From assembly GCA_020619395.1 (NCBI GenBank), contig GCA_020619395.1_4860.1: 64,000 nucleotides of DNA, one strand, 5' to 3'. The number at the start of each line of letters is the position of its first letter. Position 1 is the first letter of the stretch. Positions 1 through 64,000 of this stretch are shown one piece after another. The position numbers and the translations under genes were made by a program. The DNA comes from a phage. The notes under the pieces are model-generated. The model did not search any database and was not told the origin of the DNA. It was given only the letters and a program-made list of their open reading frames with translations.

Positions 1-126
1 GCCATTAGCCAGAGTGAGCAGATTGATAGTTTTCATTTTCATATTCCTTAAGTGATGGTCGGTTAAAAGATTACCAATGCAATCTCACCTAGGTAATATA
101 TATCTGAAATCTTTTCTAATCTGAGA

Positions 127-167
127 CAAAAAAAGAAAGGGTAAATCCCCCACCGAAGTGGGGGATT
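127..167 (-). terminator. rho-independent terminator after CDS 179..1438
   Basis: Seen in sequence: hairpin 145-166 (atcccccac / cgaa / gtgggggat) with an A-run on the + strand at 127-136, which is a U-run after the hairpin on the - strand. Confidence 0.6.
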
Positions 168-178
168 CGCCAGTCTAA

Positions 179-1438
179 TTACTTAGACTTTTCATACGCA
201 CCGATACCGGCGCTGATGTAGCCGTTAACGCCGGCGATCAGGTTTTTCTGGCCGGTTGCAACGCAACGTTCGGTCCAGGAGATGTACTGGTTCGCAACGG
301 TGATTGCACGACGTGCAACACGGACGTTGGAAGTCAGTTCAGCGTTGTCGTCGATCTTCACGCCGTCGATACGTTTCAGCAGCGCCTCAATAGCCCGCTC
401 GTACGATTCTTGAGCCTGGTTATTTTTGTGGTACGCTTTCACGTTCTCTTCGACTGCTTTACCCAGCTGGTTGAAGAACGCAACCAGAGAAGACAGCGTC
501 TGAGCAGACGGAGTAGAAACAGATTTTTCTACGCTGCCTTCAGCATCGATAACGGTGAAGGAAGCTTCCAGGTCATCCCCGTTCACTTTCACGTCAGCTT
601 TACCGATCTGGTTACCCAGCAGTTGAACTTCGCCCGCTTTGCCTGCAGTGGCTTTGTTAACCGCTGCTGCGAAGCCGCTGTTCAGTTTGCCGCCTTCAAC
701 TGAGCTGACCATGCGGGTTGCATCTTTGACCACTGCTTCCTGCTCGCCGTAGATGCTGCCGATAGTAGACAGAACACCTTTCAGTGCATTGATGTCGTCA
801 CCAACAAACTTACCACCGGTGGTCAGGTTCTTAATGAACCCACCGCTAATGGTGTCTTTCTTCTGCTTGCCCAGGCCACGCAGAGCCGCGTCATATTTCT
901 TAGCGCGTGCCTGAATGGATTTACCCTGGTTGCTGAACTTGAGCCAGCGATCTTTGATTTTACGGCCTTGTTCTTTCAGCCAGTCGAAGATACGCTGCAG
1001 GAACGCTTTGATGTCGTCCCACAGTGATTCGCGAGCAACCTGACGGCGTTTACGTGCGCCGTAAGATTCCTGCGCAACGCTTACGCGGTGATCGAATGCC
1101 CAACGCTTACGGATAGATTCCTGCGCAACGTCCAGCTGCTCAGCAGCTTCGTCAGGCATATCTTCTTCCACTTCCATTGGCTCTTCGCCATCTTCGCCTT
1201 CGCCGTCAGCGGCGGCTTCAGCAGCATCAACTGCATCCAGCTGTGCATCAGTTTCGTCACCGTCTTCTGCCAGCACGTCTGCTTCTGCGTCCAGCTGGTC
1301 GATCGGTTTGGTGTCATGCTCGATGTCAGCCAGAGTACCTTCCACGGACTCAGCCGGCAGCTCGATGCCATCTGGAACGACAGTGCCTGCGCCTTCGACA
1401 GATTCACGAGCGAGTTTACTTTTTACAAAGTTAGCCAT
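179..1438 (-). CDS. tandem paralog A; acidic N-terminal region then basic/Gly-rich body; candidate virion internal (protease-processed) protein
   Basis: 419-aa ORF; N-terminus MANFVKSKLARESVE, internal VAQESIRKRWA and LGKQKK-x-x-ISGGFI, and C-terminal G-x-NGYI-x-AGIGAYEKSK are shared with 1516..2793; own terminator. Function is inference. Confidence 0.6.
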   Translation of the reverse strand: MANFVKSKLARESVEGAGTVVPDGIELPAESVEGTLADIEHDTKPIDQLDAEADVLAEDGDETDAQLDAVDAAEAAADGEGEDGEEPMEVEEDMPDEAAEQLDVAQESIRKRWAFDHRVSVAQESYGARKRRQVARESLWDDIKAFLQRIFDWLKEQGRKIKDRWLKFSNQGKSIQARAKKYDAALRGLGKQKKDTISGGFIKNLTTGGKFVGDDINALKGVLSTIGSIYGEQEAVVKDATRMVSSVEGGKLNSGFAAAVNKATAGKAGEVQLLGNQIGKADVKVNGDDLEASFTVIDAEGSVEKSVSTPSAQTLSSLVAFFNQLGKAVEENVKAYHKNNQAQESYERAIEALLKRIDGVKIDDNAELTSNVRVARRAITVANQYISWTERCVATGQKNLIAGVNGYISAGIGAYEKSK

Positions 1439-1515
1439 CTTTTTCTATCCTCTAGGCGGTACGCCGTGTACCGCCATTAATGATTTGTCAACTGACGTTC
1501 AGTACGTAAAGCGGA

Positions 1516-2793
1516 TTAAGCTTTAGACTTTTCGTACGCGCCAATACCAGCGCCGATGTAGCCGTTCAGGCCGCTAATAACAGTGTTACCAACGTGAGCC
1601 ACAGCACGGTTCAGAGTCTGGTAGTTACGCACAGCCTGGTCAGCTGCAGTACGTGCATTACGCAGCGCTTCCCACTCACCTTCGTCGTTGGATTTTTTCA
1701 GAGCGGCAGCAGCTTTGGCAGCAGCCTCTTCCAGTTTCTCAACGTCAGCGTCGTAGCTGCGGAAGTCTTGCAGGACTTTCTCGAAACCTTTACCGATAAC
1801 GTCCAGGGCAGACGCAGCAGATGCCAGTGCAGAAATAGCCGGAGTAGCGATTTCTTTCGTTTCAGAAACGTCACCCGTCGACAGGAAGGCCACTGCGGTG
1901 AATTCCTGGCCGCCTGCCAGAGTTTTGCTGCCGGTCTGTACATAGGCGTTGCCTGGCAGTGCCAGAACTTTCTGACCGCCTTCGCCGTCTTCGAATTGCG
2001 GCAGTGCGCGCAGTTTCTTCGCAGCGGTACCAAACAGGGCAACGTCAACAGCGCCTTTAGCAGCGGTTGCGGTACCGTCTGAAGTTTTGGTGATCGCTAC
2101 AGCAGAGTCAGCCGCCTGAGAGGACAGCTTGTTGATGGCATCTTTCGCTTTACCGCCGGTCAGCTCTTTCGCGATAGCGATAGAGTTGGCCACATCGAAT
2201 TCACCTTCGATAGACAGTTTGCTAATAAAGCCACCAGAAATGTTTTCTTTCTTCTGTTTGCCGAGCTTACGCAGCATCTCCTGGTAAGCTTTCGCACGTT
2301 TCTGCGCGGACTTACCAACGTTGATGTACTTCAGTTTCAGCTCTTTCGCTTTCGCGATAACTGCTTTACACAGTTCAACGAAGCGTTCGAACAGATCTTT
2401 CAGGGTTTCTTTCCAGCCTTCCTGAGCTGCTTTGGTCATGCCACGGCCACGGCGATAAGATTCGCGCGCCAGTTTGGTACGATCGATAGCCCAACGTTTA
2501 CGGATAGATTCCTGCGCCACTTCGGTGTGAGCGATGGCTTCTTCAGGCATCTCTTCACCGTTTTCGATTTTTTCGTCAGCAGCGTCGATAGCAGCTTCGG
2601 TACGCTCGGTATCAGCAGCCAGAGTTTCCTGGTCGCCATCGAGCTGTTCCAGCTGACCGTCGATAGACGCAACTTCTGCCAGCTGGACGTCGATGTTCTC
2701 TTCTGCCGGTTCAACGTTGCTCAGACCGTCGATTACGTCGCCGGTAGCTTCAACGGACTCGCGGGCGAGTTTACTTTTTACAAAGTTTGCCAT
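1516..2793 (-). CDS. tandem paralog B of 179..1438; candidate virion internal protein
   Basis: 425-aa ORF with the same conserved N-terminal 15 residues, central blocks and C-terminal GAYEKSK motif as paralog A. Confidence 0.6.
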   Translation of the reverse strand: MANFVKSKLARESVEATGDVIDGLSNVEPAEENIDVQLAEVASIDGQLEQLDGDQETLAADTERTEAAIDAADEKIENGEEMPEEAIAHTEVAQESIRKRWAIDRTKLARESYRRGRGMTKAAQEGWKETLKDLFERFVELCKAVIAKAKELKLKYINVGKSAQKRAKAYQEMLRKLGKQKKENISGGFISKLSIEGEFDVANSIAIAKELTGGKAKDAINKLSSQAADSAVAITKTSDGTATAAKGAVDVALFGTAAKKLRALPQFEDGEGGQKVLALPGNAYVQTGSKTLAGGQEFTAVAFLSTGDVSETKEIATPAISALASAASALDVIGKGFEKVLQDFRSYDADVEKLEEAAAKAAAALKKSNDEGEWEALRNARTAADQAVRNYQTLNRAVAHVGNTVISGLNGYIGAGIGAYEKSKA

Positions 2794-2849
2794 TTGTTTC
2801 GGTTCCTTTGGTTATAACCCAATTACACGCCCCTAGATAAGGGGCCCCC

Positions 2850-3407
2850 TTAGGGACGTGCGATTTTTAAAAACACTGCTAACGACGAGATCATATCGGA
2901 TAACCCGTTCGGACGTGTCAACCAACGTGCCAGCAGTTCGTGGTCTGCATAAGATAATAGACGCCGGTCAGGCGTGTACGTCTGATGCGCAGTTCCCATA
3001 CGGCGAACTTGCCCACTACGACCGTAAGCCGCAGCAAGAAGTCGTGAGCCCAGGGAACCGGTTCGCTCTACTTGCTTAGTAGAGTGGATATCGTTCATGT
3101 ACGATACCAGAAGAACGGACCACTGTCCTGTTGACACTGTACGGCGTTTACCGTCAAGTATGAACGATGCAGATTCGTTATAAAACGTATTAAACGTAAA
3201 ACCGACCTGCGGATATTCGTCATATAATACTTGTTGGACAGAGTCAGCGCCCATCATGCGGAAATACGGCAGCACAACGGCTGCAGCTTCCAGGGTTTCA
3301 TGTATCAGTTCGTCGTCATGAACCAGCACGGGGTTTTGGGTCAGTTTCGCCATGTAGTTTTTAATCAACTTCTCGGCGAGGTTAAAATTCTGGTCATTGT
3401 CAAACAT
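2850..3407 (-). CDS. hypothetical protein
   Basis: 185-aa ORF in the minus-strand gene block; no motif recognised. Confidence 0.55.
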   Translation of the reverse strand: MFDNDQNFNLAEKLIKNYMAKLTQNPVLVHDDELIHETLEAAAVVLPYFRMMGADSVQQVLYDEYPQVGFTFNTFYNESASFILDGKRRTVSTGQWSVLLVSYMNDIHSTKQVERTGSLGSRLLAAAYGRSGQVRRMGTAHQTYTPDRRLLSYADHELLARWLTRPNGLSDMISSLAVFLKIARP

Positions 3408-3430
3408 GAGACTCTCCTGATAATACGGCC

Positions 3431-4363
3431 TTAAACCAGACCGTATTTTTTCTCCAGACGTTCACGTTTGTACTTGAGTTCCATCAAGCGCTTTTCGTGT
3501 GCTTCGATGAGTTTCTCAATGTGCACGTCCCCTTCACCGGCAGCCTGTTGTTTCTTGTACAACAGAATACGCAGCTCAGTCGCTTTCGCGGCTTCCACGC
3601 ACTCGTCATAACGATCCATTTGCCATTCTGCAATATTCAGACGCACGCGGTAGACAATTGACAGCGGGAACGGAACGGAGGACATACCCAGTGGATCAGT
3701 GGTGTTCGAACCGAACTGCTGAACCAATTGGCTATATGTCTCTTCGTCAAACACCGCTTCAGGTATCTCAGCGTAGTCTGCTTTCAGTTTGGTAATGGGG
3801 GTTGCCAGGACGCGCACCGCAATACAGAAAGACGTCTTACGGGTTTGCAGATACTGAAGGTCTTTCGGACCGATTCCCTTCACTGCAATGTTCGAGTCTT
3901 GTACAGCGGCAATCTCTTCGGCCGTGATGTAGTTAATCAGGGTGCTAGCGTAACCGACGAAGAATTCGATCATATCCAGCAACTGCAACACGGTTTGTTT
4001 GTTGAACGTTAGAGATGAAGTCACCAACGTCTTCCCGATGTCGCGGTCGATACACTGCTCCAGGAAAGGTCGCAGCGCCTGTACGTTCTGCATAGACGCG
4101 ATGACGTACTCCAGCATACTTGCGTTACGTAACCCTTTAACTTCCAAACCGGAGCTATGCAGGTACTTAACGATTTCAGTAGAAAGGTCTGCAACAGGCT
4201 TCGCTTTAAATGGCTTACCCTGGACACTTCCCACCAGTTCCTGGAGGTTCTGGAACTGTGGCTCTAACGCAGCAATCGAGTCGCAGTTAGATGACAGTTG
4301 GTTTTTTAAGTTCGTGGCTTCGAAGCTCGGCAGCAACATCGCCAACATATTCGGAATCGGCAT
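3431..4363 (-). CDS. hypothetical protein
   Basis: ORF-track 3431..4408 trimmed to the internal Met (ATG at 4363) that has an upstream AAGGGGA Shine-Dalgarno-like tract and removes the overlap with 4374..5492. Confidence 0.5.
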   Translation of the reverse strand: MPIPNMLAMLLPSFEATNLKNQLSSNCDSIAALEPQFQNLQELVGSVQGKPFKAKPVADLSTEIVKYLHSSGLEVKGLRNASMLEYVIASMQNVQALRPFLEQCIDRDIGKTLVTSSLTFNKQTVLQLLDMIEFFVGYASTLINYITAEEIAAVQDSNIAVKGIGPKDLQYLQTRKTSFCIAVRVLATPITKLKADYAEIPEAVFDEETYSQLVQQFGSNTTDPLGMSSVPFPLSIVYRVRLNIAEWQMDRYDECVEAAKATELRILLYKKQQAAGEGDVHIEKLIEAHEKRLMELKYKRERLEKKYGLV

Positions 4364-4373
4364 TCTTTTCCCC

Positions 4374-5492
4374 TTACAGTACCGGATTCGCGCCGACGCG
4401 ATAGGCATCGATGATTTTGTTTACATCGCCGCTACCGGACTTCGCCTTGCTAAAGTCTGATTTGTCGAGTTCTTGAGACCCGGTCTGACCACGCGTATAA
4501 ATGGTTACACGGTTCCAGGTCTGGTCGACAACCACGTAGTAAACAGTCAGGGTGTCTTTGAACACACGCTGGCGGATATTGTAATCATCGAAGTCACCGC
4601 CCAGCTGAGCAGTCAGATCGTCGATAGTTTCTTGAGAAACCACCATAACCGAAGACGCGTTGTTGATGGATGGGCTCAGCGTCAGCAGGCCAGACAGCCA
4701 GTTGGCGTTTTTCTTTTCCATCATCTTACGGTAATAACCGGACTTATCACGGAAGCGGTTCTTACGGTATTCTTCAATGAGGTCATTACACAGCGCGATA
4801 TCTTTCGCGTAGCTGAGAGAACCGACCTTCGCACGCAGCACACGTTCCCAGAAGGTTTTGGTTTGATCGCTGAACGCAATGAGCGTTTTCATTTCGTCGG
4901 TCGGCAGAGACTTCACATCAAGACGCAGACGCATCGGCAGCTCGACTTTATTACCGTCACGTTCGAAGGTAACAGAGAACACTTTACCGTTGGACAGACC
5001 TTCTTGATCATGCAGGAGCTTCAGCGTGTTGTTCGGCAGCACAGAACCTGCGGACGATTCAGTCGCTACTTTGTTATCGGATTTCTGGCGACGGGATTCA
5101 CCGACCGCAAGCCCGATTTTATCGTATGACGGCAGCGTGTGACGGGAGGACTCGCCGATTGCGAAAGACGCTAAGCGAGAACCCGAACGTGCAGCCGCAT
5201 CGAGGGCATTACGACGGGTGCTAACCTGGTCAAGCGTACCAAGGATATCAACCTCAGGAACACCCACCAGAATTGAGATGGCGGTAAGTTGGTTGCCCGC
5301 GAGCAGGATTTGGATTTTCTCCAGAATACCTGGCAGGTAATCTAAGCCCAACAGACTTTGTTCAACCAGCGTGGTGTGCTCGTTGTACAGCACAGAGTTG
5401 AATTCTTCCGTCGATTCCGCCCGCTGGCGAAGCAGCATGGGAAACTTAGAAAGAAAGGAGACGAGCGATGTCTCAAATGTTTTTTCTGCCAT
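4374..5492 (-). CDS. hypothetical protein
   Basis: 372-aa ORF; divergent from the + strand gene at 5515 with only a 22-bp gap. Confidence 0.6.
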   Translation of the reverse strand: MAEKTFETSLVSFLSKFPMLLRQRAESTEEFNSVLYNEHTTLVEQSLLGLDYLPGILEKIQILLAGNQLTAISILVGVPEVDILGTLDQVSTRRNALDAAARSGSRLASFAIGESSRHTLPSYDKIGLAVGESRRQKSDNKVATESSAGSVLPNNTLKLLHDQEGLSNGKVFSVTFERDGNKVELPMRLRLDVKSLPTDEMKTLIAFSDQTKTFWERVLRAKVGSLSYAKDIALCNDLIEEYRKNRFRDKSGYYRKMMEKKNANWLSGLLTLSPSINNASSVMVVSQETIDDLTAQLGGDFDDYNIRQRVFKDTLTVYYVVVDQTWNRVTIYTRGQTGSQELDKSDFSKAKSGSGDVNKIIDAYRVGANPVL

Positions 5493-5514
5493 TTTTAACT
5501 AAACTCCGGAGTTA

Positions 5515-6777
5515 ATGATGAGTAACGAGACCGATAAGAACGATCCGGGGTATGACCCGAATACCGACTACGACAATTCGTATCAAAACCCGAATAATAT
5601 CGATGCAGTACCATCGGTCGCCGACTACTTTGACCGTCGACTGTCCGATGCGAAACCCACCACGGCGTACAACGTTAATGATGAGTTATCGGGTTGGAAT
5701 GACCGTATCCGTCTTACGTTAGGTTTGGGTCTGGCTGCGCAGCGTGTGACCAACCCCTACATGGGGTTCAACCATATGATGGCGTCGAACCCGACGCCTG
5801 TTAACCGTGAGTACGGTGGCCTAACCTTCATTACCCGCCCTGACTTCAACTTGTGCTTTGACAACATTGCCAACTCGCGCAAGATGTCGAACATGGCTTC
5901 TCAGCCGAAATCGTCACTCGACTATTCCATTCTGGCAGCGTTAGACCCAGATTTTGAATTGGGGTTCTCTGATTCACCGATGGAAGATGGGCGAAGAAAG
6001 AACCGTTTGGGCACGCCATTCATGAAGGACATTATGTTTGACAATCTTCAGGCATTCATACCATTGCTGAGTACGCAGATGCTGAGCCTCTCGGGGATGC
6101 CTGACCAGTCTGTCGATAACTGGATGTCTGAAGAAGGTTTAATGCGCGAACAGTGGGGTATGGTTGACTCCACACATGAAATCAATAACCAGTACAGTAT
6201 GTCGATGTCGCTGAACAACCCATACGGCAACCCTATCATGCGAATGATGGGCGTGTGGCTGGAGTATATGTCCGGCATTAAGATGGGTAAGTTCAAACCG
6301 AAGATGCGTAACTCCATCCAACGCCGCATTGACTACCAGTCGAGGATGTACGGGTTTAAATACGACGCGCTCGGAAACATCACTCGTTTCTGGACAGCGT
6401 GTGTTTGTTGGCCGATGAACGATAACGCCGGTCAAATGGCGAATGTCGATAACACCAAGCCTCAATTAAATGACGACACCACAATTAACCTCAACTGGCA
6501 ATGTATCGGGGCGCGCTTCGATGACCCATTGTACATGGAGATGTTCAACTTGACGGTGTCTATGTTTAACCCGGATATGATGCCGCAACCAGGGAGTGTT
6601 GCAGCGGGTAACTTTATCCCGATTGCTGAAGACCAGCTTGTGCCGATTGCACCACAGCTACTACCGCTGTTCAACTACTACGGCTATCCGCACATCGACT
6701 CCCTGCGTCGTAAACTGACCTGGTATGTTTATCAGGCAGATTACCAATTCATCCTTAAACGAGCGGGCTTACTGTAA
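5515..6777 (+). CDS. hypothetical protein
   Basis: 420-aa ORF; its stop overlaps the start of the next gene (TAATG at 6775-6779). Confidence 0.6.
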   Translation: MMSNETDKNDPGYDPNTDYDNSYQNPNNIDAVPSVADYFDRRLSDAKPTTAYNVNDELSGWNDRIRLTLGLGLAAQRVTNPYMGFNHMMASNPTPVNREYGGLTFITRPDFNLCFDNIANSRKMSNMASQPKSSLDYSILAALDPDFELGFSDSPMEDGRRKNRLGTPFMKDIMFDNLQAFIPLLSTQMLSLSGMPDQSVDNWMSEEGLMREQWGMVDSTHEINNQYSMSMSLNNPYGNPIMRMMGVWLEYMSGIKMGKFKPKMRNSIQRRIDYQSRMYGFKYDALGNITRFWTACVCWPMNDNAGQMANVDNTKPQLNDDTTINLNWQCIGARFDDPLYMEMFNLTVSMFNPDMMPQPGSVAAGNFIPIAEDQLVPIAPQLLPLFNYYGYPHIDSLRRKLTWYVYQADYQFILKRAGLL

Positions 6778-9737
6778 TGACTACGAAAACGTACGACGCA
6801 TTATCGAAAGACTTGCTGCTGATGGCACATAACCCATCGGCAATGCAGTCATTAATGCTGAACCAGCTCCAAGACGTGCAGGACGCCGACGGGCAAATCC
6901 TGCTACGTGACCCGACCGACCCGGTGGTCTACATGACCGAGGTCGGAATTACGATGGGCCACACTATTATCCAGGGCGATCGGGACACCATTCCGAAAAT
7001 GTTCCCCTCTATGGCACAAACTCACGATGATCTGTTCCGCCACATGTCTGACGTGGATTATGTCGATGTTTTTGCCCAGCCATCACAAGCGACCTTACTG
7101 TTGCTTCTAGATGTCGACTCTCTATTAGCGAAGGCGATGCCGTTAAACGTGGCAGGTATTCGTAAAGTCGTGATTCCACGGGATACCGTCTTTACTGTTT
7201 CAGGTTACAACTTTGCCATTCAGTATCCCATCGAAATTCGAGTGCTGCCGTATGGTACCGTTGATAATCCAGCCTTCCAGGTCTTGTGGATTACCGAAAC
7301 CCAGTCACCGATATCGCCCGTAACCACTAACGCGTTGGACTGGGAACTGACAAGTGTTCCTAGCACACCGTCGCAGATACTGGCTATCCGTATTCCGGTG
7401 ATGCAGTACAGTGTAAAGGACGAGAACGATACGTTGTTGGGGCAGAACACGTTTGTGATGACGCGCACGTTCACCAACAAGTTCTTCTACGCACGGGTGT
7501 GGAATAAACCGTCCAATTCAAACACCTGGACAGAAATCCACCACACGCACAGTCGTGACGTTTACGATCCAAACACGCCTACGGCGCTGATTCAAGTCGT
7601 TAACCAGTCCATTCGTTGTACGATACCGTCTATCTACATGGCGAAGAACCTGGTAAGTGGTGAAATCCGCATGGACGTATATACGACCATCGGGCCACTC
7701 GACCTCGACGTTTCTGCATTCCCGGCGGACGAGTACACCTTCTCATTGCGCGACTTGAACGGTGAATACGATGCGGGATACATCAACCCGTTAAAATCAT
7801 TCTCCATCAAAATGCTGGTTGCGGAAGAAGGCAGTTACGCCACCGGGGGCCGTACACAACTTTCGTTTGATGAGTTGCGTGACCGTGTGGTAAACAATGC
7901 AGTGGGGATTCGCAAACTGCCAGTAACAGAGAAGCAGTTAGAAGCCACGGTATCGGATTACGGCCTGACCTTGTCTAAGCCAAACGACTACGTAACTGGG
8001 CGTACTTACTTCCTGACTGCGCCGATGCCGGAGTCCACGTTATCTAAAGTGAGTTCCCCTATCGGGACCATCACCGCCCCGCTGTACTTTAGCTGGGATG
8101 AACTGGTGAAACTGCCGACGGTCCGTATTAACGGCAACCGTTTGACGATTGAGCCAGATACACTGTATCGCTTTACGGATACCAGTCTGCAAATCGATGC
8201 GGAGATGACCATCCTTGCGAAGACCATGCGTAAAGAAGATTTGGTTAACGCGGGTAACACTAACCGTTACCTGTTCACGCCGTTCCATTACGTGGTGGAC
8301 ATTAACAACAAATCTTGCGATGTTCGTATTTACCAACTCGATAAACCGCAGTTGAACTCAAAACGTTTCGTTAGCACCAACGTGACAACGGAGCTGAGTG
8401 TTGTCACTGCAGATTATCAGATTGAGAAAACGGCCGAAGGTTATATCCTGCGCACTGTGACTAAATCAGAACCGCCATACCAGGCGTTAAGTGATGACCA
8501 AGTCTTTGCGCAGATTTCCTTCTCGCCACGCAACGCAGACGGTAAGTTGGCGTACATCAACGGCACCTTAGTGGGTCGTCAAGGTTCGGAGCGTGTATGG
8601 GAATTCTTGTTGAAAACCAATCTCGATGTTGACCGTAACGATGAGTTGATTATCAACAACACCCGAATCACCACCGAAGTGGATGTGGACACACCTGCAC
8701 CGTTGTTAACCGAGTATAACGTGTTCTACGGCTGTACGGGTTACTACCCCGGTAATTACGAACGCGCTGAAATGGATACAATGATTGTACCGCCTGCGCG
8801 CGATGGTATTGGGATTACACATGAGATTTTCAAAATCGAGCTGGGTAAAGCCATGTCCTATTACTGGCGAAAAGCACGTGCAGTAACGGACAGCATCAAC
8901 TACGAATACTACCAGGAGGACGTTCTGGCGTATTGGGAAAAGGATGTTATTAAAACCAAAGACGATGGCGTAACACCTGAGTACACGTACGACCCTGATG
9001 CTGTTCCACCGTTGCAAATCACGTACCTGCATCGTAAAGGCGATCCGAAGATAGACCCGAAGACCGGTGAACAAGAAATCGCTCACCACATTGGGGAACA
9101 AATCTTCGACGGGAACGGTCAGCCTATTATTGCGAAGCCGCGCAGTATTAAGTTCCGTAGTGAAATGGCTGTATTCGATGCCCGTTATAAGTTCGCAACC
9201 TCGAAAGCGGTTAAAGCGTACCTTGATAGCGTGATTGACAATATCATCAACTACGTTACGGTGGTACTACCGAATCTGAAACCGCTGCTGTTGGAGCAAA
9301 CTGAAGGCTTCTTTGTTCCTATCACCACGATGGGTTATATCGATGTACGTACCGAAGACGGAGTTGTGTCACCGTTGCCTGCTGAAAACCAGTTCACTGT
9401 CAAATATTACCTCACGGCAGCGAACCGAGCAAACAGCGAGCTTCTGGCACAAATCCGGAAACGGACTTCGCAAGTCATTAACGACTATCTGTCAACACAT
9501 CTGACCGTTTCAGCAACCGAGATCGGTAATGCGTTACGCAATACGCTTAACGATGCCATTATCGGTGTTGAACTCGACGACATGGGGCCAGATAAAGACC
9601 TGCGACTGTTCACTGTCATTACCGAAGCAGCGCGAGCTACAATTGGTAAGAAACTCGATATTGAAGCCAACGGCGACATCGGTTTGAAAGATGACATCGT
9701 ACTGTCGTACAACCGTCACGATACCGAAAAAGAATAA
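6777..9737 (+). CDS. large hypothetical protein (986 aa), possibly structural
   Basis: Long uninterrupted ORF, translationally coupled to 5515..6777, followed by a strong terminator; no catalytic motif recognised. Confidence 0.65.
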   Translation: MTTKTYDALSKDLLLMAHNPSAMQSLMLNQLQDVQDADGQILLRDPTDPVVYMTEVGITMGHTIIQGDRDTIPKMFPSMAQTHDDLFRHMSDVDYVDVFAQPSQATLLLLLDVDSLLAKAMPLNVAGIRKVVIPRDTVFTVSGYNFAIQYPIEIRVLPYGTVDNPAFQVLWITETQSPISPVTTNALDWELTSVPSTPSQILAIRIPVMQYSVKDENDTLLGQNTFVMTRTFTNKFFYARVWNKPSNSNTWTEIHHTHSRDVYDPNTPTALIQVVNQSIRCTIPSIYMAKNLVSGEIRMDVYTTIGPLDLDVSAFPADEYTFSLRDLNGEYDAGYINPLKSFSIKMLVAEEGSYATGGRTQLSFDELRDRVVNNAVGIRKLPVTEKQLEATVSDYGLTLSKPNDYVTGRTYFLTAPMPESTLSKVSSPIGTITAPLYFSWDELVKLPTVRINGNRLTIEPDTLYRFTDTSLQIDAEMTILAKTMRKEDLVNAGNTNRYLFTPFHYVVDINNKSCDVRIYQLDKPQLNSKRFVSTNVTTELSVVTADYQIEKTAEGYILRTVTKSEPPYQALSDDQVFAQISFSPRNADGKLAYINGTLVGRQGSERVWEFLLKTNLDVDRNDELIINNTRITTEVDVDTPAPLLTEYNVFYGCTGYYPGNYERAEMDTMIVPPARDGIGITHEIFKIELGKAMSYYWRKARAVTDSINYEYYQEDVLAYWEKDVIKTKDDGVTPEYTYDPDAVPPLQITYLHRKGDPKIDPKTGEQEIAHHIGEQIFDGNGQPIIAKPRSIKFRSEMAVFDARYKFATSKAVKAYLDSVIDNIINYVTVVLPNLKPLLLEQTEGFFVPITTMGYIDVRTEDGVVSPLPAENQFTVKYYLTAANRANSELLAQIRKRTSQVINDYLSTHLTVSATEIGNALRNTLNDAIIGVELDDMGPDKDLRLFTVITEAARATIGKKLDIEANGDIGLKDDIVLSYNRHDTEKE

Positions 9738-9782
9738 AAAGCACTACCCTCTCCCGAAGGAGAGGGTAGCCTTTTATTTTAT
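9727..9782. terminator. bidirectional rho-independent terminator
   Basis: Hairpin 9744-9769 (ctaccctctcc / cgaa / ggagagggtag) with A-run 9727-9740 before and T-run 9771-9780 after; sits between convergent genes. Confidence 0.65.
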
Positions 9783-11512
9783 TCGCCGTCAAGCATGTTT
9801 TTGCGATTATTACCTTTCACCAACGGGTTACGTTTGGCCAGGTTCAGTATCGTCTGCAGTGTAGCGGCAGCACCGCAACAACGACGCACCAACGACAGGT
9901 TACGACGCAAGCCGACGAAGAGGTCTTCATCACCGTCTGGGGAGAATAACACCATCGAGAGTTCACGACCGTCGGTGCGCAGACCAGAAGGTTGATTAAG
10001 CTCGTTCATAATGACTTCGCTAATCAGGTTAACGTATTCAGCGTTATCCTTGGTTGCTTTCTGGAACTGCTCCAACACTTTAATCGTGTTATTAACCGCC
10101 TTATCCAGTGCACTGTAACGGTTCAGGTTAGTCGCGGCGGTGTCGTTGGTAAAACCTTGTTTACCTAGCGTTACCACCACGGCCAGCAGCTCACGTTCGT
10201 CACCAACCGATAACGTGCCCGCTTGGCGCATTTGCTCTAAGCACTCGCGTCCCAAGAACGCCGATGCTTGTGCATTAACCAACACTTTACCAGGCACGAA
10301 GTCCACACCATCGTCATGACCCACTAAACCACGAACTTTGTTTTCTGGGATAACGACCAAAGGTGCAGTAGCGTATTCGAATCCTTTGCGGGAAACGTCG
10401 CTGATGATGAAGTTCATCGTGGTGTTCAGCTGCGCTAACGCCTGACCGAAAATAAGCGCGGTGTCGTGTGCTGCTTTGTTAACTTGCTTACCGTTGTGCG
10501 TGGTGGTTGAACCTTGCTGATTCTTAAAACCTTCGGCGACGCTTGGGTCAATCATCGCTTTAAAGGCACTCTGGAGCGAGCCAAAGTAACCGATAAGTTC
10601 GCTGGCAACATTCGACATCTGTTGGAAGTTCAACAGGTTCGGAATACGCACACCGGCTTCACGCGCAGACTTCGGCAATGCCTGCCAGGCTTTCTTACCC
10701 ACCTCAATCGGATAGATACCGTAAGTTACGTTGTGTTGTAACAGGGTATCTAACAGGTCGTGAATAACCTGCTGGCTCGATTGGCGTTTCTTAGTGTAAC
10801 CTTTGAACAATTCAGTGAACGGCGAACGACCCAGCGCGCTGCTCAAGTCATTCAGATACTCTTCCGCGTTCATGTTCGTAAACACTTCGTCGGCCATCGC
10901 GATAGCCAAGTTCAGGTTTTCCAGGTCACGACCTTTCAGACCCTTAGAGGCTTCGATGTATGCATCTTTCACTGCGCTGATTTTCAGCTGACCGATGATA
11001 GTGTTTTCGGTCTGGGAGAAACTCTCTGCTTTTTCGCCGACTTTCTCAGCGTAACCTTCGCCGTCGAATTCGCCATTACCAGCAAACCCGTTACCGTTGC
11101 TGATAATCCAACCGATGATTTTGATAATCGCGGTCATGATTAACACAACCAATCCCACTTTACCTGCATTTGCCCAGGATTCGAGCGCAACAATAGTCTC
11201 TTTCTGGTGCGTGCGGGTATAGTTAGAGGTCAGGATTTTGCGGACAGCTTCGGGAATTGTGCCTGGGCGAGAAGATTCAACAGCGACAGCGACATCTTTC
11301 GATAGGCCAGCGCGTCGCACCTCATCAAGAATCGCGTCGATTTGCAGAATCAGTCGAGAGCCGTAGATTAAGTCGGCTTCGTTGCGTTGCATGTACAGAT
11401 TGAGCTGGTTGACAGAATCAATACGCTCGGCCATACGTGAACGCAGGACTTCACCGATCTCCCCCAAACGCCATTTGGGGTGGGTGGCGTTACCTGTCAT
11501 TTCCATGCTCAT
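9779..11512 (-). CDS. hypothetical protein with one predicted transmembrane segment
   Basis: 577-aa ORF; hydrophobic stretch KVGLVVLIMTAIIKIIGWII; no enzymatic motif seen. Confidence 0.6.
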   Translation of the reverse strand: MSMEMTGNATHPKWRLGEIGEVLRSRMAERIDSVNQLNLYMQRNEADLIYGSRLILQIDAILDEVRRAGLSKDVAVAVESSRPGTIPEAVRKILTSNYTRTHQKETIVALESWANAGKVGLVVLIMTAIIKIIGWIISNGNGFAGNGEFDGEGYAEKVGEKAESFSQTENTIIGQLKISAVKDAYIEASKGLKGRDLENLNLAIAMADEVFTNMNAEEYLNDLSSALGRSPFTELFKGYTKKRQSSQQVIHDLLDTLLQHNVTYGIYPIEVGKKAWQALPKSAREAGVRIPNLLNFQQMSNVASELIGYFGSLQSAFKAMIDPSVAEGFKNQQGSTTTHNGKQVNKAAHDTALIFGQALAQLNTTMNFIISDVSRKGFEYATAPLVVIPENKVRGLVGHDDGVDFVPGKVLVNAQASAFLGRECLEQMRQAGTLSVGDERELLAVVVTLGKQGFTNDTAATNLNRYSALDKAVNNTIKVLEQFQKATKDNAEYVNLISEVIMNELNQPSGLRTDGRELSMVLFSPDGDEDLFVGLRRNLSLVRRCCGAAATLQTILNLAKRNPLVKGNNRKNMLDGE

Positions 11513-11952
11513 GAAATCTGCCCTTTCAGTTCTGCCATGTAGAAACCAACCACTTCCATAAAGCGGCTAATCCACAGACCGACGGTTTCCCAGATATCTT
11601 CCCCGAGTGCCTGGTTGAAAATCTCACGAACTGAGAAACTTTCCAGAGCTTTAGCGCCGCCATACACGTTGCAGTAACGATTGCAGTACAGACCCACGGT
11701 CATGTCCTCAATCACGCCTAAATCAACACAGTACAGCTCGTTAACGTCAGAGACGATGTTACGCATTACCGGACGTAAAAACGTCCCAGCGGCCTCTGCA
11801 GCGCCATATTGGCCATTGTCAGCCAATACCGCGTTATACGCCAGTGAGAAAGCAACCAGACCGGTCAAAGCACGCTGGGCGTGTACACCTTTCCCTTCGT
11901 TGGTACGTTTGAAATCCAGTACCAGGTTATTTAAAGAAACTTTATGCGTCAT
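11509..11952 (-). CDS. hypothetical protein
   Basis: 147-aa ORF with a 4-nt stop/start overlap with the downstream gene. Confidence 0.5.
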   Translation of the reverse strand: MTHKVSLNNLVLDFKRTNEGKGVHAQRALTGLVAFSLAYNAVLADNGQYGAAEAAGTFLRPVMRNIVSDVNELYCVDLGVIEDMTVGLYCNRYCNVYGGAKALESFSVREIFNQALGEDIWETVGLWISRFMEVVGFYMAELKGQIS

Positions 11953-11967
11953 GTTAAGTACCCTTAC

Positions 11968-12405
11968 TTAAGAAACGGTAAGACCGGCTTCTTTGATGTG
12001 GTTGTGAATCGTGTCGAAGTAGACTTCTTCGTAGTCTGTCACGCCACGTGTGTAATATTCGGGGGAACCTTCGTAGGCTTGCTGCCAGGGTTCGGAGCAT
12101 TTACTAGGATCAATCCGATACAGATGCAAGCTGTCCTGCATCGAAATATTGTTCCAGTAACCGTTCGATTTCAACAATAGCTCGTTGCCGCGCTGTTGTA
12201 CGCGTACGGAAGCGATAGGCTGCCCCGGTGCCGATGAACGATTAGTTCGACAGGCATACTCGATGCCCGCTTTAACCGCCTCTGCGCGCGTCGCATACGC
12301 TTCGAGGGTCGGTGTGTCAGTTCCAATACGGTCACCGTATAAGTCACGGTCAATCTGACTGGCTGACAGCACCTTCCAGTGGTACGGCAGCATCACCCAC
12401 AACAC
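11968..12405 (-). CDS. hypothetical protein
   Basis: 145-aa ORF in the same block. Confidence 0.5.
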   Translation of the reverse strand: MLWVMLPYHWKVLSASQIDRDLYGDRIGTDTPTLEAYATRAEAVKAGIEYACRTNRSSAPGQPIASVRVQQRGNELLLKSNGYWNNISMQDSLHLYRIDPSKCSEPWQQAYEGSPEYYTRGVTDYEEVYFDTIHNHIKEAGLTVS

Positions 12406-12431
12406 GCGAGGTGATGTGGACGAAGATTCCC

Positions 12432-13781
12432 CTACGACTTTACCGTGGCGAGCTTCGCAGAAGCCACACGCAGGTCATTAGAAAGATAACGCTCCATCGT
12501 ACGCTGATAATCCACACCAGCGCGCTCACGGCGACCGCCAGGGGTCAGCGTTTTCATGATGAAGCTAAAGACGTTGTCTTTGTCTTTCACGGTTTTCAGT
12601 AATTCGTCGATAGACGCAATGCCCTGCAGAATACGTTTACGATGTTCGTTCGCTTCTTTCGTGGTGCTACCTTTTAAGGTGTTCAGCTCTTCCACTAAGT
12701 TACGACGCATCGTCTCAAAACGTTCCTGCGGCGGATCGTAGATGGTGTTGCGTGGGTCGTTCACAATCAGACCGAACGCCACCGAGATAGTCGTGAAGAA
12801 CAGGCCAACTGGATTAGTCGAAGCCACAATCAGCAGCGAAACGTTAAGCATTTCCAGCATCAGATGCACACCGTAGTTCATGTACGACGCGTTCCGGCAG
12901 AGATAGAATTGGGACGTTTCGATTTTGTACAGGGCTGACGCCAGGTACGGGGCTGCACCAAAACGAGCTGCGAAGTCATCTGCAGCACGTTCCCAGGTAC
13001 GGTTAGCGAACCCTTCCGAACCGGTAACAAACGGACGCTCAAGCAGAATGTCCGTCACCAGATGCATGTAGATGTTCTCTTTAGACATCTCTTTGCAGAT
13101 AGTTTCCGGCTGATTCACTTTGGTGTTCAGCATACGTTCAACGTCTTTTACGACTTTCAAACGCACTGTCGGGTCTTCGGTTTGCATCATGCGGTTCGCT
13201 GCAGCATCCGCAATCAGGTTCGTTACCACCGTACGCATCAAGGTACGGAAATAGTAATAGACGTGGCCGACTTCATGTAGAATAATCGCCGCGACTTCTA
13301 AATCCGTTAAGTCGATACTGGTCAGTAGTTTCGGGGTCAGCCAAAGTGGGGACGGCACCTTGCTGAGTTCGCCTGAAAGCTTCGCATTTTTATCGTCGAA
13401 CTCGCCGTTCAGTTCGTTCTCTTTTAAGAACTTACTGTAGACATCCAGGTCGGTGTTACCCTGCACCATTTTGCGTTGCAGGTCGGCGATAATTGGGTTG
13501 TTCGCGTCGAGCTTCGGTGGCTCCACACCCGCAAACACAACGTCCGCCACACCTAAGTCGGACCCGTTACGAGGCAGGACTGTAATACCGTTGTTGTCAA
13601 AGACCCAGGCAGCAATACCAGAACTCTGATAACCCGCTGGCGAGAAATCGCCCGCATCACGGAACTTACGTACCACTTCCGCCAAAGAGGCGAGTTTCTT
13701 TTTATCTTGGAATCCGATGGACTCCGAGGCCACGGCTTTCGCGTCGGCCAACGAGGTTATGTGCTTTTGCCAGTGTCCCAT
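12432..13781 (-). CDS. M48-type zinc metallopeptidase-like membrane protein
   Basis: 449-aa ORF with HEVGH (HExxH) and downstream ERAADDFAARFG (E-x-x-AD-x-FA, the third zinc ligand pattern of M48/HtpX/Ste24-type peptidases, recalled), plus hydrophobic helices such as VSLLIVASTNPVGLFFTTISVAFGLIV. Confidence 0.5.
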   Translation of the reverse strand: MGHWQKHITSLADAKAVASESIGFQDKKKLASLAEVVRKFRDAGDFSPAGYQSSGIAAWVFDNNGITVLPRNGSDLGVADVVFAGVEPPKLDANNPIIADLQRKMVQGNTDLDVYSKFLKENELNGEFDDKNAKLSGELSKVPSPLWLTPKLLTSIDLTDLEVAAIILHEVGHVYYYFRTLMRTVVTNLIADAAANRMMQTEDPTVRLKVVKDVERMLNTKVNQPETICKEMSKENIYMHLVTDILLERPFVTGSEGFANRTWERAADDFAARFGAAPYLASALYKIETSQFYLCRNASYMNYGVHLMLEMLNVSLLIVASTNPVGLFFTTISVAFGLIVNDPRNTIYDPPQERFETMRRNLVEELNTLKGSTTKEANEHRKRILQGIASIDELLKTVKDKDNVFSFIMKTLTPGGRRERAGVDYQRTMERYLSNDLRVASAKLATVKS

Positions 13782-13851
13782 TTAGACGTTCCTTTTAGAA
13801 AATACGTTACCCACAAATCAGTATAGCAGACACCATATTTGAGAGTAGACC

Positions 13852-15636
13852 ATGGAAATCAATACCTATTACGCACCCGAGGATGTCATCGCTAAAGAGT
13901 GCAAGCACGTCGCTTATGCGACGGACGAAGAAAAAGAAAATGACTTTGTCCTCATCAAAGAGGTCATCCATACTAAGGATGGCAGGCTTATCCCGCGCTT
14001 GGTAATGCGTGAGAATTTAAAGCGTCCGGTGTACGTTACCCGTGAAGAATATCGTAACCACCAGGAGAAAAAAGAGTTCGAAGAAAAAGGAAAATGTCAA
14101 GAACTCTGGACCACCGATGCACAAATGGCGAAGACGTTGCAGATGGGTTTAGGTGCACGTTTCCCTGACCCGAAAAAGAACCTGCGTCGTGTCTGTACTA
14201 GCCCGTACGTTTATTGGGCCGACTTACCGATTACCAGCTGGATTAAACAGAAATACTTAAAGCGCTGGCCGAACAATATCAGTCCTAACCGTCTTTGCGT
14301 ATACGACGTGGAGACTAACGAAATGGACGGCACGAAGGAACCGTGGATCGTGTCATTTATCTTAGACGACGAAATCCATTTCTTTGGTGCTAAGAACTAC
14401 ATGGACCGCATCGGTAAAAACGCGGAAGAAGTCATTCTCAAAAAAGCGCAGGAACTCTTAAGCAAAATCGAATTCGATGAGAAAGACAAAAAGACTGGCG
14501 AAAAGGTGACAAAGACCAAAGACATTATCAGTGGTTATAAAATCTTCACCTATACCTGCGCTACGGCAGGGCAGTGCATCGTCAGGATGTTCGAAGAGAT
14601 TCATCCGCGTCTTCCTGATTTGCTGGTCGCATGGAACCACCAGTTCGATATTTCACGCATGTTGGAAACCTTGCAGAAAGAAGGTATCGATCCACTGGGC
14701 GTCTTTAACCATCCGGATGTGCCGGAGAAATACCGTCGTCTGTGGTTTAAAGAAGACCAGGCGAACAAAAAGACGGAATCCAAGTCACTCACCAAAGCAC
14801 CGTCACAACAGTGGCACGTACTCTACTGTACTGCGTCTTTCTACTGTGTGGATGCCATGGTGTTATTCCGTTCGTTGCGTGTCCACGAAGGGCAACGTCC
14901 TTCGTACAAGTTATCTGCCATACTGTACACCGAACTCGGTTTACACAAACTCGACATTCCTGGACTGCCGTATGAAGATAACCTGCAATGGCACATAAAA
15001 GCACAACGGGACTACCCTGCCGAATATGCCGTATACAACATGATGGATAACTTGTTAATCGTGTTGTTGGATAAGAAGACGAACGACTTGTCTTCGGCAA
15101 TATCCATTCTGGCAGGTTTCTCGATGTACGATATCTTCCCGTCGCTACCAAAACGTATCTGCGTGGCCTTTACCTATTATCTGTATGACAAAGGATACGT
15201 CATCGGTTCCGTAGGGTCTGCAATGCGTAACGATTACGATGAAGAAGTTATCGGTACGGACGGTTGGATTGTTACCCTGACAGCATGTATGAATGCTGAG
15301 AACGGTCTGAACAACATTCTGGAGGAGATTGACGAATATTACTCTGCGTTCCGTGGACAAACTGCGGATGCGGACTTAACCCAGGCCTACCCTTCGGCCA
15401 CAAACATGATGAACCAGTCTCGTGAGACCACACTCATCGAACTACTGTCCATCAATGGGGTTAGTGAAGAGATTCGACGTCGCACGGGCGTCAACTTAAC
15501 TGCTGGGCGAGTTAATGCCATGGAAATAGCGACAGACTTCTTCTGCTTACCGGACAAAGACACTGTCCTGTCCACGTTCTTACGTAAGCAAGGGGAAGTA
15601 GTGACAGAGCCTATGGAGTACATCTGCGGGTTCTAA
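13852..15636 (+). CDS. DEDDy-type 3'-5' exonuclease domain protein; candidate proofreading part of a split family-B DNA polymerase
   Basis: 594-aa ORF with Exo I-like CVYDVETNE (D-x-E), Exo II-like WNHQFDISR (N-x3-F-D) and Exo III-like YNMMDNL (Y-x3-D) in the expected order. Confidence 0.5.
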   Translation: MEINTYYAPEDVIAKECKHVAYATDEEKENDFVLIKEVIHTKDGRLIPRLVMRENLKRPVYVTREEYRNHQEKKEFEEKGKCQELWTTDAQMAKTLQMGLGARFPDPKKNLRRVCTSPYVYWADLPITSWIKQKYLKRWPNNISPNRLCVYDVETNEMDGTKEPWIVSFILDDEIHFFGAKNYMDRIGKNAEEVILKKAQELLSKIEFDEKDKKTGEKVTKTKDIISGYKIFTYTCATAGQCIVRMFEEIHPRLPDLLVAWNHQFDISRMLETLQKEGIDPLGVFNHPDVPEKYRRLWFKEDQANKKTESKSLTKAPSQQWHVLYCTASFYCVDAMVLFRSLRVHEGQRPSYKLSAILYTELGLHKLDIPGLPYEDNLQWHIKAQRDYPAEYAVYNMMDNLLIVLLDKKTNDLSSAISILAGFSMYDIFPSLPKRICVAFTYYLYDKGYVIGSVGSAMRNDYDEEVIGTDGWIVTLTACMNAENGLNNILEEIDEYYSAFRGQTADADLTQAYPSATNMMNQSRETTLIELLSINGVSEEIRRRTGVNLTAGRVNAMEIATDFFCLPDKDTVLSTFLRKQGEVVTEPMEYICGF

Positions 15637-15688
15637 AACAAAAAAAAGAAAGGCCTCTCTACCCTAGGGTAGAGAGGTACTTTTATTT
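15636..15688. terminator. bidirectional rho-independent terminator
   Basis: Hairpin 15654-15677 (cctctctaccc / tagg / gtagagagg) with A-run 15636-15650 and T-run 15681-15687. Confidence 0.65.
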
Positions 15689-16262
15689 AACCGCCAAAGG
15701 CGTGCATAACCAGCGAACGCAGGTCCGGGTCGTTCAGGCGACGAGCCAGACGGTCAACATCGTTGGTATCACGGAAACGGCCTTTATCGGCGCAACGTGC
15801 GTAACGAATCAGCATGTTAATAAAGATAACGAAGACTTCACGCTCGTCACGATTCGGGAAGTTCTCACTGATACGGTTATTAGCAGCCGGTGCGTAGAAA
15901 ATACCGTTACGGTGCTTATTAGCCGCTTCTACAAAGGCGTAGAAACCGTCCAGGAAGGCCTGACCGCGCAGTTTAAACAGCTCACGGAAAGAGTGATGCA
16001 GCTTATTATACGCATCTTTCTCAGCCTGGGTACCAGATGCTTTACGTGGGCCGGCATTGTTACCTGCTTCATCGAGCATCGTGGTGATCAGTTTAACACG
16101 ATATTGGTCGTCGTTGCTGTAAGAAGCGCTATCACGGACCACGCCTTCTGTACGCGGGTCAAGGGTAGTAGTGTCTTTCTTAGTCATGAGGAAACAATCC
16201 TTAGGTGATGTGGAATTTAGGGATGTACTCTTTAACCACGGTTTCGCGACCGTGCATCGCAC
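15687..16262 (-). CDS. hypothetical protein
   Basis: 191-aa ORF; the start is uncertain because the ORF-track start overlaps the upstream gene by 62 nt (alternative Met at 16187). Confidence 0.45.
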   Translation of the reverse strand: MRCTVAKPWLKSTSLNSTSPKDCFLMTKKDTTTLDPRTEGVVRDSASYSNDDQYRVKLITTMLDEAGNNAGPRKASGTQAEKDAYNKLHHSFRELFKLRGQAFLDGFYAFVEAANKHRNGIFYAPAANNRISENFPNRDEREVFVIFINMLIRYARCADKGRFRDTNDVDRLARRLNDPDLRSLVMHAFGG

Positions 16263-17499
16263 CCATTGCAGTGGTCATAACGTTCGAGAAGCCGGAAGAG
16301 ATATCCGCAGCGATTGCCCGTGGCTCTTCTGCTTTGTGTGCAGAGGCGCACGCCGCACAACAGTCTACGTGACCTTGCTGACATAAGATGGGTCGGCGGA
16401 GTCGAACAACTTTACCAAATTGTGTTTTCAAATACTCTTCGGTGAGTTGGGTAACTTTACCGTTAATCATCGCGTTCATGCCAACATAACGCTTGTAGTT
16501 ATACTGGTTAATTACAAGTGCATGTGTCAGTTTTGTCCCGCAATCACCAGGTACGATTTTGTGGTTCTGGAAGATCATCTGGATGATACGTACTTGCTCC
16601 CCGCCCTTGGCAGTTTCTGCACCACGCATGAAGGAACCTTCTCGCGTATCATTGAACTTCTCTACCAGATACTTCATCCCGGTCTGATCAACTTCCATCA
16701 GACTCGTTGGGATTAAGGTAAAATCTGCACCTTCTTTAAAAGCGGTCTGAATACCATACATCAGCATCAGCTTACGGCGACGCATACGCGCTTTAGGAGA
16801 GCTGTAGAACTCAACGGACTGGTCGCCACTCAACCACTCTTTATCAAGTTCGTCGAGAGCTTTTTCAATCATAACGATAACCGCAGGGTTATCCAGTTCG
16901 TCTTTGTGCTTCAACAGCAACGCATCTCGTACCTTATACGCGTCAGGATGCGTTGTAAGGCTTCTAATAGTTCCTGTTGGGGCAATCCCACGACACAACG
17001 GAGCAAGCTCGTGTAGACCCCCTACAAAGCGTCCTATCATGTACGGTCGAATCGCGTCTTCGTTGTCTGGATCGGTGTCATCATATTCCACACAACGCTC
17101 ATACATCTCTTTACGGTAGGCTAGCGGGTCACGAGACTCTGCCAGATACGGGAGACGGGTACCGAAAGCGTAGTAGATAGCAATCCAGTTAAAGACATAG
17201 CGACCCACGGTAGTCGGAATGGGACCAGCTAAACCTGGGTACATCTCAGGACGCAATTCAAACTGCTCTTCCGGCACGAACAGCTCTTCATCTTTTTTGC
17301 ACCCTTCAATCGGCACCCACTTGGTTTCTTCGTTTTCCCAGTAGTGGGGTAAGCCGTCAATATAGTTCAGGTCGTATTGCTCAGGCGGCTCACCTTTTTC
17401 ATTAAAGATAGCCACGTTGAAAACCGCAATACGCCACACCAGTCTACGCCAAGCTTCTGCTTTACACGCAGCAACCAGATAATCAATCTTGTTCATCAT
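16201..17499 (-). CDS. hypothetical protein with a C-terminal Cys cluster
   Basis: 432-aa ORF; CQQGHVDCCAAC cysteine cluster near the C-terminus suggests metal binding; no further assignment. Confidence 0.55.
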   Translation of the reverse strand: MMNKIDYLVAACKAEAWRRLVWRIAVFNVAIFNEKGEPPEQYDLNYIDGLPHYWENEETKWVPIEGCKKDEELFVPEEQFELRPEMYPGLAGPIPTTVGRYVFNWIAIYYAFGTRLPYLAESRDPLAYRKEMYERCVEYDDTDPDNEDAIRPYMIGRFVGGLHELAPLCRGIAPTGTIRSLTTHPDAYKVRDALLLKHKDELDNPAVIVMIEKALDELDKEWLSGDQSVEFYSSPKARMRRRKLMLMYGIQTAFKEGADFTLIPTSLMEVDQTGMKYLVEKFNDTREGSFMRGAETAKGGEQVRIIQMIFQNHKIVPGDCGTKLTHALVINQYNYKRYVGMNAMINGKVTQLTEEYLKTQFGKVVRLRRPILCQQGHVDCCAACASAHKAEEPRAIAADISSGFSNVMTTAMGAMHGRETVVKEYIPKFHIT

Positions 17500-18367
17500 C
17501 TACCTCCGCGTCCCCACTAGCGTATATGACTTTCAACGCTTCCAATCCTTTCCGCAAGATTTCTCCAGGCGGGACGTTGTCGACGTTCAACAAGGCAAGG
17601 TTCTTTTCTAAGTCACCGTAAGCCCCGTCAAACTCCGCATGAGGAATAATCGATAAACCTACCGCATACATCGTCAGCAAATCAATTTCGCTAATGTCTT
17701 CTACGCGAAACTCTAACGACTGCTGCACTACCGTTAAGTCTGGCTCAGCAGGCAGATTCATAAAGACAAACGCTGACGGGTTCTCAGGGAACAACCGCAA
17801 GTAAGTGACGATACGCTCTTGGCGCACATCATCGCTGTTTCGTTTCTGGCTTTCCAACGACTCTGCTGCTAAGAAGTTTTCCATCACGGTAAGCACGCGT
17901 GGGCTGACAACAGTAATCAGGTCTTCAAAGTGCAGGTTTTCGTCACCGTAAACATAACGACACATGTTCTCCAGGATATACTCTGGTGTCTCACCAGAGG
18001 AGACGATCCCGTAAAGAGCGTCGCTGTCTTCGAACTCTTCGAAGGCTTCCAACACACCGTGAAGGATACGTACGGTTTCTTTCGGTTTCTGGAAGACGAT
18101 TTGTGGATTAAGTCCGATACCGAGGCGGTTGCCTAATCCAACCGCTACCTTCACGATAATGGATTCCAGACGAACAGTTTCGTCCGCAGGGTCAGACAAC
18201 GGGTTGCTATAAACATCGGATAACGCCACATCGTAACCGTAATCCATACCGAGCGTCACTAAATCTAGCATCGGTGCTGCACGACCTTCGTGACGGTTGA
18301 CTGTCAATACAGCCGCATAGTCGGTATAAATATCAATCATGGCTCTGTTCCATAGTGAAAAGGGCAT
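17483..18367 (-). CDS. hypothetical protein
   Basis: 294-aa ORF followed by a terminator. Confidence 0.55.
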   Translation of the reverse strand: MPFSLWNRAMIDIYTDYAAVLTVNRHEGRAAPMLDLVTLGMDYGYDVALSDVYSNPLSDPADETVRLESIIVKVAVGLGNRLGIGLNPQIVFQKPKETVRILHGVLEAFEEFEDSDALYGIVSSGETPEYILENMCRYVYGDENLHFEDLITVVSPRVLTVMENFLAAESLESQKRNSDDVRQERIVTYLRLFPENPSAFVFMNLPAEPDLTVVQQSLEFRVEDISEIDLLTMYAVGLSIIPHAEFDGAYGDLEKNLALLNVDNVPPGEILRKGLEALKVIYASGDAEVDDEQD

Positions 18368-18380
18368 TCATACCAAGGCG

Positions 18381-18418
18381 AATAAAAAAAGAAAACGGGG
18401 CCGAAGCCCCGAATTTCT
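18381..18418 (-). terminator. rho-independent terminator after CDS 18420..18791
   Basis: Hairpin 18395-18410 (cggggc / cgaa / gccccg) with + strand A-run 18381-18394. Confidence 0.55.
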
Positions 18419-18419
18419 A

Positions 18420-18791
18420 TTAATGTCCCGTCAGATCTTTCTCCAGCTCTTTTAGCGCACGTTCACCTGCCACCTGTTCGCCGGCTTTGGCGATAATCGC
18501 TTTGCGACGACGGATGTTGTCGAGCATCAGGAGTATCTGCCAGCGGGGGCGGTCGAGGAACTCGTCTATCGACATCCGGTAGTTTTCACCGACCTCTTCA
18601 CGTAAGTAAGTGGCGTACCAGATATCGTAAAGACTACCGTATACCGGGTTTTCAAAATCCGACAACCCTACCTGATGGTCGCCGGTATTAAGAGCCAGTG
18701 TACGGTCATACGCTTCCAGAAGCTCGTTATGGGCTTCCTGATACGTAATAGGACGTGTGCTACGCTGCTTGAAGAGAGAGGTGGTATCCAT
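18420..18791 (-). CDS. hypothetical protein
   Basis: 123-aa ORF with its own terminator. Confidence 0.5.
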   Translation of the reverse strand: MDTTSLFKQRSTRPITYQEAHNELLEAYDRTLALNTGDHQVGLSDFENPVYGSLYDIWYATYLREEVGENYRMSIDEFLDRPRWQILLMLDNIRRRKAIIAKAGEQVAGERALKELEKDLTGH

Positions 18792-18835
18792 CTTGAGCGT
18801 TGTAATGATTTGCTCGGACGGAACGTCTTCCTGGT

Positions 18836-20806
18836 CTAGCCAATATCGGCGTATTGATCCAGCAAGAATTTCTGAATCTCGGACACCACTCGAGAGAGCA
18901 CGAAAAAAACCCTGTCCGGTGAGATGGTAACAATACCACGATACAGACCGTCTTTCTCGCCGTGTGTTTTACCGCACGCCGGGCAGCGTTTACCCATGTA
19001 ACCGAATACCGCTAAACGTGTACGTTCGTTGTATTCAGCAATTGCGTTTTCAAACTGGCCAACGTAGATACGGTCGGAAGACAGCTCTTCTAGCATCTCA
19101 ACGATTTTCGCTGTGTCGGTTTCAGTTTGTGGGATAACCTGCATTTCACCGTTTACTTCACGTTGCTCGTTAACAGTGATAGATTTCACCATGTGAGCAT
19201 AGCGCGTTAAGCGACGGGCTTCCGCAGTTAAACGCATATGGGATTCACGTTCACGCTCGGTAGCAAATTCAGACAGCGCTGCCGTAGTTGACGCGTTAAC
19301 GTCTTCAATCCACTTCTCAGTGGAGTCAAAGAAGCTACCCAGGGTAGAACGGCCAAATTCAACACGCACGTCGTGGTATTCAAATACCGAGGATGGGTCA
19401 ACCTGATGCGCCGCGATATATTCGCGCTGTTCAGCAATAGAAATCACAGGACGCTCAGTACCGCGTTGACGTGCCCACAGTTGTTTCTGCAGGTCGCTAA
19501 ACAGACCGGAACCGAAACGGATACAACGCGCGATATTCAGCTTCACATCTTCCTGCTGAGTACAACCGTCCTCACCGCACATCAGCGTCCATGGAATACC
19601 AGACGGCCATTTCGCTTGCAGCGGACCCAGAATTACCAGCCAGTAGTCAGCCAGATCAATGGTATCCAACAGCACAGTACGCAGATCGTTACCCGCGCAG
19701 TCGATGGTTGCTTCAGTAACAAACTGAAGTGCGAATTCAACCATGTGACGCATGTACACACCAGAAGACGACGACAGCATCAAACCGTAGGTCTGCATAC
19801 CGATGGTCGCAGTTTCCAGTGTGAGGCGCATGTCGAAGTCACAAAGGTCACGTTCATGCGGTGCGCGGAAGCCCACGTAGATACCTGTGGCCGGCAACCA
19901 AACCATATTCGGAATACCCGACTTACGTACACGGCGCAAAGCAGCCAGCGCGCCAGTGTGCATATTGTCACGCGGTGCAATAGCACCAGATGCCTTACCG
20001 TCCGGCAACATCACACGCTGTTCCCAAGCGGTGTCGCCACGGTCCAGTGCACCCGCGAATGCTGGTACGCCGTCCTGTAGACGTGGCGGGGTCATGTTCA
20101 AAGCACGATAGATGTCGTCGTATACCTGTTGCTGTTCAGGGCTTTCGAATAGCAGCCGGCCGTCTTTCGGTGAACGTTTAATATTACCGAGGAACTTTTG
20201 CAGGGAGTCTGCAATGATGTTAGGGTCTTGTTTCAGACCAATCAACATCTTCGACTGTGTCAGAATACGATCAGCTTCGTCTTCACCCATTTCGGCAGTT
20301 TCAGCTAAATGGGTATTACCGAAGTTAATCTCACGCACCTGTTGTTGTTCCGGAACCTTCGGTGCTGCATCTTCCATTTCTTTTACAGCCGGCTGGGCCG
20401 GTGCAACCGCTTCCGGAGCTTTTGGCTGCGGAGCAGGTTCTACCGCAGGCGCTTTCTCTACTACCGGTTCCGGGGCACGATGTAGGTGCTCCTGCACCTG
20501 TTCAGCAAAAGTCTGAGGTGCCGGTGGTACAGGCGCAGCAGGTTCAGGCAACGCCTCTTCTACAAACGTCGGACGCTCAAGCTTAGGCTCAGGACGATGA
20601 TAGTGTTGGTGATAAACTTCTTCTGCACGGGCAAAAGAAAAATCGGGATTGGCTTGTTTAATAGCCATGATGATTGCATCCGAGGTCGCGTCATCAGGCA
20701 CGGTCGGAAGAATCATCTCTTGTTGGGTAGCAGCCGCCACAGGGGCTGGCTGGTCGGGATTAGGGCGACGGGCATTACCCGGACGCTGATCTTGGATCTC
20801 AGACAT
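18836..20806 (-). CDS. hypothetical protein with Pro/Ala-rich linker and C-terminal CxxC pair
   Basis: 656-aa ORF; about 90-aa PEPxxP-rich low-complexity region near the N-terminus; C-terminal CPACGKTHGEKDG. Confidence 0.6.
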   Translation of the reverse strand: MSEIQDQRPGNARRPNPDQPAPVAAATQQEMILPTVPDDATSDAIIMAIKQANPDFSFARAEEVYHQHYHRPEPKLERPTFVEEALPEPAAPVPPAPQTFAEQVQEHLHRAPEPVVEKAPAVEPAPQPKAPEAVAPAQPAVKEMEDAAPKVPEQQQVREINFGNTHLAETAEMGEDEADRILTQSKMLIGLKQDPNIIADSLQKFLGNIKRSPKDGRLLFESPEQQQVYDDIYRALNMTPPRLQDGVPAFAGALDRGDTAWEQRVMLPDGKASGAIAPRDNMHTGALAALRRVRKSGIPNMVWLPATGIYVGFRAPHERDLCDFDMRLTLETATIGMQTYGLMLSSSSGVYMRHMVEFALQFVTEATIDCAGNDLRTVLLDTIDLADYWLVILGPLQAKWPSGIPWTLMCGEDGCTQQEDVKLNIARCIRFGSGLFSDLQKQLWARQRGTERPVISIAEQREYIAAHQVDPSSVFEYHDVRVEFGRSTLGSFFDSTEKWIEDVNASTTAALSEFATERERESHMRLTAEARRLTRYAHMVKSITVNEQREVNGEMQVIPQTETDTAKIVEMLEELSSDRIYVGQFENAIAEYNERTRLAVFGYMGKRCPACGKTHGEKDGLYRGIVTISPDRVFFVLSRVVSEIQKFLLDQYADIG

Positions 20807-21461
20807 TAGCCGCTTCCTCGGTTTCTACTACAACGTCGTTGTGATCGACGATGGCGTTTTTAGGGAGTTCTTTCGAATTATTAGCCAAAGCTTCGGCCAA
20901 CAGAACTTCGGCTTGTTCCACGGTATGACCGTTATTCAGCGCCTGCTTCACGAACTTCACTTTCGCGTTATACGTGGAGAAGATTTCGATACTGGTGCCC
21001 TGAATATCCATCGCAAGCATGTTTGCCCGCTGGTCAATCAGGGACAGTTCGGTGTGGTCGACGTGGAACTGGTCTTTGATTTCTTTCCACGTTTTGCTGT
21101 TATCGTTCAGCATGTCAAACACCGGCACAGCCTTAGCATCTGCCTCAACAATCAGTTTACCGAACAGCTCTTTGCCCTGTTGGCACATGCCAAGGAAAGC
21201 CGCCTGTGCTTCATCCAGCGCTTTCAATGTGAAAGCTTTCAGCTCTTCGTGCGCAATGGCTTCAGTTACTTCACGCTCCCGATCAATTTTGCCTGACAGG
21301 AATTCGGTACTTTCGATAAACACAGCTTGTTTTTTCAACACAGACTGCATCATCGCCTTGACGAAATCGCGTGCGTCTTTACGTGGGTTATAAGCGGGTT
21401 TCTTTTTGCGACGACTCATCGTAATAATCCTTTTGCAATTAGGGGTTGGGTGTATACACAA
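20799..21461 (-). CDS. hypothetical protein
   Basis: 220-aa ORF; the true start may be the Met at 21419 (MSRRKKK...), just downstream of the palindrome at 21446-21472. Confidence 0.5.
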   Translation of the reverse strand: MCIHPTPNCKRIITMSRRKKKPAYNPRKDARDFVKAMMQSVLKKQAVFIESTEFLSGKIDREREVTEAIAHEELKAFTLKALDEAQAAFLGMCQQGKELFGKLIVEADAKAVPVFDMLNDNSKTWKEIKDQFHVDHTELSLIDQRANMLAMDIQGTSIEIFSTYNAKVKFVKQALNNGHTVEQAEVLLAEALANNSKELPKNAIVDHNDVVVETEEAANV

Positions 21462-21479
21462 TATACACCCAAAACGTGA

Positions 21480-21863
21480 TTAACTTGCATCGTGTGGAAC
21501 AGTCACCCAATCGTGCCATTTTTCAGAGTAAAGACGATAAGCCATCTTTGGATTCTGATCGACGCTGCCGGCCGGGTTCTCATTCCACAACACGTACGTA
21601 TATAACTCGTACGACGAAGTGTTACGGATACTTGACGTGCGGGTGACGTAGTACGTCAACCCGCGTTGGTTAAGGAACAGGCCGCTGTAATGTTCAGTGA
21701 CCATGTAGTAGTGAAACGCCTGGTTGATAGTGGCGTCGGTGCAGAGTTTCTTAGCGACGTCTTCTACGCCGGGATACGCCTTTAGAATGTTTTCGAGAAA
21801 ACTTGCTAAAGTCATTCCGATGTAGGGTGGCAGCGGCTCTGCTGGACGCGGCGGAGTGAGCAT
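21480..21863 (-). CDS. small hypothetical ORF overlapping the 3' end of the helicase gene
   Basis: 127-aa ORF in another frame over 21751..21863; could be real or a shadow ORF. Confidence 0.25.
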   Translation of the reverse strand: MLTPPRPAEPLPPYIGMTLASFLENILKAYPGVEDVAKKLCTDATINQAFHYYMVTEHYSGLFLNQRGLTYYVTRTSSIRNTSSYELYTYVLWNENPAGSVDQNPKMAYRLYSEKWHDWVTVPHDAS

Positions 21864-24495
21864 GTGATTTCCTTACAACGTAGGGGGATGTCGCGATACG
21901 GAACGACAATACGACATCCTTGAGTGATTTCTGGCGGGCATTCAGGTAATTGCAATGCTTCGGTACGTTATACGCATGGAATAACCACACCGTTGGGTCT
22001 ATTTCACCCCACTCGTTGTGGAGAATCTTACGTGGACGACCGGCCATCTGTTCGTTCAGTTGCTGGTCTTCTACCGGGGTTGAGATGTACATGTGCACCA
22101 ACCCAGGTTTATCGACCGCAGTCCCCGCTTTCCCCGGTGTGGAGATAGAGAAGTCTGCTTGGATAAAGTCGTCATACGAATCGCCTGCATTATATTTCGC
22201 CACCATGAGTGGATGGAATACAGGGTCACGCGATAACTTATCTTTCACATACTCGGTAAAGAACTCACACATTGCAACCGTAGCAAATAGCAGCAAACAC
22301 TTCTGGCCGGGTTGATACCGTTTAAGGAACGATTTCTCAACCACATCCCAGATCATGTTCGCGTATTCTAAATGCAAGTTCTCTTTAATCAGCTTCCCTT
22401 CGAAGAGTTTGTGGTTATACGGCGTCATCTTCGACGCCCACCACGCGAACTTCTTATCATCCAGTCGATAGTACAACGCTTTCACGTCAACCACCGGAAT
22501 GATTGGAATACTGATTCGGTACTCCATTGGGAAGCGTTCTAAATACCGCTCCGCGATAAAGGCTTTACTGCTACCCGGTTTAAGAGTTGCAGACATCTCT
22601 ATCGATGCCGGCGGGTTCAACATTATACCAGCCATGTAAACGAGGTGAAAATGCTCGTGCACCTCATCCATCGCCACCAGACCCACACCCAGAACATCAT
22701 AAAACGTATCCAGGTCCACAGGGTTAGTCGCAGCAGTGTTAATGTACTCCTTCAGGAAACGCTGTAGAGAGACCGTGGGGAGGATTATTACCTTAATACC
22801 GCGTCTATCTAGCTCTCCCGACTTACCCATCTCCAGCGCGTCGTAAATCGCCTGTACGCCTGTACAAACTAACACCTCGTCACGAAGTATACGAAGTCCT
22901 GTTTCATCATCACAGACGTCAAACAGCCATTTGGGAACGTATGACGGACGGTGAATCAATGCGGTACGGGTTCCCCGTTTAACCATCGACTTCATACAGG
23001 TCTTGGTGTTGTGCGTAACGATCCACTTGTCCACCACAAACAACGCATCGTCGTTCTCGACACGAATACACGTGGCAAGATCACGACCAATGGGTTCGAT
23101 AGACTTAACACGGAGTTTCAGTATATCGGTGTATTGTCCGTTATCACGACACAGTTCTTTCTTCCTTGGAAGATGGAACAGTTTCGATGGTGTTTTGTGG
23201 CGGATGGAGACGTTATAAGCCAAACGACCTTCACGACGTTCGCCGTTGTGTGTGAAGAACGGACGTTTCTCGCGTAGTGTTGCAATCCCTCCTAAAGACC
23301 GCACAAGTTCCTGAACACCTAAAGCCAATTCTTTACTGGTGGAACAGAAAGAAGGCGTACCACCATCCTTATCCACAGTACCGTCAGTATCCATCAAGCC
23401 ACGCAACAACTCCCACCGTTGTTCGATGGACGTTTCGAAGTAATCTCCAGGTATGAACTTTTCCCAAGACCTGCAGCCAATTAACCCTAACCGCTCAAGC
23501 TCTCTGCGGACAAGGTTAACACCGCCGGGACAAGAGATGCACTTCGTTATCCCATCGCTGTACGATGAATCATGGATTGCATGTCCAGCGGGCATGACCT
23601 CAGCAACACGGTCACGAATCTCCACATCGCCTTTGGTGTATAAAACACCAGGCATCGATAGGGAGCCATCACCCAAGAGGATACCGAGTAAATACGGATG
23701 AATGACAAAATCCTTAGCTGGCTTTTCCTCTGGTTCTGGTAATGGGATGTATACCCGTGGATTAGGCATCGAAATTAAACGTTTCATCTCTAGGGTATCA
23801 CGTACACCCCAGCGACGATTCTCGGTGGTATTAACGTAGTAGCTTTGCCACAAGTGCTCGCCACATACGTCAACACTCCTACCATCCCAAAACGTCACCT
23901 GATACAGGTCAACCACACCCTGTGGGAACACTCCAGAGACCATTGCTGGTTTTCCGTCACGCCCCGTAACGTAATCACCTAGCTGTATATCCTCAATGTT
24001 CTTCCAACCACCCGGTACACGCACACGCGTACCATGCGCGAGAGCTTTTCCTCTTCCTGTTTGTATCGCGAAAACCGTTTGTGAGCGCGATGGATCTGTT
24101 GCGGCGGCTACGACTTCATTCTGATAATAGAAACGCGACTCTGGGTCTGTCTCTTCCATCTTGAATCCGTAATTATCAAACGTGCACTTATAAGGTGTTC
24201 CTCGTACAGGACGGTGCTCTGTTAGCTTGTACTGAAAAGCGTATTCAATTGCTGCTCGTTGGAGGATATGTTTAATCTTCTCAGCGAACACTTTATGGAA
24301 AATGAACGTCCTTAAAGACGGAATGTGGGCGTAGTACGCGTCACCGCGTTCCGTGGTTATTCGTCCATGTTGCTTGCCCATCTTTGGGGCGTGCATATTC
24401 TCTTCGGCCCACGCGAGTATGGCCCTTTCAGCCTGGCGGATAGGGACTTCAACCCGTACCCCCATACTCGTGTAAGTCATTTGAATTTCTACCAT
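21751..24495 (-). CDS. SF2 DExH-box helicase, intein-containing precursor
   Basis: Walker A is split as ...AIQTGRGK / TKTC... by the intein; downstream DEVH (motif II), MSATL (motif III) and QMAGRPRK (motif VI-like). Start set at ATG 24495 because the upstream gene's terminator (24512-24538) lies between it and the ORF-track start 24552. Confidence 0.65.
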   Translation of the reverse strand: MVEIQMTYTSMGVRVEVPIRQAERAILAWAEENMHAPKMGKQHGRITTERGDAYYAHIPSLRTFIFHKVFAEKIKHILQRAAIEYAFQYKLTEHRPVRGTPYKCTFDNYGFKMEETDPESRFYYQNEVVAAATDPSRSQTVFAIQTGRGKALAHGTRVRVPGGWKNIEDIQLGDYVTGRDGKPAMVSGVFPQGVVDLYQVTFWDGRSVDVCGEHLWQSYYVNTTENRRWGVRDTLEMKRLISMPNPRVYIPLPEPEEKPAKDFVIHPYLLGILLGDGSLSMPGVLYTKGDVEIRDRVAEVMPAGHAIHDSSYSDGITKCISCPGGVNLVRRELERLGLIGCRSWEKFIPGDYFETSIEQRWELLRGLMDTDGTVDKDGGTPSFCSTSKELALGVQELVRSLGGIATLREKRPFFTHNGERREGRLAYNVSIRHKTPSKLFHLPRKKELCRDNGQYTDILKLRVKSIEPIGRDLATCIRVENDDALFVVDKWIVTHNTKTCMKSMVKRGTRTALIHRPSYVPKWLFDVCDDETGLRILRDEVLVCTGVQAIYDALEMGKSGELDRRGIKVIILPTVSLQRFLKEYINTAATNPVDLDTFYDVLGVGLVAMDEVHEHFHLVYMAGIMLNPPASIEMSATLKPGSSKAFIAERYLERFPMEYRISIPIIPVVDVKALYYRLDDKKFAWWASKMTPYNHKLFEGKLIKENLHLEYANMIWDVVEKSFLKRYQPGQKCLLLFATVAMCEFFTEYVKDKLSRDPVFHPLMVAKYNAGDSYDDFIQADFSISTPGKAGTAVDKPGLVHMYISTPVEDQQLNEQMAGRPRKILHNEWGEIDPTVWLFHAYNVPKHCNYLNARQKSLKDVVLSFRIATSPYVVRKSHAHSAASSRAAATLHRNDFSKFSRKHSKGVSRRRRRR
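23008..24045 (-). mobile_element. intein (346 aa, class-3-like, with LAGLIDADG homing-endonuclease domain) in the helicase P-loop
   Basis: Block A ALAHGTRVRV starting with Ala (codon gct, - strand, 24043-24045); block B ...GEHLW; LAGLIDADG-like LLGILLGDGS and LLRGLMDTDGTV; block F DLATCIRV; block G WIVTHN followed by +1 Thr; excision restores TGRGKT. Confidence 0.7.
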
Positions 24496-24511
24496 GCTGC
24501 CCCTCTTCGCA

Positions 24512-24538
24512 CAAAAAAAGAGGGGCGCAAGGCCCCTC
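24512..24538 (-). terminator. rho-independent terminator after CDS 24542..26647
   Basis: Hairpin 24520-24538 (gaggggc / gcaa / ggcccctc) with + strand A-run 24512-24519. Confidence 0.55.
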
Positions 24539-24541
24539 GGT

Positions 24542-26647
24542 TTACAACTCAATTACCACAGCGGCTCCTAGGTCATCGTACAACGATGCCGGGATTTTGT
24601 ACTCGGTATAAAAACCAACGCGATCGATATTCCCCTGCTGTCCTTCAAACAACAACATCGGAATTGCCGAGCGCAAACTAATGAGCGTGTTGTGATCGAC
24701 AAACCGTTTCCCGGTGGCATTAGTAGAATCCTCACTGTCAAATCCTACTGCCGGGAACGGATTGGTTGGTGACTCTACACGAGATATCGCCAACATAATC
24801 GCAATGTGCGTCATCGGTATACCGCTCAGCTTACGCTGGATGTACTTAAACGTATCCATCAACGCATAAGTACACTGTTTCTCTGTAGCACCACCCATTT
24901 CAACCAACGTTACCGGTTTCACACGACCTTGTTTCTTGTTCAACTTCACAGTCGAGGCTGTGTTGATGATTTCCACAATGTCTTCGTTCTTATCGGCTGC
25001 GATTGAACGTAGCTTGGTTTCTAACCCTGCCACGAATTCTGCCATCGATTCAGAACGGTTGGTGTAGACCAGTACCGGGTGTTTCGGGTTCCATCCTTTC
25101 AAAGGAATCTGAACCGTCTTCTTCTCGATACGAATGTTCGCACGTTGTTTCAAGAAGTAATGCAAGAACGGTTTAGAGAAGTTCCCACAAACACCCATTC
25201 GCACATCGATAGAATCTGCAGCGATGATTTGCCCATCTTCTAAACGACGCTGGAATGTCAAGTCGGTGATTTCCGGCAATGCTGTTTCATCGATTGCATC
25301 GAGATCTTCATGATACGCAATCTGGCTCAGCTCCGAATAAACTTTGTCGGTAACGACCAACTCGTATTCTGACCAATTACCACGCTGTGGTTTTGGTAGC
25401 AAGCACAACCCTTTCAGAGAGTTATGTTTGTATTCGGTCATGTACTCACGCATTCTCGGCGTGAGTACCAGGTTGAGCAGATAACGCAAGAAGTCAAGGT
25501 GCTTGGTAGAGAGAATTCCCTGTGTACCCTTTTCCGAGATGGACGTGGACGCCAGGTGACCTGGTGACGTACCTTCAGAGAGGTTATAAATCAAATCCCC
25601 CATACAGGTCGCACAGATGGACTGATTCGCCATCTCTTTACAGGTCATGGCACTACGGAAGACCAGCGGTTTGCCAACCAGGTCTGCGTATCCGCCTTTC
25701 TCAAATCTCAACCACGGACCATTATCACCTTCTAAACGATAACGCATCCCCACCATCGCTTTATAGGCACGCTCATCCAGCTGCGTATCCTTAAACGTGT
25801 AGCGGTGTGCGTGAGTTGTACCGCAGTCGTCGTACGTGAAATACATCAGTACGTTTGCTGCCAACTGCAGTTTACGTGAGGCGTATTCTGCTTCGGCAAT
25901 CTTGTCAGTGTTGTACAAGTGGGAACGTGAAGTTGCACCGGATTCTTTCAAACGCGAAATAACCGAGTGCATTCCGGTAAAGAAGCCTTCCCACACCTGA
26001 TTGGTGTATACACGTGAGTCAATTTCTGACGTTTTACCACGCACGAAGGCTTGCAGTACCTGGTTCATCTTCACAGTACCGTCCAGTACCGACATCACGA
26101 CCGGGTTATACCGTAGCGCAGGGTCTTTGAAGATTTTCTCGATAAGCTTGTACGCTTCTTCAACCATATCCCGACCATCTTCATCGTAGCCAGTAGGATA
26201 TTGCACTTCCCACTGACGGATGAGTTCGAAGTTCGGATGGTCGTAGATCTCCATCATCGTATCAAAGTCGATTGTCGTACAATAGGACAGCAAGTTCTTC
26301 ACTGTCATGTTGAACGCATCGGCGTAGACATGTTGACTCAGGATATAACGCGTTTCAGCAAGGTCGACGCCTGCTTTACGGGCCAGTACCGCTGCTTCCG
26401 ACATAAAGTCCAGATGCAGGTCATCTGTTGCTACCTGACCTGGACGATACGCCATGGTCGATGGAGTGGGCACCTGCGGATACAGACGCGACACACCCCA
26501 ATACGGCCAGCTGAGTTTGATGTGGCGACTAGACATTTCCAACGACTTACCATCGTCGAATGTCACGTAATAACGCCCGCGTAGTTTCCACACCTGATCA
26601 GAGTTAAGCATACGCAAATCACGTACGTGTACAGAACGACCCGCCAT
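24542..26647 (-). CDS. multisubunit RNA polymerase beta-prime-like, C-terminal part (candidate)
   Basis: 701-aa ORF directly downstream of the beta-like gene; SEKGTQGILSTKH resembles the beta-prime trigger-loop motif E-P-GTQ-L-T-M-R-T-F-H (recalled); the rest is unassigned. Confidence 0.45.
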   Translation of the reverse strand: MAGRSVHVRDLRMLNSDQVWKLRGRYYVTFDDGKSLEMSSRHIKLSWPYWGVSRLYPQVPTPSTMAYRPGQVATDDLHLDFMSEAAVLARKAGVDLAETRYILSQHVYADAFNMTVKNLLSYCTTIDFDTMMEIYDHPNFELIRQWEVQYPTGYDEDGRDMVEEAYKLIEKIFKDPALRYNPVVMSVLDGTVKMNQVLQAFVRGKTSEIDSRVYTNQVWEGFFTGMHSVISRLKESGATSRSHLYNTDKIAEAEYASRKLQLAANVLMYFTYDDCGTTHAHRYTFKDTQLDERAYKAMVGMRYRLEGDNGPWLRFEKGGYADLVGKPLVFRSAMTCKEMANQSICATCMGDLIYNLSEGTSPGHLASTSISEKGTQGILSTKHLDFLRYLLNLVLTPRMREYMTEYKHNSLKGLCLLPKPQRGNWSEYELVVTDKVYSELSQIAYHEDLDAIDETALPEITDLTFQRRLEDGQIIAADSIDVRMGVCGNFSKPFLHYFLKQRANIRIEKKTVQIPLKGWNPKHPVLVYTNRSESMAEFVAGLETKLRSIAADKNEDIVEIINTASTVKLNKKQGRVKPVTLVEMGGATEKQCTYALMDTFKYIQRKLSGIPMTHIAIMLAISRVESPTNPFPAVGFDSEDSTNATGKRFVDHNTLISLRSAIPMLLFEGQQGNIDRVGFYTEYKIPASLYDDLGAAVVIEL

Positions 26648-28884
26648 TATTTATCCTCCCGAATTGGACGCACTAATTCAAAACCTTCACAGCGATGGAT
26701 GTTACGTATCATCCTGTCAATCTGCGAATCTCCCATTGGCAGTTTCTTACGATCGACCAGCACCCCCGGATTGGTTGGTGTTGGCGAGTTATACAGCCCC
26801 GTTACGATCGCACGGTGTACCGCAGGGTTATTAGCGCGGTCATGAGTTTCGGGGAAGTTGCCCGGACCAAAGCCGTCGGTAAGACGCTGCTCGGAAGGAC
26901 CACCCCACTTCAACCCTTTCAGGTTAATCGGATATGAACCACGTCCTTGGTTGGATGCATCAATACAACCCAAATAGTTCGTGTACATCGACGAGATACT
27001 GGAGAACTCACGACCGGTTTTATCCAGGCGCAGAGTCTCTACCATGCCGACGTAGAACTGGTTCTTCGTCCACTCTTTCTCACCCTGATAGTTAGTAATC
27101 AGTAGCTTAGACTTGCGTGGTGCATACTCGCCTAGAGCACGGCAGATTTCTACCTGGGTGGCATTCAATTCGTGGGGAAGCCAGATACGAATCGTGAAGT
27201 CGTAAATCTCTTTAAAGAGTTCCAGACGTGACTCAGTATCTGGGTGACTGGCATTGAGATAGAATGTCCAGCGTGGGTTATAGCGATCGATATAGTCCAT
27301 CAGGATTTCCCAGGCTTCATCAACCTGGTTGGCAGCAAGTAATGGTTTCAACCGCATCTTCAACTGCTCGGATGCAGCAGACCAATACATGTGGAACAGC
27401 GCAGCATAAGTCGAACGACGAATTACGGCGTTCATGGAACGAATGACATGCACACGTTCTCCGAACTCGTTAATCGGCATTTCTTCATCAGGCCGCACTG
27501 CACCCACGATACCTTTTGTACCTGAACGGTCGGTGATTTTCGATGAGACGGTAACTGGGATTGGATAACGTACCACGATGCGTATCGTGTAACTACCAAT
27601 TGGGTCCCAGAGACCACGCTGAACCGGCTGCGCCAGTTTGTTTAACACGTTCTTATCAGCAGAACGGTTATACTCGCCTTTGCGCATGGCTTCATCGTAT
27701 TCACGACCAATCTCTTCACGGAAGTCGTTATAGACTTCATACGTCTCAGAACAGAACGCCTTGTCAAGAATCTCAAACGCTTTCGGTGACCAGACAATAT
27801 TCTTGTCCTTGGACATCGCAAAATAGAACCGCACGATATCATTGTAAAAACGTTTCAAAGCGTTCGCGTAGTGATCTAACTCGCGTTTGTTCTCTTCGGT
27901 ACATGCGATATTGTTAACACCACGATCGCATTTGGTTTCGTCCCGCCATACCTGAATATCAACGACACGAGAACCAGTACGTTCCATCTTTTCAAAGTCG
28001 CCAGCCTGACGCGCTTTGTAATGCTCAGGGTCAGCATCAACATACTCACAACGGTCGAAGTGCGGAGAGATATGTTGTGTTTCACCTACGTGCGAGTCAA
28101 TGGCTGCCCATAGCTTATCGAAACGGCGCGCGGCAATAACCAACCCATCATCACGAATTGCCTGTCCTTTATTGGGCAGGTACTGTGGTCGACGAACGCC
28201 ATCAATACCCGTTGTCCCATACGTATCAAGCAGGTACTCGTCGTCGCGCAAGGTAAAGTCGATTGCACGCAAACCATAAGCGTGCATCGCTTTCGCTGCA
28301 GTTTCGGAGATGGTGTACGAGTCCTCGATAATGTCCGGGTGCGACATTGTCACAGTGTGCAGGTTGACCCCATCGACAAACTCACCGTCTTTCTGTGCCG
28401 GCAGTACGGTAAGCATTTCATCTTTTTCCAGGTGCTGCGTCTGCCCGCGCAGCAACGCCTGAAGTTTCCCAGTAGCCTCTTTCTTAGACGAGAAAATGTT
28501 ATCGTGGTTGGTGTAATACTTAATATCGATTACATCAATCATCACTTTGCGCTGGTTGGTTAAATCTGCGCGCGTGAAGAAGATAACATGCTGGAGCGGT
28601 TCGTGATCCCCTTCACGACCATAGCGTGCAAAAACAGCTGCACGAGTAACACCTTCTTTGGTTGTGTAACTGCACACGGTACCACTGTCTTCCACGATAT
28701 CGTTAAAACAATAATCGTGGTAGTTCACATCAGCGCCGGTAAAATGGATAGTCGGATCTGGATTGTCCAGTGGTACCGCCGACTTCATATGTCCACCCAC
28801 CATTGAGGCACGTGCCCCAGATACGCCAGTGATATTCACCTCACGGTCAGCAACGCTTGACATGAGTTCGACTGGTGTTTTCAT
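26647..28884 (-). CDS. multisubunit RNA polymerase beta-like subunit (C-terminal catalytic part)
   Basis: 745-aa ORF; ITDRSGTKGIVGAVRPDEEMPINEFGERVHVIRSMNAV lines up with the bacterial beta motif GDK-x-AGRHGNKGV-x(5-6)-EDMP-x(3-5)-G-x-x-VD-I-V-LNPLGV (recalled from E. coli RpoB). Confidence 0.7.
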   Translation of the reverse strand: MKTPVELMSSVADREVNITGVSGARASMVGGHMKSAVPLDNPDPTIHFTGADVNYHDYCFNDIVEDSGTVCSYTTKEGVTRAAVFARYGREGDHEPLQHVIFFTRADLTNQRKVMIDVIDIKYYTNHDNIFSSKKEATGKLQALLRGQTQHLEKDEMLTVLPAQKDGEFVDGVNLHTVTMSHPDIIEDSYTISETAAKAMHAYGLRAIDFTLRDDEYLLDTYGTTGIDGVRRPQYLPNKGQAIRDDGLVIAARRFDKLWAAIDSHVGETQHISPHFDRCEYVDADPEHYKARQAGDFEKMERTGSRVVDIQVWRDETKCDRGVNNIACTEENKRELDHYANALKRFYNDIVRFYFAMSKDKNIVWSPKAFEILDKAFCSETYEVYNDFREEIGREYDEAMRKGEYNRSADKNVLNKLAQPVQRGLWDPIGSYTIRIVVRYPIPVTVSSKITDRSGTKGIVGAVRPDEEMPINEFGERVHVIRSMNAVIRRSTYAALFHMYWSAASEQLKMRLKPLLAANQVDEAWEILMDYIDRYNPRWTFYLNASHPDTESRLELFKEIYDFTIRIWLPHELNATQVEICRALGEYAPRKSKLLITNYQGEKEWTKNQFYVGMVETLRLDKTGREFSSISSMYTNYLGCIDASNQGRGSYPINLKGLKWGGPSEQRLTDGFGPGNFPETHDRANNPAVHRAIVTGLYNSPTPTNPGVLVDRKKLPMGDSQIDRMIRNIHRCEGFELVRPIREDK

Positions 28885-28913
28885 TCGTAAATGCTCCTTT
28901 TGGTTACCTCGGT

Positions 28914-28930
28914 AAGATAATATCTATCTG
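28914..28930. promoter_or_regulatory. recurrent AGATAATATCTATCT-type promoter-like motif
   Basis: aagataatatctatctg between divergent starts 28884 (-) and 28951 (+); same motif family as 32657, 34073, 42181, 42274, 50184, 53150. Confidence 0.3.
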
Positions 28931-28950
28931 TTTTATTTTAAGGAGAGACG

Positions 28951-29274
28951 ATGCTAGATAAATTTGCTACCTTATCCGAAATAATACCTTCGCCTGATTC
29001 GACCAAGTATAAGGTGTTGCATGACTATACAGACTTCCTTCGCAAACACCCAGATACTACAGAAGAAGTTGTTGACCCAAAATATGCCTACCCAGAGGTA
29101 CACAGTTTCTACGCGTACTGTCGTCTCAAACAGTACGATAATAGTATTATTTATCCGATGATGTTAATGAACGGAATTTCTACTCCGTTTGATTTCACGC
29201 CAGAGATAAGAACCTTATTGGTTCCTAGTGTCGGCGTGGTAAGTAACATCTTATCGACTATCGTAGAATCTTGA
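28951..29274 (+). CDS. small hypothetical protein
   Basis: 107-aa ORF with AAGGAGAG Shine-Dalgarno 7 nt upstream, followed by a terminator. Confidence 0.55.
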   Translation: MLDKFATLSEIIPSPDSTKYKVLHDYTDFLRKHPDTTEEVVDPKYAYPEVHSFYAYCRLKQYDNSIIYPMMLMNGISTPFDFTPEIRTLLVPSVGVVSNILSTIVES

Positions 29275-29306
29275 AAAAAAGAAGGGACGCCCAGTCCCTT
29301 CTTTCT
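29274..29306. terminator. bidirectional rho-independent terminator
   Basis: Hairpin 29281-29301 (gaagggac / gccca / gtcccttc) with A-run 29274-29280 and T-rich 29302-29305. Confidence 0.6.
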
Positions 29307-29311
29307 AACGC

Positions 29312-30679
29312 TTAACGTAAATTAGCTGATGAGAATGGTAGGTTGCCTAAACTGCTGCTACTTCCGCCACCTAAACCACCCAGACCACCTAACACGTCAC
29401 TACTCCCTCCTAAGAGGTTGGTGCTACCGCCGCCCAACTGCGTGCTACCCCCCAAGAGATTATTACTACTTCCCAGCAAACCAGAACCCAGACCACTTTC
29501 TTTCGTCACCGCATTACCACGCAGCGCCTCACCGAGAGACAGTTCTTTAATTGTCCCTTTCGGTAAATGGCCGTTGTTCTCACGCAGCGCTTCCTGAATC
29601 TTCGGTGCTAACGCATTGAAGCTATTAGCTGAAGACGCCTGTTGCGCTTTCTTCGCACGGAAATAGTTTACCGGATCGTTGAGATCAAGATTTTCCTGCG
29701 GAGCTTGTTGAGAAGCTAAAGCAACGACCGGCTTTGTGCCGGCAGGTGTACGCCCGATACGGAAATCCGTTGCGGTGGTGTCTGTTGCCTGATCGGTGCG
29801 TGGGCCGGTATTATACGGCAGAGTTTGGATAACGTTATCATAAACGCTCATGTTATCCAGTTGGCCAATCCATTCTTCTTCTAACGGACGCAGTGGAGTG
29901 TGGTCACGCAGACCACGAACCACTTGATTGTAGTTGGTCACGTATTGTGCCCAACCGCGTGCCAAAGAACCGAAGTACGGACGCGGATCGTTAGAACCAG
30001 TAACCGAAGGATACCAACCAAACACTGCAGTTAGCAGGTTAAAGATAATGACCTTATCCTGCTTACGCTGGAGCTTGGCACCGAAGAATGTTGCCGTACC
30101 ATCCAGTGACTCTTCTTCAAACATGTGTTTGTAGTTCGCCACACGGATATATTTGATACCTTCAATGGTCATATCGCTGGAGATGAAGATACTGGTGATC
30201 TTTGTCTTTTTATCTTCTTCCAGCAACCCGTAAACGTAGTTCTTCACTGCGTGCCAGCTCTGAACCAGTTTCTTATCCATCGTTGGATCTTTCAGGTCAG
30301 CACAAACCACATCGCTTAAAAACTTCTTGTACGCTGCCAGACGGATATTTTTTCCTTCGGCTGCTGTTTCCAAAATCGCATCGATTAGCTCGAAGCTTTT
30401 CAGGAAGAGGTTCGCGTTGATGGCTTTCTTCAGGAAACGAATCGTTCCAGATTCGCCAGCCAGCACCGATTCACACAGCGGGTGGAACGCATGACATTCA
30501 CTACCTTCGTCATCTTCCAACCCACGCTTAATCATCGCTGCAGTTGGAAGCACCAAGCGGCGCTTCACTTTGTTGTAGGTGAACATTGCCGGATGACCAT
30601 CATCGATAGTCAGCATGTCACCTTCGAATCCGTATCCGAGCGAGGTCAGAAACGAACGGTAGAATTCAATCAATTTCAT
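29312..30679 (-). CDS. hypothetical protein with Gly/Leu/Ser-rich C-terminal tail
   Basis: 455-aa ORF; last ~60 aa are LGSGLLGSSNNLLGGSTQLGGGSTNLLGGSSDVLGGLGGLGGG... low-complexity repeats. Confidence 0.6.
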   Translation of the reverse strand: MKLIEFYRSFLTSLGYGFEGDMLTIDDGHPAMFTYNKVKRRLVLPTAAMIKRGLEDDEGSECHAFHPLCESVLAGESGTIRFLKKAINANLFLKSFELIDAILETAAEGKNIRLAAYKKFLSDVVCADLKDPTMDKKLVQSWHAVKNYVYGLLEEDKKTKITSIFISSDMTIEGIKYIRVANYKHMFEEESLDGTATFFGAKLQRKQDKVIIFNLLTAVFGWYPSVTGSNDPRPYFGSLARGWAQYVTNYNQVVRGLRDHTPLRPLEEEWIGQLDNMSVYDNVIQTLPYNTGPRTDQATDTTATDFRIGRTPAGTKPVVALASQQAPQENLDLNDPVNYFRAKKAQQASSANSFNALAPKIQEALRENNGHLPKGTIKELSLGEALRGNAVTKESGLGSGLLGSSNNLLGGSTQLGGGSTNLLGGSSDVLGGLGGLGGGSSSSLGNLPFSSANLR

Positions 30680-30691
30680 GGTTAATAATCC

Positions 30692-32392
30692 TTAATCAAT
30701 GAGACCGTTGCCGAGTCCGTTTCCGCCTATACCGCCTAAGCCACCACCCAGGTCAAGACCTCCAAGAGGATCTAAGCCACCTGTGTTAGTTGGAATGTTA
30801 GATAGCATTCGACCCCGGCCTTGGCCTTTCTCGAATTCTGTATAACCTTCTTCCACGGCTTTCAACAGCGTTGCGGTGTTCTGTGCCAGCTCACCAACGT
30901 ATTTGAGATCGGTGGTGTTGCCGGTATGGAGACGGAATTGCATAAACGACGCGTAGGTGTAATATTCCAGCGGTTCGTCGTCGACACGGATTTCAATACG
31001 AGTAACGGTCCCCAACAATGCGGTGACCAGCATGTGGCAGCGAATATGGTTATGTTTAGTAACCTGAACCATCGCTTCTTTCATGTTCTGCAAGAAACGA
31101 CGACCTAACGCAGCAGGTAACTGATGGTGCGTGATGCTGCTGACTGAGTTAGGAATAACTTCCAGCGTAGGCTCTATCATGATATCTGTGTTGCGGTTAT
31201 CAAAGACAAAGCTCACTTCACCAATCAGGTTACGTGACATAATCGGCCCGATAGACATAGCCAGATCATACGCAACTAGACTACCCTGCGTGGAGAAGCC
31301 ATTACGTCCAATCCAGTGGTCGGTTTGGTTAACCAGCCCTGCACCCAACCCACGGCGACTTGCCAGCGCCAGCGATTCACGGATACATTCATCCAACCGC
31401 ATTGGGTTGACAATCGCATTACGCAAATCAGCCAAACGGAACGTCGCCTTACTGGTTGCTTTCCAGCCGCCAGATACATCAGACATCCCGTTCTGGAGTG
31501 CTTGACGCATCGCAGCAATCAGTTCGTGGTTGCTGTAGTTACGGATAACACCACGTTGCTTCAATTCAGATTCAACGCCGATGGAGTTATTACCTGCAAA
31601 GAAGCTTTCCACGCTACCGAGTTCGGTATCTACCCCAGAGCTTGCCAGATACGCATTACTGATGGCAGATACGTAGTTTTCTGGACGCTGGAGTTGGGAT
31701 ACCATCAACTGTGGTGCAGAGCTACTGGTTGCGGATAGCACAGAGTCGCTCGTTGGGACGAACTTCTCACCGCTATTCATTTCAATACGTTTTACCATAT
31801 CCGCCGCTTTCGCGATCGAAATGATATCTACCGTACTTTCCGTTTGACCTTCAACAGACAGCGCTTTCGATAAAACGTAGTTATCCAGTAGACGGAATGA
31901 GTCTGGGTTCAATGTTTTGCCGCCCAGGGCATCGTGTGTATACGTTGCCTGTAAGCCGTAGATGTCGTTAATGTACAACACCATATCGTCAGGCAGCAAG
32001 CTACCCAGGCTGGTTTCTGCCTGACTGGTATAACCGGATACGATGTATTGCGTTTCCTGAGTGCGTGTTGCATTCAGAGGTTTAGCAATAAACACCGCCA
32101 CGAAGTTAAAGATACCGGTATCACGTGATTCCCATTGGAACTGTACAGGACGATTGTCATCATCGGACACGTTGATGAATGGACGCTCAAAACCATTCTG
32201 GGTGCCATCGAAGCCCACGATGGCAGATAATGCTTCTTGATACTGCTGTGTTCCCACAGCTTTTTCCCCGCCCAGTTCAACCGCTGCTGCTAAGTCATCC
32301 AGTGCACCCGTCGATGCGTTAAAGCCGATGCGGCGACGAACTTGCTCTGGAACATCGTAGACCGGATACATCAGTAGATTTACAAGCTGCAT
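30692..32392 (-). CDS. hypothetical protein with Gly-rich C-terminal tail
   Basis: 566-aa ORF ending ...TGGLDPLGGLDLGGGLGGIGGNGLGNGLID, similar in style to the tail of 29312..30679. Confidence 0.6.
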   Translation of the reverse strand: MQLVNLLMYPVYDVPEQVRRRIGFNASTGALDDLAAAVELGGEKAVGTQQYQEALSAIVGFDGTQNGFERPFINVSDDDNRPVQFQWESRDTGIFNFVAVFIAKPLNATRTQETQYIVSGYTSQAETSLGSLLPDDMVLYINDIYGLQATYTHDALGGKTLNPDSFRLLDNYVLSKALSVEGQTESTVDIISIAKAADMVKRIEMNSGEKFVPTSDSVLSATSSSAPQLMVSQLQRPENYVSAISNAYLASSGVDTELGSVESFFAGNNSIGVESELKQRGVIRNYSNHELIAAMRQALQNGMSDVSGGWKATSKATFRLADLRNAIVNPMRLDECIRESLALASRRGLGAGLVNQTDHWIGRNGFSTQGSLVAYDLAMSIGPIMSRNLIGEVSFVFDNRNTDIMIEPTLEVIPNSVSSITHHQLPAALGRRFLQNMKEAMVQVTKHNHIRCHMLVTALLGTVTRIEIRVDDEPLEYYTYASFMQFRLHTGNTTDLKYVGELAQNTATLLKAVEEGYTEFEKGQGRGRMLSNIPTNTGGLDPLGGLDLGGGLGGIGGNGLGNGLID

Positions 32393-32404
32393 TTTAAATA
32401 CTCC

Positions 32405-34039
32405 TTAAGAATTAAACCATTCAACTTCTTCTAACTTGCGACGTGCATTCAACACCATAAACTCCGCCAGGCTATTGTGCAGTGACAAGTGAGGTATATA
32501 GTTTGGCTGATCCGTCTCACACTTCAGCAGCGCAGCTGCTTCTGGTGTAGCCCTGAGATGGAACAGATACGGGTTGATGTGATCCTTGTGTAACAAGGTC
32601 AATGATTCCCGTGGTGTAGATTGCGGTTCGAGATTACGCGGGTTGCGATACTCCTGAAGATAATATCTATCTAAATCTGCTTTGAGTTCAGATCGAATTG
32701 GGTCGGCTGCATAACCGGCAGACATCTCAGAACGCACCATATTGCAACTTAACAGTTGCGCAACGTCATACATTCCATAATTGAGATAAGTTGCCTGTGC
32801 CAACGCCATACCGTAGCGAAACGCTTCTGGTCCACATTCAGTATACGTCTTATAATGCGCGCTACGATGGAGTGCTAATGCGACTAACCATTCGTGCAAC
32901 GTATAGACAGGACCGTCATGTGTTGCCAGTTGCGAATCAATCAATAACTTAACATCTGCTGGAGCGGCATTATCCAGACGCATTGTTTTCAAGAAAGAGC
33001 GGTATTCTTTAAATACGTACTCGGTACGGACGTATTCTTTCATCTGTGCAGGAGAACGTGCCTGCACCAAATCCATGGCGTTTATCTTACCCTTTTCGCC
33101 ATTGAATACCACACTTTCCGGATGCGCTTTTAACAGCACCGGCTGGTTAGAGATTTTGTTTGCAAAACCTGTTTCAATCTCTTGTTTAACCAGAAAATAC
33201 ATGCCGGTGACGATATTGTTGTTAACCATGATTTCAACCGGTAATTCACCACCGACTTCACGGACAGCCAACAATTTAATAATAGCATACGCCAGGATAT
33301 AATCTTCCATCATATCCGTGCCATAGCCCCGCACCGTAGCCAGTACCGACAAACTGGTGCTGTTCGTACCTTTGTTTGCCAGTTCTTTTTCTACCTTTTC
33401 CATCACTGTCTGTAGGAACCCACGCAGTTTCGGAATAGCAGGTAAAGACATGACTTCCGTGTCTTGAAGCATCTCCAGACAGTATGTCAGATTGTACACC
33501 ATTTTCCGGTGTGTTTCGATTGGCAAGTTCTTACCTATCGGGAACGTCCCCATGGTGAGGAACACCGGAATATACGGTTTAATCATCAGGACCAGTATCA
33601 ACAACTCGTAATAGTCCGGACGAATGTACGTCATCGCTTCCGGATAATTACTGTTCATTTCATCGTGCGTATCTTCCATGTTCTGCGGAATCCACAGCTT
33701 ATCGATGGGATACAGCTTACGATACACTTCGGCCTTGTGGAACTTCGCAATCGTCTGCACAATCTTCGGCATGTGCTTACGCTGCGTTTCCGTCGATTCG
33801 TTTGCCAGCTCGTCCAGCATCAGATACGCCATGAACAGTTCATCTTGTTCGTCTGGCGTTAAATAATCCCACACGCGTTGTAATTCCATGAAGAGAATGT
33901 TGTCGCGTGCAATCTGTTTACCTTTAACAGTGATGTAGTCGGGTGCGTTGTTATCCTTCCGATAACGTAAGCCAATAAATGTGACCTCTTGACCATGATG
34001 CTCGATTGTCATCCGGTCTTTAATCTTCATAATTTTCAT
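32405..34039 (-). CDS. hypothetical protein
   Basis: 544-aa ORF; promoter-like motif 26-40 bp upstream (34073-34089). Confidence 0.6.
   Translation of the reverse strand: MKIMKIKDRMTIEHHGQEVTFIGLRYRKDNNAPDYITVKGKQIARDNILFMELQRVWDYLTPDEQDELFMAYLMLDELANESTETQRKHMPKIVQTIAKFHKAEVYRKLYPIDKLWIPQNMEDTHDEMNSNYPEAMTYIRPDYYELLILVLMIKPYIPVFLTMGTFPIGKNLPIETHRKMVYNLTYCLEMLQDTEVMSLPAIPKLRGFLQTVMEKVEKELANKGTNSTSLSVLATVRGYGTDMMEDYILAYAIIKLLAVREVGGELPVEIMVNNNIVTGMYFLVKQEIETGFANKISNQPVLLKAHPESVVFNGEKGKINAMDLVQARSPAQMKEYVRTEYVFKEYRSFLKTMRLDNAAPADVKLLIDSQLATHDGPVYTLHEWLVALALHRSAHYKTYTECGPEAFRYGMALAQATYLNYGMYDVAQLLSCNMVRSEMSAGYAADPIRSELKADLDRYYLQEYRNPRNLEPQSTPRESLTLLHKDHINPYLFHLRATPEAAALLKCETDQPNYIPHLSLHNSLAEFMVLNARRKLEEVEWFNS
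32657..32673. promoter_or_regulatory. intragenic copy of the AGATAATATCTATCT-type motif
   Basis: gaagataatatctatct inside the 3' end of CDS 32405..34039, about 265 bp upstream of the start of 30692..32392. Confidence 0.25.
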
Positions 34040-34072
34040 TATAGTTGAACTCCGCGAATAGTCGATTGCACT

Positions 34073-34089
34073 GAGATAATATCTATCTC
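34073..34089. promoter_or_regulatory. AGATAATATCTATCT-type promoter-like motif
   Basis: gagataatatctatctc in the intergenic region upstream of minus-strand start 34039. Confidence 0.3.
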
Positions 34090-34174
34090 AATCTTCTTAC
34101 AGTGTGTGTTGCAGGACCACGCATAAGCGTTAATAGCCCAAGGTTTCCCTTGGGCGTATTTTTTATTTTGTTTC

Positions 34175-34873
34175 TTAGAGGAATTCGTCGTAAGAATCAG
34201 TGGTTGCTGGAGGTGCAGATTGTTGCTGCTGTTGATAACCGCCGCCGCTACGCTGACCACCACCCTGGCCACCACCGTATCCACCACGACCGAAGCTACC
34301 ACCACCTTGCTGGAATTCACGCGGCTTATATTTCTCTTCCAGGTTCTGTAAGAACTTCTCGAAGTTAGTGATAAACGCACGTGCGCAGCGCTCGGCAAGT
34401 TCTAAATCAGAAACCTGCTGGCCGTCGCGGAAAATACGGAAACCTTTCGGGTAGGAGAAGTAGAACTTCTTCTGGCGGGCACCAACGCCCTGGATTTCAC
34501 CGGCAATAGCGATGAACGGTAACAGGTTGTCTTCACGGCCAACAATCAGACTAACGGGCGGTTTGTTGCCGTTTTCGTTAGTAAACTTCAGCATACTCTT
34601 TTCGCTCTTACGCAGACAATCCTGCAGAGCTTCGATAATGGTACGGCAAACCGTAATCGGCGCAGAGAAATAGAGACCTTCGCCCTTACCAAAGGAGTAG
34701 CTAAACTTCATAGTTTCAACATCACCGTTGAAATCATTCGGTTCGATGTTGAGTTTACGCGTACGGTTTTGCTGATCCGGTTCGGTCTGCGGGTAAAGCC
34801 ATTTGTCTTTGAAAATTTCTTGGTTAATCATCATTTCATCCTTTTCGGAAAAGCAGTCTAGTGGTTCACACAT
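34175..34873 (-). CDS. SSB-like protein (candidate single-stranded DNA-binding protein)
   Basis: 232-aa ORF; C-terminal Gly/Gln-rich linker GGGSFGRGGYGGGQGGGQRSGGGYQQQQQ ending in an acidic/hydrophobic tip DSYDEFL, like SSB C-terminal tails; OB-fold not verifiable by eye. Confidence 0.35.
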   Translation of the reverse strand: MCEPLDCFSEKDEMMINQEIFKDKWLYPQTEPDQQNRTRKLNIEPNDFNGDVETMKFSYSFGKGEGLYFSAPITVCRTIIEALQDCLRKSEKSMLKFTNENGNKPPVSLIVGREDNLLPFIAIAGEIQGVGARQKKFYFSYPKGFRIFRDGQQVSDLELAERCARAFITNFEKFLQNLEEKYKPREFQQGGGSFGRGGYGGGQGGGQRSGGGYQQQQQSAPPATTDSYDEFL

Positions 34874-34899
34874 GATGTCCCACTAACGTAAATTTTAAC

Positions 34900-35736
34900 T
34901 TACTTCATAAGCCTGCGGAGCAGTTCAATTACAAATGGCTCATTCACCAGTTTTAGACAGTTATAAATACGGTCCATTGTGGTATCCTGTTTCCAGCTGT
35001 ACTTCTCTGCGGTTTTTAACACCACCCCACGCGTTTTGCGATCGAGGGGTGAAAACATTATCCCGTCGCCAAACAACGTCAGGAACGCTTTGTTAAACGG
35101 AATATGTTGGGGTTTCCCGTTAAGTTTGGTGTACCACTCCAGTTGTGTTTTCACTTTACCGGTGTGCGATTCCAACAAACCCAGTTTAGGGAAATCTTTA
35201 CGTGCCAGGAGATCAGCTGGCATGTGGGTCAGTAACAGTGTGTCGCGGCTACCCTCTGGGAAAACATCGAATTGACGGAAGTCATTTTCGTGTTTCTCAC
35301 CGTACATTTTTAAGGTGTCGTGTTCCAGTGCATTATAGTGCAGCTGGTTTGGCGTCATCTTATCCTGACCGCCTGCAATGTTTTTGAACGAGGCTTCGGG
35401 AAACACTTTGTTAGCGCTACGATAGCTACAAAGGTACGGAACGCATAACACCGAAGGGGCTACCGCTCTCGCGGTAGCCGTAAGATTATTAATATCTTCT
35501 TCAATCGATGTTAGCATCACGTCGGGTGTTAACCGTTCTCTATTCTCTTCAAACGCATAGAAGGCGTTACGGAACAATGTCCGGAGATTCAGGTATATTT
35601 CCTGATAGGAATGGATAGGCAATTCGCCTTTCCAGTCGGCGTATTCGCCGGTATGCAGCAGACCTTCAAACGCCAGCGAACTGGCGATTGACACTGAATA
35701 GAACCCGAAAGTGCGATCAACACTGATTGGATTCAT
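34900..35736 (-). CDS. hypothetical protein
   Basis: 278-aa ORF with a 4-nt overlap with the upstream phosphoesterase gene. Confidence 0.55.
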   Translation of the reverse strand: MNPISVDRTFGFYSVSIASSLAFEGLLHTGEYADWKGELPIHSYQEIYLNLRTLFRNAFYAFEENRERLTPDVMLTSIEEDINNLTATARAVAPSVLCVPYLCSYRSANKVFPEASFKNIAGGQDKMTPNQLHYNALEHDTLKMYGEKHENDFRQFDVFPEGSRDTLLLTHMPADLLARKDFPKLGLLESHTGKVKTQLEWYTKLNGKPQHIPFNKAFLTLFGDGIMFSPLDRKTRGVVLKTAEKYSWKQDTTMDRIYNCLKLVNEPFVIELLRRLMK

Positions 35737-36884
35737 TCTATTTTCCTAATGATTGCAGTAACAACATCAGGGTCGTACTTCACTGATGTTAGCTCTTCGA
35801 GAACCAACCGTTCGAAGTTCTCAGGAGTAGGTTTTTCGTACACTGGGGCTTCGTTCGAAAAACTCTTTACTAACAACTCCTCTTCTTCAGAGGAGCGCAC
35901 ACGTTCTCCAGATATGTGGAACGTGTATTCTTTTTTCCACCGACTGACGTATTCGGCCATCGGTGAACCTGCGTAATACTCGACTTCAAATCGTCCAATA
36001 GCGGACGAAGGATGATTGTCGATGTATTCTAATGCAGAAAGACAAGCTGCTAACTGCGCATCAAAGTCTTCCTGTGCCCGAATCTTTTTCTGCGGGCACG
36101 CGCGTGGGTTAACCAGGAAATAATCCCTGGCAACCGTATCGGTGAAATCGACAAGAGCTACGCCTTTGTCCTCCTCTTCACCTTGAGATAGCCGCTCAGG
36201 ACTACCTACAACTCTTATCTTGTCTAATTCTTTAGGTCGATGGTCGTGCCCGATAAATATCAGGTGCTTGACTCTCGGCAACCAGAACTCCTCGTGGAAA
36301 GAACGAGGGGACTCGACAGGGAGTTGAAACTGGAAGCAGCCGTGCATGAAGATAAAGTCTAACTTCTCCAAGCCTCGTGTCGCCATCAGTTCTGCCATTT
36401 CTGCCTCAGTGGCAGCAGCATTAATTTCATCGACGCCAGCAGCTTTATATTCGTCCTGCACCCAACCTACCATCGCATCGAGAGCCGGATCGTAAAATAT
36501 CCCGATCCCTGCCAAATACAAACAGTCTGCGCCTATACTGATGTTCAGCGACTCAACTATTTTGGACTGGCCATGGTCATGGGACGGTGTTCCCTCAACG
36601 ATGCGAACTGCGGTATTAGTGGCCTTAGACCACTGGAGCAACCACGTCAAGAAGCCCACAGCTTCTTGAGAATCTTCCTGGCGAAGATGTCGGGAATCAT
36701 CAAATAAATCCCCTGCTATATAAAAGGCATCAAGCGTATTTTCGCAGCTAATGAGTACCTCACGTATCACATCCACGATGTGCCAAGTAGGCACACGTTT
36801 ATGCAACAAATGGATATCGTTAGTGTTCAAAAGGCGCTTAACGCCTTCTGGTTTCTTAGGAGGTTTAGTAATCTTCTCCATCAC
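35733..36884 (-). CDS. calcineurin-like metallophosphoesterase, SbcD/Mre11-like nuclease
   Basis: 383-aa ORF with the ordered phosphoesterase motifs NTNDIH (D-x-H), AGDLFDD (GD-x-x-D), GTPSHDHG (GNHD-like), FMHG and IGHDHR (GH-x-H). Confidence 0.6.
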   Translation of the reverse strand: MMEKITKPPKKPEGVKRLLNTNDIHLLHKRVPTWHIVDVIREVLISCENTLDAFYIAGDLFDDSRHLRQEDSQEAVGFLTWLLQWSKATNTAVRIVEGTPSHDHGQSKIVESLNISIGADCLYLAGIGIFYDPALDAMVGWVQDEYKAAGVDEINAAATEAEMAELMATRGLEKLDFIFMHGCFQFQLPVESPRSFHEEFWLPRVKHLIFIGHDHRPKELDKIRVVGSPERLSQGEEEDKGVALVDFTDTVARDYFLVNPRACPQKKIRAQEDFDAQLAACLSALEYIDNHPSSAIGRFEVEYYAGSPMAEYVSRWKKEYTFHISGERVRSSEEEELLVKSFSNEAPVYEKPTPENFERLVLEELTSVKYDPDVVTAIIRKIE

Positions 36885-37539
36885 CGATCCCTACGATTGG
36901 CTGCGTTTGAGCTGGGGCTTGCACCGAGGTCTCTGCAGCTGTCGCCGTGTTTTTACCGCCGGTAATTTTATCGACGTATTCAACCAACCCTTCCGGATAT
37001 GGCAATTGACCACCCACACCGTAGCGTCGGAAAATCCAGTTCAGCAAGTCAATAATGTACTTCGCACGAACTGAATTTTCAGCCAGTGACATATTTTCGA
37101 TCCCGGTTAGGGTGTAATCGATCATCTTGTACATCTGGGTTTCACCGACGGTTGCAATCACATCAACCTGACGACGGATGTACTCAGTCTCATCGGAGAG
37201 TGAAGGTTCGCCGTCAACGGTGATTAATGAGCGGCCGGTGTTCAACAGAGCAGGGATGGTAAATAGCAGTTTGCTGTTATCAGCATCGTCCACAATCTGC
37301 AGGGGTACAAATGGACTTCCTACGTAAGCCGTCCAGGTCTCTTCGTTAAAAGTACCATCAAGCATACCGGACAACAGTGGTAAGCCCTGGCGACGGAACT
37401 GTGCTTCGGTGAACACACTGCAAACGTTCTGGCTTTCCGCCAAATCGTTTTCAATCTCTTTGAGTTTGTTATACTCAAAGCGCATCTGCTCATTCATCTG
37501 ACTTAACGGTACACCGTTAAATGTAGGTTCCTGGCTCAT
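36865..37539 (-). CDS. hypothetical protein
   Basis: 224-aa ORF. Confidence 0.55.
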   Translation of the reverse strand: MSQEPTFNGVPLSQMNEQMRFEYNKLKEIENDLAESQNVCSVFTEAQFRRQGLPLLSGMLDGTFNEETWTAYVGSPFVPLQIVDDADNSKLLFTIPALLNTGRSLITVDGEPSLSDETEYIRRQVDVIATVGETQMYKMIDYTLTGIENMSLAENSVRAKYIIDLLNWIFRRYGVGGQLPYPEGLVEYVDKITGGKNTATAAETSVQAPAQTQPIVGIGDGEDY

Positions 37540-37925
37540 TACATATCCTCAATCGCACTCGACTCGGTATCCACGTACCGCTCAACATCGTACCATTCAC
37601 CGTCTACAACTTCTTGCACACGGACACTAATGAAGATGCGGTAGCGCACATCTGAATCTTTTAAAAACTCCCAGCTGGTTTCAACTTCAACGCCAGCAGG
37701 AAATACGTTCCCGTAGAGGTTCTCCAAATCCATTTTAATCTGGGCAACCATCCCGTCGGGATCTTGTGCAAACACAGCTTGCGTATACGCAAGTGATTTA
37801 ATGTTCCCACGATAAACCACCGATTGGCTATAGCCAGACTCGGTGTAATGGTTCATCAGCTCACGCGCCTTTTCCTGGGGTGTACGTGCCCAGCCACGTG
37901 TGGATAAGGTTCCTACCGCAATCAT
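37539..37925 (-). CDS. hypothetical protein
   Basis: ORF-track 37539..38045 trimmed to Met at 37925 because the upstream gene's terminator hairpin (37987-38000) lies inside the longer ORF. Confidence 0.45.
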   Translation of the reverse strand: MIAVGTLSTRGWARTPQEKARELMNHYTESGYSQSVVYRGNIKSLAYTQAVFAQDPDGMVAQIKMDLENLYGNVFPAGVEVETSWEFLKDSDVRYRIFISVRVQEVVDGEWYDVERYVDTESSAIEDM

Positions 37926-37975
37926 GTTAGCTCCTGTCAAATTCAAGGTAGGATGCTGCATACAGCCCCCAGTGA

Positions 37976-38008
37976 AGAAAAAAAGAGGGGCCGAAGCCCC
38001 ATCTTTTT
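37976..38008. terminator. bidirectional rho-independent terminator
   Basis: Hairpin 37987-38000 (ggggc / cgaa / gcccc) with A-run 37976-37985 and T-run 38001-38007. Confidence 0.6.
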
Positions 38009-38589
38009 TAACACGTCGCGCCAAGTTCCGAACAGGGATCACCATCTTCCCAGTCGAAAGCTGACATGCGTGCCCAGTTAAGTTGAATATCCACTTTATC
38101 GATTCGACTCAGTCGTACTGCACGATCTTCATTGGTAGCCCATTGCCAAATCTTATCTTCGTCGTACTTCGTCGAAATGCCCGATGTTGCTTCGCGGAAG
38201 TGGTCATCGGTACGCATATACGCATTGCCTTTGAACACATCCAACCGCGAAAAGCCGTTCTCATAACCAGTCGCCATACCGTCATTATACAACTTACGAT
38301 ATTCCGGCATGGCAACGAGGAATGGCTGTAAAGCAGCATTGGCGAACTGGAATTCACCCAACTCTTCGATCTGTCTTACCATCTCTACCGCATCGCTATA
38401 ACGTAATTTACGTGCGGTACTGAATGTTTCACGGAAACGCTCCAGTGAGATTAAGTCCTGACAATGTTCTTTTACACGGTCAACGAGATCGGGTGCCAGG
38501 CTAGACAGCGAAAACGATTCTTTGAATACGCTGAGTGCCCCGCTACCTTCGGTCTGTTTCGTCCACACCGTGCTACCTTGTAGCCACAT
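38008..38589 (-). CDS. hypothetical protein
   Basis: 193-aa ORF between the beta-prime-like gene and the terminator. Confidence 0.55.
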   Translation of the reverse strand: MWLQGSTVWTKQTEGSGALSVFKESFSLSSLAPDLVDRVKEHCQDLISLERFRETFSTARKLRYSDAVEMVRQIEELGEFQFANAALQPFLVAMPEYRKLYNDGMATGYENGFSRLDVFKGNAYMRTDDHFREATSGISTKYDEDKIWQWATNEDRAVRLSRIDKVDIQLNWARMSAFDWEDGDPCSELGATC

Positions 38590-38602
38590 TACAATACTCC
38601 TA

Positions 38603-40198
38603 TTAGCCCATCACCGCTTCCAACGGAATGCCTTCTTCATCATCCTCATCTGCTTCAATAAGGAACTGGTTCTGCATACTGATTAGCTCGTTATGTAAAA
38701 CCATGCCGTGTTCTACGCGGTCCACATCAGTAGAAGACATAAAGCCGTTATCTGGACGGAATTGGAGTGCCAACTTCATCTCAGTTTCATCGACTGGCAA
38801 ACGTACCTGGAACTGGTCGCCATCGAAATCTCCATTTGCCATCTTGATCACACGGTCAGAGATACGCAGCGAACACTGGTTAACATCGGTAACAACTTCA
38901 TCGATGTACAGCGTTTGAATAGACAACTGTACCAGCGTTGGGTTACGTAACGGTATGACCATGATCCCAAGACCGCCTGGGGATTCACGAATCAGTTCTT
39001 TAAAGATTTCATCTACAAGCGGGTCATACTGCATTGCCGCTTTCGCAACGATACGTTCACACTGCCGTGACGAATAACCGCGTCGTAGCAGTTTGTTCTC
39101 GATGTGGGTCGACATCAACCCAACCATCCAACGCCATGGTGCTTTTAACTTCCAGGCATCATGTGGTTCTGAGATAGGTGAGATGGTTGCACGACCACCG
39201 AACGGGATATGGGTAGAACCCAATTTCGCACGATAGTCACCCGGTTTACCTTCCATAGACTCACGACGGAAGTCCATGTGGAAGTACGTTAACTGACGGT
39301 TCGCCTTCAAAGCGCGACTAATCAGAAAACGTGGTTCGATCGCTTTACGCCGCGTATAGAGCAACGCGATATTTTTCACCGCATCAATAGCACCCGTGAA
39401 CACTGGGTCTACCATGACACCACGACGACCTTCCTCAGTAACGATAAGTTTAGAGGAGATTAGCGGTAAGTGTCTTGGGAAGAATGCGTGACGTTGCGTT
39501 TCGAATAGCTCCTTCCATTGTAAACGTAAGCGTTCACCTTCAGCGGCGTTATGCCGATTAGGTGCGAAGATTTCCTTCCAGGCTTCTGGCGTGGTAAGGA
39601 TGTTAAAGATACTAACGTGGTTATCAACCAGATTGCGCAAGCCACGAACGAAACCGTGTTCTTCCAATACACGTTTCACAGCATGTGCGCGTTTACCGTC
39701 TGGTTCTTCTATACGGTAATACGGGTCAATCATCCACATCATCAAGTCATTACCGCGTTCGATAGTGACCTTGTTACGTTCAAACTTCTTCAACTTGCTA
39801 TTAAAGAAAGCATTGAACATTGCCCAGAATCGTGGGTTGACGAAGTTACCCATTTCATCAGGTGCACGTAACCAGACATCGGATTCAATTCGATGTTCAG
39901 TTACAACATAGCCACACGTCGGACACTTACAACCGAGATTGTAACGATGCGCGATCGGTGCCGGACAATCCAAACTACAAATCGGTGCAGAGTTCAGTTC
40001 TTCGTCAACGATTCTGTTCTGTACCATGCGATCGATAAGTTCAGCAACTTCGATCGCATCCCCGTTAACGGCGACATCGTTAATAATAGTGGGTGGTTTA
40101 ATACCTTTGGCTGCAGCTTCTATTTGCAAATCGGACAAATAGTTATCCTGACTAACCAACCGGCCGGATATTCCGTAGAATTTTGGTACCTTTCTCAC
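38603..40198 (-). CDS. multisubunit RNA polymerase beta-prime-like subunit, N-terminal part
   Basis: 531-aa ORF with N-terminal zinc ribbon (CSLDC ... LGCKCPTCGY), LRNPTLVQLS (resembles conserved beta-prime NRQPTLHRLG) and catalytic MANGDFDGDQ (NADFDGD-type Asp triad). Confidence 0.75.
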   Translation of the reverse strand: MRKVPKFYGISGRLVSQDNYLSDLQIEAAAKGIKPPTIINDVAVNGDAIEVAELIDRMVQNRIVDEELNSAPICSLDCPAPIAHRYNLGCKCPTCGYVVTEHRIESDVWLRAPDEMGNFVNPRFWAMFNAFFNSKLKKFERNKVTIERGNDLMMWMIDPYYRIEEPDGKRAHAVKRVLEEHGFVRGLRNLVDNHVSIFNILTTPEAWKEIFAPNRHNAAEGERLRLQWKELFETQRHAFFPRHLPLISSKLIVTEEGRRGVMVDPVFTGAIDAVKNIALLYTRRKAIEPRFLISRALKANRQLTYFHMDFRRESMEGKPGDYRAKLGSTHIPFGGRATISPISEPHDAWKLKAPWRWMVGLMSTHIENKLLRRGYSSRQCERIVAKAAMQYDPLVDEIFKELIRESPGGLGIMVIPLRNPTLVQLSIQTLYIDEVVTDVNQCSLRISDRVIKMANGDFDGDQFQVRLPVDETEMKLALQFRPDNGFMSSTDVDRVEHGMVLHNELISMQNQFLIEADEDDEEGIPLEAVMG

Positions 40199-40212
40199 TC
40201 TGTCAACCTCAA

Positions 40213-40255
40213 CAAAAAAAGAGGGAAGGACGGAGGCGTTAGCCCCCGTCCGTTT
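40213..40255 (-). terminator. rho-independent terminator after CDS 40281..42134
   Basis: Imperfect hairpin 40228-40251 (ggacgg ... ccgtcc) with + strand A-run 40213-40220. Confidence 0.5.
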
Positions 40256-40280
40256 CCTAACTACTCAGTAACCGATTCGA

Positions 40281-42134
40281 TTACAGTTTGAAGTTGCTCA
40301 GAGACACGCCCAGACCGAAATCGGAACCGCTTGCAGACAGGCCGTTGCCAGACAGCGTGAAGTCTTCCCCACCGTTGTTGAAGAACAGAGAGGTCGCCAT
40401 CGTGTTGTAGGCATTTACACCAGTCATAGACCAGGTGCAGTTGTTACGGACGAAGTCCAGCAGGCATTTACCGAAGATCGGGTTGATAGCCATATCCAGA
40501 GATTCACCGGTAGCTTGCGGTGCTTTGGATGCGAACAGAGAAGCGGCCAGTTTCAGCATGTAGATACGCTGTTGACGCTCGTTCAGTTCACGGTGGCTGT
40601 AGGACTGTGCGTTCAGGTAGCTATAGACGTCGTTCGCGTTATCACCCAGTTTGGTAACAACGGAAATCAGGTCCATATCCTGGAAGCTACGTTTCTGTGC
40701 AGTACCGGTGTAAACACCGGAAACAGTCGGTACGGCTGCTTTCACGATGTGGCTGCAATGGATGGTACCATTGAAGGCATCGCCCAGCTGTGCTTTCAGT
40801 GCAGAAGCAAATACTGCAGTGAAGCTGGTCGCTGCAACAACTTCGCCGTTCTGATCACGCGGGGACATGGAATTCAGAATAGCGAGCAGCTGTTTCAGAG
40901 AGTTGTCGTAACCGACCGCAATTTCAGACAGCATAGTAGACAGACCACCCAGACCGTTACCGGCACGATGGCTAACTACCAGTGCTGCTTCACGCGGTGC
41001 GAACATATCCAGGCAACCTTCGATAGCTTCACGGCTACCGTCGATTTTGGATACATCAGGACGAGCGTCAGCACCCCAGGACAGGTATTCTGCCACACGG
41101 GAGAACTTGCGATCTTGTTTGTTCAGACGTTTCACAAACAGGTCACGCCAGCCACCGATTGCCGCGATTTCTGCAAATGCAGCCAGCAGCAGCAGTTGAC
41201 GTTCATACGGTGCCATTGCACCTTCAGTTTGAGAATCGACCAGACTTACTACGATTTCAGCCTGCAGCTGTTTCAGGTCGTAGACGCCGTTAACGACAGG
41301 CTTCTGACCGGTGAAACGCATGTTGACGAAACCAGTACCGGATACACGCGGATACACCTGTACCTGATTGGTGTCCAGCAGAGTCGGAGTGGCGTCGGAT
41401 ACGTTGCTTGGGCTGTGCTCAACGGTGATTGCGAAATCAGCACGTTGTGCGTGGCCGTTAGCATCCACAACCGCACCATCTTCCAGCGGCATTACTGCAG
41501 CCTGATAACGGTCATGCTTACGCAGGTTCAGCGTACCCAGGTAGCCTGCGATACGACCGAAGATGCCCATCATCATCTGACCCATCAGAGTACGTGCCCA
41601 CTCAGCATCCAGAACTTTACCCAGGTCTGGTACGGAGTTGATGATCATGAAGTTCGCATTGGTCAGACCATGCGCTTCCATGATGTTTTTCTGTACTACT
41701 GCCAGCACGTCTTTGTTGAACAGTTCAGTGATGGTGTAGTAGTCTTCCTGGCCGTTGTTGGTAGTTTCTTTCAGACGCAGAGACTGACCGCGTTCAAAGA
41801 AGATAATACCGTACAGCCAGTGGCCCTGCCATTGGCCTGCGACATACGCCGCGGAACCCATTTCGTTACCCACGCCGGCGATGGTGCCCCAGCGGAACGC
41901 GTTGAGGTATTCGTTGCTTTTCTTCAGCTCGTCCAGGAGGTTGACGAAGTGCATTGCATAGGTGCTGATGTTGCGGATGCCAAATGCGTTATCGAATTGG
42001 CTGACAGTAGAAGTACCCGGCACAGCAGTTTGCACTTTTACAGTCTCGTTGCCCAGACCGCCCAGTGGTGCGGTGTCTTGAGTCTGAGTGTTGTTCTGCT
42101 GAGCGTTGTTGTTAGAGTCAACGATTTTTACCAT
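40281..42134 (-). CDS. abundant-protein candidate: phage nucleus shell protein (chimallin-like); alternatively a major virion protein
   Basis: 617-aa ORF with no enzymatic motifs, own promoter-like motif and terminator; sits immediately upstream of the beta-prime N gene, the arrangement recalled for phiKZ shell protein gp54 next to nvRNAP gp55. Size fits chimallin (about 600-700 aa). Inference only. Confidence 0.4.
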   Translation of the reverse strand: MVKIVDSNNNAQQNNTQTQDTAPLGGLGNETVKVQTAVPGTSTVSQFDNAFGIRNISTYAMHFVNLLDELKKSNEYLNAFRWGTIAGVGNEMGSAAYVAGQWQGHWLYGIIFFERGQSLRLKETTNNGQEDYYTITELFNKDVLAVVQKNIMEAHGLTNANFMIINSVPDLGKVLDAEWARTLMGQMMMGIFGRIAGYLGTLNLRKHDRYQAAVMPLEDGAVVDANGHAQRADFAITVEHSPSNVSDATPTLLDTNQVQVYPRVSGTGFVNMRFTGQKPVVNGVYDLKQLQAEIVVSLVDSQTEGAMAPYERQLLLLAAFAEIAAIGGWRDLFVKRLNKQDRKFSRVAEYLSWGADARPDVSKIDGSREAIEGCLDMFAPREAALVVSHRAGNGLGGLSTMLSEIAVGYDNSLKQLLAILNSMSPRDQNGEVVAATSFTAVFASALKAQLGDAFNGTIHCSHIVKAAVPTVSGVYTGTAQKRSFQDMDLISVVTKLGDNANDVYSYLNAQSYSHRELNERQQRIYMLKLAASLFASKAPQATGESLDMAINPIFGKCLLDFVRNNCTWSMTGVNAYNTMATSLFFNNGGEDFTLSGNGLSASGSDFGLGVSLSNFKL

Positions 42135-42180
42135 TTTAAATATTCCTTAATAGTGATTGCAATCATAGTTCGGTTCGCAG

Positions 42181-42194
42181 AGATAATATCTGCC
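42181..42194. promoter_or_regulatory. AGATAATATCT promoter-like motif upstream of the chimallin-candidate gene
   Basis: agataatatctgcc, 47-60 bp upstream of minus-strand start 42134. Confidence 0.3.
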
Positions 42195-42273
42195 TGTAAT
42201 TTCATGGAATGCAAGTACGCCGTCGCTTACTTACAAGGCACATAGTCCAGACATTTCTCAGGAACTGTCACAT

Positions 42274-42288
42274 AGATAATATCAATCT
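42274..42288. promoter_or_regulatory. AGATAATATC promoter-like motif upstream of + gene 42320
   Basis: agataatatcaatct, about 32-46 bp upstream of ATG 42320. Confidence 0.3.
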
Positions 42289-42319
42289 GAGATATTTTTG
42301 ACTGTGACTGACTTCCTAT

Positions 42320-43408
42320 GTGGAATCTAAGGAGTCTGCCATGTTCAGCCAAGCCGAGTTAAACCAAGTGGCCATAAAGGGTCACAGCACGGACCCCTCC
42401 GCTATAACATTAGCGGCTCACGTAAAAAACAACAGCCAGCGTATACGCAACTACTACGAACAGCTTAATCGCAGTGCTGGTAATGGCCATTTGTTGCAAC
42501 AGGTGTTGTCTGCCATCGGCTATGCCGGTGAACCAGAGTACGAAGACATCGAATGGGCTTGCCGTCGCAAGCTTGTTCAGATTGGTAACGCCTTACGCTT
42601 GACGTCTGTTGGTGAGTACGGTCAAATCTTTAATAGCAAGTTTATCCAGGGCCAAGATGAGGTAATCTCTCTCGTAGCCCGCCCAGTAAATCCAGACCTT
42701 TCGTTCCGCGACTACACCCCCGCCCGTTACCTCTACCATGAGTATACCAACCTCAATTGGAAGTTCGGTGACGGACGGCCCCGAGGTGTTACGGTGATCG
42801 AAATCAACCTGGTTGCTTTGCTTTGGCAATATGTCAAAGGTCAGCAACACTACAGTCGCGGTACCGAACCTATTGCCACACCTGTGTATCTCCAACGACA
42901 TGTGATCTCTCGCATGTTGCCGAGCTACATGGATATCGCCTTTGTAAATATACATCGTGCGATAGCCTTCGGGAAAGAGATTGAACCGGATGAAACATTA
43001 CGTGTCATTCCTGTTCCACCGCTTCAAGCTTTAGCTGTGAAGCACGCAAAAGGCATCCGTAGTAAACTACTGGCTGCCAACCCGTTACCGGGACAAGTCT
43101 TAAACAACATCCCATTGTTCTTCCAACACCCTGATGAAGAAGGCCACACAGCACTGGAACTGATTGTCTTTCGAGAACCAGGTCAAACACTGCAGAACAC
43201 CTGGCACCAGAACATGGTGAACTGGTACTGGGCACTGTTTTGTCTTCAATACAACCAGGGGAATATGGAAAAGCATAAACGTACGATGTTGGTTGATTTG
43301 GCGCGTTATGTGGACTCTAAAGTCCTCACACGTCTGACCAAATCCTTCTATAACTTTATCCAACGGGATTTGATTATCCCGTTGACGACAGAGCTAGAAG
43401 AAAAATAA
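42320..43408 (+). CDS. hypothetical protein
   Basis: 362-aa ORF with AAGGAG Shine-Dalgarno upstream; terminator downstream. Confidence 0.6.
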   Translation: MESKESAMFSQAELNQVAIKGHSTDPSAITLAAHVKNNSQRIRNYYEQLNRSAGNGHLLQQVLSAIGYAGEPEYEDIEWACRRKLVQIGNALRLTSVGEYGQIFNSKFIQGQDEVISLVARPVNPDLSFRDYTPARYLYHEYTNLNWKFGDGRPRGVTVIEINLVALLWQYVKGQQHYSRGTEPIATPVYLQRHVISRMLPSYMDIAFVNIHRAIAFGKEIEPDETLRVIPVPPLQALAVKHAKGIRSKLLAANPLPGQVLNNIPLFFQHPDEEGHTALELIVFREPGQTLQNTWHQNMVNWYWALFCLQYNQGNMEKHKRTMLVDLARYVDSKVLTRLTKSFYNFIQRDLIIPLTTELEEK

Positions 43409-43455
43409 GACTTACTCTCTCCTCGCGAACACTCTTTCGAGTATTCATACTATAT

Positions 43456-43500
43456 ACAAAAACTACACACTTCGGTGTGTAGTTCTTTTTTTTATTTTTT
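43456..43500. terminator. rho-independent terminator (strong on +, possibly bidirectional)
   Basis: Hairpin 43462-43483 (actacacac / ttcg / gtgtgtagt) followed by a 17-nt T-run 43484-43500. Confidence 0.65.
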
Positions 43501-43506
43501 GTCTGT

Positions 43507-43707
43507 CTAGTATTTTATCGTCTCCGTGAAGTCACTTGCGTATGGTTTACCCCACACAGTGATACTACGTTTCCGTTTGGCATCCAATGCCGTGATATGC
43601 ACCGTTTCGCCTGCCTGATGTAACTCAATATCCACGCAACCCCGTTCTTCGAGGTCGCGACGGATTGCGGTTATCATCTCTGTGGACTTCCCACTATTTC
43701 GATACAT
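43507..43707 (-). CDS. small hypothetical protein
   Basis: 66-aa ORF; weak evidence. Confidence 0.35.
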   Translation of the reverse strand: MYRNSGKSTEMITAIRRDLEERGCVDIELHQAGETVHITALDAKRKRSITVWGKPYASDFTETIKY

Positions 43708-43763
43708 ACCCTTCCACCCCCGTAACGGTTATTGTTTGTGGTACACACGATCGTGACTTATTC

Positions 43764-46043
43764 TTACTCCTCCGCTTCTTCCCCATCCTCTTCCTCTCCA
43801 TCACGTTCAGATTTCTTAACGTACTCGCCGCTACCTAATTCTTCCTTGACCGAGTCTACGGACTCGCCGTAGTAATCCGAAAGCAGACGAGTTCTGTTCT
43901 TGTCCATCATGAAGACACCCAGACATTCCAGGATGTGATAGTAAGGTTCTACTGTGGAGAATGCGCTTCGACGTGTGTCTGCAGCATCAATCAGCTCCGG
44001 AGGAATACCGAAGTTTTCCACCAAGAACTCTGGCAGTATCAGAGTACGATAGGTGCGATAGTTGTTCTCTTCGAACCACCGTGTTGCAGTGGTCTTAATC
44101 ATCGGGTCTTTAATGTTTTCCAGCCACTCTTTAACGGCTGTTTTGTTCTCCAGGTTTACCGGAAGTTTCACGGCGTCATAAGGCGGTTCGTCCAGGTAGC
44201 CGTACTTCGGTCCAAAGATGGCGTTGTACATGCGGTGATAGTGGTAGCTCTTTTCATCATCTTCAGAGTACGCACTACGGTCTTTGACGTTGGTTGTTTT
44301 CAGGTAGCCTGCTTTACCAGCGCGAATAGAATCCACCACAACGTGCTCAATTGCAGCAACCTTTTCCAGCAGAGGCAGAATCTTAATCTTGTCACCACGT
44401 GCCACGATCTCACAGAGTTCTTTAATCGTGCGTTTGAACTCTTTCATGACCACCGGAGGAATGTTCGACGTACGTAAAGACACGCCCTTAACTTCTAACT
44501 CAGGGTCAGACTTCAACTGCCCTTCCTGGCCAGTGATGATGGAGAAATAGTGTTTTGCTTTCGTGGTTAACGCAAAGGAGTCGAACTTAAATTCGTTCTT
44601 CATTGCGTACAAAAACAGACGCTCTTTCGCCACACCGATATTCGCCGACATACTCGCCATCAGATGACGTAAGTGCTGGGTTGCGATATAAATCATCGCA
44701 TCCGATACGCGCGTAGCTTCACGACCGTAATGTTGGCCGGTATACCACTGCGCCCACCACTGTGCAGTCATCATCGTGGAGTCGGTATCAGACACCACGC
44801 CGACACGACGAACCACGTCGGGCATCCTGGCAATGTTGATTGGCAGGTTTTTGGTGGTCAGGATATTACGAATCAAGCACGCGTACTTACCGATGGTTTT
44901 CTGCAGATACACAGCTGAGCGAATCAGCTCTTTGTATTTTTCCTGCTTATCCCACGGTTCCGCTTTGTTCGTGTTTTCGTCTTTGAGTTTAACGTCAGAG
45001 AACGACTTACCTAACGGCACGATATCAGTACGGAACTGCGAGATAATGATCTGCATGTCACCGTCGATAGAGCGCTCAGCGGCATCCCAATCAGTGATCT
45101 CGTCTTCCATCTCCTCGGCAATCAGCGCGCCGATAAATCCGCGCATGAATTCATCGTTGTATTTCGCCAGGTGGTAGAAGTCACCCATGTAGACAAACGC
45201 TGCACGTACCAGCGGGCTACAATTACCGACGTAGTGACGAATGAACTCCAGCCCTTCGTCGTTACGGAAGTAAAACTCTGCAGAGTACATAACCACTTCC
45301 ATAACCTCGTCCACTGTTGGGTAGTGGAGGTTATAGAGTTCCATACACTTCTTGAACTCCGCAAAGTTAGTCAGTGTACCGATAGAAAGTAGGTGGTCGA
45401 TAACACGGGACGGCGTGTCGTAGTGACGATTACCGCCCAGTAGACGTTCGTTGCCCGCGTTACCGAACGATGTAGCCGTACGGCAGGTTGACGTCAATAC
45501 AGAGTGCGAGGACTGGTTAAAGATTACCGTGTACGGTGATGAGAATGCACCCGACATTCCGTTGTTCAACGTCTTAACAGCGTTCTGTTCGTTCTTTTTG
45601 TTAATACGCAGAACTTCATTACCCGCAGCACCTGCTGCGTACATCTCTTTCTTAACGACCGCACGCTTACGCACGTTCTCTGCGGTAAATTCAGCAAGCT
45701 TAGAGCGCTTGACGTGCTCAGGCAGATAAAAGGTCAGCGACGGTGCAGAAATAATCTGCTTATCAATCACTGTACGGAACAGTTTATCTACCGTGGTGTA
45801 TTTTTCTTCGCGATCGCCGGTCTTTTGATTGCGCACCCACATCTTACACACGGGGAATTCGTGTACTAACTCACCACCAGGTTGGAACATTTCTTCGACC
45901 TGCTGTCGACAGAACTCCAAAGAATATTTCCCGTTGGTGACGGTATGAATGTAGAGCGCCAGTTGTTCGTAGTACGCATCGATAACGTCAATGTCGCGAT
46001 GATACTCGTCTTGACTAAGACGAAATGGTGAATTGTAGTCCAC
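43764..46043 (-). CDS. family-B DNA polymerase, polymerase-domain part (candidate)
   Basis: 759-aa ORF with motif A-like SAPSLTFYLP (cf. D-x-x-SLYPS), motif B-like KTLNNGMSGAF (K-x3-N-S-x-Y-G) and motif C VVSDTDS (YGDTDS); no exonuclease motifs in this ORF. Confidence 0.55.
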   Translation of the reverse strand: MDYNSPFRLSQDEYHRDIDVIDAYYEQLALYIHTVTNGKYSLEFCRQQVEEMFQPGGELVHEFPVCKMWVRNQKTGDREEKYTTVDKLFRTVIDKQIISAPSLTFYLPEHVKRSKLAEFTAENVRKRAVVKKEMYAAGAAGNEVLRINKKNEQNAVKTLNNGMSGAFSSPYTVIFNQSSHSVLTSTCRTATSFGNAGNERLLGGNRHYDTPSRVIDHLLSIGTLTNFAEFKKCMELYNLHYPTVDEVMEVVMYSAEFYFRNDEGLEFIRHYVGNCSPLVRAAFVYMGDFYHLAKYNDEFMRGFIGALIAEEMEDEITDWDAAERSIDGDMQIIISQFRTDIVPLGKSFSDVKLKDENTNKAEPWDKQEKYKELIRSAVYLQKTIGKYACLIRNILTTKNLPINIARMPDVVRRVGVVSDTDSTMMTAQWWAQWYTGQHYGREATRVSDAMIYIATQHLRHLMASMSANIGVAKERLFLYAMKNEFKFDSFALTTKAKHYFSIITGQEGQLKSDPELEVKGVSLRTSNIPPVVMKEFKRTIKELCEIVARGDKIKILPLLEKVAAIEHVVVDSIRAGKAGYLKTTNVKDRSAYSEDDEKSYHYHRMYNAIFGPKYGYLDEPPYDAVKLPVNLENKTAVKEWLENIKDPMIKTTATRWFEENNYRTYRTLILPEFLVENFGIPPELIDAADTRRSAFSTVEPYYHILECLGVFMMDKNRTRLLSDYYGESVDSVKEELGSGEYVKKSERDGEEEDGEEAEE

Positions 46044-46083
46044 GTCTGGCCCCTTGGTTTTTTACTCAGCTATAAGACTTGCG

Positions 46084-46120
46084 GGATACGTGAAAAAAGA
46101 AAAAAAATAACCCACTCCGA
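46084..46120 (-). terminator. rho-independent terminator after CDS 46135..46545
   Basis: Hairpin 46102-46119 (cccact / ccgaag / agtggg) with + strand A-run 46084-46100. Confidence 0.6.
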
Positions 46121-46134
46121 AGAGTGGGCTTACT

Positions 46135-46545
46135 TTAACCGGCAATACTCTCAACGATTTCAAAATCGACGTCATTGAAACCATTGGCAGCCAGGGCACG
46201 TTTAAGGTCGTCAATCTCCTGTTTGTTATCCAGGGTGACGGTGAAGCGCACCTTCGTGTTTTCGATAATCTGAACATCACGAATCCAGGCATCGGCAGCG
46301 ACTTTTGGTTTGCCGTCAACACCTTTGAAAATCAGATACGTGTATTTGTTCACATTATCTTCTGGCTGGGAAACAATGGAAGAGTAGATATTCTTCTGCT
46401 CCGCCATCACATCCATATAACTTTTGGCCATCTCGTAGCCAACGCCGGTTGCCAGAATAATTACACGCGTCTCTTGCCCTTTCAAAGGGGTGTCGTAAAC
46501 AATGTTAACTTTTTGCCCAGCGACCAGTGTGCGTAAATCGAACAT
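46135..46545 (-). CDS. small hypothetical protein (last gene of a 9-gene small-protein operon)
   Basis: 136-aa ORF; start overlaps the stop of 46545..47144. Confidence 0.55.
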   Translation of the reverse strand: MFDLRTLVAGQKVNIVYDTPLKGQETRVIILATGVGYEMAKSYMDVMAEQKNIYSSIVSQPEDNVNKYTYLIFKGVDGKPKVAADAWIRDVQIIENTKVRFTVTLDNKQEIDDLKRALAANGFNDVDFEIVESIAG

Positions 46546-47144
46546 TATTCCTCCTCAGGAACATCAATAAGCAGCCTCATATCCAAAGCATTGGTCACTG
46601 GTGTTTTCGGGAAGTCCACCTTGAGAACCAACGTACGGATAGCGCCATTATGCGCCTCTAAGAACATCTTCACCGGCTCAACATAATGCGCCATAACTGC
46701 CTCCGTTACGGCGGTCGCCATTAGATCCAACGTGTAGTGCTTGAGCGTGGCCCAGTGTGAGCTGTCTTGCTCTTTGTACATCAACGCTAAATCTAACAAT
46801 GGTGTCAGCCCGTTAAAATGTGACTCGGTGCTGGCTTCCATTGCAACATTAAACTTCCACCGACGGTACTCGTCAGTCAGTAACGTAAAGAAGTCGTGCA
46901 AGAACGTAAGGTCGGTGCGAGGCAACATGCAACGAAACTCGTACGTATAGCTAGTCAGTGTTTCACGTATAAGTTCGTGTATCTCGTCCTGGTCCAATTC
47001 TTTTACGGGTATCTCCACGGTGATACGCGGCAGGCGGACTACGGTGTCAACCACCAAATCCAAAAACCGCATACCGTCCGGAAGATACCCCACGACCCCC
47101 AAGTCCACATTAATCAAGTGGTTGGCGATCACCTTGTAGATCAT
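46545..47144 (-). CDS. hypothetical protein
   Basis: 199-aa ORF in the operon. Confidence 0.55.
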   Translation of the reverse strand: MIYKVIANHLINVDLGVVGYLPDGMRFLDLVVDTVVRLPRITVEIPVKELDQDEIHELIRETLTSYTYEFRCMLPRTDLTFLHDFFTLLTDEYRRWKFNVAMEASTESHFNGLTPLLDLALMYKEQDSSHWATLKHYTLDLMATAVTEAVMAHYVEPVKMFLEAHNGAIRTLVLKVDFPKTPVTNALDMRLLIDVPEEE

Positions 47145-47153
47145 TCGTACTCC

Positions 47154-47585
47154 TTAACATTCAACACAGATGAGTGCGTTGCCAATTTCATTCATAAGGA
47201 GTGAAACCTTTGTCTTTTTTGCTCCGTCTTCTGGAGTCAAGCCAGCCATGCCCCACACACGTTCTATCACGGAAAGGATTTCATAGAACCGAACATCATC
47301 CTTAATCCCACTGCTCATGCTGTAGCAGTTTAGAGGCAGCACCTTTTCAGTACCCCACATCCCGCGCAACTGTTCCAGTATCAACGCAGGGTCTGGGGGA
47401 ATAAAAGTAAGAAAGTTCTTACCCTTACCTAGCCCATTAACAATAGAACGAACCGTTAATTCGGCGTAACTGGCCAGAAACAAATAAGCGACAGCGGGCT
47501 CGATCTCGCTAGTATCAGCAATCTCGGCCCGTGCCAACAACGACTCATATTTGAAGACTTCGCCTATGGTCATGTACAGTTTCAT
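47154..47585 (-). CDS. hypothetical protein
   Basis: 143-aa ORF with 4-nt overlap with the upstream gene. Confidence 0.55.
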   Translation of the reverse strand: MKLYMTIGEVFKYESLLARAEIADTSEIEPAVAYLFLASYAELTVRSIVNGLGKGKNFLTFIPPDPALILEQLRGMWGTEKVLPLNCYSMSSGIKDDVRFYEILSVIERVWGMAGLTPEDGAKKTKVSLLMNEIGNALICVEC

Positions 47586-48070
47586 TCGCAGATTAACACC
47601 ACATCGTTAAAACTATCACCTACATACGTTTGATATCGACCCGGATACAGCGACTCTATCAATCCAGCGAAACCAGTTAAGTTTGTTAACTCTTCGACCA
47701 ACAAACTTACCGCAGCGCCGAAGGCAGCTTGATGTTGTTCGGGCGAACCTTGTGCTGCCAGAAACGTCGTATCGACAGACATTTCTTTAGCGAACTGGTC
47801 AACGGACAGACCATCGGTCACCAACTCCCAATTGCCCAGAGGTTCAAGCGTGTCTTCCTGTAACAAATCAACCATTGTCGATGGGTCACGAGTTTTCACA
47901 CCGATGATATACGCAAACGCAAAACGTTGATAAAAATCACGTATCTGCGTTTCATCAATCTCCAGGTTACTGGCTTCCAATACACGCAATGCTGCTTCGC
48001 GAACGTGCTCGTAAAACCGAGTCGCGCTATATTGGTTCGCAATATCCGCCACATCAAACAGAACGCTCAT
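47582..48070 (-). CDS. hypothetical protein
   Basis: 162-aa ORF with 4-nt overlap. Confidence 0.55.
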   Translation of the reverse strand: MSVLFDVADIANQYSATRFYEHVREAALRVLEASNLEIDETQIRDFYQRFAFAYIIGVKTRDPSTMVDLLQEDTLEPLGNWELVTDGLSVDQFAKEMSVDTTFLAAQGSPEQHQAAFGAAVSLLVEELTNLTGFAGLIESLYPGRYQTYVGDSFNDVVLICE

Positions 48071-48576
48071 ACACGACCTCCGAGATTACCGATAAGCAAA
48101 TCGATAACAGGCAGAAGTTGTGGGGTGATTCGCTCGTACGCTTCCTGGCTGGCAAACTGTGGGAATTTATCACCACCGTTATAGTCTAATAAGAATTCGA
48201 CATCCGCCGGATTGCGCGTTGTGTATTGTGCACCGACCCAACGACCGTAGTGAGTAAACCAATAAGGAGACTGCGATACGGCGGTCATATACGCACGACC
48301 GATGTTTTGAATTGCGGTGCCGTAAGTGATTACTTGCTCATTTTCCAACACAACGCCGTGCGCATTCAGTGTACGAGAAACAAACCCAAAGGTATTGTTC
48401 ATCATAAACTTTAACTCACTACCAATGGTTCCACGTTCCACGAAGCTCATGGCGGTATTGATTATCGAGTTCAAATCGTCATTCACTTCGCGGAGCACAT
48501 CGTTTGGCGAAAACTCCGTTAACGGCCCAGCCAATAACTGATAGCCGGGGATATAAAAATGAGATCGCTCAATCAT
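48067..48576 (-). CDS. hypothetical protein
   Basis: 169-aa ORF with 8-nt overlap. Confidence 0.55.
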   Translation of the reverse strand: MIERSHFYIPGYQLLAGPLTEFSPNDVLREVNDDLNSIINTAMSFVERGTIGSELKFMMNNTFGFVSRTLNAHGVVLENEQVITYGTAIQNIGRAYMTAVSQSPYWFTHYGRWVGAQYTTRNPADVEFLLDYNGGDKFPQFASQEAYERITPQLLPVIDLLIGNLGGRV

Positions 48577-48976
48577 TGTAAGTAACCCCTGTAGTTAACA
48601 TTTTCCAGACACCGTCTCCTACATGCCAGAGGAGAAAGTCGGATTGTGGTAAATAAGTCATGTCCTCGTCGATTGCTTGCCAGATGCAATCGGTGTCCCG
48701 TATCAACAACTCAAATCGACAAAGAGCCCAGTATTTTGCCGACGTGGTTGGAGTAATGATTGGGTTATCGTGAACATACTCCATAAAGAACTGGCGTATC
48801 ATGCTATCGATAACGCCATATTTTTTCCGCAGAACATGCAACCGAACAATTTGCTCGATATAGTCGTCAAGCTCTACCGCAGCATCCTGGTAATCGATGC
48901 CGAGATTCTCTTTGACGAGTGCGGTGAGTCGGCAAGTCAATCGCACGAACTCAGTATAAACCGTCATCATAGACAT
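48569..48976 (-). CDS. hypothetical protein
   Basis: 135-aa ORF. Confidence 0.5.
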   Translation of the reverse strand: MSMMTVYTEFVRLTCRLTALVKENLGIDYQDAAVELDDYIEQIVRLHVLRKKYGVIDSMIRQFFMEYVHDNPIITPTTSAKYWALCRFELLIRDTDCIWQAIDEDMTYLPQSDFLLWHVGDGVWKMLTTGVTYND

Positions 48977-49259
48977 CTGTTACCTTACGTGGAATGAAAC
49001 GGAGAATTCTGTCTGCTTGATTATAATGATACCGATACCCTTTCGGAGGAATGCCCATTTCCTCACAGATAGCACGATGAACGTGTGACGCGATGGTGTG
49101 GATTTCCCGCGAATGACTTCTGGGACGATAACACCTAACAATCAGTGAGACTGTTTCTGTGTCCCACGCACCGTGTTCTGTAAATGTCGGAATCATGTAT
49201 TCGAGCATACAGAGAATGATATGCTTCAACCCCGTGTTAACATCATACATGCTGAACAT
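48951..49259 (-). CDS. hypothetical protein
   Basis: ORF-track 48951..49418 trimmed to Met at 49259, which removes a 146-nt overlap with 49273..49923; start uncertain. Confidence 0.4.
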   Translation of the reverse strand: MFSMYDVNTGLKHIILCMLEYMIPTFTEHGAWDTETVSLIVRCYRPRSHSREIHTIASHVHRAICEEMGIPPKGYRYHYNQADRILRFIPRKVTDVYDDGLY

Positions 49260-49272
49260 GATGTCGCTGGGG

Positions 49273-49923
49273 TCATTCAATATCCTGACGTATGCCGTCG
49301 AGGCAATGTGATCGATCAGTACCAGACGGACGATATCGTTTGTTTGGGAAGCATTGGCGGTAGTGGATGAATCTGATGTCTTCTCCAATTTGTAACTCCA
49401 GAGATTGCACCTGCCCACGACGGGTTATGTGTGGTTCCAGTTTAATCGTCGCATAACGATTAAACGGGTGTTTGGCGGCTTTCACAGCATTCTCCACAAG
49501 CGCATGGATACTGTCCAGGAAACTGTTGTAACAGTCTTCGAATGCTAATCCGATAAGATATTCGGTAGAACGTAAAATCGCTACGGTCTCTTTCGTCTTA
49601 TTAACCGGAGTACCCAAACCGCCACTGGAAACGTGTGTACGTTCCACAGGAACTGTTTTCGGTGGAAGTATGATCTGGTCAGCCACCAACATCATCGTGA
49701 GATTAAAAGCGTCAGTATAAGGTTCCAGCAAAGGTTCCATACGTGCATTAGGCATTTCCGGAACGGAGTAAAAGATATCTTCGAGCGCAGTGTGTAACAG
49801 TTGTACAGTTAACATCTCGCGTTCTTTTTGGCTCATCCGCAGAGCGGTAGCGTACTGGGAAGCATCGACAGGCCCCCAGAAGCTAGAATGAACCGCAGCT
49901 GGTTCGAGGTATATTCTGACCAC
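49273..49923 (-). CDS. hypothetical protein
   Basis: 216-aa ORF. Confidence 0.5.
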   Translation of the reverse strand: MVRIYLEPAAVHSSFWGPVDASQYATALRMSQKEREMLTVQLLHTALEDIFYSVPEMPNARMEPLLEPYTDAFNLTMMLVADQIILPPKTVPVERTHVSSGGLGTPVNKTKETVAILRSTEYLIGLAFEDCYNSFLDSIHALVENAVKAAKHPFNRYATIKLEPHITRRGQVQSLELQIGEDIRFIHYRQCFPNKRYRPSGTDRSHCLDGIRQDIE

Positions 49924-50153
49924 GTTTGCACAACTCCATTTTTGTAATGAAAGGGATAGCTATGGTTTCGGCCCAACGCCGAAATAACAAACCACGCTTC
50001 CGTGCCAAAATAACTTTCGGCAATGCGTGTCCACTCGCGTGGAAACTCATGCGTGCCGGGATAAATGACTTCTTGTATCGCGCACAGTAACATGTCCGCA
50101 GGCACAATCTGTTCATTTGTCCCTGGAGAGAAATTAAAGAACATGCGCGTCAT
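49833..50153 (-). CDS. hypothetical protein (first gene of the operon)
   Basis: 106-aa ORF; promoter-like motif 31-45 bp upstream; overlaps 49273..49923 by 91 nt so one of the two starts is probably wrong. Confidence 0.4.
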   Translation of the reverse strand: MTRMFFNFSPGTNEQIVPADMLLCAIQEVIYPGTHEFPREWTRIAESYFGTEAWFVISALGRNHSYPFHYKNGVVQTWSEYTSNQLRFILASGGLSMLPSTLPLCG

Positions 50154-50183
50154 CGAGAAATGCTCCTTAAGGATAATTCACGA

Positions 50184-50198
50184 AGATAATATCTATGC
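50184..50198. promoter_or_regulatory. AGATAATATCTAT promoter-like motif
   Basis: agataatatctatgc in the divergent region between minus start 50153 and plus start 50317. Confidence 0.3.
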
Positions 50199-50316
50199 AA
50201 AATTTCTTCGAGTATGGTGCGCACATAAAGGTCGTAAAACGTATTTTAATGTCAGGCAATGGGATAGCATTACCCGATGGTATGAGTTGTCCTACGAGCT
50301 TCATAGGAGCCTTAGA

Positions 50317-51129
50317 ATGAATGTTATCGACTACTGTCTGCGTAAAATCAGACAGCATATTCCTGCCCCGATTCTACAGGCGGCTTTTGTTCCAGAAAAC
50401 CTCAAGTTACTGGGAATTGCAAGCTCTGTAGATAACGAAATCCAACAACGTGTTATTCGTGAGATTCTGGTCCCTGAAATCTCCAGAATGGGGCAGTATC
50501 AAGAAGTAGATTTGCAAGGTGTCCCTTGGGATAACGACACGCAAGATTATTTCAGTCGCGTGTATTATCTCGACGACATCAAAACAGGCGGTCGTCCTAT
50601 TCTGGATGCCCACATTTCTGTAACACCCGTTGCCGGACAGGCGTACACCATGCCTCCCGCAGGTTCATATCTGGACGGTGCCACCTCTGGCGTATTAGCA
50701 TCCACCCAGCAAGTGGTTGATAGTCAGTCGGCGATGCCACGTATCGCCTCACCAGAGGTCGAGGTACTCGGCCCGAATACCATCCGTATCAAAGACCCAG
50801 GCATGTTCGTTTACTCTACCAAACTCGTGGTGAAGTACGAACTATCCCAGGAGATGAACGAAATCAAACCAGCATTCTATCCGGTTGTAGGTGAGCTGGC
50901 AGTCATGGCTGTTAAGCAATATATTTACAACACCATGATCTTCGACATGGATTCCGGTAAACTGGAAAATGGTATGGAGTTCGGTGCCTTCAGAAACGTT
51001 ATTGAAGGTTACTCGGACGCGGGTCAAATGTTCGAAGACACCTTACCGAAAATGCAACGTTGTCTGGTCCACAACGACAACATCGGAAACCGTTGGAACT
51101 ACATGAACGGTGGACGCTTCAAGTCGTAA
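50317..51129 (+). CDS. hypothetical protein
   Basis: ORF-track 50065..51129 trimmed to ATG 50317 (MNVIDY...), which has AGGAG 8 nt upstream and leaves room for the divergent promoter region. Confidence 0.5.
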   Translation: MNVIDYCLRKIRQHIPAPILQAAFVPENLKLLGIASSVDNEIQQRVIREILVPEISRMGQYQEVDLQGVPWDNDTQDYFSRVYYLDDIKTGGRPILDAHISVTPVAGQAYTMPPAGSYLDGATSGVLASTQQVVDSQSAMPRIASPEVEVLGPNTIRIKDPGMFVYSTKLVVKYELSQEMNEIKPAFYPVVGELAVMAVKQYIYNTMIFDMDSGKLENGMEFGAFRNVIEGYSDAGQMFEDTLPKMQRCLVHNDNIGNRWNYMNGGRFKS

Positions 51130-51184
51130 CAAAAAAAGAAAGATTCCGTACCTCTACGCGAGTAGAGGTACTTCTTCTTTTTTA
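51129..51184. terminator. bidirectional rho-independent terminator
   Basis: Hairpin 51148-51171 (gtacctctac / gcga / gtagaggtac) with A-run 51129-51140 and T-run 51172-51183. Confidence 0.65.
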
Positions 51185-51571
51185 ACCGGCAACACCCAAC
51201 ACATCCTTAAGATGGTGGGTAATGCCTGACGTCCACGCCTCACCTTCACGCACGATTTCTGGTTGAGCGTTAACCAGTCGGCGGAGAGAAATTGTGTGTT
51301 CCGCTAAACCCGCTACTGGGAACACAGGCGGAACGGTGGCTTGTTTAACATAATCGACGACATCATCAAAGCCTTCGTTAGAAGACCAATCGATTTCTAC
51401 GCCGTCGCAGACATCTAATTGACGCGTGTTGTTCTCTTCATCGGGGTGGAAAGTAAAACCCCATTGAATAGTATCCAGGAGACCACGGTCAAGTTCGTTG
51501 ACCACTTTAATTTTCTTGAGGGTATCCGGATGCGCCATAATCACGTCCAGCGGACGCAGTTTGTTTTTCAT
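51182..51571 (-). CDS. hypothetical protein
   Basis: 129-aa ORF. Confidence 0.5.
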   Translation of the reverse strand: MKNKLRPLDVIMAHPDTLKKIKVVNELDRGLLDTIQWGFTFHPDEENNTRQLDVCDGVEIDWSSNEGFDDVVDYVKQATVPPVFPVAGLAEHTISLRRLVNAQPEIVREGEAWTSGITHHLKDVLGVAG

Positions 51572-51638
51572 CGAGCATCTCCTTTGGAATCTATTACAGC
51601 ACAGACTCCCTACAAGATAGGTGCCTGCCGTAAAAAAG

Positions 51639-52055
51639 TCAGTGTAAGGTTCCGAGGGTTTTATAGTGTTTATAATTCATTGCGTGGATGCTGTCTAACA
51701 CAATGGCGAATACTTCCTCATAAGGTAGTCGTTTCTGCATAACTGCAGCGCACATCGAATCGAATAAAGAAGGCATTAGCTGCGGCATTTCATTTATCGC
51801 CGACGATTCGCTACGGGATAAACACTCGCTTGTATTTATTGTTGGTGTGTCTGACCCAGTGTAGATAGCCACAACATCTACCACATCTAGCGAGTCGAGC
51901 CACGGTTGGAATTGAGGCAACTGCATTAGCACCGGAAAGACCTCACTTGCAAGCATTCTTGAATAACTGCACTGCGGTCTTAAAGTCGTGGGTAGCTTAT
52001 TTTCTTCCAATGCTTTAAATAAATCTTGCGTCTGGTAATAGCACTGCGTAATCAT
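51639..52055 (-). CDS. hypothetical protein
   Basis: 138-aa ORF. Confidence 0.5.
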   Translation of the reverse strand: MITQCYYQTQDLFKALEENKLPTTLRPQCSYSRMLASEVFPVLMQLPQFQPWLDSLDVVDVVAIYTGSDTPTINTSECLSRSESSAINEMPQLMPSLFDSMCAAVMQKRLPYEEVFAIVLDSIHAMNYKHYKTLGTLH

Positions 52056-52091
52056 GGTAACTTCCTCCTATAAGATTCTGAGGCAGTCGTG

Positions 52092-52128
52092 AAAAAAGAA
52101 AAAAAAAAGAGGGAACCGAAGTTCCCTC
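52092..52128 (-). terminator. rho-independent terminator after CDS 52143..53090
   Basis: Hairpin 52109-52128 (gagggaac / cgaa / gttccctc) with a 17-nt + strand A-run 52092-52108. Confidence 0.6.
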
Positions 52129-52142
52129 AAAAGCATCGACTA

Positions 52143-53090
52143 CTAACCAAACTGATTTTCATACGCACGGAGCCATTGCTCATGCGGGAATAAATTATAG
52201 ACCTCTTCGGGAACGTGTAACATCAGCCACCTCACGCCAATACTGCTCGCGTACCACGAAGCGTATGGATAGATTGAATCCTTCGGTGGTGCTAACGGTG
52301 ATGGTAACTGTTGAACATCGGTGACAGGGTTACCGATAACTTCACCGCCGGGTAGTACAGCCGCTAGCATCCAGGTCGTTGGGTAGTAATTACCGCTATC
52401 TGTTTTAGCCAGATAACGTAAGTCTAAGTTTTCTGGCTCGAGCTGTTTGCGTAACGTTAAGAACAGGCACAACTCAAACGGTGCGATGTTCAATCTGGTG
52501 TTCGGGAGACTGTGTCCTTTATACCAGTTTGCATAGCCTGCCTGGAGAGCGTGGATTGCCAGAATCGGTCTATCCACATCCACAGGTAACTGGAGCGGTG
52601 TAATGTTCAAATCAGCTACAGTTGGAAACATTACCGGTTCAGGATTGATAAGCTGGTTATACGCTTCCCGTAAACGATTCATCTTGATGCGCAATGCACC
52701 GTTCGTTAACATCAGCCTACGTCCGTGGTTTTCATCTGTAGCCCGTTCCGTAAAGAGTGCATCGCCGAAATGGCGAACGAATTCGATACTTAAGAACCTG
52801 GTGTGGTACGTAGGTGAGGTATACTCAATAAACTCGTTCTGTTGGAATCCGAAGTAGTGGAGCAATTCGCCGTTACCCCATTTGAACACAAATCGGAATT
52901 CGAAGTTCTTGTACTGTAGTGCATCTTTTACAGCACGTATCGCTTCCCAAGCGTCGAAATTCGTTCTGTATAACGAACCGAAAGGGAAGAATCTGCGAGG
53001 TAAGAAAGGTCGAATGCGGGTTGCTTCTGCGAGGCTGAAGCCATCCTGGTTTAATCCTTCAATAGCACTAGGATTACTTGGTCTGTACAT
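52143..53090 (-). CDS. hypothetical protein
   Basis: 315-aa ORF with promoter-like motif upstream (53150-53164). Confidence 0.55.
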   Translation of the reverse strand: MYRPSNPSAIEGLNQDGFSLAEATRIRPFLPRRFFPFGSLYRTNFDAWEAIRAVKDALQYKNFEFRFVFKWGNGELLHYFGFQQNEFIEYTSPTYHTRFLSIEFVRHFGDALFTERATDENHGRRLMLTNGALRIKMNRLREAYNQLINPEPVMFPTVADLNITPLQLPVDVDRPILAIHALQAGYANWYKGHSLPNTRLNIAPFELCLFLTLRKQLEPENLDLRYLAKTDSGNYYPTTWMLAAVLPGGEVIGNPVTDVQQLPSPLAPPKDSIYPYASWYASSIGVRWLMLHVPEEVYNLFPHEQWLRAYENQFG

Positions 53091-53149
53091 GATGCTTACC
53101 TTTTATAGTCGAGTTGGGGGAATTCAGATGAGGCTTTCTCATCTCACTT

Positions 53150-53164
53150 AGGTAATATCTATCT
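53150..53164. promoter_or_regulatory. GTAATATCTATCT promoter-like motif
   Basis: ggtaatatctatctg, 60-75 bp upstream of minus start 53090. Confidence 0.3.
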
Positions 53165-53180
53165 GTGAATATTTGGAATA

Positions 53181-53224
53181 CAAAAAAAAAATAAAAGAGT
53201 TGTCCTCACTCCGAAGAGTGAGGA
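53181..53224 (-). terminator. rho-independent terminator after CDS 53316..54137
   Basis: Hairpin 53201-53224 (gtcctcactc / cgaag / agtgaggac) with + strand A-run 53181-53196. Confidence 0.6.
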
Positions 53225-53315
53225 CTTCCCTGGTGTTGGCATGTAAATCTACAAGGTCTTACAAGGTCAGACGAGGGCTAATCGTCAGGAACATAGCTAC
53301 TGGGCGTTAGCTAAT

Positions 53316-54137
53316 TCAGCGAAGGACGTCGGTAGTCTTACCGTGAGAGTTAACCACGTAGACTTCGTCGCCTTTATAAAACAGTTCGTACAACGCACCG
53401 GTACTGATCTGGTTATCAGGATCGTATCCAGATTCTTCTTCGATGCACATTGCGCCAATCAGTTCATCGACTGACCGGTCGCCAGGGCGAGCGCCTTTTA
53501 AAACAGTAACAACAGACTCACCGTTAATCCACTGCGACTGCTCCTGGACACCAGTGAACTCGATAGATGGACCAGGCTCTAATTCGACTTGTTGCAGTTC
53601 TTCCTGAGTGTAGACAATGATCGCCATGTCGCTATCAGGAGATGGTTTGTACCAGCCTAATTTCTCTGGGGGAGTACCGAAACCAACGAGTTCGCCGCAG
53701 ATACTATCCATGGCTTCTGGTTCACATAAATTTGTCGCCAGTACCAAGATAGCATTGCCCTTATTATCTAGCACGTAGCTAATAAACTCGCGTGCGTTGC
53801 AGTTAAACACCTCGACCGTTTCCAAATCGGGGATAATAAGGTTGGGGAAAAGCTGCCGCAAATACGTGTGTGCATAAACCTGACTTTTATATAATCTGTG
53901 CGACCAGCTGCAGTAGTCAGACAAATGCATGGTGTTCGGATCAGGCACATCAGGGGCAACGCGTTTTAACCCCGGATTAAGGGCTAACTTTTCATCATCG
54001 ACAACAATGTCGAAGCGCTCGTTCTCGAGCATCTTTAACGCCTCGCGGAATACACGAGACTTACGGTCACCGATACGAACTTTTTCATGTTCGGTAATAA
54101 TGCGGTCACCATCAATTACACGTTTAACTGTAAACAT
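53316..54137 (-). CDS. hypothetical protein
   Basis: 273-aa ORF; last phage-type gene before the island. Confidence 0.55.
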   Translation of the reverse strand: MFTVKRVIDGDRIITEHEKVRIGDRKSRVFREALKMLENERFDIVVDDEKLALNPGLKRVAPDVPDPNTMHLSDYCSWSHRLYKSQVYAHTYLRQLFPNLIIPDLETVEVFNCNAREFISYVLDNKGNAILVLATNLCEPEAMDSICGELVGFGTPPEKLGWYKPSPDSDMAIIVYTQEELQQVELEPGPSIEFTGVQEQSQWINGESVVTVLKGARPGDRSVDELIGAMCIEEESGYDPDNQISTGALYELFYKGDEVYVVNSHGKTTDVLR

Positions 54138-54517
54138 GTTGCTTCCTTCTTACTACTATTGCTGCTTCTATTGGTAGTCCACGACATATCCCTCGTGGGT
54201 GGGTTCGGTGTGTAACCGAATAAGTTTTTCTGTTCCCAGGGCAACGCACCAGGCTTAATTGATTTAGTTGGCAAACCAGGAACAGAAAAGGGGTATACAG
54301 ACTAGGGCGCGAGGTGGCTCTGGATGGATGCGTAAGAAAAACCCAAACGGCCCTGGCCTGTAAGTTGGCCCGAAGTCACCGTGTCGGAGGACAGCCCATG
54401 CAGGTAGGCGGCAATGGACACGGTGACCGCGGAAGTGGTTCGTGTTACCCTTGACCCGTGTGTGGATACGCGTCTTAATTCGAATGCCTTCGGGATAAGG
54501 GTAACACAAATGGGGCG

Positions 54518-54661
54518 AGCAAACGGACGGATTCGAACCGTCGAAATATCCGATTATGAGTCGGGTGTTAATTCCTCTAACTTCGCTGCTCTTGCTTTGA
54601 CCGGACTCGAACCGGCGACCTTCCTCGAAGAGGTTGCTCTACCTACCTGAGCTACAAAGCC
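54518..54661 (-). ncRNA. two tandem degenerate tRNA-like elements
   Basis: Element 1 (about 54518-54595): D-arm GTTA/TAAC, anticodon-like arm CCCGA-CTCATAA-TCGGA (CAU loop), T-arm GACGG-TTCGAAT-CCGTC, acceptor pairing imperfect. Element 2 (54593-54661): acceptor GGCTTTG/CAAAGC, D-arm GCTC/GAGC, T-arm GCCGG-TTCGAGT-CCGGT, but anticodon arm and variable region too short. Confidence 0.3.
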
Positions 54662-55706
54662 ATTGTTCATGGCATCATGATAGTTACACTCAACGTACCA
54701 CACCCCTACTGGTTTCCGTTTCGGGGGACTTAACCAGACACCATACGTCCAAGGTCGACGCTTAGGTGTGTTATCAGTTGCCTGACTGGAAATCTCTTAC
54801 GAGACGTCTACGTTGAACCGGCAAGCCGGCCATGATGTGAAGATGGGGGAACGCCCAGGCTTCCGCCCAGTCGAGTGAGGTACGAATCCTTCACTCCTGT
54901 CATCACTGATGGTGACAGCGCTCCCATTGTAAGGTGCCGGTGCATCCCGGCGTGTGTTAGTGCACTCAGCTCCCTCGGGCTTATCTGCGGCAACACGTTG
55001 CCCGGAGCACCGACATATACCACAGTAACCTCGTAAAGTCACTCTGGTATTGTTCGTTGCATACTACTAAGTTATCACGTAAACGATTTCATCACTTCCA
55101 TAAATAATAATTAACCTAAATTCATTTCTGAATGCGGGTGATGGACTTCTTCTTCTGAGCCTGGCCGCAAGGTCAGGTCTTAGCGCCTCCAAGCACCACC
55201 CGCTATCACGTACATTCGTGGCGTACCGGCCGTATGAGGTACCGCGCCTACGGTGACACACAGTCACCCTAACACTGGGAACTCAATCCCATTCGGTTAT
55301 CAGATTGTGGATTTACAGGCGTAGCGTAGCGGCTTAATGGGCCGGTGCTTGCCTGTCCCCTAGGGACGGTTGTCGTGGAGACGCCAGTCTGTAAGTGGGG
55401 CCCTTGCGGGAAAACCCATCGCCTGTAAACCAAACATGATTGAATACCCAGAACCGGACGTTGGAAATCAACATCCTGATGTACTGGAGTATTTCATGCA
55501 TAAACGTGTCTCGTATCGAATGAGGTTATGACCGGTCAGATACCCAGCATCCTGTACAAGCGACCTGGTGCTTTGTGTACCTGGCTGCTACGGATTTATT
55601 GGTCTACCGTAGGTCTGAGCTGCTACCGGCTCATGCGGGACATCAACCCGCACAATCTGAGTAAGTATCATGGCTCGAATAGGGTTAGTGGGCCGAAGCC
55701 CACTGT

Positions 55707-55961
55707 TTAGCCAGCATTGAACGATTCATGAACGACGGTCCCAGCAGGATAGTGCGTAGTGCCGATAAGAGTAACGGTCAGGGTAAGCCCTTCATCCCAG
55801 CGCTCTTTCGGTAACCAGCGGCAGTCCATCCAATGACCACAGTCGGGAGGAATTGCACACGCAGCTTGCTCCGTAGGAGCCGCCACGATTATGGAATCAA
55901 ATTCATCATACCCGATATCGTCAGTTCGTTCTAGCAAGTACAAATTCATGTTGTTCTCCAA
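55707..55961 (-). CDS. small hypothetical protein carrying one copy of the repeated NLY...VVAA..EQAA module
   Basis: 84-aa ORF with GGAG Shine-Dalgarno upstream; N-terminus MNLYLLERTDDIGYDEFDSIIVAAPTEQAA resembles two segments of 56671..57246. Confidence 0.45.
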   Translation of the reverse strand: MENNMNLYLLERTDDIGYDEFDSIIVAAPTEQAACAIPPDCGHWMDCRWLPKERWDEGLTLTVTLIGTTHYPAGTVVHESFNAG

Positions 55962-56013
55962 CAGTTGACAAATCTGTGTCTTCTGTGTTGAACCTGAATT
56001 CGTTGGCTAAATG

Positions 56014-56089
56014 TGGCGGGGGCACGAGGTTTCGAACCTCGAACCTTCGGTTTTGGAGACCGGTGCGCTACCAATTGCGCCATACCCCC
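56014..56089 (-). tRNA. tRNA-Trp (anticodon CCA)
   Basis: Hand-folded 76-nt cloverleaf: acceptor GGGGGTA/TGCCCCC, U8, D-arm GCGC-AATTGGTA-GCGC, anticodon arm CCGGT-CTCCAAA-ACCGA (U33, CCA, A37), variable AGGTT, T-arm CGAGG-TTCGAAA-CCTCG, discriminator G, encoded CCA. Confidence 0.85.
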
Positions 56090-56182
56090 AGAATTCTTTA
56101 AACGTGTTTATACGGATGCGCTACCCCGTTATCGCAGGCGATTGATGGGGTCAAGCTTGCGTGCTTCTGACTCCCGCATGAT

Positions 56183-56674
56183 TCACCTCCGTAATTCGTA
56201 AGTGCTAATCTCACCACCGGTGTAGATATCGCATTCAGACGCAATCTCAATAGCACGAACCGCACTCGCGCCCATCTTCATCGCACCCAACGCATACTCG
56301 TAACCGCTTCCGGTTGCCAGAGGTGGTGTGGCTTCACTCCACCACAACGTCACGTCGTCTTCACGTTTTCCGCCGACTATCGCTTTTCCTGAGGCCAAAA
56401 GCATCAGGAAAGTAAAATCCATCTTCGCAGGTAACTGCGAGCTTTGTGTTAACCCCTTGTAGCCGGGTCTCAAGCGGACCGTTTCCAGCAGGGCCAACTG
56501 TCCTGTGATGTCACCGCTTACTCCGAACGCCACAATCCGTTCACCAGTAATCCACCACTCCTCGTCAGGAGGACAGACGAATAACTTCTGGGTATTCAGG
56601 TTGCAGATATTCGACCCACGGGTTAACTGGCCGTCAGCAGCTAAGACTTTTCCATCGAACGCTATCGTCGTCAT
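56183..56674 (-). CDS. HslV-like N-terminal-threonine peptidase (proteasome beta-type fold)
   Basis: Start at ATG 56674 (GAGGAAGG Shine-Dalgarno; ATGA overlap with the upstream stop) gives MTTIAFDGKVLAADGQLT... (cf. E. coli HslV [24 protein letters not shown]), plus GSGYEYALGAM (cf. GSGGPYAQAAA) and DIYTGGEISTYEL (cf. DICIYTNHFHTIEEL); recalled from the E. coli sequence. Confidence 0.65.
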   Translation of the reverse strand: MTTIAFDGKVLAADGQLTRGSNICNLNTQKLFVCPPDEEWWITGERIVAFGVSGDITGQLALLETVRLRPGYKGLTQSSQLPAKMDFTFLMLLASGKAIVGGKREDDVTLWWSEATPPLATGSGYEYALGAMKMGASAVRAIEIASECDIYTGGEISTYELRR

Positions 56675-57246
56675 TGGGCCACCTTCCTCGGTGTGTACTC
56701 GAATGTCGTTTCCGTCAGGTAATCCTGGCGCATCCAAGTCAGCTCCTGGCCTTGCTCACACTTGATGTTCGTAACCAAACCGGCTTCAAGTGGTAGCTCA
56801 CAGACCGAAACGATTCCGGGTTTATCACCGTCCCAATGTGCGAATGCCGCCTCGGGGGTTGTTGCCCCGACGATGATTCCGGCGTCGACATAGTCTTCGG
56901 TAGCGACGTCGCTGTAAACCAGGTACAGCTTGATGATCGACGGTTGCTTGGCTTGGTAGCCGAAGTACACTCTGGTTTTACCCGTGGTAAGATTCCAGGT
57001 GTGTCTGGCGGATTCGGAAACAAATTCCAAACCGGGATGGGAATAATCATCCCAACGGCCTTGCTTCAGAACCACCCCAGGCGTAACCATCGGGGTAGAC
57101 ACAGCGCCGTCGTAGCAGCACGCAACCGCTGGACGCTCTGCGCTAACCGGCCAGAAGGATTTGGCCTGCTCCTCGTTTTCGGCTAAGACAACCAAAACCG
57201 ATTCAGGCATCTCGTTTCGGTAAAACCCGACGCGATACAAGTTCAT
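56671..57246 (-). CDS. hypothetical protein with internally duplicated NLY/KLY...VV-A..EEQA/PEAA..W module
   Basis: 191-aa ORF with GGAG Shine-Dalgarno upstream; segments MNLYRVGFYRNEMPESVLVVLAENEEQAKSFW and KLYLVYSDVATEDYVDAGIIVGATTPEAAFAHW are similar to each other and to 55707..55961. Confidence 0.5.
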   Translation of the reverse strand: MNLYRVGFYRNEMPESVLVVLAENEEQAKSFWPVSAERPAVACCYDGAVSTPMVTPGVVLKQGRWDDYSHPGLEFVSESARHTWNLTTGKTRVYFGYQAKQPSIIKLYLVYSDVATEDYVDAGIIVGATTPEAAFAHWDGDKPGIVSVCELPLEAGLVTNIKCEQGQELTWMRQDYLTETTFEYTPRKVAQ

Positions 57247-58164
57247 GGTTTAATTCTCCGTTTGGTTTATCATACCTCACGCAGAATCTGTAAATTTTAA
57301 TCAGCCAGGTACCGTCGTTTCTCAACGGGAGTACCCACCCCTCTCGTCTATTCCGAGCCGTCAAGATCCGATCACCCCACTTTGGAGTTATCCCCCAAGT
57401 CTGCGGTTCTACACGCAGACCCCTTTTCGACGCAACGCCGAATTCGAATCAGTTTTGGCCCGACGCCAGAGCGGAATCAGCGATAACTATCGGAGGTAAG
57501 TTCAACGACGTCTCTCCGCTGCCCAGTCCTCTGGCGCTGCCACGGTCAACTCGGATTTTGTCATGGGTGCGCAGTCGACTTTCTCGACACTCTCGCAAAC
57601 CGAACTACGCCCGACGTAGCACCGTCGGCAGGTCGGTTATTTACCGAGTACCTGAATGGGTGGTGATTGTCGGAATCCCCGCCGACGCTCACCGGTTCTG
57701 TTCCACGGCGAAAGTTTTCCAGAACATAATAAATCACGCAGTGTTAGATTGCGCTTTGTCGAAGACACCACGGTAGGTATTTTCGAAAAAGCGTCCTGGG
57801 TATCAGTCCCAGGACTTGGAGCCCTAGCGTGCAGGGTTTAAAAGTGATTGGACCATTGGCGCGGTCAATCGCTATTCGCATATAACAACAAACTCACGTA
57901 ATCAAAAAATTACCGGCTCGAGGCGTAGGCGTCCAGGAGCCGGTGAGTCACACAGCAGTGAGTCCCTCTGCGGGGATTTTCGTGGAGCTTGTCGTTGGAA
58001 TAAAAATCCGTCCCCGGACGGGTTGGTGTTGTGGGTCGACTTGTCAGAGTCTACCGACCAGGGAGGCGACCACCGAAGCTATGGGTTTTGGACATCGAGT
58101 GGTGGTCTGAACACACGATAGGGAAACCACGTAAAAAATACACAGGGTACCCAAACTAGGACTT

Positions 58165-58600
58165 CCGTCCGATCACGATCTCTTAATAAGGATCACGCGC
58201 GCGCCTGCACGCGTTTTAAGATCTTAATATATTAATATATTTATTTATATAAATAATTATAATAATTAAATATAATACCTAAAGGTATTATTATATTTAA
58301 TATTATTATATATCTTTTAAAAGATCCTGGAGGATACGGGTGTGCGCACGCGCACGCGTATAAGGAAAGGGTCTTCGACCCGATCCACAGGATCAATCTA
58401 AAAAACAATCTAAGTGATTGTTTTAAAAAGAAATTTTGAGAATTAGATTAAATTATCCCCTAAGGGGGATTTTAGAGCGAGTTAAACAACCCAAAGAACT
58501 CGTAAGTAACCGACAGTGTGTGTCGGTTACAGAACGATCCAGTTTTCACCCAGACATGGCACGAAGTGCTACCCAACGTGTGATCGTCGTCGCCGGCCGC
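58165..58600. other. origin/unwinding-element-like region: AT-rich core flanked by alternating CG tracts, GATC cluster, direct repeats and palindromes
   Basis: About 110-bp core with over 90% A+T (58213-58320) between cacgcgcgcgcctgcacgcg and gtgtgcgcacgcgcacgcg; 9 GATC at 58171, 58177, 58191, 58220, 58323, 58382, 58391, 58536, 58582; caatcta direct repeats 58393 and 58406; palindromes 58454-58470 and 58506-58530. Confidence 0.3.
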
Positions 58601-58958
58601 GACCGTCGTCCCGGAACCGAAACGGGAATGGCACTCTCGCGCTCTCAGCGGCCCGCTGGCGCGATTTTCCGGTATGGGGAACCCAAGTGTACTGGGTCTG
58701 AGTTAAATCTCGTTCTAGCGCTTTCTAGAGCGTTTTTAATAACTGGTTAAAAAACATACAATCCTGAATCCCCATTCCCTGAATTTCCTCGCCCCGACAA
58801 AAATAAATTCTCTGTCTCGATACATAACCCCCTCTAAAACGCACGTAACCGACCCTAGAAAACGATAAACTGCCAAAAACGAGCTACCCTACGTCGATAC
58901 CACCTAATCGTTTTCTGATGCTTCCCAGACCCCTTTAACCGGTTGGTTAAAAAGTAAC

Positions 58959-59009
58959 CAAAAAAATAAAAAAAAATAAGATTGGCGTACTCCCCGAAGA
59001 GAGTACGCC
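58959..59009 (-). terminator. rho-independent terminator after CDS 59017..59571
   Basis: Hairpin 58984-59009 (ggcgtactc / cccgaaga / gagtacgcc) with a long + strand A-run 58959-58980. Confidence 0.6.
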
Positions 59010-59016
59010 TAGTGAC

Positions 59017-59571
59017 TTAACACTTGATGGTGTAGCCATCAAGGCCAAGGTGTACTGGTTTTATCCATAACCCTGGCTCCCCGAAAATATTCAGGTCGTA
59101 AGTTTGGTAATGCATGATCTTTGCAGGAACATGCACACCCATGCGTTGCAGAAATTCCCAGACGGCGACGTAGCGTTCACGAGTGATGAACATTAGCCCG
59201 GAGTCGAACCCGGAACCGATGTCTAGGAAATTACCAAGAGAACTGTCAAAACTTGACACCCCATCTTGAGTAAGTGCGACCAACCCTTTAGTTAAATCTC
59301 TGTGGTTGTCAATGAAGTTACAGAGATCTACGATGGTTATTTGACCGTAAATACGACGGAGGACGGCAGCAACAGCCAAAATCTCGCTGGTATTTCCGTA
59401 GTCACCTAAAGGGTTATGGTCCATCATCGCAGTAATTATGCTTGTGTCGCAGAGGTCGATTAACCGCTGGTCATGTACCACCAGGTTAAGACCTTGCCCC
59501 ACCTGCACGGTTGGCGCAGTAAACATAGGAGGCTCCTTACGTTTTGACTGACTGTGAAGGTACTCTGGCAT
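59017..59571 (-). CDS. hypothetical protein
   Basis: 184-aa ORF with terminator immediately downstream. Confidence 0.55.
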   Translation of the reverse strand: MPEYLHSQSKRKEPPMFTAPTVQVGQGLNLVVHDQRLIDLCDTSIITAMMDHNPLGDYGNTSEILAVAAVLRRIYGQITIVDLCNFIDNHRDLTKGLVALTQDGVSSFDSSLGNFLDIGSGFDSGLMFITRERYVAVWEFLQRMGVHVPAKIMHYQTYDLNIFGEPGLWIKPVHLGLDGYTIKC

Positions 59572-60670
59572 CGTACATTAAAAAGATTTCCAGCAGGCTC
59601 ATACCCGTCGCGTAAAAGATTTGGTCTGTGATGACACTCACTAACGCATCTGGGTCAATCGCATCTACTGCAAAATCGCTGTCGAACTGCCAGAACTCGA
59701 CATCATCCCCCTTTTCAAACGTCGCGGCATACAATCCAGGTTTCACACCACGCCGGAACGAAAAGAGTTTTGCGTCAGACTCAGTGTCCTTACCATAAAT
59801 TTCCCCGTCGGTCCGTGTGATCGCTGCGCGTTTACACCGAGTTACCGTAAGGAGCGCACGGTTTGCAGATGCTTGCGATTTAAACGGATAGGGGCCATCG
59901 TATGTCGGGACATTCTGGTCGCCTAAGGCATCAAGTGCCTTACTCCGATAGACTACCGGAGACTTAAAATTACACAGTCGATTCCCTTCGGTAAACATTG
60001 TGTATTCGACCTTAACGTCGGTACCGACGAGGTCAGCAGGGGACACTTTGTAGTGTGCTAACTGTCCCTGCACGCGGCGAGAGAGCATCGATGCCAGGAA
60101 GGTATGGTTGCCCTGTGTACGCAAGACATAACCGAACTCTGTGCAGTCGACGATACGAGCGTCCATACGTCGTACAGGCTCTAGCCGGTAAGTCACATCA
60201 TTCGCTTCGATAAGAAACTGACTGATGCTAACATCGCGAGATCGATGTTTGATTGCTTCAAACACTTCACCCGCTTCCAGAATAGCTGGTTCAATTACAT
60301 TGACCTGGAATGGGAGGGGTTTCGTCGGCCGTTGACCCATTGTTGTCACTGTCATCGAACGTAGCCACGGATCGTCCTCGCTAGGGTCATTGGAAAGCCA
60401 ATGTGTTAACCAGCGAGAAAGGTTCTGAGGAATCGTTGCGGTTGAATATAAAATCACGGTACCCATTATACCTGCATCAGCTAGCAAGCGCGCGAGTACC
60501 GTGTTCATCGAATCGTATTTGCCATTTCGAAGAATAGGTAATCCCCCGACCTGGACCATTTCGCAGATGACGCCGTGCGGCAGCACCCACATCTTCACTT
60601 GTTGAGCAGAATGTATCTGCCCAGTGCGCAGCTTTTCTTGCCACGCGTGCTTACGTTCATAGTTCATCAT
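59537..60670 (-). CDS. hypothetical protein
   Basis: 377-aa ORF. Confidence 0.55.
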   Translation of the reverse strand: MMNYERKHAWQEKLRTGQIHSAQQVKMWVLPHGVICEMVQVGGLPILRNGKYDSMNTVLARLLADAGIMGTVILYSTATIPQNLSRWLTHWLSNDPSEDDPWLRSMTVTTMGQRPTKPLPFQVNVIEPAILEAGEVFEAIKHRSRDVSISQFLIEANDVTYRLEPVRRMDARIVDCTEFGYVLRTQGNHTFLASMLSRRVQGQLAHYKVSPADLVGTDVKVEYTMFTEGNRLCNFKSPVVYRSKALDALGDQNVPTYDGPYPFKSQASANRALLTVTRCKRAAITRTDGEIYGKDTESDAKLFSFRRGVKPGLYAATFEKGDDVEFWQFDSDFAVDAIDPDALVSVITDQIFYATGMSLLEIFLMYDARVPSQSVKT

Positions 60671-60742
60671 TGGGTAAAATCTCCTTCAGGTATACTCTCA
60701 GTATGATAACATATATCCGTAAATTTTTAGAGGTTTAGTGCC

Positions 60743-62119
60743 ATGTCTGAACTGGTTTATGATTTCAGTACCGGTTGTTATCGCGATACCGGAGTGAAGG
60801 TTGCCGTCGAATCATTCGGACGTGACCCATTCTTCGACGATGACACGTATTCTACGGGCTTGTATTACGACTATGGTTTTGGCGGCTACGTCCCGATGGG
60901 TTTGGTGGTTGCTGCAGAAGCCATGAAGAATGACCGATTACGTAAAGTGTTTGACGAATGTTTTAAACATGTCGTCATCGATCGTCGTTTTGCAAAGCAA
61001 ATTCAGCTTCACGTGGATAACATTCTTAAACGTGAAGGCAATGTGGAGTGGTTAGGGTCTAATCTATTAGGCGTCCACACCATTCGTTTCTACGATTCTG
61101 ACCGTAACCGCTTTTTTGAAGATGTCTTGAAAGTCGACGAAGACTATCTGTTCGAGATGATTAAAGAATCGGGCACGATTAACACCGACTGGGCAGTGGC
61201 GGGCGATCCGTATAACCTTTCCACGGTCTATACGCTACATCGGATGATGTCGAAGTTCGCCGATCGTGAAATTCATGCCGCGGCAGTGTCGTTGGTAACG
61301 TTGCTGCAATTCAAATTCTACTCCAGTATATATTACCACTTCTTCCCCAAGCCGGTCGACATGGCCGCCGCCGACGCCGCATACTCGATGTTGTCGTTAA
61401 AGTTCGATATCCGTCGTTTAGGCAACTGGGGCCTGCACATGCAGGAGCGTTCAGAATACTTCTGTTCTCCGGAGTACCCAAACTACGACGCGGTTAAACG
61501 TTTTGATACGCCAGACCTGGTATTGCGTTTTATCACCGACCTGAACACCCGTACCAAACAAACTGTGAAGGACTATTACGCGGTATTGGACAAAGTGCGT
61601 CGTGATAACAGTCGTGTAATTACGCAGTCAACCCGAATTGAGTTAGACGGTGAATCGATTATCCGTGACAAAGTGGGTGCGCTGGATATCGCTAAGCAGA
61701 ATTTGTTCGATGCGTCTTACGACATCAACAATCTCTACAAAGAGCAATTGGCAAAAGTGGTATTGGAGCTAGTACCCAAAGCATCTCCCGCGGCACTGAA
61801 AACTTTGCTGGCGTATATTGCAAGTCTACCGCTTGGCAAAAAGCGTGATGAGATTAACGCTATCATGGAGGACACGCTATCGCACGCGTTCGATGAGATT
61901 GTTACCTCTCGTCTGAACTTTAACGATGCGAGTACGGTTCTACTGCGTATGCGTTCGTTGTACCAGGCTTCGAAGTCCCCTAACCCATACGTGTTATCGT
62001 TGCGTGAACGGATTGAGAAACTGGCCGCACGGGAAACACACATCCGTCATGAAGCCGCTCTGGCTGCCTTACGTAATGCGTTACTGTTGTACTTCTTGAT
62101 CCGCTCTTTGCAGAAATGA
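60743..62119 (+). CDS. hypothetical protein
   Basis: 458-aa ORF followed by a strong terminator. Confidence 0.6.
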   Translation: MSELVYDFSTGCYRDTGVKVAVESFGRDPFFDDDTYSTGLYYDYGFGGYVPMGLVVAAEAMKNDRLRKVFDECFKHVVIDRRFAKQIQLHVDNILKREGNVEWLGSNLLGVHTIRFYDSDRNRFFEDVLKVDEDYLFEMIKESGTINTDWAVAGDPYNLSTVYTLHRMMSKFADREIHAAAVSLVTLLQFKFYSSIYYHFFPKPVDMAAADAAYSMLSLKFDIRRLGNWGLHMQERSEYFCSPEYPNYDAVKRFDTPDLVLRFITDLNTRTKQTVKDYYAVLDKVRRDNSRVITQSTRIELDGESIIRDKVGALDIAKQNLFDASYDINNLYKEQLAKVVLELVPKASPAALKTLLAYIASLPLGKKRDEINAIMEDTLSHAFDEIVTSRLNFNDASTVLLRMRSLYQASKSPNPYVLSLRERIEKLAARETHIRHEAALAALRNALLLYFLIRSLQK

Positions 62120-62120
62120 A

Positions 62121-62170
62121 ATAAAATGCCACCTCTCCAGTTTCGGAGAGGTGGCTACGTCGTATTTTTT
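62121..62170. terminator. rho-independent terminator after CDS 60743..62119
   Basis: Hairpin 62128-62155 (gccacctctcc / agtttc / ggagaggtggc) followed by tacgtcgtatttttt. Confidence 0.65.
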
Positions 62171-62185
62171 CGAGTTAAAGTTGAT

Positions 62186-62428
62186 TCAGGCGAGTGCTCC
62201 CGATACGGCAACTTGATGTAGGGTATACACAACGTGTAGCCCCGCGGTCGATAGTCCACCGATAAGCAATACGCCAAAGCTACAGATAATCTGACCGAGC
62301 CGCATTGTGCGTGTGCAGACATCGTGGCTTTGTGCGTGTATGCGTATTACTTCGATGGTGTGGCGTAAGCCAAAGTATAGGCAAATCCACATTACCAGCA
62401 CGATTGCGTAGTAGAGTTGAGTCATCAC
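62186..62428 (-). CDS. small predicted membrane protein
   Basis: 80-aa ORF with two hydrophobic helices (YYAIVLVMWICLYFGL and ICSFGVLLIGGLSTAGL); directly downstream of the terminase gene with a 4-nt overlap. Confidence 0.5.
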   Translation of the reverse strand: MMTQLYYAIVLVMWICLYFGLRHTIEVIRIHAQSHDVCTRTMRLGQIICSFGVLLIGGLSTAGLHVVYTLHQVAVSGALA

Positions 62429-64000
62429 TTCATCCTCTGTCGTTGGATTAGCTCTTTCAAGCTTTCCATCGATGCGACGTTACGAACGTCAGTGTTGAGT
62501 TGAGAGACGAGCGCTTGAATACGATTCTTGTACATGAGCTGTTGTACCGGGTCGGCTACAACTTGACTCTGCCTAATCATCGTTTCAATTTGCCCCATCA
62601 GTTGTTGTTGCTTTTCTTCTTCCTCGACTGCAGCCTCTTCATCGAATTCACCTGCCATGCCCCCGAGCATATTGCGGTTGCGCATCATCAGTCGGCTGTT
62701 ACTTATACCGTAGTGGCCTAAGTTGTTGCCGAACAGAAGTAACCACATTGCCAGGAGCCAGGATATTACCAGGTCATCGTGACCGGATGCACGGTGGTCT
62801 ATGCGCCCGTTTCGTTCGACGAGACCGAGGATTTGGTCGATCAATTCGCCTGACCGCAGTAAGTCCGCAGAAAGACGCAACGCCGTGGTAAATACTTCAC
62901 CATACAACTTACGGCGTTTATCCTGGTCGGTTGAGAAACCGATGTATTTACGGAATTTGTCCCAGAAGCGCTCTGGACTGCCCACAGGGCCACGATGGAA
63001 CTCTTTGTAAAGTTCATCGTTCCTTGAGTAATCCTGGGTCACTTTCACGTACAAACGACGATGCAAATCGCGAACCTTAGATTGCAGCTGCAGTATGATG
63101 GCATCTGCTACCGAGGAGCCGGTAGACCGTCGTTCCAGAATGAGTACCGTGTTCGGATATTCGATCATGAAGTCTGCTAAGTGAATCGCAAACCCGATGA
63201 CGTTTGTTTCGTTCACGGTGAGCTTGCCGGCATATTCGGCAGTGACAGAGTTGACGATTGACATGGCAATGGCGTCCCGCCCCACGGCTTCGGAAGTATC
63301 CAAACCGATGATGTGGCGGTCTTGCATTTTAACCAGCATCTGTTCTTCGGTGTAATACCAATCCGTTACGTAGTTGGAAGCAGAGATAATTTTCTGTGCT
63401 GCCCGAATACGCGAGGCGTTCATACGTCTTGCATCATCGCCTGAGAACGGTTTGTTGTAACCACCGGTTGTCCATTCACCACCGAAGTCACGGCGGATTT
63501 GGTCTGGTGTACCTGGGGCGTTCGCAATCATATCTGCGAGTTCTTCGTCCGTGGTACCGAGTTGGCGGTGGTTGTATTTCACGTAGAACATGATACGTGG
63601 AATCTTCGCAGTAGAGCCTTTGCGAATCATGTCAATCAGTTGTGCACGAGTCGGAATGTCGATATACCGTTCATCCCACGAAATCCCCGACGTCATCAGG
63701 CTGTACATGTACTCGCCTTCTTCTGTCGCCAAATCCCCAGGCGTTGTTGCGAAGACGTTGCCGTATGGAACACCTTCGGCTTCGTTAATACGACGCGCCG
63801 CGGTACCCGATGCTAGTGCAGCAGGGAGGATATGGTGGATGTTGTTGGTAAACGGTCCTTCATCCGAGAACAGGCGTCCGGCTGTGAGTCCACGGCCTAC
63901 CCCGTTCGCAGCTTCCTTATCGTTTTGACCGATGCCGGTGATAAGTTTGTTACCCTGCGCTAGACATGCAAATGTCTCACGGTTATCAGGATCGTCCGGG
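62425..64000 (-). CDS. terminase large subunit, C-terminal nuclease part (5' end of gene lies beyond the window)
   Basis: The reading frame stays open from 63732 to the window end; IIGLDTSEAVGRDAIAMSIV and GHDDLVISWLLAM match the acidic-residue motifs of terminase large-subunit RNase-H-like nuclease domains (recalled). Confidence 0.55.
   Translation of the reverse strand, partial: PDDPDNRETFACLAQGNKLITGIGQNDKEAANGVGRGLTAGRLFSDEGPFTNNIHHILPAALASGTAARRINEAEGVPYGNVFATTPGDLATEEGEYMYSLMTSGISWDERYIDIPTRAQLIDMIRKGSTAKIPRIMFYVKYNHRQLGTTDEELADMIANAPGTPDQIRRDFGGEWTTGGYNKPFSGDDARRMNASRIRAAQKIISASNYVTDWYYTEEQMLVKMQDRHIIGLDTSEAVGRDAIAMSIVNSVTAEYAGKLTVNETNVIGFAIHLADFMIEYPNTVLILERRSTGSSVADAIILQLQSKVRDLHRRLYVKVTQDYSRNDELYKEFHRGPVGSPERFWDKFRKYIGFSTDQDKRRKLYGEVFTTALRLSADLLRSGELIDQILGLVERNGRIDHRASGHDDLVISWLLAMWLLLFGNNLGHYGISNSRLMMRNRNMLGGMAGEFDEEAAVEEEEKQQQLMGQIETMIRQSQVVADPVQQLMYKNRIQALVSQLNTDVRNVASMESLKELIQRQRMK

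Follow-up and report, generated by a model that had tools for sequence, protein, structure and literature searches.

The closest described counterparts of the locus analyzed here are the dimeric tRNA precursors of phage T4, tRNA-Thr/tRNA-Ile(CAU) and tRNA-Pro/tRNA-Ser, in which spacers are shorter than 5 nt, no CCA is encoded for some members, and the two tRNAs are cut apart by RNase P (PMC11143913). Cleavage of the downstream tRNA by this enzyme releases the upstream one, and disruption of tRNA structure lowers the tRNA yield for some precursor variants (PMC11143913). With regard to shape, canonical tRNAs have a 7/5 acceptor branch, from which tRNA-Sec (13 pairs), tRNA-His (G-1), and allo-tRNAs of the 8/4 and 9/3 forms are the known departures (PMC5389517). 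The 8/5 and 9/4 forms of tRNA-Sec and the 8/4 forms of phage tRNA-Ser and tRNA-His are known (Mukai et al. 2017, PMC5389517), one bulged nucleotide has been reported in some 8/4 Cys and Sec tRNAs, and phage tRNA clusters are a known home of non-7/5 structures (PMC5389517). There is also precedent for tRNA-shaped RNAs with other roles: the tRNA-Other of B. cereus is a non-translating pseudo-tRNA with a regulatory phenotype (PMC3399842), and the non-tRNA substrates of RNase P include the C4 RNA precursor of phages P1/P7 (PMC11143913). Cleavage of such pseudo-tRNAs and viral tRNA-like modules sets the end of a neighboring RNA. The MALAT1 mascRNA and the tRNA-like RNAs of gammaherpesvirus 68 are likewise tRNA-shaped, are processed by tRNA enzymes, and do not decode.

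The locus lies in a 64,000-nt stretch of DNA (GenBank assembly GCA_020619395.1, contig GCA_020619395.1_4860.1; hereafter the window) that comes from an SPN3US-like jumbo Salmonella phage of the genus Seoulvirus and is 98% identical to SPLA1a across 3 kb. Two co-oriented elements, named A and B, occupy the minus strand inside the reduced tRNA cluster of the window. The pair recurs in the genera Seoulvirus, Machinavirus, and Erskinevirus and in one uncultured 240-kb contig, and in all lineages that have it, its position is constant, bounded by a gene for an HslV-like peptidase and a conserved gene for a 273-aa protein. In relatives, the same interval is occupied by a complete tRNA cluster (Tyr, Gln, Asp, Ile, His, Glu, and Ser, followed by A, B, and Asn), which is the most variable stretch of the region among them. 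The cluster of the SPN3US clade has shrunk to tRNA-Trp, A, and B, and permissive Rfam scans between tRNA-Trp and A detected no further tRNA relics. A search of viral contigs through the downstream 273-aa gene returned SPN3US itself alone, and a metagenome scan for a B element of the jumbo phage type yielded four close relatives and no new lineages.

Sequence records treat this locus in four ways. Some leave it without any annotation; that of SPN3US gives A as "tRNA-OTHER" together with an antisense "hypothetical protein"; that of Proteus phage 7 lists the pair as "tRNA-Asp" and "tRNA-Ile"; and those of the SPFM and SPLA phages annotate the antisense open reading frame (ORF) alone. The genome paper on the SPFM phages gives one tRNA per genome (PMC6614189), and A and B go unmentioned in the papers examined (among them PMC6614189 and PMC5105663). 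The features that we assign to the pair are as follows, in window coordinates.

54662 to 54666, minus strand: conserved A-rich 5′ leader ACAAU, directly before A and common to a neighboring RNA, Z (see below)
54592 to 54661, minus strand: element A, a 70-nt anticodon-less tRNA-like gene (Rfam tRNA match of 40.9 bits, fold, and covariation)
54661 to 54655, minus strand: A, acceptor 5′ strand
54652 to 54636, minus strand: A, D arm, GCUC-AGGUAGGUA-GAGC
54634 to 54622, minus strand: A, truncated hairpin in the anticodon position, ACCUC-UUC-GAGGA
54616 to 54600, minus strand: A, T arm
54599 to 54593, minus strand: A, acceptor 3′ strand
54592, minus strand: A, discriminator base A73
54591 to 54593, minus strand: junction of A and B, A72 and A73 followed by G1 of B with a 0-nt spacer (direct sequence reading)
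54516 to 54591, minus strand: element B, putative CAU tRNA of the tRNA-Ile2 type with an extended acceptor stem (Rfam match of 30.6 bits, fold, and covariation)
54591 to 54584, minus strand: B, acceptor 5′ strand, GAGCAGCG
54581 to 54567, minus strand: B, D arm
54565 to 54549, minus strand: B, anticodon arm, with the anticodon CAU at 54558 to 54556
54542 to 54526, minus strand: B, T arm
54525 to 54517, minus strand: B, acceptor 3′ strand, CGU(U)UGCUC
54516, minus strand: B, discriminator base G73, followed by CC at 54515 to 54514

An earlier note on this DNA had described two tandem degenerate tRNA-like elements at this site and had proposed covariance models and ARAGORN as checks, which gave opposite results. 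The Rfam tRNA model RF00005, whose gathering threshold is 29 bits, matches both elements as a full model (positions 1–71): A at 54661 to 54592 (minus strand) with 40.9 bits and an E value of 3.2e-5, and B at 54589 to 54518 (minus strand) with 30.6 bits, only 1.6 bits above the threshold, and an E value of 0.022 (E values for the whole window). ARAGORN, in contrast, called neither element in the window, where its sole call was a tRNA-Trp at 56014–56089 on the minus strand and it reported no tmRNA; applied to A in relatives, the program was inconsistent, returning "Pro(cgg)", "Ile(aat)", or "???". Assignment to the Y RNA-like family YrlA was rejected because the match reached 15.5 bits against a threshold of 69 and was limited to the D arm. 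More generally, the Rfam matches to tmRNA, YrlA, and a plastid UTR were subthreshold or antisense echoes of tRNA.

The near-perfect T arms that the note had pointed out are indeed present, as GCCGG-UUCGAGU-CCGGU in A and GACGG-UUCGAAU-CCGUC in B, both with T loops of the UUCRANY type closed by G53-C61. The D arms are present in both elements as well, with GG contained in the D loops AGGUAGGUA (A) and GAGGAAU (B). Because compensatory changes preserve the pair in at least three phage genera, it represents more than a chance resemblance, and we consider it very probable that A and B are selected, structured RNAs of the tRNA family.

Element B forms a complete cloverleaf. Its acceptor strand GAGCAGCG pairs with CGU(U)UGCUC to give eight pairs and one bulged U, and the cloverleaf with this stem is the minimum-free-energy fold. 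The acceptor stem had earlier been read as poorly paired owing to a register error, as it starts two bases upstream, at 54591. The note had allowed for a real tRNA if a stem had been misassigned, and this is the case that fits B, which is complete after the 2-nt shift and has orthologs called or annotated as tRNAs; its description of the elements as degenerate applies to A but not to B. The anticodon-like CAU loop with U33 and A37 was seen correctly. It reads CUCAUAA, a 7-nt loop with U33 and a purine at position 37, as in a decoding tRNA. The acceptor branch, having eight pairs and a bulge, is not of the canonical 7/5 form.

Comparison of 14 distinct copies of B, which like the copies of A compared here all belong to a single clade of enterobacterial jumbo phages, indicates that this unusual stem is maintained. 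The 8-bp acceptor is kept in all of them, with 96% of cells paired, and two-sided pair changes occur at five of the eight acceptor pairs and three of the five T-stem pairs. None of 500 shuffles, which ignore relatedness, reached the covariation score of B, and pairing fell to 29–47% in the slid-partner control. Between the window and MET_P1, there are nine differences in B, all of which lie in stems with pairing kept. The eighth pair joins G8 to an additional base located between the T stem and the acceptor 3′ strand, and is G-C in 12 of the 14 copies and G.U in the other two. The bulge is present in the Seoulvirus copies and in the uncultured contig L038 and is absent in Machinavirus and Erskinevirus.

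The identity of B is suggested by its anticodon arm, CCCGACUCAUAAUCGGA, which includes a C27.A43 mismatch that recurs in 14 of 14 copies. A canonical tRNA with a 7-bp stem on an E. coli chromosome, annotated by NCBI as tRNA-Ile, has the identical arm, as do 38 further viral contigs. B therefore shares its anticodon arm, mismatch included, with canonical phage and prophage tRNA-Ile2(CAU). It differs from these in that they have a 7-bp acceptor, U8, and A73, whereas B has no U8 but a G8 paired with the inserted base, and G73. Orthologs of B are annotated as tRNA-Ile2(cat) in pEa_SNUABM_29 and as tRNA-Ile in Proteus phage 7 and pSal-SNUABM-04, and are labeled tRNA-Met(cat) by ARAGORN. Judged from these sequences, B most likely functions as a CAU tRNA of the Ile2 type, albeit one whose acceptor branch is unusual; once charged, as we presume it is, it would read AUA after lysidine modification. 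The loop CUCAUAA is found in 12 of the 14 copies, the others being CCCAUAC in Huxley and CUAAUAA in an E. coli 222-kb replicon. Since the Huxley copy lacks U33, B may not decode in every lineage. A rationale based on codon usage was also considered and fails, because AUA is not enriched in the genes of the window, where it makes up 8% of Ile codons (4.6 per 1000 codons); codon supply thus speaks neither for nor against B.

When set beside the allo-tRNAs and tRNA-Sec, B shares an acceptor of more than 7 bp, and the Seoulvirus copies also share the single bulge. However, its anticodon is CAU rather than one for Ser, His, Sec, or Cys. The branch counts 13 pairs (8/5) as drawn here; for an 8/4 form, the outermost pair of the T stem (G.U in 5 of the 14 copies) would have to remain open. 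The long variable arm of those tRNAs is missing in the window, where the variable region of B is 6 nt. Only the copies of ChrisDB and pEa_SNUABM_6 have such an arm, a paired one of ~25 nt that accompanies the 8-bp acceptor stem and gives an overall shape like bacterial tRNA-Sec or allo-tRNAs, still with the anticodon CAU. We also observed a B-type tRNA at positions 1502–1578 of locus L056, from a "plasmid" of E. coli strain 98232 (NZ_CP173450.1; 221,873 bp), a replicon in the size range of a jumbo phage or phage-plasmid. This tRNA has the D arm, anticodon stem, and 8-bp acceptor of B, an AAU anticodon, and no A element upstream.

Element A retains a 7-position acceptor stem, U8, A9, a D arm, a 5-nt variable loop, and a T arm. 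The G1-A72 mismatch that the note had recorded belongs to this upstream element and is unpaired in 12 of 12 lineages, such that the canonical 7-bp acceptor is not attained. The spacing between D and T arms, noted as too short, is so because 13 nt stand where 17 are expected. This 13-nt arm in the anticodon position carries a 3-nt loop (UUC) in the window, and the corresponding loops of relatives are 3–6 nt long or are replaced by unrelated hairpins. A decoding tRNA would have a 7-nt loop with U33 and a purine at 37, and a canonical 7-nt loop with U33 occurs in none of the lineages. Because no lineage has a usable 7-nt anticodon loop, we conclude that A cannot decode.

Each lineage has a hairpin of different length and sequence in the anticodon position, and the stem-loops range from 13 to ~53 nt. 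In pSal-SNUABM-04 the hairpin is a 17-nt arm with a 5-nt loop, and in SPAsTU, where this hairpin carries an insertion of ~38 nt, it is a branched insert of ~53 nt. Huxley and pEa6 have two hairpins in the middle of A, and in Caitlin, ChrisDB, phiEaH2, and pEa29 the D and anticodon arms have both been replaced by other hairpins. Nevertheless, the minimum-free-energy fold is cloverleaf-like with a four-way junction in 14 of 14 lineages, at lengths of 65–108 nt.

The acceptor and T helix of A behaves differently. Across 12 distinct lineages, 91.7% of its cells are paired, two-sided changes are found at 9 of 12 pairs, and there are eight different acceptor sequences. The covariation score was matched by none of 500 shuffles; these ignore relatedness, for which the slid-partner control corrects, and pairing collapses when the partner columns are slid. 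G1.A72, A73, and the T loop are invariant. Point substitutions among the window, SPN3US, Proteus phage 7, MET_P1, and SPAsTU fall at unpaired positions. Because the acceptor and T helix has been kept by compensatory substitutions, A is not in neutral decay. Of the possibilities raised earlier, a pseudo-tRNA or tRNA-like processing signal suits A, which has a covarying helix and in no lineage an anticodon loop. The leader of A varies among relatives (ACAAAG, ACAACG, and AUUAAG). By analogy with the late promoter TATG(+1) of phiKZ (PMC7598289), the motif ACAATGG was examined as a recurrent promoter-like sequence and was set aside because it is not enriched, with 12 occurrences in the window versus 9.5 expected.

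The best matches of A outside its own group are ~300 tRNA-Thr genes of T4-like phages, with 80.6% identity over 58 nt, and by this sequence relationship A is a descendant of a tRNA-Thr-like gene. A has a 1:72 mismatch together with G2-C71, C3-G70, and A73, a combination that resembles the determinants of formylation. An initiator-tRNA origin was therefore considered but not adopted, given the elongator-type D stem of A and its closest kinship to tRNA-Thr genes. In T4-like phages, a CAU tRNA resembling B is found a few bases after tRNA-Thr, and one such pair aligns across the junction of A and B. Moreover, the T4-like gene order Thr, CAU tRNA, (Tyr), and Asn parallels the order A, B, and Asn in relatives of the window.

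The two elements had been thought to overlap by 3 nt. They instead abut, since A73 of A is at 54592 and the first base of B is at 54591; their spacer of 0 nt falls within the limit of fewer than 5 nt for two co-oriented tRNA genes. The junction, GCAA of A directly followed by GAGC of B, is almost invariant, and the pattern (G/A)(C/U)AA followed by G(A/U)(G/A)C is conserved in the 15 listed loci with both elements. A occurs without B at no locus, and B occurs without A in the one E. coli 222-kb replicon. Scans for sigma-70 promoters and intrinsic terminators found none between or flanking A and B. The pair resembles the T4 dimers in being composed of co-oriented phage tRNA genes fewer than 5 nt apart, of which the upstream one lacks an encoded CCA. 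Unlike those dimers, the pair lacks an anticodon loop in its upstream member A, has no spacer at all, and shows an 8-bp acceptor with a bulge in its downstream member B.

The best reading of these observations, in our analysis, is that of a two-gene precursor in which A is kept as an anticodon-less structural partner of B, and we hold it with evenly balanced confidence. According to this model, A and B would be transcribed as a single precursor, as are the T4 dimers, and cleavage by RNase P at the 5′ end of B would place the 3′ end of A exactly at its discriminator base. Given the unpaired G1.A72 and A73, bases A72 and A73 would serve as single-stranded positions −2 and −1 before B and would supply what a zero-spacer junction would otherwise be missing. 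A would no longer decode, and its fold would have been retained because maturation of B requires a precursor that is folded and stable. We infer co-transcription, processing by RNase P and at the CCA end, charging of B, and the partner role of A. This reading is supported by the absence of A without B, the zero-spacer junction, and the similarity to T4-type dimers. That A acts mainly as a processing partner is a more tentative proposition, for which our confidence approaches but does not exceed an even balance. RNase P normally cleaves a downstream tRNA without need of an upstream one. Because of this, and because B stands alone in one replicon, the conservation of A may reflect a function of its own.

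Several further features surround the pair. An unannotated cloverleaf-shaped RNA of ~81 nt, which we call Z, lies at 54844–54924 on the minus strand. Z is closed by the stem GGAGCGC/GCGUUCC, after which come C and CCA, and contains three hairpins, of which the middle one has a T-loop-like AUUCGUA loop and the third a GGAA tetraloop. Its leader, ACAAUG, is the same as that of A. Z matched nothing by ARAGORN or among Rfam families; it is kept in SPAsTU, pEa_SNUABM_29, and Machinavirus, and five of its pairs show two-sided changes among seven sequences. Z is located within a 264-nt indel relative to SPN3US (54662–54925, minus strand) that is bounded by the direct repeat ACAA(T/C)GG. SPN3US and other phages whose matches stop at the 5′ flank of A appear to be without this segment, and the matches of SPLA1a, the SPFM phages, MET_P1, and Proteus phage 7 span it. 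The indel may be the "island edge" at which the earlier note had placed the elements.

Directly 3′ of B are two long hairpins (54439–54510 and 54380–54422, minus strand; folding z-score −2.7), the first with a 14-bp stem, UUUGUGUUACCCUU...AAGGGUAACACGAA. In Machinavirus, Erskinevirus, and SPAsTU, equivalent hairpins whose stems differ in sequence come after the last tRNA. These hairpins could be the 5′ UTR of the 273-aa gene, a processing site, or another small RNA. Relatives also have extra elements with an acceptor stem, a T arm, usually an encoded CCA, and odd bodies that detectors miss, located at ~1415–1500 of locus L005 (also in L006, L007, and L011), ~390–505 of L010, and ~865–965 of L057. 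One example, GGUUCCC...GUGGUUCAACUCCAC-GGGAAUC-A-CCA, lies just 5′ of the leader of A in Machinavirus. This phage group may therefore encode a set of tRNA-shaped RNAs.

Other explanations of the pair were also considered. One holds that the DNA serves as a target for recombination or integration, or marks the border of an indel, and does not act through RNA genes. This would agree with the 264-nt indel, which ends exactly at the 5′ end of A at the repeat ACAA(T/C)GG, and with the variability of the tRNA cluster among relatives. We judge it very improbable, since both elements are full-length tRNA shapes rather than 3′ fragments, the phages are described as lytic (PMC6614189), and covariation indicates selection on RNA structure. 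The remnant of an integration target envisaged in the earlier note is disfavored on the same grounds, the elements being part of a tRNA cluster in a lytic phage. No integrase family was matched among the seven neighboring ORFs scanned, two of which matched nothing.

Even less credible is the proposal that the locus encodes a 78-aa protein on the opposite strand (54414 to 54650, plus strand), corresponding to SPN3US gp263. This frame is open in the window and is listed as a "hypothetical protein" in the records of SPN3US and many SPFM and SPLA phages, but it matches no PHROG family, runs antisense to two Rfam tRNA matches, and is left unannotated in several records. Its span is also interrupted in relatives, by a whole tRNA-Asn gene in MET_P1 and by ~38 nt in SPAsTU, and the frame is probably a spurious gene call. 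A and B might instead be decaying, functionless pseudogenes, remains of an ancestral tRNA cluster that was larger. In favor of this, most of the cluster found in relatives is gone from the SPN3US clade, ARAGORN fails on both elements, A has no anticodon, the stem of B is bulged, and AUA codons are not enriched. However, stems that stay paired through many two-sided substitutions (counted against neutral pseudogenes as nine in A and nine in B), while the loops and anticodon arm of A diverge freely, make this improbable. Neutral decay would not hold complementarity in 12–14 lineages of three genera. Likewise, the point substitutions in A described above fall at unpaired positions, and the nine differences in B between the window and MET_P1 fall in stems that remain paired.

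The alternative that comes closest to our model takes A to be an autonomous, non-decoding, tRNA-shaped small RNA whose adjacency to B is historical. Such an RNA could act as a decoy or sponge for a host enzyme that targets tRNA, as a regulator like tRNA-Other, or as a tag for tRNA-binding proteins. G1.A72, A73, and the T loop of A are invariant while other acceptor pairs covary, and because of this strictness the constraint on A seems to exceed the needs of a processing scaffold. The four-way cloverleaf survives outright replacement of the D and anticodon arms, the cluster contains further tRNA-shaped RNAs missed by detectors (Z at 54844–54924, and more in relatives), and a regulatory, non-translating pseudo-tRNA offers a precedent (PMC3399842). 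Conversely, A is never found without B, the spacer is zero in all lineages, and the part of A that is conserved least is the very hairpin that might confer specificity. We regard autonomy as possible but unlikely. A resembles the known pseudo-tRNAs and viral tRNA-like modules in having a tRNA-shaped fold without decoding, but tRNA-Other, mascRNA, the herpesvirus RNAs, and C4 are not homologous to it, and A differs from such modules by residing in a phage tRNA cluster, fused to a probable working tRNA.

It is a possible but unlikely proposition that A, and perhaps Z, represent an undescribed class of anticodon-less, tRNA-shaped phage small RNAs with a non-decoding job. In SPN3US-like and Machina-like jumbo phages, this class could provide a decoy for enzymes that recognize the acceptor and T helix, or a tag for processing or localization. 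The phages carrying the pair are related to phiKZ, a phage reported to shield its DNA inside a compartment that resembles a nucleus (PMC7598289). If this proposition is true, no CAU tRNA before B would have had an acceptor branch of 13 pairs (8/5).

Correct annotation of the locus would remove one spurious ORF and add two RNA genes, in place of inconsistent records that give nothing, "tRNA-OTHER", tRNA-Asp plus tRNA-Ile, or an antisense hypothetical protein. With its 8-bp bulged acceptor on a CAU tRNA, B would widen the range of tRNA shapes in phage clusters. A offers a clear natural case in which selection preserves the acceptor and T half of a tRNA and leaves the anticodon half free to drift. 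Amber-mutant genetics are established for SPN3US (PMC5105663), and A would be a tractable model for the use of a tRNA body without decoding, whether as a processing partner, a decoy, or a regulator.

Follow-up and report, generated by a model that had tools for sequence, protein, structure and literature searches.

What is encoded by the hairpin-dense kilobase at positions 54662-55706 of the window (the whole 64,000-nt stretch of phage DNA that was analyzed), and is it a single object? The source phage is an SPN3US-like (Seoulvirus) jumbo phage, the region being 99.6% identical to Salmonella phage SPLA1a, and the flagged stretch is part of the phage's RNA-gene/tRNA island, in which all flanking genes and tRNAs occupy the minus strand. 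Records of related phages leave most of the stretch without an annotated CDS. The initial annotation had read it as one long structured RNA, and it is indeed richly folded: 54925-55710 was compared with shuffled sequence on both strands (minus strand, z = -4.6; plus strand, z = -4.8; 0/20 shuffles folded as well), and 54662-54930 gave z = -2.7 on the minus strand. GC content was measured at 51.7% over 54662-55706 and 53.8% over 55130-55657 (window average 48.8%), below the roughly 60% first estimated. The stretch comprises several distinct objects, not one. A large conserved element, referred to below as the core element, is limited to 55130-55657 on the minus strand (~530 nt; 528 nt), roughly half of the flagged kilobase, and the left 470 nt consist of smaller RNA modules and variable spacer. 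The proposal of a long structured RNA thus stands for 55130-55657, where a conserved covarying fold was found, and not for the stretch as a whole.

The core element was recovered full length in 28 of 28 distinct copies from four jumbo-phage genera and metagenomes (Seoulvirus, Machinavirus, Erskinevirus, Wellingtonvirus, and metagenomic contigs of ~240 kb). Full-length nhmmer matches (E values of 1e-115 to 1e-159) were obtained in all related jumbo-phage loci, with 53-65% identity to the window outside Seoulvirus. Model R1 scored 221.8 bits on the core element and found one copy only within the window. In all annotated carrier loci inspected, the element lies at the head of the tRNA array and on the tRNA strand. 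Co-processing with the tRNAs would be direct in Asesino and Wellington alone; the Seoulvirus and Machinavirus loci have either a CDS or an AT-rich linker, possibly with a promoter, between the element and the downstream tRNAs. The syntenic loci of Pseudomonas phage OBP and Pantoea phage Survivor are without the element, and model R1, run with filters off, gave no match in their syntenic tRNA regions. Pattern scans of IMG/VR, metagenomes and GTDB genomes for distant homologues, followed by an nhmmer profile filter, returned only jumbo-phage contigs of ~240 kb, and 0 of 27 pattern matches in bacterial genomes were real after this filter. The core element was not described in literature on SPN3US, Seoulvirus and Chimalliviridae ncRNAs or tRNAs, and is apparently undescribed; it is clade-specific and matches no Rfam family.

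Absence of conserved secondary structure in homologous phages had been named at the outset as grounds for abandoning the RNA proposal; 20 homologues, aligned with indels placed by MAFFT (alignment A1), share the fold with abundant compensatory changes. RNAalifold predicted 73 pairs on this alignment, 33 of them compensatory. Across a 77-pair model, 94.1% of cells were paired (32-43% in slid controls), 35 pairs had changed on both sides (7-11 in slid controls) and the covariation score was 0.377 (<=0.072 in slid controls; 0/500 shuffles reached 0.377), and the independent compensatory events are far fewer than these cell counts suggest since the family is a narrow one of about 60 genomes that fall into roughly five sub-clades. 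Helix cells contained 111 G-U against 18 A-C oppositions, and the RNA was therefore assigned to the minus strand, reversing the plus-strand reading implied by the initial annotation. Approximately 430 of the 530 nt are under structural constraint, and the most conserved nucleotides fall outside the coding-like part of the embedded ORF described below. The core is a multi-domain folded RNA with candidate pseudoknots. Two further pairings were considered and rejected: an alternative helix CAAUCU/GGGAUUG, which shows no covariation and has one pair broken in half of the sequences, and the 10-bp repeat I9 (55300-55309/55651-55660), which is specific to the SPN3US lineage and not conserved.

The element is organized, 5' to 3' on the minus strand, into a 5' domain, the embedded ORF, a central domain and a 3' domain. 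About 30 nt before it, a GUGGGC-UUCG-GCCCAC hairpin (55688-55703, minus strand) was read from the sequence and is present in the MFE fold; a 4-nt gap (55704-55707) separates it from the stop codon (55708-55710) of an upstream 84-aa ORF, and it is also conserved in pEa29 and SPAsTU. H1 (55631-55655) is a 9-bp hairpin with compensatory changes in 6/9 pairs and a 7-nt U-turn loop resembling an anticodon loop (Y-U-NNN-R-U). H2 (55588-55612), the top helix of the covariation scan, is a 7-bp hairpin with a conserved loop (..ACC..UAAGUC), 6/7 compensatory pairs and 99.3% of cells paired. H3/H4 (55538-55582) form a bipartite helix round the invariant internal loop ACACAAAGCAC, with 7/10 compensatory pairs and 100% of cells paired. 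Two candidate pseudoknots, PK1 and PK2, emerged from an all-against-all covariation scan that gave similar scores to several helices which are probably spurious. PK1 would join H1 loop bases 55641-55644 to 55519-55522 (95% of cells paired; GAUG/CAUU, GGUA/UACU, GAUA/UAUC and AAUG/CAUU across clades).

The central domain (55310-55431, minus strand) contains the second half of the ORF, GNRA-capped hairpins and a hairpin carrying the stop codon. It is closed by a 12-bp helix, GGUUUACAGGCG/CGCCUGUAAAUC (55420-55431 with 55310-55321), which corresponds to inverted repeat I10 (10 nt, 100% complementary), is paired in 13/20 sequences and is reduced to GGUU/AACC in the Erskine/Wellington clade. In the stop-codon hairpin (55323-55349) the TAA lies in the loop, and one pair (A1 columns 390/402) has changed from G-C to A-U. 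The 3' domain (55130-55309, minus strand), the most conserved part, is a complex domain of about 180 nt (about 230 nt if counted from the stop-codon hairpin) that holds an invariant hairpin, UGGGAUUGAGUUCCCA, at 55276-55291, a variable cassette arm, a closing helix and long invariant single-stranded blocks (e.g., AUGGGAUU, GGUGCUUGGAG and AGAAGAAGUCCAUC). The closing helix (55191-55207/55130-55148; 7/16 pairs compensatory, 97.5% of cells paired) encloses an inner hairpin at 55155-55183. The domain also includes the ggtgac-acaca-gtcacc hairpin that had been singled out initially, which is present at 55252-55268 as reported (55253-55267 as a part of this domain) and shows a GC to AU switch in 7 sequences. 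PK2 would pair loop 55281-55285 with ORF bases 55441-55445 (pair 282/459: CG, 9; UA, 9).

The initial annotation had seen no credible ORF in the stretch. A 55-codon ATG frame (MHEILQYIRMLISNVRFWVFNHVWFTGDGFSRKGPTYRLASPRQPSLGDRQAPAH; 55334-55501, minus strand) is, however, kept in every homologue (28/28 distinct copies; 55-69 aa elsewhere) and is ended in each by the same invariant TAA; no other frame stays open in all of them. The first ~30 codons of the frame change in the manner of a coding sequence: substitutions counted within clades favor the third codon position in the N-terminal half (115/63/191 over the three positions; 116 synonymous, 136 non-synonymous), the signature being clear in the Wellington-like clade and weak in Seoulvirus itself. 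The C-terminal half (89/50/77; 38 synonymous, 129 non-synonymous) evolves, by these counts, like RNA rather than protein. The conserved helices incorporate this second half (the last ~25 codons) together with the stop codon, and inter-clade indels in the second half, as placed by MAFFT, are of 3 or 6 nt. The first ~30 codons encode a basic, amphipathic N-terminal helix; an AF2 model built from a single sequence placed a helix at residues 2-26 and gave the remainder low confidence and no assigned secondary structure, consistent with disorder. The protein matched phrog_26199 over its N-terminal part in 4/5 clade representatives scanned, and a Pfam scan of it gave no match. A lookup of ORF-encoding contigs returned one 1.1-kb contig, and the window's own peptide was not on record.

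These properties raise the strongest rival explanation, that the core element is the structured mRNA of a small phrog_26199-family protein and that the RNA has no function of its own. The 5' domain would then be a translational leader, with the H1-loop contact beside a Shine-Dalgarno-like GAG/GGUG controlling initiation, and the 3' domain would be a stabilizing or processing 3' UTR; type I toxin mRNAs of elaborate fold, hok among them, provide a precedent. The universal, in-frame ORF with its coding-like first half speaks for such an mRNA, as do the Shine-Dalgarno-like purines found before the ATG in every clade (the candidate PK1 partner lying just upstream of them), the annotation of the ORF as a hypothetical protein in some genome records, and a protein profile search with the ORF, whose 7 clusters all belonged to the same narrow phage group as the RNA. 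To our knowledge, the large phage RNAs ROOL and GOLLD lack a conserved translated ORF, and the presence of one here fits an mRNA equally well. On the other hand, conservation peaks outside the coding-like part, the extent of the structural constraint goes far beyond known leaders and 3' UTRs, and the RNA-like substitution pattern of the C-terminal half is not that expected of a protein. No intrinsic terminator-like site and no antiterminator pair were found on the minus strand in 54100-56200, which likewise argues against a leader-peptide attenuator. The peptide has no transmembrane segment (maximum 19-residue Kyte-Doolittle mean 0.2-1.05; threshold about 1.6) and is therefore not a hok-type toxin. 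A structured mRNA is accordingly regarded as a serious but rather unlikely explanation.

Known RNA families were then considered. A cmscan of 54100-56150 against 4227 Rfam 15 families returned tRNA and chance hits only at E <= 10, in agreement with the initial failure to match any family by eye, and gathering-threshold scans of the window and five related loci (three with the element; OBP and Survivor without) returned tRNAs only. A YrlA match (15.5 bits, 54606-54722) was rejected as noise. Inside 54662-55706, the tRNA model gave no match at E <= 10 and ARAGORN called none. The bacterial RNase P models (P4 pseudoknot, CR-I to CR-V in order) gave no match at E <= 10; a local AAG-UC-C/G-CUU helix may resemble P4. 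That the element is a self-splicing intron or other mobile ribozyme, whole or fragmentary, is very unlikely. It is large, hairpin- and GNRA-rich and carries an internal ORF as many group I introns do, and Chimalliviridae are known to carry group I introns; but no group I, group II or other Rfam ribozyme model matched at E <= 10, here or in the homologues, the ORF is not an endonuclease, and the locus is the same in all genomes, with no empty site among related genomes. Nor is any host gene split, the flanks being intact (the complete 84-aa ORF with its stop codon and hairpin, and tRNAs or linker), and the intron fragment suggested by the initial annotation was accordingly dropped.

Conservation at the level of DNA, as a replication origin, packaging site or protein-binding array, is highly improbable. 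In many related genome records the first base lies within 2-4 kb of the locus, and an AT-rich segment adjoins the element, but the sixfold excess of G-U over A-C is a strand-specific RNA signature that neither a DNA cruciform nor a protein site would give, the compensatory changes keep pairing rather than sequence, and there is no repeated iteron-like family. The two DnaA-like boxes that had hinted at an origin lie at 54461-54469 (TGTGGATAC) and 55306-55312 (TGTGGAT) rather than at 54458-54466 and 55303-55311, and such boxes occur at background frequency (9-mers with <=1 mismatch, 49 times in the 64-kb window).

The left-hand part of the stretch was resolved into separate modules, all on the minus strand. 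The core element is followed by an AT-rich linker (55051-55129; 27% GC over 55060-55130). The promoter search, for which no promoter model of these phages' RNA polymerases exists, identified no promoter upstream of the core element and a single sigma-70-like match, at 55132-55104 (minus strand). Late promoters of phiKZ are defined by T(-3)ATG(+1) (PMC7598289), and a TATG motif in the linker (G near 55060), conserved in Seoulvirus and ChrisDB-type phages (alignment A4), may have a promoter role. A repeated early-promoter motif in the linker was considered and rejected, the motif not being repeated within the window. Next comes a downstream RNA module (54935-55050) consisting of a long hairpin (55017-55050) and a domain closed by UGUCGGUG/CACCGGCA (55008-55015 with 54935-54942); its fold is common to Seoulvirus and four Machinavirus genomes, with 8/28 pairs compensatory.

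Beyond this module lies an unannotated tRNA-like RNA (54844-54925) with a cloverleaf fold and compensatory pairs. Its acceptor stem is 8 bp long with CCA after it, its 'D' arm is a long hairpin, the loop of its 'anticodon' arm contains UUCG, and a GGAA tetraloop caps its 'T' arm. Canonical D and T loops are absent, and neither ARAGORN nor the Rfam tRNA model RF00005 picks it up. Given the tetraloop, the long 'D' hairpin and this lack of detection, it is to be called tRNA-shaped and not a tRNA. Model R2 scored 111 bits on it, >100 bits in SPAsTU, pEa29 and Asesino, and about 43 bits in Machina, Huxley and pSal-SNUABM-04; in Asesino it occupies a tRNA-sized slot between tRNA-His and tRNA-Ile. 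The remainder (54662-54843) was defined by indel mapping as a variable spacer with local hairpins that matches close relatives only (>=98% identity), and a 257-nt block comprising spacer and cloverleaf (54667-54923) is absent from SPN3US itself. Directly left of the flagged stretch are two weak tRNA-like genes (54518-54589 and 54592-54661; Rfam tRNA scores of 30.6 and 40.9 bits), neither of which is called by ARAGORN; the second has an anticodon loop of only 3 nt, and one of the two is annotated 'tRNA-OTHER' in the SPN3US record. That the core element is itself debris of a decaying tRNA array, its hairpins being tRNA arms left over after tRNA loss in Seoulvirus, has next to no probability and is already refuted for 55130-55657 by the comparative data: relatives have 6-13 tRNAs against one good and two weak ones in the window, and the left part does hold tRNA-like pieces and the 257-nt presence/absence block, but the core lies full length and collinear beside complete tRNA arrays in other genomes, not in place of them, its helices covary as one large fold, no tRNA model matches inside it at E <= 10, and the cloverleaf is 83-95% identical across genera with compensatory pairs and therefore not decaying.

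The reading favored here is that the core element is a clade-specific tRNA-island RNA of ~530 nt, a stable folded RNA or RNP threaded by a short ORF, and this is considered probable. From comparison of sequences, we infer its transcription, processing, stability, action in trans and translation switch along the following lines. The core RNA would be made leftwards (minus strand) from the tRNA-island transcript and would be trimmed by the enzymes that excise the adjacent tRNAs and the tRNA-like cloverleaf, after which it may work, much as ROOL and GOLLD do, as a stably folded RNA or as a small RNP. To read the embedded ORF, a ribosome would have to unfold the central domain and break one candidate tertiary contact; the RNA could therefore not be translated and folded at once, and this exclusivity would couple the activity of the RNA to ribosome traffic. 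A bolder version, speculative and on present evidence unlikely, is that the element represents a third independent 'ornate' tRNA-island phage RNA family, the first with an obligatory translated frame, and forms a ribosome-switched particle acting on tRNAs or ribosomes. If so, nucleus-forming jumbo phages would contain a compact RNA or RNP particle, possibly oligomeric, that is switched by ribosome reading, and the core element, the capped cloverleaf and the anticodon-less tRNA-like genes would together constitute a phage 'RNA toolkit' with which the translation apparatus is manipulated or protected.

Very few large RNAs of intricate fold are known to us from bacteria and phages, chiefly rRNA, RNase P, tmRNA, group I and II introns, OLE, HEARO, ROOL and GOLLD; each of these is catalytic, architecturally remarkable or still a puzzle. 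The core element is unrelated to ROOL and GOLLD and belongs to the same size class and genomic niche; a conserved embedded frame would be new for ornate RNAs as a class and suggests a direct link between fold and ribosome traffic. The element occurs in SPN3US, which infects Salmonella, and related phages infect E. coli and Erwinia. SPN3US has an established amber-mutant genetic system (PMC5105663), and the pairing of big folded RNAs with phage tRNAs could thus become experimentally accessible in model hosts. The analysis also corrects the existing records of ~60 jumbo-phage genomes, in which the locus is blank or covered by spurious ORFs and the conserved tRNA-shaped RNA has been overlooked.

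Four known systems bear comparison. The cloverleaf is set against mascRNA, a tRNA-like structure of this type being present at the 3' end of MALAT1 (PMC13408128). Like it, the cloverleaf at 54844-54925 has an acceptor stem with CCA and non-decoding, capped loops and follows a structured module after 9 nt; it differs in its phage context and is a candidate processing signal only. RNase P cleavage at the cloverleaf would generate the 3' end of the RNA that precedes it, and the cloverleaf could equally be a decoy for tRNA-targeting enzymes.

With tmRNA and other dual-function RNAs, the core element shares a reading frame overlapped by helices and candidate pseudoknots, and a stop codon set in a hairpin loop. 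In contrast to tmRNA, it has no tRNA-like domain formed from its two ends (ARAGORN and the Rfam tmRNA model were negative), and its frame has its own ATG, Shine-Dalgarno-like purines and 55-69 codons, whereas the tag frame of tmRNA is without a start codon.

The tRNA cluster of T4 encodes stable RNAs, species 1 and 2 (rnaC/rnaD), of about 120-140 nt and of unknown function. These are likewise non-tRNA RNAs co-oriented within the tRNA cluster of a lytic phage and presumably released by the tRNA-processing machinery, but the core element is four times larger, bears an ORF and has no detected homology to them (no Rfam match).

ROOL and GOLLD are large pseudoknotted phage and prophage RNAs of unknown function, often found near tRNA islands (PMC12286853; PMC5737381), and self-assemble into homo-oligomeric RNA nanocages (PMC12286853). 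The core element differs in matching neither covariance model at E <= 10; in its hosts, Enterobacterales jumbo phages rather than Firmicutes, rumen or lake lineages; in its narrow distribution, one group of ~240-kb phages; and in its universally retained ORF with a coding-type signature. By size, ornate fold and position beside phage tRNAs, these two RNAs are nevertheless its nearest analogues: ROOL (about 580 nt) and GOLLD (over 800 nt) are of like size class to the core element (530 nt, or ~720 nt with the downstream module), and the core element resembles them in being a phage-encoded RNA on the tRNA strand beside a tRNA island, with a covarying multi-helix fold of >500 nt, candidate pseudoknots and many conserved unpaired nucleotides.

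At the head of a tRNA array, the flagged stretch (54662-55706) holds a ~530-nt core element (55130-55657, minus strand) with a conserved, strand-specific, multi-domain fold and an embedded reading frame kept open by selection. Over the surrounding 2 kb, identity is 99.6% with Salmonella phage SPLA1a and 97-98% with SPN3US and its relatives, all of them ~240-kb nucleus-forming jumbo phages of Seoulvirus. Credible genes around the stretch all share the minus-strand orientation: an ORF of 273 aa (53316-54137), two weakly scoring tRNA-like genes that ARAGORN rejects (54518-54589, 30.6 bits; 54592-54661, 40.9 bits), an 84-aa ORF matching phrog_5444, of unknown function (55707-55961), and tRNA-Trp (56014-56089). 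The same island carries 6-13 tRNAs in relatives of other genera. Given this setting in a tRNA/RNA-gene island with minus-strand genes, the stretch was read on the minus strand.

Several neighbors of the stretch were noted separately. The tRNA-like gene at 54592-54661 has a 3-nt loop in place of the 7-nt anticodon loop; it is listed as 'tRNA-OTHER' for SPN3US and as tRNA-Asp for Proteus phage 7. An overlapping YrlA/Y-RNA-like match (54606-54722) scored 15.5 bits (E = 9.7), well under any threshold. The 84-aa ORF, upstream of the core, is kept beside tRNA-Trp or tRNA-Cys across the phages that carry the core, with weaker conservation in OBP, Survivor and SA002; its predicted start is TTG (LENNMNLYLL...), and homologues begin at the internal MNLYLLER. 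Downstream of the tRNA-like genes, a second ORF-poor stretch (54140-54517, minus strand) is conserved at ~72% identity to pEa_SNUABM_29 and forms several hairpins in common with its homologues, with compensatory changes at 25 of the 97 predicted pairs in a comparison of only three sequences. Its ~15-bp stem (54439-54458/54491-54510) carries the 'DnaA-like' TGTGGATAC in the loop. The 9-mer behind the DnaA-box hint of the initial annotation actually lies at 54461-54469 and, with 49 near-matches in the 64-kb window, is meaningless here.

By sequence comparison, the flagged stretch is a mosaic. In BLAST against four annotated relatives, block 54667-54923 was missing from SPN3US, 54844-54930 was present again in SPAsTU and pEa_SNUABM_29, and 54932-56099 was collinear with the latter two at 74-78% identity, mostly without annotation there. 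Searched alone by blastn, 54925-55710 matched ~25 Erwinia jumbo phages over 55130-55367 at 70-79% identity. When the complete unannotated gaps from 15 phages were aligned, the core block matched end to end, and conservation is much longer than the blastn-detectable segment. An nhmmer profile recovered the full-length core, its boundaries set by conservation only, in every Seoulvirus, Machinavirus, Erskinevirus and Wellingtonvirus locus and in several ~240-kb contigs from metagenomes (E 1e-115 to 1e-159), giving 28 distinct sequences with 53-65% identity to the window outside Seoulvirus. The family is narrow: homologues were absent from Pseudomonas phage OBP, Pantoea phage Survivor and pattern-matched GTDB loci, and a small-ORF protein profile search returned only seven protein clusters.

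For the fold, 20 copies were put in a plain MAFFT alignment, on which RNAalifold gave 73 pairs, 33 with compensatory changes. Pairs were counted on this structure plus one long-range helix and compared with controls in which the 3' partners were slid by 1-3 columns; the 20 sequences form ~five clades, so that every count holds far fewer independent events than cells. Standard pairs filled 94.1% of cells (slid controls 32-43%), 35 pairs were altered on both sides (7-11), the covariation score was 0.377 (at most 0.072), and none of 500 shuffles attained the observed values. Individual helices were convincing, with compensatory changes in 6 of 7 pairs of hairpin H2 (55588-55612; 99% of cells paired), 7 of 10 in hairpins H3/H4 (55538-55582) and 7 of 16 in the helix closing the 3' domain (55130-55309). 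The ggtgac hairpin quoted in the initial annotation is real (55252-55268) and changes from G-C to A-U in seven phages. G-U cells outnumbered A-C cells in the core helices (111 versus 18), as predicted for selection on a minus-strand RNA, which counts against a plus-strand RNA and against a DNA-level element. The core is thus a folded RNA of the minus strand.

A separate scan of all column pairs ranked the same helices top and proposed two tertiary contacts, which were then counted; both are only candidates because some probably spurious helices scored similarly. Candidate PK1 joins the 7-nt U-turn loop of hairpin H1 (55631-55655) to four bases just upstream of the ORF start (GAUG/CAUU, GGUA/UACU, GAUA/UAUC or AAUG/CAUU, by clade). 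Candidate PK2 joins five ORF-internal bases to the loop of the invariant hairpin UGGGAUUGAGUUCCCA, one pair changing from C-G to U-A in nine sequences.

The long structured RNA first proposed therefore stands for 55130-55657, where the covariation check found a shared fold with compensatory changes in homologous phages (20 copies); as a single object it does not, the stretch being a mosaic. Folding was better than shuffled for both 54925-55710 (z ~ -4.6) and 54662-54930 (z -2.7). The GC content, put at ~60% from hand-counted samples, was computed as 51.7%.

Comparison with other phages also refuted the statement that the stretch holds no credible ORF. An ATG-initiated frame of 55-69 codons with a common, invariant TAA end (55334-55501 in the window, minus strand) is kept in 28 of 28 copies. 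No other open frame is shared by all of them; each copy has one to seven more, unshared, of at least 45 codons (typically three to six). Within-clade substitutions at codon positions 1/2/3 numbered 115/63/191 in the first ~30 codons (116 synonymous, 136 non-synonymous) and 89/50/77 in the second half (38 and 129). The pattern in the first ~30 codons is that of protein-coding sequence, most clearly in the Wellington-like clade and weakly in Seoulvirus; the second half is shaped by RNA structure. There, inter-clade indels are 3 or 6 nt as placed by MAFFT, so that the frame is preserved; this half and the stop belong to the central domain, where a conserved hairpin carries TAA in its loop. AF2 predicted a confident helix at residues 2-26 and assigned no secondary structure to the low-confidence tail; the helix is amphipathic and basic, not a membrane span. 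The peptide's N-terminal part alone matches phrog_26199, a function-unknown family made from ORFs annotated here in some Erwinia-phage records. The frame is probably translated.

Downstream of the core, an AT-rich linker (27% GC over 55060-55130) contains a conserved TATG found in both Seoulvirus and ChrisDB-type phages. TATG at the start site defines phiKZ late promoters (PMC7598289), and the linker may plausibly hold a promoter. A second conserved module, the downstream module (54935-55050), comprises a long hairpin and a domain that UGUCGGUG/CACCGGCA closes; compensatory changes occur at 8 of its 28 pairs. Nine bases past it starts a cloverleaf (54844-54925, minus strand) with an 8-bp acceptor stem, then CCA, and capped distal loops; with a UUCG-containing 'anticodon' loop and a GGAA tetraloop on the 'T' arm, it cannot decode. 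ARAGORN and the Rfam tRNA model missed it. A model made from four copies gave scores of >100 bits for SPAsTU, pEa29 and Asesino, and the Asesino copy fills a tRNA-sized slot between tRNA-His and tRNA-Ile; scores for Machina, Huxley and pSal-SNUABM-04 were ~43 bits. The cloverleaf is conserved, unannotated, in three genera (related phage loci L005 ~1109-1194, L004 2175-2261, L003 2210-2296, L013 14-91 and L008 180-257) and may be a processing signal or decoy. In Machina and Huxley it lies within an annotated hypothetical CDS. The remaining spacer (54662-54843) has matches in close relatives only.

Near-identical phages differ by indels at a hot spot in the island: the 257-nt block 54667-54923 is missing in SPN3US (junction L002 ~2021-2027), SEGD1, JN03 and others, and somewhere in the 2-kb island Salmonella phage 1252 has ~600 nt extra and MET_P1_082_240 ~70 nt extra. 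A variable arm of the 3' domain (alignment columns ~500-545, window ~55208-55250) holds four alternative cassettes. One, GGCGCGGUACCUCAUACGGCCGGUACGCC, is common to the window, pSal-SNUABM-04, Asesino, L019 and L023 and not to the nearer relatives SPAsTU and pEa29; another is common to Machina and the ChrisDB clade, and another to phiEaH2 and Wellington. This distribution cuts across phylogeny and suggests modular exchange by recombination. In Wellington (L016) and L038, the otherwise invariant 3'-domain core GGUGCUUGGAG...AGAAGAAGUCCAUC is replaced by GAUGGCUCGAGAG...CACGACCUGCAUCC, and the outer closing helix is retained via compensatory changes (GGAGGGGAUG/CAUCCCCUCC). A perfect 10-bp complement, 55300-55309/55651-55660 (UCAGAUUGUG/CACAAUCUGA), occurs in the SPN3US lineage only and could join the element's extreme 5' end to the conserved CACAAUCUGA block.

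The core RNA would be made from the island's transcript. The next tRNA follows the core after 5 nt in Asesino and about 25 nt in Wellington; these short gaps, with the nine bases between the downstream module and the cloverleaf in the window, suggest that tRNA-processing enzymes would cut the RNA's ends. The product would then remain as a folded RNA or a small RNP. To read the ORF, a ribosome would have to unwind the 12-bp helix closing the central domain, its hairpins and candidate PK2, and candidate PK1 adjoins SD-like purines, so that folding and translation look mutually exclusive; this, if true, would tie the RNA's activity to ribosome availability. The main rival, that the core is only an elaborately structured mRNA of the small protein, is unlikely, because the strongest conservation falls in unpaired 3'-domain blocks outside the coding-like segment and because ~430 nt of constrained structure goes far beyond known leaders or UTRs. 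An intron fragment, also raised initially, is unsupported, with no split gene and no empty site.

Set against known families, the core matched no Rfam 15 family in the window (E <= 10), its homologues matched none at gathering thresholds, and ARAGORN found no tmRNA. The helix GGUGCUU/GAAG-UC-CAUC (55148-55150, 55191-55197), with its bulged U(C), resembles the P4 helix of RNase P RNA (AAAG-U-CC/GG-CUU) with strand order permuted; RNase P models gave no match to the core (Rfam, E <= 10). OBP (L187 9882-10922) and Survivor (L186 9901-10673) have unannotated, essentially ORF-free 0.8-1.0-kb gaps beside tRNAs that fold strongly (z -7.6 and -5.8 versus mononucleotide shuffles), do not match the core model and are scarcely alike. 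No published description of the element was found in the literature on SPN3US, Seoulvirus or Chimalliviridae with ncRNA or tRNA. A precedent on a smaller scale is the set of stable RNAs in the T4 tRNA cluster. Nearest among known RNAs are ROOL (about 580 nt) and GOLLD (over 800 nt). Both are large and pseudoknotted, have no known function, are encoded by phages and prophages, 'often near tRNA islands', and form RNA nanocages (PMC12286853, PMC5737381). The core element is of the same size class, has a similarly ornate fold and occupies the same genomic niche; it differs in matching neither Rfam model (E <= 10) and in bearing a conserved reading frame.

Follow-up and report, generated by a model that had tools for sequence, protein, structure and literature searches.

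Two small genes, here called A and C, stand on either side of an HslV-like gene (B) and a tRNA gene in this phage, and the arrangement raises the question of whether they encode related proteins and whether those proteins serve the peptidase between them. The source phage belongs to Seoulvirus and is a jumbo phage of Salmonella resembling SPN3US. In the window that we analyzed, which is the whole stretch of 64,000 nucleotides, the minus strand carries A, B, tRNA-Trp, and C within positions 55707–57246, and the gene positions given by the initial annotation were correct. That annotation had also proposed that a module of about 30 amino acids occurs twice in A and once in C, that the modules are paralogous, and that A and C form a dedicated partner, adaptor, or inhibitor family of the peptidase. 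As described below, the resemblance between A and C was found to be weak but real at the profile level, while comparative genomics gave no tie between either protein and the peptidase.

Gene C (55707..55949, minus strand) encodes 80 amino acids and is homologous to SPN3US gp264 (ACQ60_gp264), whose protein product is 100% identical. An 84-residue version beginning at a TTG at 55961, as first annotated, is unlikely; the start is most likely the ATG at 55949, as the resulting protein (MNLY...) fits every homolog and the GenBank annotations. C matched PHROG 5444 with an E-value of 1.1e-36, with residues 1–80 aligned to profile positions 1–82 of 82, and the same family was matched by 48 out of 48 aligned C homologs. 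The stop-to-stop open reading frame (ORF) containing C scored 105 bits against the family model built here. By these profile comparisons, C is an ordinary, canonical, full-length member of PHROG 5444, with which it shares length, termini, and motifs. The family carries the annotation "unknown function" and has no Pfam or NCBIfam counterpart. The initial annotation had not recognized the family, in agreement with our searches for it, in which Pfam, NCBIfam, PADLOC, and PDB sequences were empty and only PHROG 5444 matched. Scans of A, B, and C against Pfam, NCBIfam, and PADLOC gave no match above threshold, a Pfam scan of 48 C-family members gave none either, and literature searches on SPN3US HslV, gp264, SFNAG, and jumbo-phage HslV returned nothing on these genes.

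PHROG 5444 is a large family confined to phages, and its members are acidic single-domain proteins with lengths of about 66–100 amino acids. They begin with MNLYL and end with an invariant SFNAG, and between the two lie a YDxYDS loop and then a variable insert. C has the M-N-L-Y-L start, at least 90% conserved in the family, and the SFNAG end; its acidic loop (Y-D-x-[YF]-D-S), which precedes the second strand, reads YDEFDS. In the 48-sequence alignment, S76, F77, A79, and G80 were invariant, and M1–L5, Y14, D15, and D18 nearly so. The family is strongly acidic (median pI 4.3, median net charge −7), and dN/dS of C was 0.07. Sixty-five homologs of C were found, and an N-terminal profile then matched 571 database clusters; among 107 newly listed clusters, 86 had the SFNAG or SYNAG end and 78 had the MNLYL start. 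Full-length members occur in phages OBP, SA002, Kc263, and D3, in the N4-like phage IME11, and in Rhodococcus phage E3. In Pantoea phage Survivor, a Tad2-like gene lies directly upstream of the C-family gene. Partial tblastn matches in other phages, to residues 1–24 or 1–40 of C, had raised the idea of a free-standing module joined to different C-termini, but all six sequences that were fetched turned out to be full-length members ending in FNAG. The protein nickie gp005, a small gene beside an HslV-like gene with a 7.3-bit match, is not a C-family member.

The AlphaFold model of C (pLDDT 90.3, pTM 0.80) has strands at residues 2–8, 16–24, 57–64, and 72–78 and helices at 27–31 and 48–53, a confidently predicted strand-strand-helix...strand-strand fold. 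Its best structural neighbor was NE1680 (PDB 2hfq), and no solved relative of the fold was found. A ubiquitin-like or beta-grasp reading, suggested by the invariant C-terminal glycine, was ruled out, as the model is not a beta-grasp. BFVD matches show that many jumbo phages encode proteins of this fold, some of them with several paralogs in one genome. Placed on the family alignment and the AlphaFold secondary structure, the proposed module corresponds to residues 1–38 of C (55836..55949, minus strand), which are the N-terminal strand-strand-helix half of the domain. The similarity between A and C thus involves part of a larger domain rather than a free-standing module of about 30 residues.

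Gene B (56183..56674, minus strand; 163 amino acids) belongs to the HslV/proteasome-beta-like Ntn-hydrolase family and corresponds to SPN3US gp001 (ACQ60_gp001), annotated as "peptidase HslV family." It matched PHROG 1040, "peptidase HslV family," at E=1.3e-37, fell below the cutoffs of Pfam Proteasome (14.1 vs. 22.4 bits), NCBIfam HslV (16.5 vs. 157.75 bits), and NCBIfam archaeal proteasome beta (20.1 vs. 224), and had weak matches to PDB sequences. Its N-terminus, MTTIAFDG, is identical in SPAsTU and reads MTTIAYDG in Erwinia phage Asesino. Given that B begins with Met-Thr-Thr, as HslV does, removal of the methionine would expose a threonine as the predicted nucleophile, a statement about the presence of the residue and not about activity. 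HslV has HslU as its partner, whereas no HslU is annotated in this phage group (PMC7823757). In Erwinia phage RAY, an HslVU-family protein localizes to the phage nucleus (bioRxiv 10.1101/2023.02.24.529968). Between B and C lies a tRNA-Trp gene with anticodon CCA (56014..56089, minus strand), detected by ARAGORN and by the Rfam tRNA model (65.6 bits). It occupies the same position in SPAsTU and Asesino, and SPN3US likewise has tRNA-Trp between gp001 (B) and gp264 (C). The order B–tRNA-Trp–C is common only to the related genera Seoulvirus and Erskinevirus.

Gene A (56671..57246, minus strand) is an ORF encoding an accessory protein of 191 amino acids that is restricted to Seoulvirus-type phages. 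All homologs were at least 84% identical and came only from such phages, and distant homologs were not found by phmmer against 1.84 billion representatives. Two apparent homologs, P0075 and P0076, were rejected as spurious, because both are giant repeat proteins whose scores add up 6–7 weak repeat matches and A has no Pfam repeat-domain match. With a dN/dS of 0.28 (vs. phage EC001), A is evidently a real coding gene. It is missing from SPN3US, SPLA3, and SEGD1 by an exact start-codon-to-start-codon deletion (ATGA to ATGA), which in SPN3US amounts to 568 bases absent between the two ATGA start contexts, and these three phages keep B and C. A therefore appears to be a dispensable gene confined to Seoulvirus. 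A search of PHROG with A returned no match to PHROG 5444 or any other family. The AlphaFold model of A, built from a three-sequence alignment, had a pLDDT of 41 and was unusable for fold comparison; its second half shows a C-like element order (strands 104–112 and 122–126, helix 131–136, strands 144–152 and 158–162), which at this pLDDT is untrustworthy.

The two proposed copies in A are residues 1–38 (57133..57246, minus strand; MNLYRVGFYRNEMPESVLVVLAENEEQAKSFWPVSAER) and residues 105–141 (56824..56934, minus strand; IKLYLVYSDVATEDYVDAGIIVGATTPEAAFAHWDGD). Taken literally, the repeat pattern fits residues 106–138 of A, which are its second site, and neither of the other two sites. The first site in A contains no Asp and has the wrong spacing, and C has TEQA where the pattern calls for [EP]E[QA]A, with 10 rather than 2–4 residues before Trp. 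A relaxed motif, [NK]LY.[VIL]-x(8-16)-[VI][VI]xA-x(1-4)-[EP][EQA][QA]A, covers the three sites and, in a set of six-frame ORFs totaling about 524,000 residues, matches nothing else except A and C homologs, with the caveat that it was fitted after the fact. Copy 1 starts with MNLYR, and copy 2, which is internal, reads IKLYL.

By convergence or chance, A could be an unrelated, lineage-specific orphan that contains a generic motif, a strand-turn-strand followed by a helix with an acidic start, twice. Pairwise comparisons leave room for this explanation. The second half of A aligned to C by BLASTP with 33% identity over 42 columns (E=0.014; shuffle p about 0.013), the first half was not significant against C in a shuffle test, and the two halves of A compared with each other gave an hhalign P of 0.29 and a global shuffle p of about 0.03. 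The family signatures are also absent from A: in place of the YDxYDS loop, copy 1 has MPES, without Asp, and copy 2 has EDYVDAG, only a partial counterpart, while SFNAG occurs neither at the ends of the units nor at the protein's own C-terminus (...PRKVAQ). Additionally, the short motif weakly matches the unrelated Pfam family DUF3906 (PF13046). The first 28 residues of A did so at E=0.027 (15 bits, against a gathering threshold of 25), and two C-family members with the same strand-strand-helix start did so at best at E=0.075, also below threshold, and the alignment covers just positions 1–27 of the 64 in the profile. These sub-threshold matches to both A and family members make convergence possible.

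At the profile level, however, the similarity was harder to attribute to chance. Residues 1–35 of A matched columns 5–41 of the C-family profile in hhalign (P=1.7e-4, probability 50%), and residues 105–137 matched the same region (P=2.5e-3, probability 12%), probabilities that are themselves low enough to leave doubt. The HMMER C-family model scored A at 9.1 bits and a 149-sequence model at 10.9 bits (p=2.9e-5), scores reached by none of 2000 shuffles (maxima 6.3 and 7.4). HMMER aligned residues 17–37 of A, and residues 106–139 to profile positions 2–36, such that two separate sites match one profile region in register; moreover, the match of copy 1 begins at the first residue (MNLY), like the family. 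A was the top non-family match among 1200 window ORFs and 2617 ORFs of 17 other loci, and the best non-self match among about 4000 six-frame ORFs of the whole related 240-kb SPLA1a genome (E about 0.1), and this best genome-wide match lies about 1 kb from C. Of the weak tblastn matches of A in the locus set, two fell on C homologs, in SPAsTU (E=0.44) and AhC3_1 (E=8). Extending the alignment into the C-terminal halves of the A units gave conflicting registers, with either "PGVVLKQG" or "GKTRVYFGYQAK" opposite "GTVVHESFNAG," and global scores were unconvincing.

Taken together, these comparisons indicate an A–C resemblance that is real but weak at the profile level. Significance is better against the family profile, for both sites, than in pairwise alignments, where it is marginal, and the halves of A do not match each other significantly by hhalign. 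The suggested paralogy is favored by the in-register matches, the genome-wide rank, and the short distance, and is weakened by the modest hhalign probabilities and the dissimilarity of the two halves. We consider convergence or chance unlikely, though far from negligible, and lean slightly toward A being a diverged local paralog from which the family signatures have disappeared. With modest confidence, we regard a single ancestral domain as a plausible source of all three sites, and A would then probably be a badly eroded double copy of a C-family protein. In this scenario, the most likely origin of A is a C-like gene that was duplicated locally; the new gene would then have undergone an internal duplication or a fusion and diverged heavily, keeping the strand-strand-helix signature twice while losing the acidic loop and the SFNAG end.

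It was also conceivable that A and C are a dedicated activator, adaptor, or inhibitor of the HslV-like peptidase, with the invariant C-terminus docking on the peptidase ring. HslU and proteasome activators dock by their C-terminal tails, and the SFNAG terminus is strictly conserved in the C family; however, in the high-confidence C model SFNAG is predicted to lie within the last strand (72–78) rather than in a flexible tail. A and B share an ATGA in which the A stop codon overlaps the B start codon, which implies translational coupling of the two genes, but such overlaps are common in phage operons whatever the function. Seoulvirus and Erskinevirus have both retained the order B–tRNA-Trp–C despite no more than 38–43% identity in B, and no HslU is annotated in the source phage or reported in the related phage pSal-SNUABM-04, which has HslV-like genes (PMC7823757). 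Against these observations, the C family is widespread without a nearby HslV-like gene. None was found near C-family genes in seven independent metagenomic phage contexts, Pantoea phage Survivor, or Aeromonas phage AhC3_1, where the family genes sit in arrays of small accessory genes, nor was a peptidase found in the annotated 1.3-kb stretches around the OBP, SA002, Kc263, D3, IME11, and E3 homologs. Adjacency of family and peptidase was limited to Seoulvirus and Erskinevirus. Conversely, HslV-like genes in phages mostly occur without the C family: 472 phage records have HslV-like genes, those listed being mostly Salmonella phages of roughly 42 kb, compared with 101 records with C, and no C- or A-like gene was present within 4 kb of four independent HslV-like loci. 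A partner would be expected to be kept whenever the peptidase is kept, which fails for A in SPN3US, SPLA3, and SEGD1, all of which retain B and C despite the exact loss of A.

Given that co-occurrence and retention both fail, the proposal that A and C are dedicated to the peptidase finds no backing in comparative genomics, and we regard it as improbable. We give similarly little credence to a broader variant, in which PHROG 5444 would be a widespread phage-specific fold whose invariant paired termini and acidic loop form a functional site that regulates or hijacks a self-compartmentalized protease of host or phage (e.g., HslV) or neutralizes a broadly conserved host defense or translation component, with A as a tandem-domain derivative for the phage's own, translationally coupled HslV-like enzyme. 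More probably, the position of A and C on either side of the HslV-like gene stems from a local duplication and from a gene order that was inherited, and not from a design for the peptidase.

A role of the C family in translation or tRNA biology, for example in protecting or using phage tRNAs, is very improbable, although it would account for the location of family genes within tRNA clusters of jumbo phages. Eight jumbo-phage lineages (Seoulvirus, Erskinevirus, Survivor, AhC3_1, OBP, SA002, Kc263, and D3) have tRNA genes no more than 500 bp from a family gene, but these jumbo phages may share ancestral gene order, no tRNA was present within 5–6 kb in six metagenomic phage contexts or annotated near the IME11 or E3 homologs, and the strong acidity of the proteins is unfavorable for RNA binding.

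Judging by their small size, strong acidity, and genomic context (early or accessory small genes and, in jumbo phages, neighboring tRNA genes), C-family proteins would most likely act alone, each as a binder of some conserved component of host or phage, as host-takeover or anti-defense proteins do. The likely candidate binding site is an invariant polar cluster (N2, Y4, Y14, D15, D18, S76, and N78) close to where the N- and C-terminal strands pair. Conservation as strong as that of this family is unusual for a binder engaged in an arms race, and is also compatible with a small enzyme or ligand-binding domain. Given that the family occurs in phages of enterobacteria, Pseudomonas, Aeromonas, and Rhodococcus as well as in N4-like phages, its target is probably broadly conserved. 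Our confidence in the joint account of the proposed history of A, its independence from the peptidase, and the binder role is only a little above even.

These findings on A and C do not overturn current understanding. Orphan phage HslV-like peptidases should not be assumed to have neighbors such as A and C as cofactors. Annotation of SPN3US-type phages can place their gp264-like genes in PHROG 5444 and mark gene A as probably an eroded double copy. PHROG 5444 merits a Pfam entry, as its members number in the hundreds, its termini are sharply conserved, and its fold is predicted with confidence and has no solved homolog. The family is also a reasonable choice for functional screening, for instance by toxicity, anti-defense, or pull-down assays.

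The window comes from a jumbo phage of the SPN3US group (genus Seoulvirus); across the region it is 99% identical to Salmonella phage 1252. Gene A (56671–57246, minus strand, 191 aa) is followed by gene B (56183–56674, minus strand, 163 aa, reading MTTIAFDG...), whose ATG start overlaps the stop codon of A (CAATGA), then by a tRNA-Trp (56014–56089, minus strand) and gene C (55707–55949, minus strand). An 84-aa reading of C from an upstream TTG is not favoured: given that all homologs and GenBank annotations begin at MNLY, the best reading starts at the ATG at 55949 and gives 80 aa, identical to SPN3US gp264. B is a member of a phage HslV-like group and matched PHROG 1040 'peptidase HslV family' (E = 1.3e-37). 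Its scores against the proteasome and HslV models of Pfam and NCBIfam fell below their cutoffs, so that the fair label is 'HslV-like Ntn hydrolase' rather than 'HslV'.

Gene C is a new member of PHROG 5444, a catalogued, uncharacterised family. It matched this PHROG, of unknown function, over its full length (E = 1.1e-36), and all 48 aligned homologs also matched it. Database searches first gave 65 relatives and, once an N-terminal profile was used, 571, nearly all 73–79 aa long and none named; the family had no match in Pfam, NCBIfam, PADLOC or PDB sequence searches. Its consensus runs MNLYL-x8-YDxYDS-xVVAA-xxEExAR-xxHP in the N-terminal part and, after a variable insert with Trp, VxVxLIGTT-x-GVIxASFNAG in the C-terminal part. 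Residues 1–5 are conserved to at least 90%, S76, F77, A79 and G80 are invariant in the alignment, and 86 of 107 newly listed sequences end in SFNAG or SYNAG. The proteins are strongly acidic (median pI 4.3, median net charge −7). The initial annotation had described a repeated module of about 30 aa; tblastn matches in OBP, SA002, Kc263, D3, IME11 (N4-like) and Rhodococcus phage E3 seemed to cover the N-terminal part only, but proved to be full-length family members, indicating that the 'module' is half a domain and not a mobile unit.

The proposal that this element occurs twice in A and once in C held up in part, with support from profiles but weak pairwise statistics. The literal pattern first proposed fits one site only (A residues 106–138), while a looser pattern, fitted post hoc, matches all three sites and, across six-frame translations totalling about 524,000 residues, nothing else except A and C homologs. 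In pairwise comparisons, the second half of A matched C with E = 0.014 (shuffle p ∼0.013), the first half did not match C significantly, and the two halves compared with each other gave an hhalign P of 0.29 and a global shuffle p of ∼0.03. Against the C-family profile, hhalign placed A residues 1–35 on columns 5–41 (P = 1.7e-4, probability 50%) and residues 105–137 on the same columns (P = 2.5e-3, probability 12%). The HMMER family model scored A at 9.1 bits, and at 10.9 bits (p = 2.9e-5) when built from 149 family sequences; both sites aligned in register, and 0 of 2000 shuffles scored as high. Among 1200 window ORFs, 2617 from 17 other loci, and ∼4000 from the complete SPLA1a genome, A was the sole non-family ORF standing out, with runners-up at 4.5–7.6 bits under the family model. 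The genome-wide E-value of A was only ∼0.1; that this best genome-wide match lies ∼1 kb from C is a further point for true relatedness.

Profile matches and proximity make paralogy of A and C probable. Convergence on a short strand-strand-helix motif is still a serious rival, and this motif gives sub-threshold DUF3906 matches for A and two C-family members. The most economical reading is that a C-like gene may have been duplicated locally, doubled internally, and then diverged heavily to yield A. The AlphaFold model of A was unusable (pLDDT 41), although its second half is modelled with the C-family order of secondary-structure elements. A has no SFNAG end and no YDxYDS loop, with only a partial EDYVDAG kept in the second site (residues 105–141). 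A is probably a lineage-specific divergent derivative; it fails the defining features and is not filed as a family member.

Homologs of A were confined to Seoulvirus-type phages, each at least 84% identical, and exhaustive phmmer searching of 1.84 billion representatives returned nothing further except two matches rejected as repeat-protein artefacts. A evolves under purifying selection (dN/dS against phage EC001: A 0.28, B 0.12, C 0.07), and its substitutions fall mostly at residues 47–105, between the first site (residues 1–38) and the second. SPN3US, SPLA3, and SEGD1 are without A through an exact deletion from the ATGA of A to the ATGA of B (window 56675–57242 against 5172–5175 of the SPN3US locus), which leaves B under the ribosome-binding site of A; A is therefore dispensable. 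A 107-aa database protein (P0004), found on one 1.6-kb metagenome contig only, lacks residues 74–157 of A through an in-frame deletion (junction ...SHPGL to VTNIKCEQ...). In about a dozen Salmonella phage SPFM records (LR535901–LR535921), the region homologous to window 55500–57500 appears scrambled into short blocks out of order (25–31 BLAST pieces), probably an assembly or deposition artefact, resulting in nonsense proteins (such as P0005–P0009, P0013, P0014, P0018, P0030, P0031).

A dedicated partner, adaptor or inhibitor role for A and C towards the peptidase, as initially suggested, is not supported, given that the association disappears outside the Seoulvirus-Erskinevirus clade and that A was lost in SPN3US. 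Seoulvirus, its divergent member SPAsTU included, shares the order B, tRNA-Trp, C with Erskinevirus (Asesino); across these phages B is 38–43% and C 57–64% identical. The C family occurs without a nearby HslV-like gene in seven metagenomic phage contexts, Pantoea phage Survivor, and Aeromonas phage AhC3_1, and at four independent HslV-like loci (GXNNA8, nickie, Vibrio 424E50-1, SeSz-2) the surrounding 4 kb held no family member. HslV-like genes were found in 472 phage records, most of those listed being roughly 42-kb Salmonella phages, and C-like genes in 101, mostly jumbo phages. In nickie (L031, 4001–6707) and Asesino (L010, 1–1644), the HslV-like gene adjoins a tRNA gene and a TerB-like gene, which hints at a conserved accessory block, without the C family in nickie.

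Downstream of C, tRNA-like elements at 54518–54589 (30.6 bits) and 54592–54661 (40.9 bits), both on the minus strand, reach the Rfam tRNA gathering score and have no ARAGORN call. SPN3US carries a 'tRNA-OTHER' annotation at this position, and SPAsTU and Asesino have a full tRNA array downstream of C; the ORF-poor gap at 54138–55706 thus resembles a tRNA array in reduced or atypical form. Within it, ∼258 bases (54666–54924) are missing at the equivalent place in SPN3US. Upstream of A, 57247–59016 (1.77 kb) has no convincing ORF and may serve in regulation, as an origin or in packaging. It contains a ∼100-bp nearly pure A+T tract with nested palindromes (58218–58322; GC 0.37 across 58100–58399), and many GenBank records of SPN3US-type phages start within it.

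C-family genes are found in arrays of small genes of accessory or early type. Genes for tRNAs, often tRNA-Asn and tRNA-Ser adjoining the family gene, lie within 500 bp in eight jumbo-phage lineages (L010–L013, L018, L019, L021, L022), a proximity absent in six metagenomic phage contigs. Directly upstream of the member in Survivor (L012, 2456–2731), a gene encodes a Tad2-like (Thoeris anti-defence 2) domain protein (PF11195, E = 4e-16). Small size, acidity, accessory arrays, and these neighbours fit stand-alone binders of a conserved host or phage component; the unusually strong conservation is equally compatible with a small enzyme or ligand-binding domain. Nothing in A, B or C is categorically new; the useful outcomes are the lack of support for a link to the peptidase, a probable origin for A, and a definition of the C family.
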